A DNA stretch of 64,000 nt from Octopus sinensis (lineage: Eukaryota), in contig NC_043005.1 in assembly GCF_006345805.1 (NCBI RefSeq), positions 78,926,001-78,990,000 of the forward strand. Reading direction: 5' to 3'. The position numbers and the translations under genes are program-made. This document shows positions 1-64,000 of this stretch, piece by piece (within the stretch, counting starts at the first letter, position 1; each line of letters starts with the position of its first letter). The notes beneath the pieces were generated by a model, which made no database searches, was not told where the DNA came from, and saw only the letters and a program-made list of their open reading frames with translations.

Positions 1-312
1 TTTGGTGAAGAAGCATGGCGGGTAGAAAAGACAGTGTGTATAGAAGTCGTGCAGGGTTTAAATTGGACAAACAAACGGGGGGGGGGTGCACGTAACGCCG
101 CAATAATATAAGAATGAATGTTTTTATATATATATATATATATATATATACACTACAGAATATAAGAAATTTTCTCACGCAGGGTGGTTGTGAAGACAGC
201 TAAGAAAATCGAGTAAATACCTTTCAGAACACGGAAAAAAGTTGTTACCTTGCGTTCAATAATGTTTATTCTCTGTAGAATACCGACTCACGCACTATTT
301 ATAAGATTATTC

Positions 313-350
<38 letters not shown>

Positions 351-373
351 ACACACACACACATCACACACAC

Positions 374-625
374 GTGGAGGCGTGTGGCTTAGTGGTTAGG
401 ATGTTGGACTCATGATCATAAGATTGTGTTTTCGATTCTTGGACTGGGTGCGTGTTGTGTTCTTTAGCAAAACACTTAATTTCACGTTATTCCAATCCAC
501 TCAGATGGCGAAAATTAGTATTCCTCCGATGACCCAGCGTCTTGTCCAGGATGGTGGAATGTATATACGCCAGGCGCCAGGATATCCAGGAAACCGGCCC
601 AGGGAATCTATTTGATTCAACTCGA
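374..625 (+). mobile_element. tRNA-derived SINE, family A (CORE-like body)
   Basis: A-box GTGGCTTAGTGG and B-box-like TTTCGATTC in a tRNA-like head. Body CTTTAGCAAAACACTTAATTTCACG..CCACTCAG resembles the CORE domain. Tail GCGTCTTGTCCAGG..GGAAACCGGCCC is shared with 49268-49510. Confidence 0.8.
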
Positions 626-1394
626 TAAGAAATTTTATCCTGTAATTATATGTAAAATACGTTTTCTATCAGCTCGCTGGCTATTCGCGATATTAATGCT
701 TGATTAAGCACTGAGATTCTATGTATATCGCTCGCGAAGGTATCACTGTTATTTCCAGTTGTCGAACGTCTACCATTTACAAGGCCAAGGAAGGCCGAAA
801 TCACATGATCTGGTAATCTCGGCGGTGGCGATAACGGTTTATTTATCTCCCGCTAGCGATTTAAACACGAGAGTTTATATGCACCCAAAATCCATGAGAG
901 TTTCTCTCATGGTAACTATCGCAGTTATTACACACACACACAGCAACAACAACAACATACATACGCACACACACGCACACATACACGTACGTATGTATGT
1001 ATACTTTAGAGGATTTCGGTATTTATTAAAACAATGTAAGGAAGTATTGTGAAACAATGGCAATAATTAACAGGAAGACATTAATGAAATTAATGAAATT
1101 AATGATAAAGTGTTTCCAGACAAAGGGTTGCATAAATTATTTCGTTTTTTTTTTAATTCAAGAAATTTAAATATCTAAAAATGAATAACATTAATAAAAA
1201 AATAAATGAATATGTTCTATTTTTGGTTCGTTGTCAAATCTCTTTAACTGTTCCCTCACACACGTCATCCAGCTTACATTAAATGCCACCACGTGTGTCC
1301 CTTTTAACGCAGCGCTCTCGTTGAAATTTAGCTTTTGTTTTCGTTGTTGTTGGCTTTCCTATAACAGAGGTTTGTGGATTGACAGAATTAGTAG

Positions 1395-1592
1395 AATAGC
1401 TGGCAAAAATGATTTGCAATAATTAGCTAGGTCAATTTGCATTCTGTGTTCAAATCCCACCGGGACCTTTTTTATGTTTCATTCTTTCGGGTGTCGATAA
1501 ATTAAAGCACCAGTTAAAAACATGGTTGATTTTAACTCACTGTTTACTCAACCGTAAAATTTGTGACTTTATTCCTATTTTAGTAACCAGTA
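1395..1592 (+). mobile_element. Degenerate family D SINE
   Basis: TTCTGTGTTCAAATCCCACCGGGACC..TTTCATTCTTTCGGGTGTCGATAA matches the family D body. Confidence 0.65.
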
Positions 1593-2416
1593 TTGAATGA
1601 AGACACATCACATAGGCTAGTGGTTAGGGGTATTGCGATCGTCGGATCGTAGTTTCGATTCACGTGTAACCGGCTCTAAGAGTCCTAGGACACAAGACAT
1701 TATTTATTAACTTGCAATCATTATAAGAGTAAATAGACAGACAAATCTGGTAGTTATGTATTCTGTTCTTCTTTTTTCACATTATAAGTTCAAAACCCGC
1801 TTTGGCTTTAGCGCTTATCATGCTGAATTCGATAAAACAGATACCGGTCCAATGAAGAGGTAAATAGGATCATATATACATTCTCACGGAATGCGCAGCC
1901 TACAGTCATTGTTACAAATCTTTATTAGAAACGCACCATGCCATCATTTTGCGACAAAATGATGGGGAGGAAACAGGGATGGCAAACGGAAGAGGAACAA
2001 TATGGTAAATTAATTTTTTTTTCTGAAGGCGGTGAGCACGCCGGGCGAAATGCTTAGCAGTATTTCGTCTGTCTTTACGTTCTGAGTTCAAATTCCGCCG
2101 AGGTCGATTTTGCCTTTCTTTTTTCTCTTCATAACTCTGCTTATTTTGTCTCAAAGACATGGACAGTTTCTTGAGTGCTGCAACACACGAAATACTGGCC
2201 GGAACTTTTGGAACAAGTTGTATTTAATGCCTGCTGGTAGGTCATACTTTTGGTGAGCTTTCATTGAATAAGAGGTTATGTATTTCCCTGCAATGTTTTC
2301 TCTTTAAATTAATTATATCTATATGTATGTATATTTTATTGTGCCTTGGGAAAGTCATTATGCCAATTAAAAGTAGCAAAAGCACAGGTTCAATTACACT
2401 TTATTGTAAGTTTTGT

Positions 2417-2945
2417 TTAACCCCTTGACAACGGTTGACGCAAATATGCGATCACACTTTTGCTTGCCTAACCGCGGTTAACGTAAATATACGATGCAGA
2501 GCTGCCCTACATCTATCACGGACTTTTTAGCGGCTGACGTATGTTTACATTCGCTATCGTGTACTTTATCTCTCTAGGTGCGCCCGCTCGCCGTCTCGTG
2601 CATTATCTTAGCTATTATAGGTTCAAGTCATGAGACTAGCAGTAGACCAATGGCACGCGGATACTTTACAAGCATAATACCGTGTTTTGAGTTGTACCAC
2701 ACGTAAGCTGTTTTCTGAACTTGAGCAGAATAACTTATGCATATCATACTATGATGAATAGCTTCACACTGTTCGTTTTCATAAACCGGTTGACATAAAT
2801 GTATGAAGCTATGTTATTGTAACGGTGAACGTAAATAGACACAAGTTCGTTGGCACTTGTGTGTTTGTGTGGCCTCAGATAAAAAAAAAAAACAAACGGA
2901 GCAGTGTCTTGCATGCTTCGGGTAATACCGGCATTAAGGGGTTAA
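2417..2945. mobile_element. piggyBac-like MITE (decayed)
   Basis: TTAA-CCCCTT at 2417-2426 and AAGGGG-TTAA at 2936-2945 give a TTAA TSD with CCC termini. The TIR match is short and there is no ORF. Confidence 0.5.
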
Positions 2946-3867
2946 ATATAAAAAAGAAATAACTGATCGATCGTGTGTTTAATGTACTGGCTGAACAGTC
3001 AATGGTTTTTTTTTTGTTAATCAAAGTTCTTTCGTCACTGTTCCCGACTTTTTCAGTGAGTTAGAGACTAAGAAGAAGTAGAATTGAGCCTGTGTGTATT
3101 TTATCGTTATTAGCATAATGACCTTCCCAAAACACACACAAAAATTATATCAACACACAAATTCACATCAAGAATCTTGTAAACCAAATACAAAAACGAA
3201 GAATCTATGTATACCTAACCCTTTAATTATTCCCTGTAATTGGAAAAAGAATACCACACTTAACAAGATGGACAAACTGTGGGAGCCTTAACTCGGGAAT
3301 CTGTGCGTTATCCTTGATATCTCTTTTAGTTATGCCAATATCTATTTGTACTTCTACGATTAATTATTTCTTGTAATTAGCTATAAACATCATGTTCCGT
3401 ATATTGTATAAAGTCTTTCCCCTTCTCTTATTTATATTTAATTTAGCTTTGTGTATCATTTGTGTTCCTCGCCATTTTGTAAATCCTTGTTTATGATTCA
3501 AGTGTAATGCGGATGATTGTAGTTTGATGGCAAATAAAAATCAAATTATTATAATTACATTTAGAATGACAGGATGTGGTTGGAACTCCATGAAACTCTC
3601 GACGCCTATACTTCCGTATTCGGCAAGAAAAATAATAAATAAAACACGGCGTGACTCTATGCGTTCGAGATTGGTTTGCTTTACGGCAATGTCACAAATC
3701 ATTATCGTTATTATTTTCATGAAACAGTGAGCAATACACACACACTGCTTGGCGGTAAGAAGTTTGTTGCGGAACCGCATGGTCTGGATTCAGTTAGTCC
3801 CTCTGTGTAGCGCTTTGCGTGTCTTATACAATAACCCTGGTAATACACACACGCACACACACACGCA

Positions 3868-4258
3868 GGTGAGCTGGCAGAAACGTTAGCTCGCCAGGCG
3901 AAATGCTTGCCGGTATTTCGTCTGCCGTTACGTTCTGAGTTCAAATTCCGCAGGGGTCGACTTTGCCTTACATCCTTTCGGGGTCGATTAAATAAGTACC
4001 AGTTACGCACTGGGGTCGATATAATCGACTTAATACGTTTGTTTGTCCTTGTTTGTCCTCTCTGTGTTTAGCCCCTTGTGGATAGTAAAGAAATAGGTAT
4101 TTCGTCTGTCTTTGTGTTCTGAGTTCAAATTCCGCCGAGGTCGACTTTGCCTTTCATCCTTTCGGGGTCGATAAATTAAATACCAGTTGCGTACTGGGGT
4201 TTATCTAATCGACTGGACCCCTCCCCTAAAATTTTGGGCTTTCTGCCTAGAGTAGAAA
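3868..4258 (+). mobile_element. Family D SINE, headless tandem dimer
   Basis: Head GAGCTGGCAGAAACGTTAGC, body, linker ..CCCCTTGTGGATAGTAAAGAAATAGG, then a restart at TATTTCGTCTG and the terminal tail CCTAGAGTAGAAA. Confidence 0.9.
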
Positions 4259-4296
4259 CTAATATATATATATATATGTGTGTGTATGTGTGTTTC

Positions 4297-4445
4297 ATAC
4301 TTATTTCTTTATTGCCCACAAGAGGCTAAACATAGAGGAGACAAAGAAGGACAGACAAAAGGATTTAGTCAATTACATCGACCCCACTGCGTAACTGGTA
4401 CTTAATTTATCGACCCCGAAAAGATGAAAGACACAGTCGAACTTA
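4297..4445 (-). mobile_element. Family D SINE 3' part with alternative (D2) tail
   Basis: The reverse complement ends ..CTCTTGTGGGCAATAAAGAAATAAGTAT. Confidence 0.75.
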
Positions 4446-4552
4446 AAGAAGCCTAATTCTTTAAGAATTTGCTGGATATTGAAACGAAAATTTTCAGGCA
4501 CCACACCTCAATGTGATCGTCCTCCGTAATCGCACAATGTCGTCAATGTTTT

Positions 4553-4790
4553 ACATAGCTAGAGCAGTGAGATGACAGATTCCTTAGCACACCGGGCCAA
4601 ATGCTAAGCGGCATTTCGTACGTCTTTGCATTCTGAGTTGAAAGCCCTCCGCGGTCGACTTTGCCTTTCATCCTTCTTTTCGTGGGTGATAGAGGTCGAT
4701 AAAATAAGCAACAGTTGAGCCCTGAGGCTGATGTAATCGACTTATCTCCACTCTGACCTTGCTGGCTCGTGCCGAAATTTGAAACCAAAT
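4553..4790 (+). mobile_element. Family D SINE
   Basis: GCGGTCGACTTTGCCTTTCATCC body with a tRNA-like head. Confidence 0.75.
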
Positions 4791-5042
4791 CAGAAATAAG
4801 AGAGAAATTATGAAATATTATGAAATACATATAGTAAGTTTGGACACCATTCTATCGATATTAAACTCGTCAGGATTTTGCTTATTTACTTTCTATTGGA
4901 ATGGTAAATTGCGTACTTCTATTGCATAAGGTAACTTAAATACTGAATAAATGGTCAAGGATAAAATAGGAACCGAGGTAGAATGTGTACTTGGGTTGAT
5001 GTGATCGAACATGGATGCAGTCCATTTGATAGCATCAATACA

Positions 5043-5392
5043 TTACTCTTTTACTTGTTTCAGTCATTTGACTGCGGCCATGCTGGAGCATCGCCTTCAG
5101 TCGAGCAAATCGACCCCAGGACTTATTCTTTGGAAGCCTAGTACTTAATCTATCGGTCTCTTTTGCCGAACCGCTAAGTGACGGAGACGTAAATACACCA
5201 GCATCGGTTGTCAAGCAATGTTGGGAGGACAAACACAGACACACAAACATATACACACACATACATATATACATATATACGACGGGCTTTTTTCAGTTTC
5301 CGTCTATCAAATGCACTCTCAAGGCTTTGGTCGGCCTTTAGTAGAAGACACTTACCCACGGTGCCACGCAATGGGACTGAACCCGGAACCAT
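5043..5392 (-). mobile_element. Family C SINE (tRNA head, CORE-like part, internal TA/TG microsatellite, tail)
   Basis: Reverse complement of the consensus seen at 26477-26885, with tail GCAGTCAAATGACTGAAACAAGTAAAAGAG. Confidence 0.9.
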
Positions 5393-5399
5393 AGGCATG

Positions 5400-5815
5400 G
5401 CTGTTGATTAATAAGCTTGCGACTACAGGATTTTGGATTCAATATAACTGCGCGAAACCGTGTGCGATTGACTTCTAGTATAGCCTCGAACTGACGAATC
5501 AGTTGTGAGTGAATTTAACTGGGGCAAACTGTATTGAAACCGGTCGTATATATATGTGTGTATGTGTGTGTGTTTGTTTTTGAGTGAGAGGGGAAAATTT
5601 GTGGGTGTGTTTGTCCCCTCACAAAACACATTTAACACTTGACAAATGGTGTTGTTCGCTTGCGTCCACGCAACTTAGCGGTTTGGAAATAGACTATAGT
5701 GATAATAAAATCAGAACCAGATTTAAAAATATTTACAGGGGTCAATTTATTCTACTGAAACCCTTCAAGTCGTTGCCTCAGTATGGTCGCAGTCTAATGA
5801 CTGAAACAAGTAATA

Positions 5816-5818
<3 letters not shown>
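5400..5818 (+). mobile_element. Family C SINE, older copy
   Basis: Diverged head, internal microsatellite and tail ATGACTGAAACAAGTAATAAGA. Confidence 0.75.
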
Positions 5819-5845
<27 letters not shown>

Positions 5846-5850
<5 letters not shown>

Positions 5851-6137
5851 ATGGCCCAGTGGTCAGGGTCGTAGGCTCGCGGTTTCGATTCCCAGACCGG
5901 GCATCGCGAGTGTTTATTGAGCGAAAACACTTAGAGCTCCACGAGGCTCCGGCAGGGGGTGGTGGCAATCCCTGCTGTACTCTTTCGCCACAACTGTCTC
6001 TCGCTCTTTCTTCTGTTGGCATGCTCGCTTAGCCAGCAAGGTGGCGTCATTTGAAGGCTAATACAATGCGAAGCGCATTGTGACCAGCGATGTGTAGCAA
6101 CATCTGATAGCCTGGTCGATCACGGTGATCACGGTGA
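5846..6137 (+). mobile_element. Family B SINE
   Basis: GCAATGGCCCAGTGG..GGTTTCGATTCCCAGACCGGGC head, body GCTCCACGAGGCTCCGGCAG and tail CACGGTGATCACGGTGAT(AT)n. Confidence 0.9.
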
Positions 6138-6616
6138 TATATATATATATATATACATACACACACACTCACACACACACACACATATTTTCGCGGACAC
6201 TTGTCTGTATGTGTGCGTGTATTTATTTAGGCAGTAATCCGTGTCATTGTTATAATTGTATGAGATATCAAAGAAACATTGTCAGCTTGTTCTCTTTCTT
6301 CCGGTCGGTACTAAACCAACGATAGTGTGAACAGGAGAAAAAAGAAAAAAAGCAAAAGCAAAACAGAAAAAAAAAAAACAACAACTCAAAATACAAAAGA
6401 AACAAACGAAAACAAAGCAACAAACTACTAAACAAAACAAAAACAGAATAATTACGGTAAGGGGCTACAAAATGGAGTATGTATTATAATATTGTCTGTT
6501 GGAAATAAGGCACAATATTGCGTCGCAGTCTACCATTAGCTCGGCTCTTAGGTTCTCCTCTAATTATAGTTAACTAGAGTGTTCTTTTGCATAAATACAG
6601 ACTAAACTAAACTTAC

Positions 6617-6668
6617 CTCCCACAGCCCAACACATTTGTTTACCATTCTCGTCTATTTCCATATCCAT
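6617..6668 (-). CDS. Candidate first coding exon (MDMEIDENGKQMCWAVG, phase 1)
   Basis: On the minus strand the ATG at 6668 follows an in-frame TAA, runs 52 nt and ends at a perfect AG|GTAAGT donor (6617/6616). A GA-rich leader lies upstream. No homology recognised and no downstream exon found. Confidence 0.3.
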
Positions 6669-7504
6669 TGCTTTCCCCGGCACTTATTCTTTCAACGCTC
6701 CTTACTTCCCGTTAATTTCTTTGCTTCTTTTTGTTGCTGTTTTGTCAGCTTGTCTGGTTGTTACAACCCCTCTAATTATTACTGCTAACTTTCCTTCTCT
6801 CCCCTTTTCTTTATCTAATAATCCAACAAGGGATAATATTCACTTCATTTTCTTCTCTTCTTCTGTTTCCTCTGTCGTTACTCTCTCCTCTCTCTCTCTC
6901 TCCTTTTCTACACATATCTATCTATCTATCTATCTATCTATTTCTGTAATTATTGTCTCTCTTCAAACTCCTTCTCTCTTCGTCCCACACTATCTCTCTC
7001 GTTCTCAATCTCTCCCTTTAGTGACTCGGAACAAAAATAATGTAAAATATGGAATATTCTGCAATTCTGCATTACGAAATGACATCACTTACGCAGGAAC
7101 GCAGGATTATAAAAATGCTCATAGTTCGCCATCTTGTTATTCGAAATTCAAACCTCGCAGTAGTTTTCTCTCCCTATTTTCATCCCTCCTGGGTCGAAAT
7201 TATAAGTAGCTATAATATATTTGCATTTGATACGATCGACTATATTTCTTCCTTCCTTCTAAATCTCTACTTTGCCACAAATCAAACGAAATCATTGCTA
7301 ATGCAGGAACTTCGAGAATGGTAAAGCTCATTAAAACATTCTTTGTGTGTTTGTGTGTGTATGTTGAGGGGATGGATATTATATCTATAATGATTGACTC
7401 CATATTCAAAGTGGCAATTTTTGCTATATGGAATTTAGATATAAAATGTGTCTCCTTACAAAAAATGTACGTTTGACGAAGTTCATATTGGATATATTGG
7501 TTTC

Positions 7505-7660
7505 AAACTTTGGCACAGGCCAGCAAGTCGGGGGAGGGGTAAGTCGATTACTTCGACGCCAGTGATCAACAGGTACTTATTCTATCGACCACGAAAGTTT
7601 GAAAGGTGAAGTCGAGACCCCGGCAGCATTTGAACTCGGAACGTTCTGACTCGGGAGAAA
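7505..7660 (-). mobile_element. Family D SINE fragment
   Basis: GGCACAGGCC..GTCGATTACTTCGAC..GAAAGGTGAAGTCGA..ATTTGAACTC. Confidence 0.7.
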
Positions 7661-7879
7661 TGTCACAAAGTATTCTGTCCGCCGCAGGAACGACTCTGCT
7701 AAATAATGTTTGTTTAACCCATGGAAATGTAAAGTCCAACACACGAAATCAGTTCTGCGAGTCAATGAAGGCGTCTCTACATAATTACTTGGTTTGCCAG
7801 ACTCACCCATCTGTCTTCTCCTCACTAAATTCTTGGGAGTGTGGTAGGAAAAAGGGTCCTCAGACACCTTCTTCTTAGG

Positions 7880-8060
7880 GTTTGATGAGAAACAACCGTC
7901 ATTGTGCCTTCCAGTTCGATTCCCAAGCATGACCGACAGAGACACTGGATATTATCCAACCATTTTGGTCTTGATCTTCCTCTAAATGTGCCGCCGGTTG
8001 ACTCCGCTTGTAGAATTACGATTTTTCCCTGCAACATTCTAATCACATGCTGGTAATAGA
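7880..8060 (-). mobile_element. RTE-clade LINE ORF C-terminal remnant
   Basis: Translation ILQAESTGGTFRGRSRPKWLDNI resembles the RTE C-terminal motif ILQGxxxGxRxRGRPRxxWxDNI. Confidence 0.55.
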
Positions 8061-8164
8061 GTAACTTTGGCCTCCAAGTTGTAATTTTAAAATCGAACAC
8101 AAATCAAAAAGTAGCATCTCAAATATGAAAAATAAATTACACAATATATGCCAAAACACACTAT

Positions 8165-9280
8165 AATATTGATTTTAAATGTTGGCATAAGGGCAGCAAT
8201 TTCGAGGAAGGAGATGAATCGGTTACATTGATGTCCGGTTCTCAACTGGAACTTATTTTTTCGATCCCGAAAGGACGAAAGGCAAAGTAGAGCCCGGCGG
8301 AATTTGAAGTCAGTATGTAAATTCGGAAGAAATATTTATTTCTACTCTAGGCACAAGGCCTTGAAAATTTATGGGCAAGGAGCTATTCGATTATATCGAC
8401 TCCAGTGCGTAACTGTTACTTAATTTATCGACCCCGAAAGGATGAAAGGCAAAGTCGACTTCGGCGGAATTTGAACTCAGATCATAACAGCAGACGAAAT
8501 ACCTATTTCTATTTCCTTACTACCCACAAGGGGCTAAACACAGAGAGGACAGACAAACAGATTAAGTCTGAACTTAGCGGCAGACGAAAAACCTATTTCT
8601 TTACTACCCACAAGGAGCTAAACACAGAGGGGAAGAACAAGCACAGACAAACAGATTAAGTCGATTATATCAACCCCAGTTCGTAACTGGTACTTAATTC
8701 ATCTACCCCGAAAGGATAAAAGGCAAAGTCGACCTCGGCGGAATTTGAACTCAGAACGTAGCGGCAGACGAAATACGGCTACGCATTTCGCCCTGTGTGC
8801 TAACGATTCTGCCAGCTTGCCGCCTTAAATTCGGAAGAAATAATGCGTTTTGATGTTTAGAAGAATGGGTGATTAGTCGATGTAATCGATGCTAGTAATC
8901 GACTGGTACTTTCCATTACCGACCCCGAAGGAATAAAAGACAAAGTTTAATTTTGTGGGATTTGAACGCAGTATGGAAAGAAGCGGGAGACATACAATAT
9001 GGCATTTTACTTGACGCTTAAAACGATTCTTTCGGCGCCTCATTAAAATTTTAAAACGAAATCTTTTCTACTATAGGTACAAGGCCTGAAATTTTAAGAG
9101 AGGAGGCTAGTCGATTACATCGACACCGGTACATGACTGGTACTTATGTTTTCGACCCCGAAAGTATGAAAAGCACGTTAGACCATGACAGAATTTGAAC
9201 TCAGAACTTATAATCGAGGTATGAAATATTATTAGCGTTTTGCCCGGCGCGCTAACGATTCTGCCAGTTTGCCGCATTTA
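8165..9280 (-). mobile_element. Cluster of 4-5 same-orientation family D SINEs, including a D2-linker multimer (about 8335-8830)
   Basis: Repeated GAAAGGCAAAGTCGACCTCGGCGGAATTTGAACTCAG. Junction GACGAAATACCTATTTC is seen, with a variant at about 8585. Confidence 0.85.
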
Positions 9281-9514
9281 ACAAATGCCTTCTGTTAAAA
9301 GTCCTTTCGTTACGATGTTCACTCTTAAGTTCACATTCGAACGAATGCATCTTTAATGCTAACTTCAAATTCTAGCTTTGAACATTATGCGAGAATACGA
9401 AAGAACCTTTAAGTGGTTGGTCACTTGTAAGAAATAGCAACCAAATCTAATAATCTAATTCGAATCACATACAACTATTTCATATAAACCCAAAATACAT
9501 TACATTATGTAGTT

Positions 9515-9579
<65 letters not shown>

Positions 9580-9589
9580 TATAAATATA

Positions 9590-9995
9590 TTCTTTTACTT
9601 GTTTCAGTCATTTGACTGCGGCCATGCTGGAGCATCTCCTTTAGTCGAGAAAATCGACTCCAGAACTTATTGTTTGTAAGCCTAGTACTTATTCTATCTG
9701 TCTTCGCCGAACCGCTAAGTTACGAGGACGTCAACACACCAGCATCAGTTGTCAAGCGATGTTGGGCGGGGGAGGGTACAAACACAGACATACAAACATA
9801 CACACACACACATATATATATATGTATACATACATATACATATATACCACTAGCCTCTTTCAGATTCCGTCTACCAAATCCAATCAGAAGGCTTTGATCG
9901 GCCAGAGGCTATAGCAGAAGATACTTGCCCAAAGTGCCACGCTGTGGGACTGAACCCGGAACCATGTGGTTGGTAAGCAAGCTACTTACCACATA
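9590..9995 (-). mobile_element. Family C SINE, full length
   Basis: Tail, internal (CA)/(TA) tract and head CAAGCTACTTACCACATAG are all present. Confidence 0.9.
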
Positions 9996-11508
9996 GTTGC
10001 GCGCACCACACACACACACACATATGTGTGTGTGTGTGGTGTGTGTGTGTGTACTGTACTTCATCTTCGAGATAGTACCGTACGTCGTTGCTTTCTACAG
10101 TGATACTTCCCGCTGTGCAGACATACGAATCTCTTCTAAGAAGGCAGTTAAACGAGAGACAATAGCAAGGCATCTTTATTCAAACACTAATCAGAAGTCA
10201 GATAATGATGACATGTTTGCAGCCACGATTTATTATTTCAGTGTATGCACACATGTTTTTCTTTGGTGTATCTGGTTAAGCCGTTCTTAACCTTCTCTTA
10301 CTCCACTGTTATTAAAAACCCTCCTTGTAACGTAGTCTTATTTTCTAGGTCTCATCTATCCACTTATTCTAGTTTTTCAGTGTGGTTCTGAACGGAGAAC
10401 AATCCACTCAGGATTGGAGTTTCTTATTGAATAAAAGTGACTTACCATCAAAGACTTATCGATAAATAGAAATCCAGTTAAGAGGTTAGAGTTGAAAGCC
10501 GGAGAATGCGTCGTAGAAAGATGAAGTGATGAAAGTTCTAAAGAAGCTGGAGAGGTTCCACCAGAAATAATGGTGTTGATGTATGTCGGAAACCGGAGTT
10601 GATAGTGACATAAGTAGGATGGTAGCAATAGAATCTAATGAATATTATTTTGCTGTAAAAACCCGTCTATTGTGTTTCGAAAGAAAGGGTCAAGAAGCCA
10701 AAAATTCTCCGAGAATGCTCTGATTGTCGACCGTTCTATATGAAGTTTAAATTTATAACAAATAAAACAAATTAAAGAAGAAAAATACAATGCAAAGAAA
10801 ACAAAATCAACAAGGATACAAATGTGGAAAGAGAATGGATGAAGAGAGAAATATTTCGTAGTAGGGTCGAGAATTTGTTTAATGGATCCTACAAACGAAA
10901 TGGGGGGAAGCGGTTTCGAATGTGTGGTGTAGTAGAAGTGGCTGTGTGGAATAATTGAGGGAAAATAATATGATGCCTGAATAAAAAAAAAGGGAAGGGA
11001 ACGGGAGGATGGATAAAGGGAAAAAATGGATCGGGTCAGAGGAAAAAAACAACAAAAAACATCTAGTGTGTGTGTGTGTGTGTGTGTATGAGAGAGAGGC
11101 GGAGAGAGCGTGGACATTGATTCGTGATTTCGTGTGTTTGTTTGTGAGCTTATGTGTGTGTGAGAGGGCGAGATAGTGTTTGTGAGCATGCTTCTGTATG
11201 TGTGTGAATATGTGAGTGTATATGTGTGTATGTGCATGTATGTGGTGTGCATTAATTTGTGTATGAGTCTGTTAGTTTGAGAGAGCATAGTGGTGTAGGA
11301 CTGTTTGTGTATGTGTGTGTGGTGTGTGCTTTGATTTGCGTGTGTATGTGTGTTTGGTTTTGAGCATGCTTGTGCCTGGATGTGTGTGTGTGGATGTGTG
11401 TGTGAGTCAAATAAAAATTAAAGGGAGGGAGGAGTAGTGACAAAGTAAATGGCTAAAATTAATGATAAACCTATAAAATGTTGTTGTCATCTTCAAATGG
11501 ATAGCACA

Positions 11509-11551
<43 letters not shown>

Positions 11552-12005
11552 GAGAGGAGTAAGCGGAGGAAGGACATTTGGTGGATGGTATTAAGAGTGT
11601 GGTAGTGAGGGAGTGACTGTTTCAAGGAGGACACTTGAGGAGGCGCACGACAAAGAAGAGAGTTGGGGTGGAGGAGAAGTAAGAGGAGACCTTAAACAAT
11701 AACCTTGGAAGTGGAAGCAAATAATTCAGCAAAATCCACCCTTTCTTTCTTTCTTTCTTTCTTTTATTTTTCTAGTTTGTTTTCTTTTTCTCTGTTTCTT
11801 TTTTTTTGTTTTGTTGTTGTTTTGGTTTTGTGTCTGTTTCTGTCTCTCAAATACACAGACAAAGCGACGGGGAGAAAGGTTGAGTGTTTTAGATTTTAAA
11901 AGAAGTGGCGTAGAATGGAGCGGGAGACCAGAGGAGAGATAGAACAAATTGAGAGAGAGAGAGTGAGAGAGGGAGAGAGGGAGAAGGAGAGCGAGAGATA
12001 GAGAA

Positions 12006-12051
<46 letters not shown>

Positions 12052-12454
12052 GGGGAGAGAGAGACAGAACAAAAAATATGGAACGGCCAAATGAGGTTTT
12101 AGCCATCCTAGAATTAAACAGTGAAAATTGCAGAGATTGTTAAGCGCTTGAACATAATATGATAGAGAGAATCGCGATATTATACACAAGGATGAAATGT
12201 AGAAAACGGAGTGATAAAAATGCAGTATGTATAAATATTGAGTATATATAGAAAAATATTGTTTTATACAGAAGGATATAAATGATCACATTTTAGTCCT
12301 AAATTAACTCTTTGCTTATATTGTTTATCACGTGATAAACAGAGCATAATTCCCGGGTGTCCATGCAGTATATATGATTCACATTCTCAGATTTTTTACA
12401 ACTGTCAGAATAACTTGAGATTTCTGAAGAGAAAATATTACTCTTTCACTCTTA

Positions 12455-13065
12455 TTATTTTACTTGTTTCAGTCATTTGACTGTGGCCATGCTGGAGCAC
12501 CGCCTTTGATCGAGCAAATCGACCCCAGGGCTTATGCTTTGTAAGCCTAGCACTTATTCTATCGATCTCTTTTGCCGAACCGCTAAGTTACGGGGACGTA
12601 AACACACCAGCATCTGTTGTCAAGCGATGGTGGGCGGGACTATTACAGGCACACAAACATATACACACACACACATATACAAATATATATGTATCCAAAC
12701 ATGAAAACGCAAAGAGAAAACACAATAACGCGAGGACGTGGAACAAGTATAGTATTATTGGACGCTCAGGAAAGAAGGAAGGAAGGAGGGTTTAACGTTT
12801 CGAGCGGAGCTCTTTGTCAAAAACATAGGAAAAGGAAAGATCCAAAGAAGGGAAGACGGAGGAAAAGAAATCGCCAACATTATAATGTGACACGCGGTCA
12901 CATTATATATATATATATATATACGACGGGCTTCTTTCAGTTTCCGTCTACCAAATCCACTCACAAGGCTTTGGTTGGCCCGAGGCTATAGAAGAAGACA
13001 CTTGTCCAAGGTGCCACGCAGTGGGACTGAACCTGGAACCATGTGGTTGGTAAGTGAGCTACTTT
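12455..13065 (-). mobile_element. Family C SINE interrupted in its internal microsatellite
   Basis: The 3' half at about 12455-12690 and the 5' half at about 12905-13065 flank a foreign 210-bp unit. Confidence 0.85.
12691..12903 (-). mobile_element. Penelope/retrozyme-like unit with a decayed hammerhead
   Basis: Homologous to 58565-58765. The minus strand reads GTTT-TTGACAA-A-GAGC-TCC-GCTC-GAAA-CGTT-AAAC at 12824-12790. Confidence 0.75.
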
Positions 13066-13714
13066 ATTTCATTGAATTGGCTATAAAAGCCGTACATAGA
13101 GGCAGTAGCTGCGGGCTGGACACAGACACAATGATGATGTAATGAAAGAAATGGTTGGTGGAAGAAGCAGATAACGCCTACCGATTGTTGCATTCACGGA
13201 AACAGTGTTCTCTTTTTTTGAATAACAAAATAAAATGACGTATTGAACCTCTTACCCTAGTTCAAAAATGGACGAAATTGTTCTTACAAATTGAGGCGCT
13301 GAGCCACCTACCAAAAAATACAAATAATACAAATTCAAATTGAGGCACTAACGCCTCTTAGCTTTTCTCCCCGACCGGGCTCTACGCCTCTCGCGGTCAA
13401 TCCTGCAGTTCCAAGTCGGGGCTCCAAAAGGCAAACCTATATAGGTCCTTTGGAAAGGAGTCCATTACCCTGAACAATTGCATTGTTTTACAACATTTTA
13501 TTGCTTCTGGAATGATACCAATGTTTTCTTCGAAACATATGTCGGAAGTATAAAGATTTGATTAACACCTGCGTTTAACTCCAATTACTTATTTATCTAT
13601 GTAATACAAAAACATTTCACTAAAACCTGGAATTTCTACCTCTTTTTTTTTGCTACCCTGGAAACTATTATTTATTTTTCCCGTGTTATTTGTAAACATT
13701 GAAAAAATACACAT

Positions 13715-13776
<62 letters not shown>

Positions 13777-13825
13777 GTATATGTATATGTATAGATATAT
13801 ATATTTATATATGTATGTATATGTG

Positions 13826-13864
<39 letters not shown>

Positions 13865-14948
13865 GTATATATATATACAATCTTTTTGCTGGCTCTCTTC
13901 AATAGTCGTAATGATATTACCTCAAGAAATGAACGAATGATCCATGATCTGGTTACGAATACTTTGTTTACGCGACCAATTTGAATAACTTGGTCGTGAA
14001 GGAAACGTGTGCTTGTGTAAAGAAAGAGACAGAGATAGACAGACAGATAGATAGATAGATAGTGAGAGGTGGTGAGAGAGAATGTGTGCCTCTAAATGTG
14101 TGTGTGTGAGAGAGAGAGAGAGGAGGAAGAGAGAGGGAGAGGGAGAGAGAGAGAATGCGTGTTTAATAGAACTGCAAAGTGGTAAAGGCAACCAGACGAA
14201 TGAACAACTAAGATGAAAGGAATTAAGCTGGTAAAAGGGAGAAGAATAAAGTTCTTTGACTGTTGGGAGAGAGAGAGAAAGAGAGAGAGACAGAGAGAGA
14301 GAGAGACAGAGAAAGAGAGAGAAAGAAGGAGAGAGAGAGTGGGGGAGAGAGAAAGAGGGCGGAGGGAATGAGAAAAGGGATAGAAACAGACAGATAATTA
14401 AAGGTGTTATTTTCTTGTTTTAAATTCTGACTTCATTTATTAGATCCGCCATTATAATGCCTCCATGCCTGTCCTTGTTTAAATAGAAAAAGAATGGACT
14501 CGACCTGGATCATATTCAGTTTGTTCACAATTCCATCAATGCAAACATAACAACTACACATCCTGCTTCTCTCTTTTTTCCTCTTCCTCTTTATGCACTG
14601 ACGTATATGTACATATATATGTATAATGCATGAATGCATATGTGTGTATATATACATGTAAATGAAAAGATGCGTGCTGAATAAAAAAGCGACATAAAGT
14701 CTACTAAATGTAAAAACGTACAGGAGGTAAACGGGAGGTCCAAATTCTAATATTCAGTTTCGCACCTTGTGCTACGTCCTAGCGTTTGTTTTTTGCTTTT
14801 CTTTTCCCTTGAATTTTTTCTGTATTTTTACTTATTATATATATATATATATATACATGTATACACACACATATATGTATACATATGCATATATATGTAT
14901 ATATATACATACATACATACATACATATATATATATATATATGTATGC

Positions 14949-15007
<59 letters not shown>

Positions 15008-15024
15008 ATATATATATATATATA

Positions 15025-15150
15025 TAGGCGCAGGAGTGGCTATGTGATAGCGGCTGGCTTACCAACCACATGGTTCCGGGTTCAGTCCCACTGCTTGGCA
15101 CCTTGGGCAAATGTCTTTTAATATATCATCGGGCTGACCAAAGCCTTGTG
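15025..15150 (+). mobile_element. Family C SINE 5' part
   Basis: GGCGCAGGAGTGGCT..GGTTCAGTCCCACTGC..CTTGGGCAA. Confidence 0.85.
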
Positions 15151-15332
15151 AATGGATTTATATATATATATATATAAAAATATAAATTAAGAATAGAACA
15201 CAAAGGATACTGCGATATCTTTTGTGTTCTGTTTTTAATTTATATTTGGTATATACTCTCTCACCTCTGCCACTATCTGGCATATACAGGTGCTTACACT
15301 TATCAAGTATTCACTCTAAATTTGCAGTACCT

Positions 15333-15369
<37 letters not shown>

Positions 15370-15434
15370 GTATGTATATCCGTATCTATGTAAGTACGAG
15401 ATCTATCTATCTGTCTCTGTGTCTCTCTGTCTAA

Positions 15435-15490
<56 letters not shown>

Positions 15491-16304
15491 TTAAATTTAA
15501 AGAAATCCTTTCTTTAAAGTTATTAACTATCAAAAAATTTTTGGTGGAAAGCAGAATGACACGCACCATTTAGAAGTTTTTCGTTTTGAGTGTTAGCGCT
15601 TACTATACTCACCAGCGGATGCGTTTTTGTTTAATTATCATGTTTTATCAATATTTCAATGGGAACATGATGCATCCAAGAATTTTGGCTACCAGAGAAA
15701 TAAAAAAACAAACAAACAAAAAATCTCCAATTCTGTCGGCGAAACTGATTTTAACCTATTAACAGCAAATATTTTTTGCTTCTGTATGCAGGAATCTTTG
15801 GGTACCGGCATATTCCGACTACGAGAGGGAGAAAGATAGAGAGAGGAGTGACCGAGAGGGAGGGAGGGAGGGAAACCATACATTTAGGAACATTTTGATT
15901 AAAAAAAAAAGGAAGAACATGAAAAAGAAAAAAAATATTAAATGCACCTTATTCCTTGATGAACCAGACGTTTGATCAAAAGGCTTTCAGAAAATACTGT
16001 CTCCTCATCCCACTTCTGTTTTTTTTAAAATCATTTTAAGCATTATGTATTGAATACTACCTTGCCAAATGTAGTACTCTTAGGAAAATCGCATTTCATA
16101 TTTTTGGCTATGATTTAATGGCTATTATTCTTTGCAGATCAAGCAACCACATTAAGTCCATTTTGCTGTTCAGCTTTGGATTAGCCTTGATCAAACAAAC
16201 TTATATTAAGAAGGATTCTATCCGTGGCTACCACGTCGTATTAGAAGTATTTGTATGGCGATATTATCTGGTGTGATCTGTTAAATAAGGAGTAATTCAT
16301 TGAA

Positions 16305-16470
16305 TACACGCGTAGTCTAGTAGTTTAAGTGCCAGGATCGCGATCGTTAAACCATGGTTTCGATTCTCAGATCGGGTGGCCAGTGACATTGCATCTTGCT
16401 CCAGTTCACTCCGCCTAGAAATGGCAGCTTGGGATGGATTAATCCTCCGATAGGCTGAAGCCCCGTTCAA
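16305..16470 (+). mobile_element. Degenerate family A-like SINE
   Basis: tRNA-like head GGTTTCGATTCTCAGATCGGG plus CORE-like TTGCTCCAGTTCACTCCG. Confidence 0.55.
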
Positions 16471-17019
16471 CTTTTTAGCCATGTACTCCTTGCAGTTCCT
16501 TGTGCTCCTTGCAGCCTCGTGAGTATAAAATCTCAAAGATCGTCATTTGAGTAAAAATTGACTAATAAATATAGCAGCTCATACTAAGTAGGAGCATCTT
16601 GTATTACCATACATTGAGCAATGGGATTGAAGAAATATATTTCCCCACCATCTGAAAATTGCTGGCTTTGGGTCAAATTTCGAAAGGATAGAATTGTCAT
16701 TCATAGTATCATAACTCTTTTGAATCAGGAATGACTTAAATCCACATAATAATGATGAATATTAATGCCCGATTAATCATTAAACCAAACGTATCTGTCT
16801 ACGGCATGAAGGGAGGCGGAGCACCACAAAAATGGTAAATGATTTACGGCACAAAAGAAATCACTTTAAACTTGCTAAAATAATATACAAACTGGTCTAT
16901 ATGATCGGAAATATAATTTCGAATTGTTCATGGTGTCATAGGGAAAACTACCCAAATATAAATGAAGAGGAAGAATACAGAACTAGGCATTAAAATTTCT
17001 ATCTTACTGCTAGTTTTAT

Positions 17020-17400
17020 TTCATTACTCTTTACTTGTTTCAGTCATATGACTGTGGCCATGCTGGAGCCCCGCCTTTACTCGAGCAAATCGACCCCGGG
17101 ACTTATTCTTTGTAAGCCAAGTACTTTGTAAGCCTAGTATTTTTGCCGAACCGCTTGGTTACGGGTATGTAAACACACCAGCATCGGTTGTCAAGCGATG
17201 TTAGGGGGACAAACACAACCACACACACACACACACACAAACATATATATATATATACATATATACGACGAGCTTCTTTCAGTTTCCGTCTACCAAATCC
17301 ACTCACGAGGCTATAGTAGAAGACACTTTCCCAAGGTGCCACGCAGTGGGATTGAACCCGGAACCATGTGGCTGGTAAGCAACCTACTTACCACATAGCC
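17020..17400 (-). mobile_element. Family C SINE
   Basis: Near full-length reverse copy. Confidence 0.9.
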
Positions 17401-17449
17401 CAAAATTTTATGGTATATCATGGTTAATATTCTGAACTACGTATATATA

Positions 17450-17620
17450 TGGGGGAATCAAAATTTTTTAAGTGCTTAAGGCCTCTATTGGTCTTAATCC
17501 TTTCTGAAGAGGATAGCAACAATAGGGACAAAAAAAATATACAAAAAGAAAAAAGATTTTAAAGTTGGTTACACCGAATAAAATTCGAGATGAATACAAT
17601 GCAAGTAAGTGTATGTGTGT
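17450..17620. repeat. ~170-bp unit, copy 1 (copy 2 at about 18390-18560)
   Basis: Shared AAGTGCTTA.GGCCTCTATT.GTCTTAATCCTT.CTGAAGAGGA.AGCAACAATAGGGACAAAA..AATAAAATTCGAGATGAATACAA. Confidence 0.85.
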
Positions 17621-17911
17621 GTGTGTGTGTTTGTGTGTGTTTGTGTGTGTGCGTGTGTGCATGCGTGTGTGTGTGCGTGCGTGTGTGTGTGTTTGTGTGA
17701 GCGTAGACACTCACAAGGCTTTGGTCGGCCCGAGGCTATAGTAGAAGACACTTGCCCAAGCTGCCACGGAGTAGGACTGAACCCGGAATCATGTGGATGG
17801 TAAGCAAGCTACGTACCGCACAGCCAAAAATGTTATGGTATATTGTTGTTTATATTCTGAACTGCATATATATATATATATATATATATTTATAGAATAT
17901 ATATATATATA

Positions 17912-17944
<33 letters not shown>

Positions 17945-17946
<2 letters not shown>

Positions 17947-18333
17947 TCTTTAACTCTTTTACATGTTTCAGTCATTTGACTGCGGCCATGCTGGAGCACC
18001 GCCTTTAGTCGAGCAAATCGACCCCGGGACTTATTCTTTGTAAGCCCATTACTTATTCTATCGGTCTCTTTTGCCGAACCGCTAAGTGACGGGGACGTAA
18101 ACACACCAGCATCGGTTGTCAAGCAATGCTAGGGGGACAAACACAGACACACACATATATATATACATATATACGACAGGCTTCTTTCAGTTTCTGTCTA
18201 CCAAATCCACTCACAAGGCATTGGTCGGCCCGGGGCTATAGCAGAAGACACTTGCCCAAGATGCCACGCAGTAGGACTGAACCGGAACCATGTGGTTAGT
18301 TAGCAAGCTATTTACCACACAGTCACTCCTGCG

Positions 18334-18335
<2 letters not shown>
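17945..18335 (-). mobile_element. Family C SINE, young full-length copy
   Basis: Nearly identical to the reverse complement of 26477-26885. Confidence 0.92.
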
Positions 18336-18384
<49 letters not shown>

Positions 18385-18859
18385 TAGATATAAGGGGGAA
18401 CCAAAATCTTTTAAGTGCTTAGGGCCTCTATTAGTCTTAATCCTTCCTGAAGAGGACAGCAACAATAGGGACAAAAATACAAAAAAAAAAAAATGATTTA
18501 GAAGTTGGTTACTCCCAATAAAATTCGAGATGAATACAAATGAAAGTAAGTGTGTATGTGTGCATGCGCGCGCGCGCGTGTGTAGACATATGTCTTTGCA
18601 TGGATAGACGAGTGAATGTCCTCTATGATTTGATAAAGCAAAGAGAAAATAAAAACAAAAACAAAAACACGGCTATTGTCCACGCATCAGGACACAACGG
18701 CTTTGCCAACTGATATATTTCCATCATGACCGTATCATATCATTGTTTAAAGCTGTTAGCGTGTCTTATCGTTTGTGGAAGCTAGAAATGTTTATACAGA
18801 AAAGGGGAAGTAGCAAAAAAAAAAAAAAATCAAGTACAAAAACTAACAAAGAAACAAAA

Positions 18860-19126
18860 CAGAAGAAGAACGACGAAGGCTGAAGAAGAAGAAGAAGAAG
18901 AAGAAGAAGAAGAAGGGTTGGTGGGAATCTGGTGAGGAGAAGGTGATAGGAGAAGATGATGAAAATGATGAGACGGGTGTGGTGGACGATGATGGGGACG
19001 AGGAATAAGAAGAAGGGTGGGAAGGATAAAGGGAGAATACGGGGATAGAAATATGGATATTGAGAAGCGGATGAAGAAGGATGTGGAATATAAAATGCAT
19101 GAGGAATAAAAAGGAAAAGCTATAAA

Positions 19127-19163
<37 letters not shown>

Positions 19164-19178
19164 GTAGTAGTATTATTA

Positions 19179-19214
<36 letters not shown>

Positions 19215-19560
19215 AAGAAGTAGTAGTAGTTGTAATGGTGGTGGTGGCATGAAGAATGGGGAGATGAGGACAACATGAGGATGACGGTGACGAAAATGAA
19301 GGGGAAGAGGAGGGTGAGACGGATGAAGAGAGAAGGGATGCGGAGGAGAGGGAGGAAGAGGAGAGGGATGAGGAGGTGAGGGGAAGAGAAAGAGGGAAGA
19401 GAAGGAGGAAATGAAAGAGAAAAGAAGAAGAAAGAACAAAAAAGAGACAGAAATAAGAAGAGGGAGGAGTAGGAAGAAGAAGAAAAAGATTAGGGGGAGG
19501 GAGAAGAATAAGGAAGAAATCGAAGAAAAGAATATAGAGCGGGAAAATTAGACGAAAATC
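18860..19560. repeat. Compound purine-rich triplet low-complexity tract (GAA/ATT/AGT/GAG)
   Basis: Directly visible triplet runs. Confidence 0.95.
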
Positions 19561-19889
19561 ATCTTCATGGGGTACATCGAACCGAATGACGGTGGGTGAC
19601 GATGACGGTGGGTATCCCTCGTTCAACGACGAGGATTTAATAATTTCAGGTGTAAGTGGCTGAGTAGTGGCTGAGTAGACTGTGGACACGTTCACCCTTA
19701 AAGTAAATCTCACATAGAATCAGCGTGGCTCAGTGTGCAACCAGTCTGTACATTTTAAAGTACGGAAAGATTCTGTTCACCTGATGTCTACTAAATTACA
19801 CGGTATGGGTAATAGGAAAATGTCTACCCATAACTTATAACCTTATGAATTGTATGAAACAAAAGTGTCAAAAATAAATATCGACTAAG

Positions 19890-20130
19890 GTGAAGACGTA
19901 GCTGTGTGGTAAGAGACTTGGTCTCTTGCTCTTTCTTCTTGTTTCTGTTGTACCTGTATTTCAAAGAGCCAGCCTTGTCACACTCTGTGTCACGCTGAAT
20001 CTCCTCGCGAACTACGTTATGGAGACACGTGTCTGTGGAGTGCTCAGCCACTTGCACATTAATTTCACGAGCAGGCTGTTCCGTTGATCGGATCAACTAG
20101 ACACTCATCGTCGTAACTGACGGAGTGCTT
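19890..20130 (+). mobile_element. SINE with family E tail
   Basis: CACTTGCACATTAATTTCACGAGCAGGCTGTTCCGTTGATCGGATCAAC..GTCGTAACTGACGGAGT. Related tails occur at about 49800-49950 and, partially, about 63850-63930. Confidence 0.65.
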
Positions 20131-20133
20131 CTA

Positions 20134-20164
<31 letters not shown>

Positions 20165-20234
20165 CGTACATACATACCATACACAATAATACATACATAA
20201 CACACAGACACACACACACACATATATTTATATA

Positions 20235-20540
20235 TCACGTGATCATGTGACCGACCAGACCATCAGATGTTGTTACACATCGCTGGTCACAATGCGTTCG
20301 CATTGTTTTAGCCTTCGAATGACGCCACCCCGCTGGCTAAGCGAGCAGGCCAACAAAAGAAAGAGTGGGAGAAAGAATGGTGAAAGAGTACAGCAGGGAT
20401 CACCACCCCCTGCCGGAGCCTCGTGGAGCTTTTAGGTGTTTTCGCTCAATAAACACTCACAACGCCCGGTCTGGGAATCGAAACCGCGATCCTGCGACCG
20501 CGAGTCCGCTGCCCTAACCACTAGGCCATTGCACCTCCAC
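20235..20540 (-). mobile_element. Family B SINE
   Basis: Reverse copy of the family B consensus, flanked by TA-rich sequence. Confidence 0.9.
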
Positions 20541-20864
20541 ATATTTATATATATATACACACACAAATATTTACACGCATATAAGTGTATGCATGTGTAT
20601 ATTTGTTCTACACCATCGCTTCCCAACTGTTGTTGGTTTGCTTACTGCCCCGTATTCTAGAGGTTCGACAAAATAAACCGATAAAATAAATACCAGGTTA
20701 AAAATTAGAATGAGGTCAATTTGTTGGACTAAACGCTTGAAGGTGGTGTCCCAGTATGGTCGCAGTGCAATGACTGAAACCAGTATAAAAGATTGAAATG
20801 TAAGTCGTTGCGCAATAGGCGGAAAAACCCAATATCTTGTGACTATAAAACACACTTCTTTTAA

Positions 20865-21247
20865 TATTGCGTCATCCCATAAGTAATGTAGCTTTTTTTT
20901 ATACTTCTTTTATCTTTCAAAATTAAAATATCAAAGTTCTTTTTTAATCTAAAACATACTCTCTTTCATTTTCTACAATGCTCTTCCATCTATCTAGTAC
21001 ACTTGTAAGTCCCCTCTTCCAAAACTTATTTGTACATGACGAAAAATACTCCTTCAGTATTTTTACCTCGTCTGCAGAATTCATATTTTCTCAGTCCAAA
21101 TAATTTTAAAGACTGCGAAATAAATGATAATCAGATGGGGCAATGTCCGGCGAATATGGTGGGTGGGGCATTATTTCCCATTCAGACTCCTCCAGCCTTT
21201 GGAATATCACCCTCGCTGTATGTGGCAAAGCATTATCGCAACAGAGA
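20865..21247 (-). pseudogene. mariner transposase C-terminus plus 3' TIR
   Basis: Minus-strand translation DNALPHTA..WEIMPHPPYSPDIAPSDYHLFRSL*..KFWKRG..DRWKSIVENEREYVLD* carries the mariner YSPDxAPxD motif. It is followed by the TIR-like end TTACTTATGGGATGACGCAA and TA. Confidence 0.9.
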
Positions 21248-21258
21248 ATGTGATCGAA

Positions 21259-22013
21259 CTGGTAGAGATTTTAGCACGCCGGACGAAATGCTTAGCGGTA
21301 TTTCGTCTGCCGTTACGTTCTGAGTTCAAATTCCGCCGAGGTCGACTTTGCCTTTCATCCTTTCGGGGTCGATTAAATAAGTACCAGTTAAGCACTGGGG
21401 TCGATATAATCGACTTAATCCGTTTGTCTGCCTTTGTTTGTCCTCTCTGTGTTTAACCCCTTGTGGGTAGTAAAGAAATAGGTATTTCGTCTGCCGCTAC
21501 GTTCTGAGTTCAAATTCCGCCGAGGTCGACTTTGCCTTTCATCCTTTCGAGGTCGATAAATTAAGTACCAATTACGCACTGGGGTCGATATATAATTGAC
21601 TTAATCACCTTGTCTGTCCTTGTTTATCATCTTGTGTTTAGCCCCTTGTGGGTAGTAAAGAAATAGGTATTTCGTCTGCCGCTACGTTCTGAGTTCAAAT
21701 TCCGCCGAGGTCGACTTTGCCTTTCATCCTTTCGAGGTCGATAAATTAAGTACCAATTACGCACTGGGGTCGATATATAATTGACTTAATCACCTTGTCT
21801 GTCCTTGTTTATCCTCTTTGTGTTTAGCCCCTTGTGGGTAGTAAAGAAATAGGTATTTCGTCTGTCTTTACGTTCTCAGTACAAATTCCGCCGAGGTCCA
21901 CTTTGCCTTTCATCCTTTCGGGGTTGATAATTTTGTACCAGTTACGTGCTGGGGTCGATCTAATCGACTGACTTCCTCCCTTAAAATTTCGGCCCTTGTG
22001 CCTAGAGTAGAAT
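21259..22013 (+). mobile_element. Family D SINE tetramer (one head, four bodies) with a 14-bp TSD
   Basis: Units of about 185-200 bp restart at TATTTCGTCTG after the linker GTAGTAAAGAAATAGG. AGAATGTGATCGAA occurs at 21245-21258 and 22014-22027. Confidence 0.92.
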
Positions 22014-22714
22014 AGAATGTGATCGAAGACAAAAGTGGGTAATGGGTGTGTATGCCATGTTTCGGGGTTTGGCCTGGAGGACACTTGCTCAAGGTGCCAC
22101 TAACCTACCACGGCCTCCGAACACATTGCTCATATAGCCCCCGCATACAGCGGGCTGGTATGTAAACATTACAAATCTGTAATGGTCACCGTTACTGCTC
22201 TTCGGGATATGTGATTAGAATGTCGCAGAATAGACCGGCAGGATGATCTCTGGTGTCGACCAGGAACGAGCTGGTTAGATAACAGACATAGTTTCAGTTG
22301 ATCATGTTTGGGAAACCAGCCGGGATTAGTATTGAGGGTTGATTCTGATAGGACCTTACCGAGATGCCTGAGGACTCTACCCCCATGACTCTTTCCCTAC
22401 TCAGAAATAATGGGTGAAGATAGATACTGAAACAACAACAACAATATCAGCAGCAGCAGCAGCAACAGCAGCAAGTACGACAACAACAACAGAATTTTAA
22501 CTCATTCTTTGGAACTGGTATTGTTAGAAAGCATAGGAGGGGACCGCTACGTAATTGCTAGAAATAACTCGTAATCCACATTAAATCATATTCTTTCGTC
22601 ATAAATAAGGCCGGGTACATTCAACATTGTGATTACAGATAAACGGAATAGTCACGCCAGGAACGCCATCGAACATAAATCTGCACAATTAGCCTTTAAG
22701 TTCTTAGCAAAAAC

Positions 22715-23095
22715 GTGGCTGTGTGGTAAGTAACTTGCGTACCAACCACATGGTTCCGGGTTCAGTCCCAATGCATGGCATCTTGGGCAAGTGTCTTCTA
22801 CTAAAGCTTTGAGCCGATCAAAGCCTTGTGAGTGGATTTGGTAGACGGAAACTGAAATAAACCTGTCGTATGCATATGCGTGTGTATGTGTGTGTTTTTG
22901 TGACTTAGTTTGCCCCCCTCACCATCGCTTGACAACCGATGCTGGTGTGCTTATGCCCCCGTAAATTAACGGTTTGGCAAAAGAGACCGTTACAATAATT
23001 ACTAGGCTTTCAAAGTCCTGGGGTCGATTTGTTCGACTAAAGGTGGGACTCCGGTATGGCCGCAGTGAAATTACTGAAAAAGGAGAAAGAATAAA
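22715..23095 (+). mobile_element. Family C SINE
   Basis: GTGGCTGTGTGGTAAG..GGTTCAGTCCC head through the tail. Confidence 0.88.
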
Positions 23096-23482
23096 AAAAA
23101 AAACGTTAACAATATGGTAAGACTTACGTATGTATTGTTATGGCTCATACCATGATAACATGATATTCAAAGAATGAGGCAATTTTTTGGAAGTTAATAT
23201 CAGAAAAATTAGCAGAGAGAGAGGGACGCAAAAACTGCGAAGATGAAATAGCGGGAGAAAATAAATAATATGAGATGGATGGAATGGTGTTTGGATAAAT
23301 AGTCATCTAATAAATGATTGAATACATGGGTGGGTGGGTGGATGGATGGACGGATGGATGACGAGTAAATGGATGGATGGATATGATACGGAAATACACA
23401 GACTCGAAAAATATTTTTACATCCTTATGCATGTATGTATGTATGTATGTATGATTGCATATGTATGTATGTATGTATGTTG

Positions 23483-23545
<63 letters not shown>

Positions 23546-23661
23546 CTATGTATGTATGTATATTTGTATGTATGTATAATATCTAACTATCTACTAAACT
23601 TTCTATAAATTTATGTTTTATGTATATATATATTATATATATATATGTATGTGTGTATATA

Positions 23662-23697
<36 letters not shown>

Positions 23698-24493
23698 TGT
23701 ATGTATGTATGTGTGTGTGTGTGTCTATGTATGTATGTATATTTGTATGTATGTATAATATCTAACTATCTACTAAACTTTCTATAAATTTATATATGTT
23801 TTATGTATATATATACATATATATATGTGTGTGTATATATATATATATATGTGTGTGTGGTGTGTGTGTGTGTGTGCAAGAAGAAAATAAAGGAAAAATT
23901 ACAGGAAAAAATTGGTCGTTGTCATTAATTTTATTAATTATTAAAGAAAAGTGGTAATAATTGTACAGTTATATATATATATATATATATACATATGGCA
24001 TATTTGCATATTATAAATCCATATTCATATAAATAATTACGACGGGCTTCTTTCAGTTTTTGGGTGGCCTGTCTGACTATACACTTGCCCAAGGTACCAC
24101 GCAGTGAAACTGAACCCGGAATCATGCGGTTGGTAAGCATGCTACTTACCGTGCATGTATAAATATTTAAGAATACATATGAATATATACATGCATCGCG
24201 TGTCTGTCTATTTATCTATCTGTATGTACGTAATGCATGATTATTTAATTGTCGTTGTCCTTAAATAATGTAGAATGTGATGTATGAAGTATAGACAGAT
24301 GACTAAATGAATAGGTGGATGATTGGGTGAAAGCGAAAGGTAAATAAATACATGTGGACTTTAATAATGTTGAAGGCAGAAGTGACAGGCAAAACGACAG
24401 GTAGATGAAGTTAGGATGACGTGGAGGGAAAATATTAATAATAAATAATATACTGTGTTCGGATAATGTGTAAATGCATGGGTGCATATGGTG

Positions 24494-24563
<70 letters not shown>

Positions 24564-24769
24564 CATACTCATACATACATATATATATATATATACGCAT
24601 ATATAAATATATATAAAAATATATATATAATATATATATAAATAAATATATATATATATATATAATATATATTTATATATATATATGTGCACGCGCGCTT
24701 GTCTGCTTCTGTGTGCGTGTCCATCCAACCATCATCCATCCATCCATCAATCCATCCATTCATCCACTC

Positions 24770-24807
<38 letters not shown>

Positions 24808-24846
24808 TCTTTCTTCTTTCTTCTTCTTCTTCTTTCTTTCTTTCTT

Positions 24847-24895
<49 letters not shown>

Positions 24896-25722
24896 ATATC
24901 TATGCATCTATCTATCCATATATATATATAGTATATATATATAGTATATAGTGTATATATATATATATATAGTATATTGGATATATATATATACATACAT
25001 ATATATAATATCAGAAATTGGTAAAAAGAATGTAGAAATTTTTAAAGTAGAAATTATAGTAAAAAGCGAGATGTGGTTCTAATAGGTTATTAAAAGTAGG
25101 TGTCTAAAACATTAGAGATCAAAGGAGATGTTTTCAAGCAGGAAATACTAAAATAATTGCCACTTCTCTCCCCTCTTGTTTATGGATGTCAAACAACCTA
25201 TCAAATAAGGCTTTGATCTCGACAGCTCCCTTTCACACTCTGCCTATTTCTGTTACTCCATATACGCCTTTATTTCTAAATATTTCATGTAAGTCTGCTT
25301 ATTTTCGTTTTTGGCTTCTTTCTCCAATGCGTTTGATTTTTACTACAATATGCTTTTTACCTTATTGTGTTATTTTATTTCATATTCTTTTAATTTTTCT
25401 TTATTTTTATTTTATCTTTCACCACTCTTTTTTTTACGACATTTTCTATCTTTCTTTAAAAGTTGCCCACTTATCGACAATCTCTTACAGTATTGCATCA
25501 AGTCTTCTATCAGTCTTCTTCTCCTTATTACTTGCATCGCATTTCATGAAAACGCACGTTCTTACATTTTATTTCTCTTCTCTTCTTTCTCGCTTCTATT
25601 TGCTATTTAAAATTCCATTCAATTTACCCGTTATTATTTCAATTTTTTTCATATAGTTTTCTTCATCCAGCGTTAATTACCTTCCTTTTTGTTGTGTTTC
25701 TCTCTCACTCTCACTGTCTCCC

Positions 25723-25724
<2 letters not shown>

Positions 25725-25783
<59 letters not shown>

Positions 25784-26080
25784 TGATTTATTACAATTAT
25801 CAGTGGTTTTATTTCTCATTTCTTCTTCTTCTTCTTCTTGTTCTTCTTGTTCTTGTTCTTGTTCTGTTCTGTTCTTCTTTCTTTTGTTCTTGTCTTCTTC
25901 TCTTATTCTTCTTCTTCTTCTACTATTCTTTTCTTCTCTTCTTCTTCTTTTTTCTTCTTCCTTCTCTTCTTTCTTTCTTATTCTTCTTTTTTCTTTTTCT
26001 TTTCTTATTCTTCTTCTTCTTATTCTTCTTTTTTCTTCAGTTATCGTATTTATTATTATTATTATTATTATTTTATCATT
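25725..26080. repeat. (TA)n, degenerate (TTC)n and (ATT)n microsatellite block
   Basis: Directly visible. It explains the low-complexity ORFs at 25673-26205. Confidence 0.95.
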
Positions 26081-26476
26081 ATCAGCGTTGTTTTCTTCCG
26101 TTCCTTTTCTCGTGTCTTGCATCTCCTCGCCTTTTACCTTTTTCGATAATCTTACTGGTCCTCATCTTTTTTATGATTCGTTGGCATTTTAAAGCAATCA
26201 TTTAGGAAAAATTAATTTTCCCTATCAGGCGTTCTCATTGTTCATATAATATACTTTCAAATAGCTGTTTCATAGTTCTATTTTGAAACTCTTAACCATA
26301 ACTTTAATATTTCAAACTGAGGTGTCAATTCAGTTCACTTTAACAAAGGAAGAACATGGAATTAGCATTTCATTTTATATTGCATAAAAGGTATTTCATA
26401 TCTCCACGTAGACATACACACCTACGCGCGCGCGCAAATAGACACAGCATTTATATTTATATAAATACATATATAT

Positions 26477-26885
26477 AGGCGCAGGAGTGGCTGTGTGGTA
26501 AGTAGCTTGCTAACCAACCACATGGTTCCGGGTTCAGTCCCACTGCGTGGCATCTTGGGCAAGTGTTTTCTGCTATAGCCCCGGGCCGACCAATGCCTTG
26601 TGAGTGGATTTGGTAGACGGAAACTGAAAGAAGCCTGTCATATATATGTATATATATATATAAGTGTGTGTGTATATGTTTGTGTGTCTTGACAACCGAT
26701 GTTGTTTGATAACCGATGCTGGTGTGTTTACGTCCCCGTCACTTAGCGGTTCGGCAAAAGAGACCGATAGAATAAGTACTGGGTTTACAAAGAATAAGTC
26801 CCGGGGTCGATTTGCTCGACTAAAGGCGGTGCTCCAGCATGGCCGCAGTCAAATGACTGAAACAAGTAAAAGAGTAAAAGAGTAC
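26477..26885 (+). mobile_element. Family C SINE, reference full-length copy
   Basis: A box TGGCTGTGTGG, B box GGTTCAGTCCC, CORE-like GCATCTTGGGCAAGTG, internal (TA)(TG) tract and tail GAAACAAGTAAAAGAGTAAAAGAG. Confidence 0.95.
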
Positions 26886-27034
26886 TATATATATACACAT
26901 ACACAAACACACACACACCTACCCCACCACATATATATATATATATAGAGAGAGAGAGATAAAGAGAGAGAGAGAGATGGTTTGATAGATACATAGATAG
27001 ATATATTCATTAATCGTAATTAGCTAGGTATTAT

Positions 27035-27245
27035 TTTATTCTTTTATTTGTTTCAGTTATTTGACTGCGGCTATGCTGGAACATCACCCTTAGTCGAACA
27101 GATCTACCCCAGGACGTAGTCTTTGTAAGCCTAGTACTTGTTCTGTCGTCTTCTTTTGCCGAACCGCTAAGTTAAGGGGATATAAAGAAACCATCTTCGG
27201 TTATAAGACGATGGTACGGGGGGACAAACACAGACACACACACAC
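27035..27245 (-). mobile_element. Family C SINE 3' half, inverted relative to the previous copy
   Basis: TTATTTGTTTCAGTTATTTGACTGCGGCTATGCTGG..TTTTGCCGAACCGCTAAG. Confidence 0.85.
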
Positions 27246-27400
27246 ACATACATACATACAACATACATACATACATACATACATACATTACATACAATAC
27301 TATATATAAATATATACATATATATATATATACATATATTATATACATATATATATATATATATATATAATATATATACATATACATATATATATATTAT

Positions 27401-27435
<35 letters not shown>

Positions 27436-27444
27436 GTGTGTGTG

Positions 27445-27734
27445 TGGAGGCGCAATGGCCCAGTGGTTAAGGCAGCGGACTCGCGGTCGTAGGATCGCGG
27501 TTTCGATTCCCAGACCGGGCGTTGTTAGTGTTTATTGAGCGAAAACACATAAAAAGCCCCACGAGTCTCCGGCAGGGGTGGTGATCCCTGCTGCACTCTT
27601 TCACTACTCTTTCTCCCACTCTTTCTTCTGTTGGCCTGCTCGCTTAGCCAGCGGGGTGGTGTCATTCGAAGGCTAAAACATTGCGAACGCATTGTGACCA
27701 GCGATGTGTAACTACATCTGATGGACTGGTCGGT

Positions 27735-27742
<8 letters not shown>
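27445..27742 (+). mobile_element. Family B SINE
   Basis: Full head GTGGAGGCGCAATGGCCCAGTGG through tail CACGTGAT(AT)n. Confidence 0.92.
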
Positions 27743-27779
<37 letters not shown>

Positions 27780-27879
27780 CATACATACCTATCTATATGT
27801 ATATATGTATATTGGTTCAGGCCATATCTAAGTTAATACCACCACCTGATAGGATTAGCTAAATATTTTTTATGTCACG

Positions 27880-28390
27880 TTTTGTTGTATCATGGTCCGT
27901 TCGAGTAAGAAGTTCTTGTTGAGTGAGTTATATCCAGGTATGGGTTGCTTATCTGGCATTCCTTGAAGAAATTTGTCCAGATCCCGTTTAAAAGTGATTT
28001 GATCCTTTTCCTCTTTGTTCTGTTTCGGCACAATGTTAAATAGGGCAGGGCCTGCTGAAGAAAAGAGATTGTGTTGCAGTGTATTTATGTGTTGTGATCA
28101 TGTACTGGGTAGGGGACTATGGCCCGTGGTCCTCGCCTTCGATGAATTTTGATGCTAAAGATAAGGTCGTTTGGGCAATGCTTGTGGTATATTCACCACA
28201 TCGTGCAAGTGATATATCGCTCACCGCGGCGCTGGAGAGAGTAGATTTTCAATGCGTTAAGGCGGTCCCTATGATCGACTTCATTCATGCCCTTAATCTT
28301 TTATTGAATGACCTCTTGGGTCCCATGCAACACGATCCCTACTCCACTGTTAGCATAACAGATTTTCTACCACTGCGCTAAAGCAATTCA
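27880..28390 (-). mobile_element. CR1/L2-group LINE ORF2 3' end
   Basis: Minus-strand translation RIKGMNEVDHRDRLNALKIYSLQRRGERY, then after a frameshift SAGPALFNIVPK..FKRDLDKFLQGMPDKQPIPGY. Confidence 0.85.
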
Positions 28391-28500
28391 TTTGAATTCT
28401 TTTTCAATCTGTCTACGAATGTATGTATATCTCTGTCTACATGTATGTATGCGTGTACATACAAGCATATATGCACACACACACACACAAATTCGTATAC

Positions 28501-28547
<47 letters not shown>

Positions 28548-28574
28548 TGTATGTATGTATGTATGTATGTATTT

Positions 28575-28638
<64 letters not shown>

Positions 28639-29067
28639 GCATATACATACATACATATTTACTTATAGACTTGTAGTCAGAGAGACAAAGACGTAGATAG
28701 ATAGTTGAAGAAGTAAAAGTTTCTGGCTTGTACAGAATTGTACATTGGCAATAATAATAATAATAGCAACAATAATAATAAAAATAATAAAAATAATAAT
28801 GGTAAAACTGAAAGAATTGTTCCCTACTTTAAATGTATACAGGATCAGAAGGTCTTCAAATTTTACTTGCGAATGAAATGTAATTGAATTGAAATGAATA
28901 AATAAATAAAATAAGGTAGAGTATGGTAGAATATTTACGCTTTTTCATTTAAAATTTTCTCGTCTAGCGTTTAAGAATGCTTGTGCCGTTATTGATAACC
29001 ATCCATCCATCCATCCATCCATCCATAGATACATACATGCATATATATATATATATATATTATATAT

Positions 29068-29133
<66 letters not shown>

Positions 29134-30054
29134 GTACGTATGCATGTACACGCACACACACACAACACACACACACACACTCACACGAGGTAACAAACCT
29201 TCATCTCTGATAAAGAACTTTGGTCTTTGAACTAATATACATTAATGTAAATAAAAATATTTAAAAGATATATATATAAATCAAGAAAAAAATTCTGTAT
29301 ATTAAAATTTCTGCTTGTAAAATTGATACGCCATTAGATATTAATATCAATTTTATATTTTTAACTTTATAGTGAAGAATATTGCATACACCAATGTTTA
29401 GAAAAAGAAGAATTTCATCACAAATAAAGAATGAGAAAAAATCCTCCGTTTCTGTAAATAGTGTCGAAATTTATGTTCGCTATTTGTGTTCTCTAAGTAT
29501 TTTTATGGTCATTGCTCTGGAGACCTTTCTGGTCCAGTACTGTCTGTCGAGATCATTGAACATGTAACCCGCTTCCCTTCCATGGGGCATAGTTTTCTCT
29601 CGTGCTTCCTGTTAGTTACATATCTTGTTATTCTTATAGCTTCTTTTCTCAAACTGTAGCATTATGGAACTCACTATCTTAGTCCTCTACGATATTCAGC
29701 CTCGTAAACTATGATATTCAGCGTCTGAACTTTCTGTCAATCGATACTTTTTCAATTTCTAGGCTCCTTTTTTTTTCTTTGTGCTCCCTTACACTACAGA
29801 GGCCTGAAACCTTGTATGAGAAAAAAAAAAAAAAAAAGGAAGCGTTTAATGAATAGATATACAAATATTTATTGATATTTTTGGCCAGACGAGTGATGTG
29901 CATATCTCCAGCCTGTGGGTAGCCGTCTTTCTTTTTTCGGTTATATTGTCTATAAGGCAATTTTAATTGAGAATTGCTTGAAAGGCATAGTAATTTCCGT
30001 GACCCTGAAATAGGTATTTTATATGTGGATATCCTGCTCCCCAAATTTTCAGAC

Positions 30055-30718
30055 TTTATTCTTTTTGTACAAAGCTCTCACATCCACTTAACATACCCGC
30101 ATTTCTGGGTATCAGAAGTTTTATAGATGTTATCCTTCACTGAATTGGTAGCGAGAGTCTGGTCTTGTGCTGCAATGATCAGGCTTTCAGTGGTACGCTT
30201 CAAATCATCTCGCTCAAGCCATTCCCACGATGCAGTATTACCCATAACATCGTGTGTAGTCCTTTCAAACTGTCCATGGATTATCATTTCAAGGTCTTCT
30301 TTTCTCTTCTCATCAGCTCTTTGGTTAAGCTCTTCCTTGCCCACCATTTCATATTCATTTGCACCAATAGCTTTCGTGGCATATTGCAGGAGGTCTTCAC
30401 CACTATTTATCAAATACTCGACAAGCGTTCACCTTTCAGTTCTTATACAATGGTCTATACTAATTAATTCTCTGTCACCATTCTTTCTTTTTTATATACA
30501 GTGTGTTTGCTTTTGCTTTAGGGCGTAGCGACCCATGCAGCGTCATCAACGTTTTCGTCCTTGCATCCAGTGTTGATATTTCATCCTTCGTCCATTTGAG
30601 GATGGACGCGCAATTTTTGACCACCGTAACTGCCCAGATATTCATTTCGGTAATCAAACTTTTAGCATTCAGTTGGATTTCAACATCGTCTTCACCCTGT
30701 TTTGATACATCTCGCTGA
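30055..30718 (-). mobile_element. R4/Dong-clade LINE fragment (post-RT region to zinc finger)
   Basis: NIWAVTVV..ILKWTKDEISTLDARTKTLMTLHG..LYI and HGQFERT..WEWLERDDLKRTTESLIIAAQDQTLATN..KC. The 5' junction is in (TAA)n. Confidence 0.9.
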
Positions 30719-30719
30719 C

Positions 30720-30777
<58 letters not shown>

Positions 30778-31332
30778 GAGTAAGAGAGCAGTGCATGCCA
30801 TCAAAGTGACACTGGAGTAAAATATACGAAGCCCAATATACCCATCATTGACTACCCGTCTGATAAGGGTACACTAGGCACATACATCACAAACATATGT
30901 GCGCGACATGGTGATCTCATATCACGATAAACAGCGCATGAAGTTGCAGGTGGGACCCAGTTAGAAGTTTCTTCTGGTCGAGTAGCTCATCCTGCTCAAA
31001 AGGTCCCTGAATAAGGATTGTTTAAGGATGTTGAACGAAACACCCATGTTTCCAAAGGTGAATCATTCAAACCCCAAAGAGTTCCTCTCAACACATGGCT
31101 ATGATGCTCTCCCACTACTTCTGCCGATGAACAGAGATGCACATATCGTCAGCCACCAAGGGACATGGTCAACTGGTTAGGGTCAAACAACTGACAAGCA
31201 ACTCTGTGGTATTGATCAAGATATTTGTTGTAGACTATCTTTAAAACCAATATAAAACAATGTACTTTATAACGCTTCCAATCAGTTAAGATCAAAACGT
31301 ATGGGAGCCAATATCTAGTACTGCATCAGGGC

Positions 31333-31334
<2 letters not shown>
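30778..31334 (-). mobile_element. ~560-bp non-coding element (family G), copy 1, flanked by (TAA)n
   Basis: The minus strand starts ATGCCCTGATGCAGTA and ends GGCATGCACTGCTCTCTTACTC(AAT)n. Confidence 0.8.
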
Positions 31335-31363
<29 letters not shown>

Positions 31364-31876
31364 GAGTGAGAGAGCAGTGCATGCCATCAAAGTGACACTG
31401 GGGTAAAATATACGAAGCCCAATATACCCATCATGACTACCCGTCTGACATGGTGATCTCATATCAAGATAAGTAGCACATGACCTTGCAGGTGGGGCCC
31501 AGTTAGAATTTTCTTCAGGTTGAGTAGCCCATCCCGCTCAAAAGGTCCCTGAATAAGGGTTGTTTAAGGATGTTGAAAGAACCACCCATGTTTCCAGAGG
31601 TGAACTATTCTAACCCCAAAGAATCCCTCTCAACACATGGCTATGATGCTCCCCCACTACTTCTGCTCGTGATCAGAGATGCACATATCGTCAGCCACTA
31701 AGGGACATGCTCAACTGGTTAAGGTCAAACAACTGACAAGCAAATCTGTGGTATTGAGCAGAATATTTGCTGTAGCCCATCTTTTATACCAAGACAAAAC
31801 AATGTACATGATAACACTTCCAGTCAGTTAAGATCAGAAGCCACGAGAGCCACTGCCTGGTACTGCATCAGGGCAT
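31364..31876 (-). mobile_element. Family G copy 2, with a ~43-bp internal deletion
   Basis: Same termini as copy 1 with many substitutions. CCGTCTGA joins directly to CATGGTG. Confidence 0.8.
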
Positions 31877-31897
31877 TTATTATTATTATTATTATTA

Positions 31898-31960
<63 letters not shown>

Positions 31961-34900
31961 CTTCATCGCAGCGGAAAGAAAACTATCTGTTATGAGAAAA
32001 TACTGAACACATCAACCTGATTGATGGTGAAATAACTGTTTACAATAAATAAGAACAGTCAAAGAGCTTAGTTGACGGTGTTAGTTCACCCGTGTCTTTT
32101 TACGTGTTCGATATGTTTTGGGTTAACAGTCGGTAGTTGAACAGTGAAATCTGAGTGTTGTATCTATGCTCGTGTATTACGCAGCGCCTTCTGTGTTAAC
32201 ATATATTTCTGCGATATGTTGTATTTAGATAACCACAACCAACTATTTATTTGTGTCATACCATTTTACACCAGACGTGTATACCCACGTCATAGCACTA
32301 TCCCAAGTAGCTATAGAAACGTATGGCTTTACATCGAAACTGAGCAGTCTCTTTCAAACTATTGTATTTTTGAATACAAAACAAAAAGATATCAAAGACA
32401 CGTTCGGCTCCTGAAACAGAGATGTGATATTAGGCATTTATTTAATGACTGCTTCTTGTTTGTCCGACTTAATTCGTTAAGTAAAATGGTAAAAACTGTG
32501 AGGAATCAAGTTTATTGAAATCTGTAAAAGCAATCACAGGAAATCAGCCAAAGATTAATCAAAGGAAATTATTTTGTTGTGGCAAAACAAAAATGAATTT
32601 ATTCTCTCTTTCTCTCTCCCTATGCACACACACAAACTCTCTCACACACACACACACACAAACACGCACACGCACACACACACACACGCACACACACACA
32701 CACAAACACGTACGCGCACAAACACACACACACACAAACACGTACATACACACGTACATGTATATATGTAGGTATGTATATATATATAGGCGCAGGAGTG
32801 TGTGCTTTGTGTGTATGTGTGCGTTTGCGAGTGTGTATATATATGTGTATATATTTATAGCATTAAATATATAATATATATGTATATATATATATATTTA
32901 TATATATTGCATTATATATATATGTGTGTGTATATATATAAATATGTATATATATGTATGTATATATATGTATATGTATGTGTAGATATATGTATATACA
33001 TATACACAGATATATGATATATATGCACATTCAATTTGTGTATGCCTATGAACGTATAACCATGTATATATATACCCTCACATACAGACATATATATATA
33101 CACACATACACATACACAAACACAAACACACACTTATAAACCAAAACAAACTGTACAGCCTCAAAAACAAAAACAACAGTAAATTCGAAATATACTGTAA
33201 AATCTTTCATAGTTGATTGGAAGAAGCTATTTCTGTCGAAGTTAGCTTTGGTGGATAGTCGCCAACGATATAATTTTGCGTGCCAAATTATTGTAATTAA
33301 CAACAGATTAATATTTCCTGTATATATTTTTGTTGTTACAAAAAAATAATAAGGCAAACAATCATTTTTGGAAAACATATATAAGAAATTCTATAATAAT
33401 TCTACATTGTTATTTGTCATCACTAGAATAGATGTTTTATAGCTATTTATTTAGATTTTATTTTCTCTTACGAATCTTGATTTTTGTCTTATTATTTTCC
33501 TTTTATTTTGCAGAAACATTCAAACACATGTACTGATATTATGACGATCTCACAAACATAGAAAAGTATAGGAACGCACGCAATAAGTACAGCCATTTTG
33601 CACACATAATTAAAAGCAGTTATCTAACAAATGACATCGGGAATAACACACAACATCTTGCAATTAATAAGATTTTAAAGAAATGTTTCATTTCACTGAA
33701 ATGAGACTTGTATTTTTTCTAACCGCCCTTATTAAATTATTAATCACTGCACCAGAACGGGATATGTTACGAAAACACGATTGTTAGCGGAGATAATTAA
33801 AGTATGAAATTTCCGAAATTTGTTTATAATTATTCATAGTACGAAGTTTTAAAGAGAACATGAATATTTATTTATAGAAGTGGATTGGAGGGAGATATGT
33901 TGGGAAAACATAATTCTTGAATAGAATTCAGAAAATATACGTAAATAAATTTAGATTTTTAAAAACACAAAGATTCTTAATACATATAATCTGCGTGCGG
34001 ATAGTATGACTAAAGAAACAGGATAAAAGGATAATAAATCGTATATATATGACAACAATAACTTGGTATGGTGTGTAGTATAGCCTTAAACTGAATCTGG
34101 TATTAGTTCCCTGGTTCGGGAATTTCAGGGTTTGAAGTGTGCGAAAGCACACCTTATTCATTACTGTTCCCGGGTATAATCTAACCCGGAATAATAACAC
34201 CTGTCAGGGTGCCTGTTCGGGGCTGATTAACACATTATGGAAAAAAATGAAAACTCCAAGCACGAACACTCACTGACTTGTGAGGGTATTGTGGAAGAAA
34301 AAGGTAAGGGCTCAACCTTAACAGGAAATCAAGGAGTAAAGTTCTTTAGGTGGTCCGTTGTCCTCTTTGACACCTTGCCACCAGCTGTTGGGTAGGTGGA
34401 GCTCTCCAGGCTTGTAGGACAATTCATCTAGAAGAAGGCCACTACAGTGTAATACCTACAACTTGCTGTTCCCCACAGACATTTTAATCACTGCGCTATT
34501 CTGTTTAGACCATCGAGACTAAAGACGAGGTAGACTGGCTTACTTTAAAACTAAGCGCAAGCGGAAAGGAAATTTGATCCAGGCTCTCTGGAGCCTGTTT
34601 TTGAAGAATTGGTTTACATGGCCACATGGGGTACAAGACGTTCTGCCTTACGATGTTCAGACACAACGATCAGCAATCACTACTTTACATAATGTTTTTT
34701 AAAAGATATATGTAACATGGCACGTAATGCGTTTTGTCTGAGCCAGTTTTTAATATAGGGTCAGGATTTGGTAAGATTTATATCTTTGACGAAGCAGGAT
34801 GGAAATTAGTTTATGGTGACTGATTGATGCATTGACTATGTATCCTCTTTTACCTTTAGCTCTTCGTAAAGTACAGATCATGAACATATGTCAAAATATA

Positions 34901-35029
34901 TAAACGTAATTTGAAATTGACCAAAAAGAAATCATCTGTGAGACTGTAAGATGGAAAGTGGAAACAAAAATGACTTAACTACATCGGAATAGAAAGCGGA
35001 ACACTCCAACCGGATTCACGCAAAGCATA

Positions 35030-35600
35030 CACTTTTGAGTGTTTACTCAAGAAATGTAAAGGCTCTGTCAAACTACATTTAGAACATATGGGAGAATAAT
35101 ACAAATATAGCTATAAAATGAGAAACAGTAGACAGTGCCATTCGGAAATATATAATTCCGTGGCATTCTCGCTTATGTTATAGACAAGCATAACGTAAGA
35201 AACCGGAAACATCCCTTCTTCAGTGAAACAAAATGACACAATATTACATTACAGATATCAGGATAAATTCTTTTTGGTCTAAAAGCGAGACCAGACTGCA
35301 AATATGCTCTCTACACTGCATAAATGAAGATTACAGGGACCAGAACAAATCCATTTGTAGGAACCAGTCTAAATAGTAAGCAAAGAAAATATATGACGTA
35401 ACGGTAGCAGACATTGCTGTGGCGTTCTGTCATAACGAAATCTAAAACAACAACAATGAAAGGTAATAAACGCAACTATAATAATATTGATAATTCAAAG
35501 CTTCAGATATAAAATAACCTGGTCACTGGCCAGGGAATACCTAAGAAGATCTGTAGGAGAATCAAATGTATAAAAAAGAAATTATTGAAGACAACAAAAT
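35030..35600 (+). mobile_element. Heavily decayed R4/Dong RLE-domain fragment
   Basis: Scattered motifs: KPETSLL (cf. WYEHxPExV), KFFW and ADIAVAFCHN (cf. IDIAVPxDxN). Many stops and frameshifts. Confidence 0.35.
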
Positions 35601-35874
35601 GCCTAAATTAGTGACACAGAATATACAAAATTAACCGATAATTACAGAAAAAACTATCATGTATTTTACCAAAGACAAACGAAAGCAAAAGAAAAAAGAA
35701 CCACAAACAAACGGCAAAATTTAAGCAGCACCGCAGAGAATGATAATACTAAAATTTAAGTGGAAGATAGCCACTGAATTTTAGGTGGAAGACATTCAAG
35801 GATAATAAAAAGAATCAAACGAACAATTGATTTGAGGCGCAGGTGTGGCTGTGTGGTAAATAGCGTGCTTACCA

Positions 35875-37365
35875 TTGCGCATGAGCGAGACAGAGTTGTG
35901 TGTTTGACACTGAAGCTGTAAGACGTGCTTTTGAAGCCGTTTAAATTGAAGATTTTTGAAACTCAGCCGTAAGGTAAGATTTTTTGCGGTCTAGTGGGGA
36001 CCTGTTGTCTGTCGCAATTAATTATTACAAACAAGAAGTCCTCACTGGATTCTAGTCTGCCTGAGGCCGAGTGAAAATTTTTGTTTCACTTAATTGTGAA
36101 AATTATTGGTTTGATGGGCGTATCCTGCCGCAAAATTTTGTTTGAAAATAGTGTTTCAACAATATTGTTCCTGTCAAGGAGTACCTATAAGACGAAAATT
36201 GGAATGATCTTTTAACTGTTTTACAATTGCGTCAAAAATTTGGCCTGGAGTACCGAGTGGCCTTTTCTGCGTTTTGAACCGTTGCTCTCTCTTCATCTAT
36301 CTTTTATTTAAAAAACTCTTTATTGAACTGTTATTTTTTTTTCTCTCCTTCCTTTTTATTTGGACGTTTTTCCTCTTCCTTCTTTTTCCTTAATTATTTT
36401 ATATTTTAACAACTGTATTTTTGGACTTATCTAGAAAAAACATGGCAAATAACAATGGAAAGTTGGTGGAGTGGGAAATTAAACCACACAAAAAGTGGTT
36501 AAAAGAACTTGAAAGTAAGACCTACTCTAGGACCCTCGACGCCATTGCCGTTTTCAGACAGGATATAATCGAAAGAGAGCTGGTAGAATTTAAGCCAGTG
36601 ATTAAGTTTATCACTCAGTGGGGTGGGGGTCACATACGCAACCGTGTGGCTGCTGTTTGACTCCCCGTGAATTTGCGAGCCAGTCCCTAGAGGTGTAATG
36701 AAATTTTGTTTCTTCCCGCTTATTGTGGGAAGAATTTGACGAGGGCTTGAGTTTGCGGCTTGCCACCCGGTGTTGTGCCCGAATGGATAGAAGATACTAT
36801 CCGCCGGGGTCTGAGTGAGAGTAGCACCAAGCTCCTCAACGTAAATATTCTGCCTGCAGCTGACTGGGAGGGGTTAAAAGCGGTTTTGACCCTATGGACC
36901 TAGTCAGCCGAAAGTCTGGTATTTCCAGACTTTTTGAGAATGGCCGGATCTAGGTATCTAGTGATGCTTGAGGGACGCCCCCACAAGTGTCATCGGTGCT
37001 TGAAGCTTGACCATATAAAAAAGAACTGTTCTCAAGGGCAAAGCAAAGTCCTGGAGCGGTTGACAGAGACCTCTGCAGAGGAGGGAATGAAGGCAGCCGG
37101 GAAGAAGGAGGACTCCCGAAAGAAAAGCCCCAAAAGGAAGAAAGTAAACAATAATGGATGATCACCGAAGGATCCTGGAGATGAGGGAGGGGAGGCGAAT
37201 CTCCAGGTCACGGACGAGACGCTGCCTCCCCCAGTCGAGAAGAAAAAAGAGGAAGTGGAGGAGAAACGTGACATTGCCGGCAGTCGGAGACATGGCGCCG
37301 GAGTGTCACGAGACCTCGTCGGTTGTGCCATCGGAGGAGGGGAGATACCATTAGCGGGAATTGTG
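35875..37365 (+). mobile_element. 5' part of a Tx1/L1-like LINE between a family C SINE head (35835-35874) and tail (37366-37391)
   Basis: Long leader followed by a gag-like ORF1. No ORF2 follows. Confidence 0.65.
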
Positions 37366-37437
37366 CAAATGACTGAAACAAGTAAAAGAGTCAGAGACAG
37401 GAAACAAGATAAAATTGAGGAAAATGAGATACGATGA
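36442..37437 (+). pseudogene. Gag-like ORF1 with a CCHC zinc knuckle; five in-frame stops and no frameshift
   Basis: One frame from AAAAAC-ATG-G (36442) gives VCGLPPGVVPEWI..FLRMAGSRYLVMLEGRPHK-CHRCLKLDHIKKNC (Cx2Cx4Hx4C, 36988-37029). Stops are at 36658, 36688, 36748, 36901 and 37159. The last ~70 nt run into the SINE tail and flank. Confidence 0.8.
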
Positions 37438-38003
37438 GGAAACCGCTTTGGAGAGTGAGACTGAATATTGAAAAGGAAACACTATTTAGATAAAATATAT
37501 GTAACAGGATATGATTATAAAAGAAGGACATAGATGCTGCACAATAACAGAACTGCCAATGGGAGGAAATAACACCACAAAAATATATTTTAAAATCTTT
37601 GAAAACCATTGAAATTTATGGTATAATGGCGGAAATGACCAATGAAAGAAAAGCAAAAACGAAATCAACAAAAGAAGTAAAGGAAATGATGCTAACTCCA
37701 ATTAAACCATCCAAATACAAAATCGAGCCATAAGCAACAGAATGAAAGCATTTCGATATATCGTTGCTGTTATGTTAAACTGTCGTATGTCCAAATTTGG
37801 CCAGATGCGTTGTTCTTAATATATATTTTTGTTTGCAATAACGGTTCTTTTGGTCAAACTACCGTATCTCCAGCTGCTTCAGATGCCAAGATATCAAAAG
37901 TTGTCAAAGTGTAGTACAACGGTTTTGCTTCCGAATAGTGGAACTATGTTTTCGTTTTCTAAAAAGCAACGTTTTGGATTTACGATATCTTTGCATAATA
38001 GCC

Positions 38004-38077
<74 letters not shown>

Positions 38078-38080
<3 letters not shown>

Positions 38081-38383
38081 GCATTATACATACATGCCAG
38101 GAGGCATTGTATATACATGCCAAATAAGGGGGACAATCAGTCATTTCTACCAAAATATTACTAATACCACCGAATGCAATTTTTCAAAGTAAGACATTTA
38201 AAAATATAGGCCGTATCACAGTGATTTATACTTACGTAATCATCAGCAGGCCTGAATGTATATATAAATAAACAACGACCCTGCCTCGCTTAAGCGATCA
38301 GCTAACTGGTAGAAATGACTGATTGTCCCTCTTAGCGTTTGGCATGTATATACAATGCCTCCTGCATGTATGTATAATGCCCT
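38078..38383. mobile_element. MITE with ~75-bp TIRs in (TA)n
   Basis: GAGGCATTATACATACATGCCAGGAGGCATTGTATATACATGCCAAA..GGGACAATCAGTCATTTCTACCA is mirrored at the right end. Flanked by TATA. Confidence 0.92.
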
Positions 38384-38534
38384 CTATATATAAATTAATA
38401 GTTCAATAAGAATAATTTTTTTCGAAATTTTTTCTCTTATGAGGTTTTTACGCTATCTACCTGACAATTTCTTGTAAGTTTTCCTTATTAAGTAGTTGTC
38501 CTTAATTGCTATATATATATATATATATATATCT

Positions 38535-38825
38535 TGTGGAGGTGCAATGCCCCAGTGGTTAGGGCAGCGGACTCGCGGTCGTAGGATCGCGGTTTCGATT
38601 CCCAGACCGGGCGTTGTGAGTGTTTATTTAGCGAAGACACCTAAAACTCCACGAGGCTCCGGCAGGGGGTGGTGGCGATCCCTGCTGTACTCTTTCGCCA
38701 CAACTTTCTCTCACTCTTTCTTCTATTGGCCTGCTCGCTTAGCCAGCGGGGTGGGGTCATTTAAAGGCTAAAACAATGCGAAACGCATTTATCTATCTAT
38801 GGTCGGTCACGGTGATCACGGTGAT
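38535..38825 (+). mobile_element. Family B SINE
   Basis: Head through tail CACGGTGATCACGGTGAT(AT)n, flanked by TA repeats. Confidence 0.92.
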
Positions 38826-39290
38826 ATATATATATATCTTATACACATACACACACATATATAGAGGTATGCTGGTACAAAAAGGAAAACTAAAAAATAT
38901 GAGTATATGTATATTATTATTAATATTAAGTGAAAACAACACAGTGACTCAAGTTCGGAGAGTTTCGTGCGCTGGCCCTTGTGTGTGCATGTATGTGTGA
39001 CCATGTGACTCTGTGCGTATGTGTGTGTGTATGTGTGTGTGGGTGTGTGTGTGTGTGAGTGAGTATATGTCTGGTGTGTGTATATGCACACGTATATGAT
39101 GTTACCGATATTCTTAAAACAAAATCCTGTAACAACATCGCAGGATTCAGAAAAATATTTATGATAATTTTGTTAAAATTCGAAATGAACTTTTACTATT
39201 TGTACCTTATTGAAAACATCACCTTCACCATAACACCAACGTGAGATTCCAAACCCACTCTTCAAATATAACTCATAAGATCTTCCTCTG

Positions 39291-39369
<79 letters not shown>

Positions 39370-39378
39370 ATATATATA

Positions 39379-39417
<39 letters not shown>

Positions 39418-39656
39418 CATATATAATATTTATACATGTGTCTGTATGTCTATAAATCTCCTTCTCTCTTTGTATATGTATGTGTGTGTGTATATATACG
39501 TATATATATGTATATACATACATGTATAAATATATATACGCATACACACACACACACACATATATATATATACTCATATCTATGCATCCTTATCTATATC
39601 TGCAGCTCTATCGAAATATATTTATCTCTCTATTTACCTACATGCATGTGTGTGTG

Positions 39657-39703
<47 letters not shown>

Positions 39704-39759
39704 GCATGTAAGTACACACTCACTCACTCATATATATATATATGCATATATATATTTAT

Positions 39760-39793
<34 letters not shown>

Positions 39794-40334
39794 GTATATG
39801 CCCATATATATACATATGCTGCCTTCTAAGATTTCATTACATACTGTTTGTCGTGTGTTTTTTTTTCCCGAATTTGTTTGCAAACCATTCCATGTAATCA
39901 TTACATGAAACCTTACGTTTCAACACATAATGCAGTGTATTGGGGAATACCTGAGACATAAGCAATTCAATAGAATGCATGAAGCAATTTAGTTATATTA
40001 ATATATATATACATGTTTCTATGCATGTGTGAGTACATGTGTTTGGAAATGCATGCAAGTACAATCCATTTGAGAACAAACACATTGAGAGAAACGTATA
40101 CAGGAATACATATATATATATATAATAGAGATATATATATATGCATAAATATGTGTACACACACACACACGCACACGCACACAGGCGCGCACACATGCAC
40201 GCACACATGCACGCACACATGCACACATATGCGTATATAAACATATATGTACGGAAAAATGTATGCATGTATGGACAAATGTGTACAGGCTTATATACAC
40301 ACGTACATACATACATACATATATATATATATAT

Positions 40335-40381
<47 letters not shown>

Positions 40382-40429
40382 ATGTATATATGCATGCATA
40401 TATATATGTATGCGTATATATATGCATGT

Positions 40430-40471
<42 letters not shown>

Positions 40472-41339
40472 TGTGTGTGTGTGTATATTCATATAGGAAT
40501 ACGTCAAGATGTGAAAGTGCACCATTATTTCAATTGTACAAATGTACATATGCAATGGTAACCTCAACAATATTCATTCTTATTTAATTGGTGCAGTGAA
40601 CGATCATTATTATGATGATGACGACGACGACGATGATGATGACGACGACGATGATGATGACGATGGATGGGTGGATAGTAATGGCAGTCGTGTCAGTGTT
40701 GGCGTTGGTAGTGGTGTTGGTTGCTTTCACATGTCTCTGTTCATGACGACTACGACGAAGACATCGATCACGACGACGACGAAGTCGGCGACCTCAACGA
40801 TGCGAACGACGGTGATATTTCTGACGATAATGCTATCAAAGATCTTTCAATGGAAGACATTGGAATTTGTTGCTGATTGTGTCAAACTATTGAAACTCAA
40901 CACATCACGTTTGTATTTGTTAATAACTTGAGGTGAGTCTATTTAAGTAGCAACCATACAGAAAGAAAGTACAGATAGGAATGAAATGGATCCTTCAACC
41001 TTTACATTTTTTCATTTGAAAGCCATAGTACCGAAAGATGTAGATAAAGGGCCGTATGACACATGTTTATTTAATTATATATTTATTCTATATAATCAGA
41101 AAAAGCAATCTTCCCGAACAATTTGCTGTGAATTGGAAGAAATAATAGAGCGTTAGACAAAATGTTTTGCGGCATTTATTTATGGGTCTATAATTTCCCA
41201 GTTCAAATCCCTCAGACACGAGTTTAATCTCTCTTTCTTCTGTGGTTAATAACATAACGTACTTATCAAAATACCGAGGGGGAAAGTATTGACTAATCTC
41301 CGTCCCACAGATTAGAAACCATTATCCTTATTATATTAA

Positions 41340-41750
41340 GATGGCAAGCTGGCAGAAGAATTTAACTTTCGTCAGTCTATACGTTCTGAGTTCAAATTTC
41401 ACCGACGTCGACTTTGCAGTCCATCCTTCGCGGTTGATAATACAAGTACCAATCAGCTACAGGTGGTGATGTAACCGATTAGCACCATCCCCCCAAAATT
41501 TCAGGCCCTTATGCCTATACTCTTTTACTTGTTTCAGTCATCTGACTGCGGCCATGCTGGAGTACCGTCTTTAGTCGAGCAAATCAACTCCAGGACTTAT
41601 TCTTTGTTAGCCTAGTACTTATTCTATCGGTCGCTTGTGCCGAACCACTAAGTTACGGGGACGTAAACACACCAGCATCGGTTGTCAAGCAATGTTGGGT
41701 GGGATACACAAACACACACACATATATATACATAGACATATACATATTAG
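41340..41750. mobile_element. Family D SINE (+) abutting a family C 3' half (-)
   Basis: GGCAAGCTGGCAGAAG..GTCGACTTTGCAGTCCATCC followed by CTTTTACTTGTTTCAGTC. Confidence 0.8.
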
Positions 41751-42317
41751 TTGAGGAAATTGTCAGGTCTTCATACGTGCTGCTGGTAACACGAAATCCA
41801 ATATGTCCCTGTTGTTAGGTCGGGTCGTCGGCGATTAAAATGTCACCTCCACCAGGCAAGCCTAGTGAGGATGGTTGCTAGAAACCTACCAGAAGTAAAA
41901 ATAAAACTTGTCAAAACGATAGATGTACCCAGTATAGGTTCAAAGTATAGGCGTGCAAGGAGGCCACTGGGTGTGAGACACCCCTCAACGTTTAATAAAT
42001 CAAGTCTCTCGGGGAAGTTAACTCTGTTCTAAAACCGGATATGCAGGAATGAATATCTTACCTCGGGTTGTCAATTGTCATGACAATCGAATGGAAAGTA
42101 CTTGTGAAGTGTTGTCTAAGCCTTTTAGAGCTAACACAGGCTTTGTTGATATTTTGCATGGGTGTGTGGTAAGAAGTTTGCTTCCCAACCACATGGTTCC
42201 AGATTCAGTGTCATCTACTATGGCCTCGGGCCTTGTGAGTGGATTTGCAGGTGGAAACTGAAAAACGCCCGTCGTGTATATGTTCATATATATAAATATA
42301 TATATATAACATATGAA

Positions 42318-42707
42318 TAATATTATTATGTTTGATAACGGAGAGATCCAATGGATACAAATTTATTAATTAATTAACATCTTCACCTACAATTGTTTCA
42401 TTTCGCATCCAATTTAAACTACAAATAATATATGAATATATAACCTTGCATTTCAAAATACCTTGGGTGGAAAATCATCAGGGTATGCAAAAGGACAATA
42501 CAAGGATCACATTGATTTGTTGGAATTCTCCAATATATTCAGAATGTTTTACCCAAGGTATTTTGAAATGCACGATTATATATTTATATATGTTTTGTAG
42601 TTTAAATTGGATGCGAAATGAAACAATTGTAGGCGAAAATGTTAATTAATCAATTAATTAATGTATCTCCACTCGATCGCTCCGTTTTCAAACTTAATAA
42701 TTATATT
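42318..42707. mobile_element. Foldback/MITE-like long inverted repeat (arms ~155 bp, spacer ~70 bp)
   Basis: CAATTGTTTCATTTCGCATCCAATTTAAACTACA and GCATTTCAAAATACCTTGGGT each have exact reverse complements in the right arm. Confidence 0.9.
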
Positions 42708-43264
42708 TGATATTTTATGATATTTCATGTAATATATTCATTGAAGAAATATCTCTTCAAAATACAGCGTATCAAACCAGTGTTTCTTGACAAAAAATAT
42801 TCCAGTAGGCGGTCTCTAAATATCCTCATAATGACATATATATTATATATATATAATATATATATATATATTATATATATATATATATATATATTTATTA
42901 ATATATATACATACGAGGAGAGCGTACGTTATATCTGTATACTCGTGTAAGTGTATAAGAGTGTTCTGTGTGTATTTGTGAGTATTTGAAAAGTTAATGA
43001 ACACAACCATAAACAGACAAATATGTACATACATATGAGATATTTACATACAGATATTTATATGTATAAATCAACGGTCATGCATTTCCTTAGAGAATTT
43101 GAATGCTTGATGTTTGAAATTCTCGATTAAATCCTTTTATGATATTTCAAACTGAAATAGATTAGTAGAGTTACAATTTGTGTGTGCGTATACACACACA
43201 CATATATATATATATATATGCAGTAGCGGCCATAGTATAAGGGTCAGTAAGAGAAAAACGACGG

Positions 43265-43392
43265 CATGACTTATTCTTTGTAAGTGTAGTATTTATTCTA
43301 TCGGCTCTCTTTTGCCGAACCGCTAAGTACGGTGACGTAAACACACCATCATTATTGTGAAGCGAAGCTGGTGGGACAAACAGAGCACACAA

Positions 43393-43423
<31 letters not shown>

Positions 43424-43625
43424 ACAACACACACACATATATATATTATATATATATATAATTATATTCGACGGCTTGTTTCAGTTTCCGTCTACCAAAT
43501 CCACTCACAAAGCGTTGGCTGTCCGGAGGATATAGTAGAAGAAAATTGCCAAGGTGCCATGCAAGGGGACTGAATCCGGAATCAGGTAGTCGCGAAGCGC
43601 GCTTCTTACCACACAGCCACTCCTG
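43265..43625 (-). mobile_element. Family C SINE
   Basis: TTTTGCCGAACCGCTAAG..TTCAGTTTCCGTCTACCAAATCCACTCACAA..CTTACCACACAGCCACTCCTGC. Confidence 0.85.
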
Positions 43626-43656
43626 CATTTATTTTCGTTCTTATGTTTGATACAGG

Positions 43657-43696
<40 letters not shown>

Positions 43697-43738
43697 GTAT
43701 ATATATATGATATACACATATGTATATATATATGTATG

Positions 43739-43773
<35 letters not shown>

Positions 43774-44285
43774 CTATATTTATATGTTATATATATAGGT
43801 ATATATATATATATGCCTGCATATATATTGTGTGTACGTATATATATATTTGCATATTATATACTTATTTGTATGTGTTTGTGTACCGCACCTGTAATAA
43901 CAAAAGCAACAAGAATTACAAATATAACGATAATAATGGTAACAAGAAGAATAAGAGAAGTTATAGGAATTGAATTTCCTCAGAAGGAAGGAGTGTATAG
44001 CAAAATTGTAAATTATGAAAAATGGTTGTTTTGTTGGATTTTTCGCACTTTCTCTGAATATAAACATATATCAATATGAATATTACATATATACAAACAC
44101 ATATGCATGTCTATATATATATATATATATATATACTTAGATATATTTATAGTTATATGAATATGTATAAATACTTCCAAAACAAAATATATAACTTATA
44201 CGTATGCGTGTTTGTGTATTTATAGATTCACACACAGGTACACGCATATATACACACATACATATACAAGTATATAAATATATAT

Positions 44286-44319
<34 letters not shown>

Positions 44320-44880
44320 GTCTATGTACATATATGTATATACACATATATGTTGGCACGTATGTACGCATATATATACTTATATATATATATAACTATA
44401 TTTATATATGTGTATGTGTGTGTGTATGTATATCGAATAAGAGAGACACAGTTGCATGCATATACACACATACACATTCATACATGCATATAGGCAAGTA
44501 AATATATATGCAAGTGCGTGAAAGTGTGTGTGTGTGTGTGTGAGTGTTGGTGCATGCGTGTGCTTCGATATGGGCGGGCTAGGAGGCTGGCCTGTGTGCA
44601 CACATCTACGCACATAAGCGTCCGTATTGTATTTATATATTAATATTTTTCCTATATTACATTTACTGATCTCTTGACATTGCTAAAGGAGAATAAGTAA
44701 TAGACTTTCAGTGAATCGTTATGGAACATATATCTTTAGAATTATATATAGCTTATTGTCATGGCATATTTATAACTGCATTTCTTCTATCCTTATTGTT
44801 ACATATTTAATGGTGTGTTTATGTTCAAAACACTTGACATGTCATTGTTCCTTGTAAGTGTTGCGATATGCTGTTCTTCA

Positions 44881-44944
<64 letters not shown>

Positions 44945-45308
44945 TACGTACACAAACTCCACATATGTAGATATATTATATATATATATATAATATATAT
45001 ATATAGTATATATATATATATATATGTATGATATTGTAAACAATTTGTTGTACGGAGCAGAGCGGTGAATATAAATCCAAAAACTCTTTACTTTATTTAT
45101 GTTTCAATTACTTAGGTTTCTTTTATTTCAAATACATCTGCAATATGTTTTCTTTCAATGAGATTTTCTTATTGTAATGTTTTTCTTTTGTTTAAGAGGA
45201 AAAAATATTGTGAGACGTATTAGGAAAAAAACAATCGAACTAGCTGCGATAATATATATCCTCATATATATATATATAATATATATAATATATAAATATA
45301 TATATAAT

Positions 45309-45384
<76 letters not shown>

Positions 45385-45679
45385 GTAATTATATATATAT
45401 ATATATATATATTTGCATTATTTAGATGTATATATACTTATGGATATGTAAATATTTGTAACTATATATATGCGCATATATATGTATCTATCTATATATA
45501 TATATACATATATCTATATAATTAATATAATATATATATATATGTATATACATATATGCGTGTAGATAGATTTGCCTATATACATACATACATATATATA
45601 TAGATGTATACACACACACCACACACATATTATATATATATATATATATATACATATATATATACATAGATTTGCTTTT

Positions 45680-45721
<42 letters not shown>

Positions 45722-46101
45722 TGACGAACACACCAACGAAAAAAAATACACAAAGTAAGATGAAAATTATCATACGATACACACCTAATCAAGTGTTTAA
45801 TGCGGAATGTCGGCTATTATGCGCTTATTCATTAAGTTTTCTTCCATTTGCAAATGTGGTGAAACTGAAGAACAACAAATAATGTGTTTTGTTTTAGAGT
45901 TTTTTTTTTTGTTGTTATTGTAATTTTGTTTTGGTCGTGTGACAATAAGAAGATATGGCATATATATATAATACATACATGGCGTTGTCGTATGCATTAA
46001 CAGCTTAAACGGTGTACGATTTTCAATACGGAATGGAAATTATTTCGACAATTATTCTTCGTATCAGAATCGTATGTGTGTTACTAAACTATCTTACAGA
46101 A

Positions 46102-46256
46102 CATTAATTCCCAACCTTTTCACTACGAAGGATCACTTTTACTATATACTTATCTTCATGTATATATATGAAATTTTTAATTTAGTTCTTTGGACCCCAC
46201 CAAGAACTAAATTGCGGACCACCAGACGTCCGTGGAGTATAGTTTAGGAACCACTG
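46102..46256. mobile_element. hAT (Charlie-like) MITE with an 8-bp TSD
   Basis: Ends CATTAATTCCCAACC and TTTAGGAACCACTG. TSD TTACAGAA at 46094-46101 and 46257-46264. Confidence 0.85.
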
Positions 46257-46749
46257 TTACAGAATATATTGAGCTATCAACGCATGATATGTTTGGTGGT
46301 GGTGGTGTTGGAGAGGGGGGATTGTGGTGGATCTCCCTTGTACGACGATAAGAATTGAGATTTCTTCGTCTTAAATCTTTGACTTGTTTCAGGCATTAGA
46401 ACGTGGCCATGGTAGGGTACCTCCTTGCAGATTTTTAAGCTGAATGAATTGAATCCAGTACCTTTCTTTTCTTTAAAGCCTGGTACTAGTCCTAATGGAT
46501 GTTTTTCCTAAGTTACGGCGACGTAAACATACCAACGCTGGCTGTCAAGTGTTGGCGAGGGACAAACACAAACACGAAGACATATGCACGCACGCACATC
46601 TATATATATATATATATACTAAGAGATTCTTTCAGTTTCCGTCCACCGAGTCCACTCACACGGCTTTAGTTGGCCCGTGGTTATAGGAGAAGACATGTCC
46701 TGGTATTCCACAGTCAGACGTATTCTTACTATAATTTAAGAGTTTGACA

Positions 46750-47140
46750 AAAGCTGTTGCGAAAAGAGAAGCCTATGAGTAAATAGTATCTAGTTTTGAG
46801 CTCATCTTCAAATGCTAGGTTGCCATCGTATAAAACAACACCTATTCAATAGTTAGAGCGATAACCCACCAGTCAAAACCATTAAAAATACCCCGTTTGG
46901 TCAGTCAAAGTTGTGTCTTTTTTGTCCCCTATGGATTTTTGAACCACTCATACGGAAAATAGAGTCTTTGAATGGCATTCGGTGCAACCTGGGATACAGA
47001 TGGTCCGTAACGACACATGCGGACAACTTCACAGCAAATATCTGACGTGAACCAAATCAAAGTGATTGCCAACGAAGCAATAACAGGAGCCAAAATTAAT
47101 AAGGGAAGTTGATACGCTGGATATGAGTGAACAATTAAAT
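46750..47140 (+). mobile_element. Decayed Tx1/L1-like RT fragment
   Basis: LWIFEPLIRKIESLNGI..SVTTHADNFT (YADD-equivalent), then EAITGAKINKGS. Confidence 0.5.
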
Positions 47141-47386
47141 AATTAAAGGGGAATGTGAAAATACATTGCGAAGTATATATCATAAATAAATTGCTATACA
47201 GAATTAACGTTTTATTATTAAATTTTGAACTTTATGTCATGTCGCTTACCGACAGGTTTATTGAGAGGAGATAGAATATGAATGTTTGTAGTAGCTTTTT
47301 GGTGGTTTTAACTGGTATTTCTAGACATGTAAGGATTTTTGCAACCCTCTCGACTATAATTGTGATTTGTTCATAATTATATACAC

Positions 47387-47445
<59 letters not shown>

Positions 47446-47467
47446 ATGTATGGTGTGTGTATTTATG

Positions 47468-47516
<49 letters not shown>

Positions 47517-47631
47517 TTAAGGGTAGAAATCAATATTTATCAATTAAAACCAGTGTCTAGCATATTAAAAAAGAATCCGATACTCCGGTATCGTTTTTGC
47601 ATCTAGTCCAGCAAATTGCATTTATATGGGG

Positions 47632-47695
47632 CCATGCTGATGAAGGCTACAGGTATCCTTGCGGATAATAATAGCCGAAACTGATCAGTACATGG
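47632..47695 (+). ncRNA. Type I hammerhead ribozyme (Penelope-type, palindromic helix III)
   Basis: CCATG-CTGATGA-A-GGCTA-[loop containing TATCC/GGATA]-TAGCC-GAAA-CTGATCAG-T-A-CATGG. All three helices and the canonical core are present. Predicted cleavage is after GUA at 47690. Confidence 0.88.
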
Positions 47696-48008
47696 ATAAG
47701 TATTTTATTTCGTATATTTTCACTTGTTTATTGCTTGGGTTTGTGCTGAGTTTGATTTGAGAACATAATCTTTTGTGGAGAATGGCGATTTGACGTCTAT
47801 ATCTAGCATGTTGACTGTCCACTTTTCATGTTCAGTCCTTAATTGGTATATATATATATAACAGAAAATGGATTTGGTACGAATTTTTTGTGCTGAATAA
47901 AGACTCGTACTAAGTTCATCTCTTCCGTTTCCTTTATCAATTATAAGCTCAACAAACGTTACGGATTTACCGACGTAAATCCAGTGGAGATGTATGTATA
48001 TACATACA

Positions 48009-48056
<48 letters not shown>

Positions 48057-48837
48057 CACATACATATAAATTTTTAAGTGCAAAAACACTCACAAACACA
48101 CGCATAAATACAATCTTTTACTTGTTCCAGTTCTTGGATTGCTGCCATGCTGGAGCATTACGTATAGAAGAGGCTAAGTCGAAGAAATCGATCCCTGTAT
48201 TCATTCTGTCGGTCTCTTATGCCAGACCCCGACTCTAGGGGAAGTAAACAAACCAGCATCGGAAGCGAAGTGGTAGTGGGCGACAATCACAGACACATGC
48301 ACCGATATACATACACACATGCACACATACATATGCACACATACATGTATACATATATATATGCAGATGTGTGTGTATAAAATATCCACCAATAAATTGT
48401 TGAACACTCATTTTTATTGTTCGACATTGACATATTAATGCTTCCGGTGTTGGCAAACACCGGATAAACACCAAACACGAACAGACGATTAAATCAAACT
48501 ATGGAAAAACACGAAATAAGAACATTACCGAAGAACATTCCCATACCACCCGAGGAGATTGAAACAGGAAGTCTTTTCTTCGATAATGGTACATGCAGCC
48601 CTCATTTGGAGGACAGTTTCGGCTTTAGGTCTTACAAATTCCACCGCATATTTAAGATCTAGAAAAATTTGAAAACGATCTTATAAAATTGTAAAATTTA
48701 GTCATAAATCTTATAAAATGTCAAACTTAACCATAAATCCAACAACTTTCAACATAAACTACAAACATACCCCGAACTACAATTAGTACTAACCGTAAAG
48801 TAGTCAATTTTCTAGATATTAATATGAATTTTATATA

Positions 48838-49089
48838 CAGGGTTGGCTAAAGACCGCCTGACAGTAAATCGAATTCCATTCAATTTCAAGATTAAAACAA
48901 AAAAATGTTTTATATGAGACTTCGTTAATAAATAGACAAATGTTGAAAAAAAAAAGAAAGAAAGAAACGGTGATTTTAACTCATAGCATTCAATTATTAA
49001 ACGTTTATAATTGGAATGAATAAATAAAATTGAATATTAGGTATTTATGGAATTTTGATTTGCTGTCGAGTGACTTTTGGCCAACCCTG
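48838..49089. mobile_element. Tc1/mariner MITE
   Basis: TA-CAGGGTTGGCTAAAG..GACAGTAAAT at the left and ATTTGCTGTC..CTTTTGGCCAACCCTG-TA at the right. Confidence 0.88.
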
Positions 49090-49267
49090 TATATACAAAG
49101 GGCTGCCACACAGCTTTCTTTCTTGATATTCACTCGAAAGACATTCTTTGCCCAGGGCGTTTTACCAGGAGGCATTTAGCCAATATGTCACGCAGTGGGG
49201 CTGAACCCAAAGCCACATAGTCCCAAAGCAAGCTTTTTAACCTCACAGCCATCCCTGGGGGTAGTGT

Positions 49268-49510
49268 GCTTCCTTTTGGAGCCATGCCTGGCTCATAAGG
49301 GCCGGTTTTCCGGTTTCAGTGGCGTAGAAATTCCCCACCTGGACGGGACGCTGGTCCGTCGCAGGATTAGTCATTTTTGCCAGCTGAGAGGACTGAAGCA
49401 ACGTGAAATGAAGTGTTTTGCTCAAGAACACAACGCATCACACGGTCCAGGAATCGAAACCACAACCTTACGATCCAACACCCTAACCACTAAGCCACGC
49501 GCCTCCACTT
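49268..49510 (-). mobile_element. Family A SINE
   Basis: Reverse head GTGGAGGCGCGTGGCTTAGTGGTTAGGGTG, CORE-like body and tail GAAAACCGGCCCTTATGAGCCAGGCATGGCTC. Confidence 0.88.
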
Positions 49511-49629
49511 CCTGGAGGTAAGGGAATGAAAATTTGTCTCTTGATCGGTGAAATGAAGAGACTCTACCCTTTACATTCAAAGCCAACTGGATACTCGTAA
49601 CACTCCCATTAGGTACCTTTCAATATCTG

Positions 49630-49950
49630 AATGCCGTGAAAGCATTTGGCATAAGGATTAGGGTATTCGGATCATGATCGTAAGGTCGCATGTGCGATTT
49701 CCGGCGTCCTTGATCAAAACACTTGATTCCATGTTGCTCATGTCCCCTCAACTGCCAATAACAAATAGTAGTACATGTATATCTGAGGAGCAACCATATC
49801 ACATCTGTGTTGCTCTGAAACTCCCTGCGATCTACATTAACGGTACACATGTCAGTGAACTACTCAGCTATTTGTACGTTATTTTCCCGAGCAGGCTGCT
49901 GCCGATCGGATCAGATGGAACCCTCGATGTCGTAACCAACGGAGTACCAG
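49630..49950 (+). mobile_element. Family A head and CORE-like body with family E tail (old)
   Basis: GGATCATGATCGTAAGG head, CAAAACACTTGATTCCATGTTGC body and GAGCAGGCTGCTGCCGATCGGATC..GTCGTAACCAACGGAGT tail. Confidence 0.6.
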
Positions 49951-50229
49951 TTATATCTGAATGCATTTCTTTTGCCTCCTTTCGACCTTTTTCTATTTAT
50001 GCACCAATATTTTACCGACCATTTATTAGTTTCTACGTTCTGCATTCATGTGACACGGCCAGAACAACGAGCATTCTTTCCTTTGTTCTGTCCATACAAA
50101 TTCTCTCAACACTTCCTCTTCTATCGCCATATTCTCAGCGACATTCGCTGCATATTCTGCTGCCTTGCTCTTTAACCGTTAATGTTACTCTTATATGGTT
50201 CGTTGTTTATTTTAATATTTTTGGTATTG

Positions 50230-50545
50230 ATGACGTGGCCCAGTTGTTAGGACAGCGGACTCGTGGTCGTAAGAACGCGATTTCGATTCCCAGACCGGGC
50301 ATTGTGAGTGTTTATTGAGCAAAAACATCTAAGCTCCACGAATCTCCCGCGGGGGTGGGTGGGTGCAATGGTCCAGTGGTGAGAGCAGCGGACTCGCGGT
50401 CGTAAGAACGTGGTTTCGATTCTCAGACCAAGCATTGCGAGTGTTTATTGAACAAAAACCACCTAAGCTCCACGAGGCTCCGGCAGAAGGTGGTGAACCC
50501 CGCTGTACTCTTTCACCACAACTTTTACTCGCTCTTTCTTCCTAC
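50230..50545 (+). mobile_element. Two consecutive partial family B SINEs
   Basis: GCGGACTCGYGGTCGTAAGAACG..TTCGATTCYCAGACC occurs twice, about 120 bp apart. Confidence 0.8.
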
Positions 50546-50829
50546 TTCTGCCACAAAGCAGAGGAACCATGGTGTAACTCACTATGGTGTAGTAAACTTT
50601 TAGACCCTAGTCTAAATTGCGAATCCTCTGTACTCCAGAATGGGTCAGCTCTCCACCCGTTAAAAGCTACCGTTTACGGAATGAGGATAACAACGTAGCT
50701 TTGGCGCCCGTGCAACCGCCAGTCTATCGCGTGTGGTGAGTGGATCTTCAAGTTGCCAAACGCTTTCTTAGCAGCTTAGAGTAGGGTCGAATTAGAGATT
50801 ATTCTTTGTGGCTAATAGAGTGAATCCTG

Positions 50830-51443
50830 ATTGGAAGAAGAGGAAGAAAAGAAGAAGGAGGAGGAGGAAAGTGGAGGAGATAGAAGAAAAGAAGGAGGAG
50901 GAGGAAGCGGGGGAGGTAGAAGTGAAGAAGAAGGAGGAGGAGGGGGAGGAAAGTGGAGGAGGTAGAAGAGAAGAAGAAGAAGGAGGAGGAAGAGGAGGAG
51001 GTAGAAGAGAAGAACAAGGAGGGGAAGGAAGAGGAAGAGTAGAAGTAGAAGAAGAAGAAGAAGAAGAAGAAGGAGAAGAAGAAGAAGAAGAAACTGAGGT
51101 TCTGCTGATGGTGATTGAGACTGGTTCCATAATTTTCAATTATTGATTTATTACTGATTGTTATTGCTGTTGTTGTTGTTGCTATTTTATTTTTTCCATT
51201 TTGTTGTTGTTTTGTTGATGTTGCTTCTGTTTGGTATGTTGTTGCCACCGTCTTTGTTGTTTTTATTGCTGTTACTGCTGCAACTCCTCCCTCCTGCGCT
51301 CTTCCTCCAACTCCACCTTCTCTTCTGGTCTTACACCTCCTCCGCTTCCTCCTCCTCTACCACCTTCTCCGTATCCTCCGTCTCCGCCTCCTGCACCGCT
51401 TCCTCCTTCTGCTGCTGCTACTACTACTATTACTACTACACTA

Positions 51444-51476
<33 letters not shown>

Positions 51477-51575
51477 ATAATACTACTACTACTACTACTA
51501 CTGCTGATGCTGCTTCTACTACCGCTACTACTCTACTACTACTACTACTATTACTACTACTATTAATACTACTAC

Positions 51576-51606
<31 letters not shown>

Positions 51607-51807
51607 GCTATTCCTACTACTACTACTACTACTACTACCACTGCTGCTGCTGCTTCTACTACTGCTACTACTACTACTACTACTACTGCTACTACTGCTG
51701 CTACTACTACTACTATTACTACTACTAATACTACTACTATTATTACTACTACTACGATTACTACTACTACTACTCTACTACTACTACTGTTGCTGCCACT
51801 ACTACTG

Positions 51808-51856
<49 letters not shown>

Positions 51857-51910
51857 CACCACTGCTGCTGCTGCTGCCACTATTACAACTACTCCCACTG
51901 TTGTTGCTGT
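50830..51910. repeat. Compound triplet microsatellite (GAG/GAA, GTT, CCT, CTA, CAC, CTG)
   Basis: Directly visible. Source of the 312-aa poly-Leu ORF. Confidence 0.95.
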
Positions 51911-52383
51911 TGCTGTTCGCACTGCCTTCCATCGCTGTGTTTGTATTTTTTTACAGGTGATAGTAAAAGTCAAAATCTCCCACCCACCCCACAAAAAGGC
52001 GACATACTCCTTGCTCATAAGACCATGGACAGTGAGGCTCTAAATGCGAAATTCAACCCATCATTAAAACCATCCATTCAATTCAATTCTACTTGACTGA
52101 AGGACATTATTACCACAATGTTTTAATTTAACGAAAAATTCCTTTTTTTTCGTCTTTTATCAAAATTATAGAACAAAGGAGTTCCCAAAACAAAAGAGAA
52201 GCCAGTTGTTTTCGGATCGTGGGTGGACCCGAAAGAGAATAGAAAAAAAATTCGATGATTGCAAAATCCAGAAATTGCTAAACAAACACCAGTTAAACCT
52301 ATAGAGTCAAGCGAAACACATTTGAACAGGTCAAAATAATTTTCCTGTTTTAGGCAGAAGGACAAATATTCAGTAAGAAGAAA

Positions 52384-52695
52384 CAGGGGTCGGCGAACCG
52401 GGGTAAATTACCCCGAGTGGGGGGAAAAAAATGAAATTCTTGGGAGTAATGGGGCCTCGTAAGACATAAGAAAATTATATAAAAATGTGTTCCTTGTTAC
52501 CGACTGCAATTTTTCTTCTGGCAACACTGCATCTGTCCTATGTATTGTATATGTAAACAGATTCATATAAATAGATTCAATAAAACTTTTCATTTCAAAG
52601 AATTTATGATTTTCTTCCTTTCAAATCAAAGGGGTAAAGTCGGTATAAATATATATATTTTGGTGTAATTGGTTTAAAATGTTCCCCGATCCCTG
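52384..52695. mobile_element. hAT-like MITE
   Basis: TIRs CAGGGGTCGGCGAAC and GTTCCCCGATCCCTG. No TSD is preserved. Confidence 0.65.
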
Positions 52696-53158
52696 CTCTG
52701 TACTATAAAACACAGTGCTTGTCTCCCACATAATTCTATTGACCTCGAAATAGTGGCAGACAAAGGGGTTGGGTTTATAAGATTTGAACACAGAATACAG
52801 AAAGCTGGAACGAAATACCGCAAAGCATGTTTTCTAACGATGTAACAATTTTACCATATTGCTGCCTTAAACAAGGGAGATAACCGGAACGAATAAGACA
52901 AGATATTTTATCGAACGCTCTAACTATACCATCACCCTTCGTAATATTATGAATAATAACATTTGCAGTTTTACTTCAGGTACATGGACAATAATTTTAA
53001 GTAGAAGGGATTAATCAATATCATCCACTCCATTATTAGAACGGAACTGTTTTATCGACCAATGAAGAATAAAGGCAGTGCGAACAGCACCAGTGGGAGT
53101 AGTAGTAATAGAGGTTGTAATAGCGGCAGTAGCAGTATTATTATTATTATTATTATTA

Positions 53159-53236
<78 letters not shown>

Positions 53237-53606
53237 TATTATTATTATTTTATTATTATTATTATTATTATTTATTATTATTATTAGTAGTAGTAGTAGT
53301 AGTAGTAGTTGTAGTAGCAGTAGCTGGAACAAATGACATGAAGCAATTTTTCTGACGCTCCAAAGGGTCTTCCTGGCCACCCTCTGAAATAATTGTATCT
53401 ATTTTAGGCACAAGGCCGACAGATTTGAAAGTTGGCGGTAAGTCGATACCATCACCACCTTACAGTAACTTGAATATTAATTTCTTAACCCCCACCCTCC
53501 ACCCGAGATTATGAAAGCAAAATCGACTTCTTTGGGATTTGGAGGCAGAACCTAAGACCGGACATTTTAACGATTCTGCCAATCTATTGACACATTCTCA
53601 AAAGAA

Positions 53607-53639
<33 letters not shown>

Positions 53640-53856
53640 TGATGTTGATTTCAGATTTAGGCACGAGGCAACAAATTCAGTGAGGAGAGTAAGTCGATTA
53701 CATCGACTCCAGTGCTCAACAGGTACTTATTTTGTCGACCTCGAGACATGAAATTAAAGTTGCCCTCGTCGGAATTTGAACTCAGAACGCAGGGACAGAC
53801 GAAATGACGCTAAGTATTTTGCCGAGAACGGCAACGATTCTGTCAGCTCGCCACCT

Positions 53857-53901
<45 letters not shown>

Positions 53902-53928
53902 ACTACTACTACTAATAATAATAATAAT

Positions 53929-54229
53929 GTTTGTCCCTTCTCGAGCCATGCCTGGCTCATAGGGCCGGTTTCCAGGTTTCCTTGTCATATAGGTTCCCCA
54001 CCTGGACGGAACGCCAGTTCGTTGCAGGTGAGCTGCAAGATGCAGGAGAAAAGAGTGAGAGAAAGATGTGGCGAAAGTGTCAGCAGAAGTTCGCCATTAC
54101 CTTCTGCCGGAGCCGCGTGGAGCTTAGGTGATTCACTCATAAACACACACATCGCCCGGTCTGAGATTCGAACCCGCGATCCCTTGACTGCGAGTCCGCT
54201 GCCCTAACGACTAGGCCATGTTCCTCCAC
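53929..54229 (-). mobile_element. Chimeric SINE: family B head and body with family A tail
   Basis: Head GCAGCGGACTCGCAGTC and body CTAAGCTCCACGCGGCTCCGGCAG are B-type. Tail CGTTCCGTCCAGGTGGGGAA..GAAACCGGCCCTATGAGCCAGGCATGGCTCGAG is A-type. Confidence 0.85.
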
Positions 54230-54239
54230 AATAATAATG

Positions 54240-54294
<55 letters not shown>

Positions 54295-54295
<1 letters not shown>

Positions 54296-54946
54296 GTCGA
54301 CAGAGTGGATGGAACCATTTCCTATATCACGAACGAATACCCTAGACTTGCCCAAAACCACTACAGGTTGTGGCGACAAGCCCTGGTAGTGAAAGTGCCA
54401 CTTTGGAAACTGTGTGAAAAGTGGGAGCTAGAGAGCGGCAAGACGTGGTGTGAGCAGAAATCGCAGAGAGTGGCGGAGTCAGGGACTAGAAAATCCTCTG
54501 GGATTTTCCAATCTAAATCGAACAGGTGCTAGAGCATAACCGGCCGGATATGACTGTGGACAAAATACACCACATATGGTATATAGCTGATGTTTCATGT
54601 CCCTTTAACCCACGAATAGTCAAGAAGGAAGGCGAAAAGATAAATAAATACACATCTCTTAACTACGAAATAACCTGGCAATGGAAAATGAAGAAAGTGA
54701 AGATATTGCCATTTATTCTTCGGTTCTTGGTGAAAGTATCAGAAAGCATGAAGGAGAGTATAAAGGAAATTGAAATAGAGTGCCCAGTTGAGCTTGCAAA
54801 AGGTTTGCTCCCTTAGCACAGCCAGAATAATCAGGGAAGTACGAGATAGCTGAAAAGAATATATAGCATGATATTGAAGGCAGCAAGTAGTAAACCCGGT
54901 ACGCATGCAAGATTCCAGGAGCTCCAAGAAACCTGTGATAAAGAGA
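54295..54946 (+). mobile_element. 5'-truncated R4/Dong LINE: RLE domain and 3' end within (TAA)n
   Basis: PRLAQNHY..WKLCEKW..LEHNRPDMTVDK..IADVSCPFNPRIVKKEGEKINKYTSLNYEITWQWKMKKV (PD..D..K RLE motif). (AAT)n lies on both sides. Confidence 0.9.
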
Positions 54947-55429
54947 AATAATAATGATAATAATCCTATCTATAATAATAGATACAAGGCCTGAAATTTT
55001 AGGGAAGGATAGTCAATTACATCGACCTCAGTACTTGACTGGTACTTAATTTATTGACCCCGAATGGATGAAAGGCAAAGCCGACCTCGGCGGGATTTGA
55101 AGGTAGAACGTAAAGACGGACGAAATGCCGCTAAGCATTTCGTCCGATGTCCTAACTATCCTGCCACCTCGCCGACTTACTACTACTGCTACTACTACTA
55201 CTAATAATAATTATTATTTTTTCTACTATAGGAAGAAGGTCAGAAATTTGTGAGGAGGGGATTAGTCGATTACACCAACCCCAGTGGTACTTATTTCATC
55301 GAGCTCGATAAAAAGGATTAAAGGCAAAGTCGACCTCGGCAGAATTTGAACTCAGAACGTAGAGGCATGCACGCGAAATACCGTTAAACATATCGCCCGG
55401 CGTGCTAGCGATTCTACCAGCTCGCCATA

Positions 55430-55458
55430 ATTATAATAAAAGTAATAATAATAATCAA

Positions 55459-55514
<56 letters not shown>

Positions 55515-56025
55515 TGATGATGTTTATAATATTAATAATAATAATAATAATAATAATGATAGTAATAGTAATAGTAATTATAATAGTAATAATAGTAATA
55601 GTAATAGTAATAATAATATTAATAATAATAACAACAACAACAACAACAACAATAATAATAATAATAATATATAATAATAATAATAATAATAATAATGATA
55701 ATAATATTACAGATCAAGATAATAATCAGTTAGATTATTTTTAAAGAAACCAGAATGGGACAATATTAAACATAGTAACATATTTATAGAATTTCCAATT
55801 CTCTGTTTGCATTTTATTATCTCAAAGAATGTTTTCTAAATTGTAAACAAGGAACAAAATACAAAAAAAAAAACTTGAAAAAAAAAATTCAATGAAAGAA
55901 AAACATTGCAGTAAACCTGGAAAAATATTAAAAATTTTATTTAAATTCTTTTTATTTATTGTATATTTTATTCGGCATTTCAGCATTTGAAATGCATAAT
56001 CTTTAGATACTTCATGTTTTTTATT

Positions 56026-56059
<34 letters not shown>

Positions 56060-56450
56060 TATTATTATTATCATTATTATTATTATTATTATTATTAATG
56101 CATTTTACCAAATTGTGATATTTGTTAGTTATAATTATTGTTGTTCGTCTTGTTTTTGTAGCTATTAATTCGTTTTGTCCTATCTTTTTTTCTCTCTCTT
56201 CTCATTCTATTTTTTCTGTTCTGCTGTCTTTCTTTTATTTTGTTTTGTTTTCTTTATTTATCATTATTATTATTATTATTTTTTTGATTTGGTTCTAACT
56301 ACACATGTTCACGACAGAAACACAGAATTATTATAATTCATCGTTTTACCGAATTTGGATTCAAATATAAACACAATGCAAAAACGCGAAATTCACCCTC
56401 CTCCCCACCCTTATAAATAATAATAAACATAATAATAAAAATAATAATAA

Positions 56451-56504
<54 letters not shown>

Positions 56505-56580
56505 TAATAATAATAATAATAATGATAACAATAATAGTAGCAGTAGTAGCAGCCATGGCAGCAGCAGCAATATCAGAGGC
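55430..56580. repeat. Extended (AAT)n/(ATT)n microsatellite blocks
   Basis: Directly visible. Confidence 0.9.
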
Positions 56581-57383
56581 AAATAACAAAGTTTATTGAT
56601 TATAAACATTAGTCGTCTTTGACTCATCCTTAATTAAATTATTCTATCTAACAATAGATTCAATTTTCTCCTTGTTTTATTAATTATGCCATTTATCAGC
56701 TCCTATCTTTGTGAAGTATTCACTTCGGATAGTTTAATTTCCTGATAATTATTATCTCCTTCCAGGTTTTAAAATTTCACTTCTCTCTTTCCCCTTACTG
56801 CTCTCTCTCTCTCTCTTTCTCTCTGCTTGTCTCTCTCTCTCTCTCTCATGTTTCTCTTTCCTCTATTCTCTCTCTCACCTTTTCTGTCTGCTTTCGTCTA
56901 CCTTTCATTCTACATTCACTTTCATTTTTGAATGTAAATCAAAAGTTGTTTTATTCTGTTTTATTCCGTTTTTTTTTCTATTATATTTTCTTTTTTTTTC
57001 TCCATTTTGTTTCTATTTCTATATTTTACTACGAATTATGATTCAATTTATTGATTTCATTAGGCTTTAAATACTTTTTTCCTGTTTTGAGATCGATACA
57101 GTTTTCAGCAATTTATCGTCTTTTATGCTGTATTCTTTCTTTTAAATTCTTTACTCTTTTCTGTTTAGTCCAACCTTCTCGCCTTCTCTGTATTTTCTTT
57201 TTCATCTCCAGCAATTTACTTCTAAAATAAGTTTCTTCCATCGACGTATAGAACATCCTCCAGCCATACTTTTAAAATGTAACCAATATATATGCACATA
57301 GATTCATACATACATGCATACAATGTATACATAATACGCACACAGACACACTCACACAAACACATATATATATATACGTTATA

Positions 57384-57471
<88 letters not shown>

Positions 57472-58054
57472 GTATATATGTATATATATGTATGCATGTA
57501 TGTATTTACACTCACTAGCCTTCATTAATATCTCTTCGAGTACGCATTTAGACATTTAAAGTTATTTTGTGGATGACTGAGCTGGAGATTCTATTTCTTA
57601 ACATTTTAAGCATTTAAAAAAAATATTTTCCCTTGTAATTACGACAAAAAGCAACAAACAGCAACAACAACAACAACTGCAACAACAACAACAACAACAA
57701 CAACAGCAACTACAAAGAACTTAGTTACTGATTATTTTAGGATAACGTAAAAACAATATGAAAGCATGTGTCGGTGGAATTAAATGATATCACGTGATAG
57801 TAATTGCTTTCCTGCTGAAGTAGAATCAGAAATATTCACAGAGCTGTGTAGCAAAATTAAATTTGTTTCATTTGCATTACAGACGACGTTCAAGTGGACT
57901 GGGAATGTAAGGTTTATTAGTTAATCCAGGTGTCGTGCGCGCTCATTCTGTTGCCACTCAAGCGCAGTAGCGCACTGTAAAATACGTTTAGGTGCTTAAT
58001 GAACCATGTCGCTTAAACGTACATAGCACACGAGGAGAACTACTGCATATATAT

Positions 58055-58149
58055 ATATGGCACCTTGGGCAAGTGTCTTTTACTATAGCCTCGGCTCGAC
58101 CAAAGCCTTGTGAGTGGTTTTGGTAGACGGAAAGTGAAAGAAGCCTGTC

Positions 58150-58190
<41 letters not shown>

Positions 58191-58450
58191 TGTGTGTGTG
58201 TGCGTGTGTGAGTATATGCATGTGTGTGTGTGTGTGCGTGTGTGTCTGTGTTTGTTCCCCAACCATCGTTTGACAACCGATGCTGGTGTATTTACGTCCA
58301 TGTAAATTAGCTACTCGGCAAAAAAGACCGATACAATATATACTGGTATTACAGAGAATAAGTCCTGGAGTCGATTTGTTCGACTAAAGGCGGTGCTCCA
58401 GCATGGCCACAGTCAAATCATTGAGACAAATCAAAGAATAAAAGAAAGGA
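58055..58450 (+). mobile_element. Family C SINE, 5'-truncated
   Basis: GGCACCTTGGGCAAGTG through CTAAAGGCGGTGCTCCAGCATGGCC. Confidence 0.88.
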
Positions 58451-58511
58451 ATAAAAGTATACACCCCTCACACACATATGTATATATATATATAATATAT
58501 ATATATATATT

Positions 58512-58565
<54 letters not shown>

Positions 58566-58663
58566 GTTAGTCCAAACATGAAAGCACAAAAAAACACAAC
58601 AACGGGAGGACGAGGATCAAATATAGTATTATTGGACGCTCAGGAAGGAAGGGAAGAAGGAGG

Positions 58664-58698
58664 GTTTAACGTTTCGAGCGGAGCTCTTCGTCGGAAAC
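58664..58698 (-). ncRNA. Minimal type I hammerhead (U4C core variant), copy 1
   Basis: GTTT-CCGACGA-A-GAGC-TCC-GCTC-GAAA-CG-T-T-AAAC. Confidence 0.7.
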
Positions 58699-58800
58699 AT
58701 AGGAGAAGGAAAGAACCAGAGAAGGGAAGACAGAGGAAAAAAAATCGCCAACGGTACACCTTATTTATATATATATATATATATGTATATATTATGTATA

Positions 58801-58832
<32 letters not shown>

Positions 58833-58851
58833 CTATATATATATATATATT

Positions 58852-58911
<60 letters not shown>

Positions 58912-59009
58912 GTTAATCCAAACATGAAAGCACAAAAAAACACAACAACGGGAGGACGAGGAACAAATATAGTATTATTGGACGCTCAGGAAGGAAGGGA
59001 AGAAGGAGG

Positions 59010-59044
59010 GTTTAACGTTTCGAGCGGAGCTCTTCGTCGGAAAC
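59010..59044 (-). ncRNA. Minimal type I hammerhead (U4C core variant), copy 2
   Basis: Identical 35-nt motif, 346 nt from copy 1. Confidence 0.7.
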
Positions 59045-59160
59045 ATAGGAGAAGGAAAGATCCAGAGAAGGGAAGACAGAGGAAAAAAAATCGCCAACGG
59101 TACACCTTATTTATATATATATATATTGTATATATATATGTATATATATGTATATATATA

Positions 59161-59193
<33 letters not shown>

Positions 59194-60926
59194 AGAGCAG
59201 GAATGGCTGTGTGTTACGAAGCTTGTTTCACAACCACATGGTTCCGGGTCCATGTCACTGCATGGCACCTCAAGCTGGTGTCTTCTAATACTTCCTTCGG
59301 GGTTGTTAGAACAACCTCGTCGTAATATGCCCTTGTGTGTGCGAGTGTGTGTGTGTGTGAGTTGTGTGCGAGTTGTGTGTGTCTTTGTGCATATGTTTGT
59401 CTCCCACCACCGCTTGTCAACTGGTGTTGGTGTATTAATGTCCTTCTTATTTAGCGGTTCTGCAAGTTCGAATAAAAAATTTCTTGAATTCCCTTTTGTT
59501 AGAGATTACGAAACAACAGCATAACAACAACAACAACAACAACAACAACAATAACAACACAAACAACCACAGTAGCTGCAGTAGCAGAGGGAACAGCCCC
59601 GTTTATATGTCCAGCCAATGAGGTGGACTGAGTGAAAATGCCAACTACTAGAAATAACTACCATATATTTATTTATATCAGTATATATATTAGTGCTTAC
59701 CAACCATTAATTTTCTAATTACGGATCACTTCAATTCCTCTTCAGCCAAGATGAGCCATCATAACCATTCGATGCATTGTAGAAGTATAAACAATTTATT
59801 GCAGATAAATTCTAACAACAAAATCTTATACAGACCCCTAAAAGTTTTATAGAACCCCGTTGAGGGCCACTGATTTATATCATACAACGATAACTTTAAA
59901 AACAAACGACATGTTGGATAATGAAATCTTAGGTATACAATGCATTAAAATTTTGGGGGATTGCCAAGGCTAGAAATCCTTTTAATGCAGGTTTACTGCT
60001 CAGGCTAACTGGGGCTACAATTAATAAGGTCGACTAGTTTAACATTCTCATTGGGAAACTTGGATACGTGATTAATTCAGATGGATTTTACTTATTTTGG
60101 GTTTATACCCTCAAATAATGATATTGTTATTATTAGTAGTAGTTGTAGTGTTTGTGTAAATAATGTACCCCATAAAAAAATGTAAACAAAACTGCTACAA
60201 TTAGTTGATCAATATCTTAAACCAAGCCTTAACTGTAATTACCAGTAGAGGTGATTCTAGGACCAGGATTCAATTCAATTTAAAAAGGTAATGCTATCAC
60301 CTTCAACTGGCTACCAACGCAGGACGCATGTTTGAATCAGTTCACTTTGAAAACGTCGAGAGTGACGACTCATGATGAAATTGCAACGACAAGGGAGCGT
60401 AATTGCATACAGAACAATGGGAAATCGCTACAGTCGAAACATATGTCGGTCAGTATTATATATTCTCTTTTACTCTTTATTTCTTTCAGTCATTTGACTG
60501 TGGCCATGTTGGAGCACCGCCTTTAGTCGAGCGAAACGACCCCAGAACTTATTCTTTGTAAGCCTAGTACATATTCTATCGGGCTCTTTCGCCGAACCGC
60601 TAATTTACCACGCTGTGGAACTGAACCCGAAACCATGTGGCTGGTAAGCAAGCTACTTACCACACAGCCACTCCTACGCCTATATGCTGTAGAAATTTTT
60701 TTAATAAAAATGTTTTGTACGTGAATAAATCTCCACTCTCCGCTTCTTTATCAATTATGTACTCTACAGAATATTTCCAGTTCTGTATAGGAACACGGAA
60801 CTAACCAACGAGTGAAGCTGACCAGCACAAGTATCTCTTTTAAGCTTGAGTATTGTATAATTGGACCGTTGCGAATGCCCGGTATCAATAACAATTTGTG
60901 AGATGGTACGGTATTCACCAAGATAA

Positions 60927-61157
60927 GGCGGCGAGCTGGCAGAAACGTTAGCACACCGGGTGAAATGCGTAGCCATATTTCGTCTGCCATTACGTTCTGA
61001 GTTCAAATTCAGCCGAGGTCGACTTTGCCTTTTATCCTTTCGGGGTCGATAAATTAAGAACCAGTTACACACTGCGGTCGATGTAATCGACTTAATCTGT
61101 TTGTCTGTCCTTGTTTGTCCCCTCTGTGTTCAACCCCTTGTGGGTAGTAAAGAAATA
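60927..61157 (+). mobile_element. Family D2 SINE monomer with a 17-bp flanking direct repeat
   Basis: Full head GGCGGCGAGCTGGCAG, ending GTAGTAAAGAAATA. GGTATTCACCAAGATAA occurs at 60910-60926 and 61158-61174. Confidence 0.92.
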
Positions 61158-61249
61158 GGTATTCACCAAGATAATTCATCCTTTTTATACTCTATTCAAT
61201 ATACGTACATATCACACGTACACACACAAACATATATTTTTTATTCTTT

Positions 61250-61700
61250 TATTCTTTTAATTCTTTCAGACATTCGACTGAATGTCTGAATCATGCTGGG
61301 GCACCGTCTTTAGTCGAACAAATCGACCCCAGGACTTATTCTTTGTAACCTAGTACTTATTCTGTGGATCTCTTTGCCTATCCGCTAAGTTACAGGGACG
61401 TAAACACACCAGCATCAGATGTCAACCGATGGTGGTGGGACAAACACAGGCGCACAAGCATACACACACTCACACACACACACACGCACGCACACACACG
61501 TACATAGACACACACACACAAACACATATATATACGACGGGATTCTTTCAGTTTCCGTCTACTAAATCCACTCACAAGGCTTATGTTGGCCCGAGGCTAT
61601 AGTAGAAGACATTTGCCCAAGATGCCACACAATGGGACTCAACCCGGAACCATGTGGTTGTTAAGCAAGCCACTTACCACATAGCCACGCCTGCGCCTGG
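61250..61700 (-). mobile_element. Family C SINE
   Basis: Full reverse copy ending CCACGCCTGCGCC. Confidence 0.88.
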
Positions 61701-62119
61701 CTACTAACCACATTTCTTTATTATATACGTATCTATGCGTGTGTGTGTGTGTGTGTGCGCGCGTAGATGTGTGTGTATCTTTGTGACTGTCTTTTGCTCG
61801 CTACCGCATCGGTGTTGTATTTATGTTCATGTTACTTAGCTGTTCGGCAAAGACACCGATAAAATATATATACCAAGCTTAAAGAATTAAGTACAGGGTC
61901 GAATTTTTCGACTACAAATTCTTGAGGGTGGTGTCCCAGCATGGCCACAGTCTAATGGCTGAAACAAGTAGAAGACAAAAAGTAAAAGAAAAGATCAGTT
62001 AGCTATTAGCGGCAGAAGCAACCTTTATAATGATGTGACAGAGCCTCGCTAATTTTCACGGATGGTTTCTAGCATTATAAATAGAGTAAAAATGCGATCG
62101 AAAACCGTGTAAAATATTC

Positions 62120-62590
62120 TTTTCTACTCTAGGCACAAGGTCCGAAGTTTTAGGGAAGGGGAACAGTCGATTATATCGACCCCAGTGCGTAACTGGTACT
62201 TATTTAATCGACCTCGAAAGGATGAAAGGCAAAGTCGACCTTGGCAGAATTTGAACTCAGAACGTAGCGGCCGACGAAATACTGCTAAGCATTTCGCCCG
62301 GTGTGCTAACGTTTCTGCCAGCTTGCTGCCTTAGCCATGTAATATACTTATTTATGTGTTGCCCATAAGGGGCTAAACATAGAGGGGACAAGCAAGAACA
62401 CACAAAGGGATTACGTCGATTACATCGACACCCAGTGCGTAACTGTTACTTATTTAATCGACTCCGAAAGAATGAAAGGCAAAGTCGACCTCGGCAGAAT
62501 TTAAACTCAGAACGCAACGGCAGACGAAATACTGCTAAGTATTGCGCCCGGCGGGCTAAAGATTCTACCTGCTCGCTGCCCTAGCTATGT
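62120..62590 (-). mobile_element. Two family D SINEs in tandem (D2 then D, each with a head)
   Basis: Two GAAAGGCAAAGTCGACC.YGGCAGAATTT bodies, with the D2 tail between them. Confidence 0.85.
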
Positions 62591-62639
62591 AAAACATTGA
62601 CGACATTCTGCGATTACGGGTGACGATCATATTGAGGTG

Positions 62640-63520
62640 TGGTGCCTGAAAATGTTCGTTTCAATATCCATCAAATTCTTAAAGAATCAGGCGTCTTTAA
62701 AATTTCATTCCACATGATTTTCAATGATAAAAACAAAACAAGAAATAAAAAACAACAAAAAATAAAAAAAAACAACAAAAACAAAGCAAGAAATAAAAAA
62801 ACAACAAAAATCAAAACAAACAAAAAAAAACAACAAAAAGAACTGGGGATTCATTATGTTGCTGCAAAATTTATTAACAAGGTGAGTACCTGTCACGCAT
62901 AGTCAGGACATGTCGAATTCTGATAAATTCGCCGAATTCTGATAAAATGAAAACTGGGAAAAATCAAATAGATAATCAAACATAGATATATGTGGCTGCG
63001 ATGTCGAATGAGAAAGTATATCGCCGCGATTAGAATAAAAACATAACTGTCTTAAACCTTAACGCGATGCAAGATGTGAGTTTTGAATGGAAGGGCGTTG
63101 AACTTCGTGTATTTGATCCACGTTCTCAGACCTTCAATAAAGAAATTTAGCTTGATACACTGAGGTGATTGGGAGAGAAATTCCGCAGGAAAGGGCGAGA
63201 GTTTTAGTCAAAACAAATCTAGATGCAGTACCATGACCATTCTTATGCAGTAAAAGATTCTTCATTCACAGCCATCCTTCTTTACCCAAAGGAATTGGCG
63301 CCGCAGTCTTTGTTATTTATGCTTTGCTCCTAAAGTTGAAATCCATAACTTTTACGCCTTGTTACATTTATTTTGCTAGCACTCTTCTGTTAGAACAATT
63401 ATAAGCAAGTCGTCTATAAAGACGTTCTATAACACAGTCATATTACAGATAAATCATATACAAACAGTGTAACATCGTGTGAAAAAACAGTAATAAATAC
63501 GTAACGTTGAAAGAGATAGA
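62640..63520 (+). pseudogene. Heavily decayed mariner transposase
   Basis: NVRFNIHQILKESG, LGIHYVAAKFI (cf. LGMRRVAAKFVP), FEWKGVELRVFDPRSQTFNKE (cf. FDxxGIVHxEFxPxGQTVNxE), LR*LGEKFRRK..YHDH and LAP..KLK. An A-rich insert splits the N-terminus. Confidence 0.7.
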
Positions 63521-64000
63521 AGGCTAAAAAATGCAAATGGATTGTAGGATGAGGTAACGAAAATTAAATATAATCTTTCTTTTTCTTGCTGATACTGTTG
63601 TTCTTTTATCTGTCCTAAAAGTCCTTCTGTCTCTTTCAACGTCACATATACAATGCTCCAAGCAAACTTATAACCTTTTGTTACGAATAAATCTATCCTG
63701 TTGAACATTATAGTAACGAAATGACACATTGTTGCGCAATCTATCAGGAGAGAAATAGTGTTACATATCCAAATTGGTTTATCCAGTTTACTCTTGAGCC
63801 GCTAATATTAGTGGATTTATAGCCAATGTATCCATGGATATGAGAAGATACAAAGGTAGCATTGACCCATCCTATGTCACGTTGAATCTCACAGGAAACT
63901 ACGTTAAGGGTACGTATGTCTTTGGAGATGTATGTATGTATGTATGTATGTATGTATGTATGTATGTATGTATGTATGTATATATGTATGTATGTATGCA

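What the first reader, a model, noticed from the sequence alone, without database searches (positions are those of the whole stretch)
60910..61174. The array 'linker' is a real 3' tail ending in GGTAT(T), suggesting a self-targeting SINE
A full monomer here ends with the linker sequence and is bracketed by a 17-bp repeat that begins GGTATT. Other D2 ends read AAAGAAATAAGTAT (about 4297) and AAATAAGTAT (about 62345). The SINE body itself contains GCGGTATTTCG. I infer that the RNA 3' end GGUAU(U) anneals to GGTATT targets during TPRT, including the site inside earlier family D copies. The 5' junction would then be resolved by homology, which would produce exactly the headless multimers seen.
Basis: inference. 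Interest (0 to 1): 0.72.

Follow-up and report, generated by a model that had tools for sequence, protein, structure and literature searches.

The report
SINE tail matching its own hairpin site
A short retrotransposon (SINE) subfamily really does end in ...AAATAGGTAT and inserted here at a GGTATT target, and the same five bases inside its relatives mark where headless tandem copies are joined, but 64 kb cannot show whether this is self-targeted insertion or reverse-transcriptase template switching.

Summary
A 231-bp SINE monomer (60927-61157) lies between perfect 17-bp direct repeats GGTATTCACCAAGATAA (60910-60926, 61158-61174). Its "linker" 3' part is a true tail. It is a diverged homologue of the other subfamily's (D1) tail, it keeps a small CTTGT stem-loop through compensatory changes, and it ends two other copies.

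In all three insertions with clean target-site duplications (TSDs), the TSD starts with the last 3-5 bases of the tail. That is ordinary microhomology priming in target-primed reverse transcription (TPRT).

All six array junctions join the D2 tail to GGTATTTCGTCTG. I found that this 13-mer is exactly the 3' arm of a 13-bp hairpin in the SINE head.

For self-targeting:
- One whole array is inserted, with TSD and head, at this same site of an older copy.
- One array has older-looking outer parts than inner units.
- Family copies are strongly clustered.

Against:
- Only one D2 insertion has a TSD, so no target logo is possible.
- About 35 of 36 non-SINE GGTATT sites are empty.
- Host variants next to junctions are not duplicated.

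Template switching or a multimeric source remain live rivals. No further DNA of this genome could be fetched. Verdict: partly supported, a new variant of known tail-guided retrotransposition, of moderate interest.

The parts
60910..60926 (+). 5' copy of the target-site duplication, GGTATTCACCAAGATAA
   Evidence: a 17/17 match to 61158-61174, ending directly at the SINE 5' end.
60927..61162 (+). Full-length D2 SINE monomer. The body runs to 61157 (...GTAAAGAAATA). GGTAT at 61158-61162 is shared between the tail and the TSD.
   Evidence: covers family positions 1-237 and is 82-90% identical to other D2 units.
61158..61174 (+). 3' copy of the TSD. Its first 5-6 bases equal the D2 tail end.
60957..60986 (+). 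Head hairpin of this copy. In most family members the 3' arm reads GGTATTTCGTCTG; here it reads CATATTTCGTCTG and the stem is weakened.
   Evidence: a 13-bp stem in the consensus (-19.5 kcal/mol, z -2.9). This copy folds at -7 kcal/mol.
61091..61162 (+). D2-specific 3' tail (the 'linker'), with a small stem-loop ACCC-CTTGT-GGGT at 61133-61145 and the terminal AAAGAAATAGGTAT
21259..22013 (+). Four-unit array [11..237][48..237][48..237][48..166 + D1 tail]. Junction GGTATT sites start at 21481, 21666 and 21852. The TSD AGAATGTGATCGAA lies at 21245-21258 and 22014-22027. The array splits a mariner remnant.
3868..4263 (+). Two-unit array [D2 full][48..166 + D1 tail], with the junction at 4096. No clear TSD, because the flanks are microsatellite.
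8335..8825 (-). Three-unit array [D2 full][D2 unit lacking about positions 73-160, tail with a GAAATA duplication][48..166 + D1 tail]. The TSD TATTTCTTCCGAATTTA lies at 8826-8842 and 8318-8334.
8170..8334 (-). Older, diverged family copy whose homology starts at about family position 45. The 8335-8825 array is inserted at its GCAT|TATTTC site, which is family position 47/48.
   Evidence: the empty site was rebuilt by joining the flanks. Its local alignment to the D1 reference starts at reference position 45.
4297..4443 (-). 5'-truncated D2 copy (positions 90-236) ending AAAGAAATAAGTAT. No TSD found.
62344..62580 (-). Full D2 copy ending AAATAAGTAT, with a leader of about 125 bp (to 62705). It is followed directly by a complete D1 copy.
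62110..62330 (-). Full D1 copy with head and 11-13 nt of leader (ACATGGCTAAG), lying head-to-tail after the D2 copy above

Best explanation
D2 is a working subfamily of a SINE family dependent on a LINE (autonomous retrotransposon). Its RNA ends in ...GUAAAGAAAUA(G/A)GUAU.

Shown:
- During target-primed reverse transcription (TPRT) the nicked DNA end primes on the last 3-5 bases of the RNA, so TSDs begin with the tail's own end.
- The family carries the same pentamer at positions 48-52, the first bases of the 3' arm of a 13-bp hairpin in the head.

Inferred:
- D2 RNA is preferentially reverse-transcribed from nicks at that site in resident family copies.
- The staggered top-strand end (family positions 48 to about 62) is homologous to the inside of the new cDNA.
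- Second-strand synthesis therefore starts there, and the new unit is added without a head and without a visible TSD.
- Repeated hits, plus occasional unequal crossing-over (units 2 and 3 at 21481-21857), grow the array.
- When the host copy is too diverged for this annealing, the insertion keeps its head and a normal TSD (8335-8825 in 8170-8334).
For: - Tail/TSD overlap in 3 of 3 clean TSDs: GGTAT, AGAAT and TAT.
- All six junctions read AAATAGGT(A/T)T|TTCGTCTG.
- An RT-type signature sits at one junction: the tail end is duplicated, AAGGAAATAGAAATAGGTAT.
- The 8335-8825 array, with TSD and head, lies at family position 47/48 of an older copy.
- The 5' junction of the 21259 array shows microhomology, CGA(A/G)CTGG.
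- In that array the last unit has 8 private changes against 0 in unit 1 (p=0.007), including two in the B-box-like motif.
- The head of unit 1 differs at 5 of 38 positions against 3 of 119 in its body (p=0.02).
- The heads of the two most similar first units share no private change, which argues against a common multimeric parent.
- Family units are clustered: 8 of 17 gaps are under 100 bp, P about 7e-9.
- Tail-to-target correlation is a published property of RTE-related SINEs and LINEs (PMC6007223).
Against: - Only one D2 insertion has a TSD.
- About 35 of 36 GGTATT sites outside the family are empty, so some extra preference must be assumed.
- Host-type variants at nt 14-17 after the junction are never copied into the upstream unit in any of the 3 arrays. 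This requires short overlaps or 3' trimming.
- The first unit at 8588-8824 has a head of the same subtype as the stand-alone D2 copy (GCGTAGCC), as expected if a whole D2 RNA was copied.
- The age argument is soft. All three perfect TSDs flank units with 4-7% 'private' changes, so much of that variation probably comes from diverse source genes.
- The pooled head-versus-body excess is only p=0.075 after calibration on stand-alone copies.
- TATTTC sites are common (114 in the window, about 15% of them inside family copies). The nested hit is therefore weak evidence for family-specific homing.
Confidence: 0.4

Rival explanations
1. The array forms in a single event by template switching or jumping. 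TPRT starts on a D1 RNA. At the apex of the head hairpin (position 48) the nascent cDNA end (...GAAATACC-3') leaves the template. This happens either because the hairpin re-forms or because the RNA is cut in the loop, like a tRNA half. The cDNA end then re-primes on the GGUAU 3' end of a D2 RNA, possibly the same RNA repeatedly. Only the last RNA is copied to its 5' end, so the whole array is made at once with one TSD.
For: - The junction coincides exactly with the loop/3'-arm boundary of a strong hairpin.
- Each array carries one outer TSD.
- Each unit keeps its own variants right after the junction.
- Units 2 and 3 are identical, as if one RNA was read twice.
- One unit has an internal deletion and one tail has a slippage duplication.
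- Acceptors are always D2, the only tail that matches the site.
- It explains the high occupancy of family-internal sites without any DNA-level preference.
- A D2 tail is joined to a D1 copy that still carries 11-13 nt of leader, which fits an end-to-end jump.
Against: - The last unit at 21852-22013 carries 8 private changes including B-box damage, while unit 1 has none. The initiating D1 RNA would have to come from a decayed copy.
- First-unit heads look older than their bodies in two arrays.
- One to three switches would be needed in 3 of about 11 events. From my own knowledge, that is far above the usual rate of chimeric retrocopies.
Confidence: 0.3
2. The source is multimeric, with later DNA-level changes. 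A composite element [D2 unit(s)][headless D1 unit] arose once or a few times. It is transcribed from the first head and retrotransposes as a unit using the D1 tail. Unit number then changes by unequal crossing-over or replication slippage. Stand-alone D2 copies come from priming on the internal junction of such RNAs.
For: - All three arrays end in a D1 tail and have one outer TSD.
- The first units at 3868 and 21259 are 96% identical, and their last units share the variants TCTGTCTTT and ATCTAATCGACTG.
- Units 2 and 3 are identical.
- D2 units contain no TTTT run (sequence).
- The target of the finding's copy matches the array junction over 6 nt, GGTATT.
- The terminal pentamer of the tail matches the element's own internal pentamer in 3 of 5 copies.
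Against: - Units 2 and 3 are a different D2 type from unit 1 (93%) and from unit 4 (85%), so they did not arise from their neighbours by unequal exchange.
- The heads of the two similar arrays share no private variants.
- The third array uses other subtypes.
- D2 tails end two copies followed by unrelated DNA.
- The D2 tail keeps a stem-loop by compensatory change, as a functional tail would.
Confidence: 0.2
3. Chance resemblance or assembly artefact. The GGTAT overlap at 61158 would be coincidental, and the arrays would be collapsed or mis-joined repeats.
For: Only one TSD-bearing D2 copy exists in the window, and no reads or second assembly could be consulted.
Against: - The repeat is a perfect 17-mer, and the 5-nt overlap has a chance of about 1e-3.
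- There are six identical junctions in three loci with different flanks, different unit variants and their own TSDs.
Confidence: 0.03

Closest known systems
RTE-related SINEs and LINEs whose TSD start correlates with their 3' microsatellite-like end (Nishiyama & Ohshima 2018, PMC6007223)
   Same: The first bases of the TSD equal the last bases of the element (3 of 3 here). Priming depends on pairing between the nicked DNA and the RNA 3' end. The tail is not poly(A).
   Different: Here the motif also lies inside the element's own family, and headless tandem units start there. The T-stretch about 10 nt upstream described in that paper could not be assessed with 3 sites. No RTE partner was identified.
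Microsatellite- or repeat-specific LINEs that insert into sequences identical to their own tails (Dong in (TAA)n, Waldo, Mino, Kibi/Koshi), and Alu insertion into A-rich tails of older Alus. This is from my own knowledge and was not checked here.
   Same: Target equals tail, giving head-to-tail clusters. This family is strongly clustered in the same orientation, and several copies abut (TAG)n or (TAA)n runs.
   Different: Those cases keep full units with heads. Here the preferred site is internal, so the added units lack heads.
Microhomology- or homology-mediated 5' end attachment, and chimeric L1 insertions that recombine with resident L1s (Zingler 2005; Gilbert, Symer 2002). This is from my own knowledge.
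   Same: It would explain the 5' truncation at a fixed point and the absence of a TSD. A 3-nt 5' microhomology is seen at 21255-21262.
   Different: The homology here would be 13 nt or more and supplied by the TSD itself. That has not been described as a regular route to arrays.
Template jumping by non-LTR reverse transcriptases (R2) and chimeric retrocopies such as U6-L1 (PMC4476161; bioRxiv 10.1101/081950 for SINE template switching)
   Same: It joins the 3' end of one RNA to a cDNA made on another in one TPRT event, with short microhomology.
   Different: Known chimeras are rare and mostly join at RNA 5' ends. Here the join is internal, at a hairpin apex, and is repeated up to three times.
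Dimeric and multimeric SINEs (Alu, Bov-A2 with tandem A units), and SINE-derived satellites (Hydromantes Hy/Pol III, Xenopus satellite 1; review PMC9659126)
   Same: These are tandem SINE-derived units, some headless, that can expand by unequal exchange.
   Different: Those multimers are fixed architectures or long satellites. Here unit number (2-4) and unit subtype vary between loci, and the junction is at the exact RNA 3' end.

Membership tests
SINE (short non-autonomous retroposon inserted by TPRT) | Short non-coding repeat flanked by target-site duplications | tested here: met
   231-237 bp units. TSDs of 17, 17 and 14 bp. At least 18 insertion units in 64 kb.
SINE (tRNA-derived head, Pol III promoter) | Head recognisable as a tRNA, with A and B boxes | tested here: inconclusive
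   ARAGORN finds no tRNA. Rfam gives no match even at E<=10 on 60900-61200. By eye, a B-box-like GAGTTCAAATTCC and a weak A-box-like TGGCAGAAACG are present, and the head has a 13-bp hairpin rather than a cloverleaf.
SINE with a LINE-derived 3' tail (stringent type) | 3' tail shared with a partner LINE | tested here: inconclusive
   No LINE in the window carries the tail core. One LINE ORF2 C-terminal fragment (27873-28097, minus strand) ends ...ATAGATAGGTAT(GTAT)n. It shares only 8 terminal nt with D2, which is not significant. The D1 and D2 tails conserve a CTTGT stem-loop with compensatory changes.
Tail-guided (microhomology-primed) TPRT | TSD begins with the element's own terminal bases | tested here: met
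   GGTAT, AGAAT and TAT in the three clean TSDs.
Tail-guided (microhomology-primed) TPRT | Consistent target motif across many independent insertions (logo) | not testable with these tools
   Only 3 D2 ends lie outside arrays, and only 1 has a TSD. No more DNA of this genome could be fetched.
Self-targeting (nested) insertion | Insertion with its own TSD inside another family copy at the proposed site | tested here: met
   The array 8335-8825 has the TSD TATTTCTTCCGAATTTA at family position 47/48 of copy 8170-8334. It carries a D1 tail and keeps its head. About 15% of TATTTC sites lie in family copies, so this is weak as proof of homing.
Self-targeting (nested) insertion | Inner units younger than the outer (host) parts | tested here: inconclusive
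   Array 21259 gives p=0.007 (unit 4 against unit 1) and p=0.02 (head against body). Array 3868 shows no difference between units, and the calibrated pooled test gives p=0.075.
Multimeric SINE propagated as one unit | Copies share architecture and diagnostic variants throughout | tested here: inconclusive
   Two arrays share first- and last-unit subtypes (96% identity and shared variants). However, their heads share no private change, unit number is 2, 3 and 4, and the inner units are of another subtype.
Tandem repeat grown by unequal crossing-over | Neighbouring units more alike than units at other loci | tested here: not met
   True only for units 2 and 3 at 21481-21857 (100% identical in the core). 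Unit 1 is closest to a unit in another array (96%), and unit 4 is 85-88% identical to its neighbours.

The most novel reading that the evidence does not exclude
A SINE subfamily homes into its own relatives. Its RNA 3' end pairs with a pentamer at the apex of the family's head hairpin. TPRT then starts inside resident copies, and the target-site overhang, being homologous to the incoming cDNA, sets the 5' end. Each hit would add one headless unit. That would be an RNA-mediated engine growing tandem arrays one unit at a time, and a direct route from dispersed SINE to satellite-like DNA.
Probability: 0.38. Interest if true: 0.65.

Novelty: new variant of a known kind. Interest (0 to 1): 0.5.

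Why it matters
How dispersed retroposons turn into tandem arrays is usually put down to unequal crossing-over after a chance duplication. A SINE whose own tail-to-body match makes reverse transcription add units in register would be a distinct, testable mechanism. This holds whether the units are added by nested TPRT or by template switching. It could help explain the very large and diverse SINE load reported for some mollusc genomes. It would also give a natural system for studying how much 3' microhomology and 5' homology steer non-LTR integration. The exact coincidence of the junction with a hairpin apex is a concrete handle for experiments.

Tried and rejected
- More copies from outside the window: exact-pattern scans for the D2 tail in metagenome contigs and viral contigs gave 66 loci, all chance 19-21-nt matches with no SINE.
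- Protein route to contigs of the same genome:
  - The array ORF query gave nothing.
  - The LINE-like fragment gave nothing.
  - The mariner fragment gave 228 hits, all at 59% identity or less and from other animals.
  - The look-up of encoding contigs for a window ORF was not on record.
- Literature: four diagnostic 19-20-mers occur in no held paper. Octopus and mollusc SINE papers describe no such arrays. My impression that the window is cephalopod rests on memory only and was not verified.
- tRNA origin: ARAGORN and Rfam were negative.
- Partner LINE: there is no tail-core match outside SINEs. The 8-nt match at 27776-27800 is not significant. Pfam finds nothing in two LINE-like fragments.
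- Paralogous empty sites for the three TSD-bearing insertions: none in the window.
- Private substitutions as an age clock: judged unreliable, because perfect TSDs flank units with 4-7% private changes.
- TSD for the 62110-62330 copy: an imperfect ATATT(TT)ACA(Y)GG match overlaps a conserved leader, and I left it unresolved.

Full report
**What is there.** The window is AT-rich, microsatellite-rich animal DNA full of short retroposons. I did not establish the species.

At 60927-61157 lies one complete unit of a SINE family. The unit is flanked by GGTATTCACCAAGATAA at 60910-60926 and 61158-61174, 17/17 identical. The left repeat ends exactly at the family's 5' end (GGCGGCGAGC). The right repeat starts after ...GTAAAGAAATA.

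BLAST of this unit against the window finds 23 segments. They include three arrays:
- 3868-4263(+), with units [1..237][48..166 + D1 tail].
- 21259-22013(+), with units [11..237][48..237][48..237][48..166 + D1 tail]. Tandem Repeats Finder reports period 185 and 3.6 copies.
- 8335-8825(-), with units [1..237][a unit lacking about positions 73-160][48..166 + D1 tail].

**The linker is a real tail.** A multiple alignment shows that the D2 3' part is a diverged homologue of the D1 tail plus an insertion of about 19 bp.
- D2 reads ...CCTCTCTGTGTTTAGCCCCTTGTGGGTAGTAAAGAAATAGGTAT.
- D1 reads ...CCTCCCTTAAAATTTCGGCCCTTGTGCCTAGAGTAGAAAAGAAT.

Both keep a small stem-loop with loop CTTGT. The stem is GGC/GCC in D1 and CCC/GGG in D2, with an outer A-T or G-C pair in D2. 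Those are changes on both sides that preserve pairing, as expected of a tail that is recognised.

D2 tails come in two forms. One is GGGTAGTAAAGAAATAGGTAT, found in all array units and in the copy of the finding. The other is GGGCAA..AAATAAGTAT, found at 4297 and 62344.

**Tail and target overlap.** Only three insertions have clean TSDs:
- The finding's copy, GGTATTCACCAAGATAA.
- The 21259 array, AGAATGTGATCGAA at 21245-21258 and 22014-22027.
- The 8335-8825 array, TATTTCTTCCGAATTTA at 8826-8842 and 8318-8334.

In each, the TSD begins with the last bases of the inserted element's tail: GGTAT for D2, and AGAAT and TAT for D1-type ends. For the finding's copy, the upstream TSD copy proves that the target itself read GGTATT. 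The chance of that is about 1e-3.

This is the known behaviour of non-poly(A) retroposons, where the nicked DNA end pairs with the RNA 3' end. It has been documented statistically for RTE-related SINEs and LINEs (PMC6007223). The 5' junction of the 21259 array also shows 3-nt microhomology.

**The internal site.** All six array junctions read AAATAGGT(A/T)T|TTCGTCTG. I found that GGTATTTCGTCTG is exactly the 3' arm of a 13-bp hairpin in the head. The 5' arm is CGGGCGAAATGCT, and the free energy is -16 to -19.5 kcal/mol with z of -2.4 to -3.7 in most copies. Headless units therefore start at the first base of that arm.

GGTATT occurs 46 times in the window on both strands. D2 tails sit on 6 of 9 family-internal sites but on only 1 of about 36 others. 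Counting each array once, that is 3 of 4 events against an expected share of 20%, which I calculate as p of about 0.03. The hexamer alone does not explain the junctions.

**Evidence on how the arrays arose.**

For stepwise self-insertion into DNA:
- (a) I rebuilt the empty site of the 8335-8825 array by joining its flanks. It aligns to the family from reference position 45 (GCATTATTTC against GCAGTATTTC). A whole array, with head and a 17-bp TSD, is therefore inserted at position 47/48 of an older, roughly 70%-identical copy. Under uniform insertion the chance is about 0.2% for three events. However, TATTTC is common and about 15% of such sites lie in family copies, so this shows motif-guided hits rather than family-specific homing.
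- (b) In the 21259 array, unit 1 has no private change over 119 bp. Units 2 and 3 are identical. Unit 4 has eight private changes (p=0.007), two of them in the B-box-like motif. The head of unit 1 differs from the family majority at 5 of 38 positions against 3 of 119 in its body (p=0.02). This looks like an old D1 copy whose head and body were separated by younger D2 units.
- (c) The heads of the two most similar arrays share no private variant.
- (d) One junction carries a duplicated tail end (GAAATAGAAATAGGTAT), a reverse-transcription signature rather than a crossover.
- (e) Family units are strongly clustered: 8 of 17 gaps are under 100 bp, P about 7e-9.

Against it, or for a single-event template switch:
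- The host-type variants 14-17 nt after the junction (TCTT.. in two arrays) are not duplicated in the upstream unit. Measured TSDs are 14-17 bp.
- The first unit at 8588-8824 has the same head subtype as the stand-alone D2 copy.
- Units 2 and 3 are identical.
- The junction sits at a hairpin apex.
- All three arrays end in D1, and none ends in D2.
- The age argument is weakened because all three perfect TSDs flank units with 4-7% private differences. Much of that variation is therefore probably inherited from diverse source genes.
- After calibrating on stand-alone copies, the pooled head-versus-body excess is p=0.075.

**Other arrangements.** The D2 copy at 62344-62580 is followed at once by a complete D1 copy that still carries 11-13 nt of a conserved leader. 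The D2 copy and the copy at 4569 share a 5' leader of about 125 bp. Here a second head is kept.

The copies at 8845-9030 and 8170-8334 may be an older full-plus-headless pair joined near position 45. The upstream tail is atypical, though, and I leave this open.

**Mechanism, with probabilities.**
- About 0.7: the junctions were made by reverse transcriptase priming on the D2 3' end through the GGUAU match.
I refine it so that the target overhang (positions 48 to about 62) anneals inside the new cDNA and sets the headless 5' end.
  - 0.30: single-event template switching or jumping at the hairpin apex.
- 0.20: a multimeric source with later unequal exchange.
- 0.03: artefact or chance.
- Unequal exchange is the simplest reading of the identical units 2 and 3 under any model.

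**Comparison with known systems and novelty.** Tail-guided priming, homing to tail-like targets, homology-assisted 5' joining, RT template jumping and multimeric SINEs are all known individually.

Two things would be new. One is a SINE whose tail matches an internal site of its own family, at a hairpin apex. The other is repeated in-register addition of headless units at that site. I found no description of this in the papers searched.

I rate it a new variant of a known kind, with interest 0.5. The decisive tests (target logo, 5'-end profile, orthologous or polymorphic loci, partner LINE) need the whole genome, which these tools could not reach.

Noticed in passing
window 21279-21320, 8757-8800(-), 62254-62306(-), 60951-60994: The SINE head contains a 13-bp hairpin (CGGGCGAAATGCT / GGTATTTCGTCTG, 4-nt loop; -16 to -19.5 kcal/mol). 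Headless units begin exactly at the first base of its 3' arm. The hairpin is weakened in the copy of the finding.
   Followed up: partly
tails at 61133-61145, 21456-21468, 62361-62373(-), 8346-8358(-), 21991-22005: D1 and D2 tails keep a small stem-loop with loop CTTGT. The stem is GGC/GCC in D1 and CCC/GGG in D2, which are compensatory changes that suggest a recognised 3' structure.
   Followed up: partly
window 27776-28097 (-): A LINE ORF2 C-terminal fragment (...FKRDLDKFLQGMPDKQPIPGY...) has a 3' end reading ...ATAGATAGGTAT(GTAT)n. Its terminal 8 nt equal the D2 tail end. (TATG)n/(ATGT)n microsatellites are abundant in the window. This is a weak lead to a partner LINE and is not significant as an alignment.
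   Followed up: partly
window about 20990-21258 and 22028-22100 (-): A mariner-type transposase remnant (HPPYSPDIAPSDYHLF) is split by the 21259-22013 array. Its homologues are mariner/SETMAR-like proteins of other animals at 59% identity or less.
   Followed up: yes
window 4444-4568 (+) and 62581-62705 (-): Two family copies share a 5' leader of about 125 bp that ends TTTTACATAGCTAG just before the head. A third copy (62331-62343) keeps 11-13 nt of it. This could be an upstream promoter or flank carried along, or a larger composite element.
   Followed up: partly
window 8170-9275 (-), 53390-53855 (-), 54975-55426 (-), 62110-62705 (-): Family copies are clustered head-to-tail in the same orientation, with spacers of 1-55 bp (8 of 17 gaps under 100 bp, P about 7e-9). 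Several heads are directly preceded by (TAG)n or (TAA)n runs that resemble expanded D1 tail ends.
   Followed up: partly
window 8505-8595 (-): The middle unit of the 8335-8825 array lacks about family positions 73-160, and its tail has a GAAATA duplication and a 10-bp deletion. This could be an intramolecular template jump or a later deletion.
   Followed up: no
window 60454-60690, 61260-61700, and at least 9 other places (e.g. 5043, 9588, 12449, 17014, 17933, 26803, 41509, 58367): A second, more abundant SINE-like family on both strands (5' part TTTCAGTCATTTGACTGTGGCCATGCTGG...), often with an internal (CA)n/(TG)n run.
   Followed up: no
window 54150-54220 (-), also about 20525 (-) and 38551 (+): A third retroposon type whose head looks much more like a tRNA (GGCCTAGTGGTTAGGGCAGCGGACTCGC...GGGTTCGAATC). 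ARAGORN and Rfam still call no tRNA.
   Followed up: no
window 58476-59193; related unit at 12617-12991: A 346-bp unit duplicated in tandem (94% identity) that includes an (AT)n run. The same unit occurs once elsewhere.
   Followed up: no
window 30081-30873 (-), 54215-54813 (+), 36904-37158 (+): Degenerate retrotransposon-like reading frames. Two are C-terminal LINE-like pieces with no Pfam match, and one is a CCHC zinc-knuckle piece like a LINE ORF1. The piece at 54215-54813 ends in an (AAT)n-type tail that abuts a family copy.
   Followed up: partly
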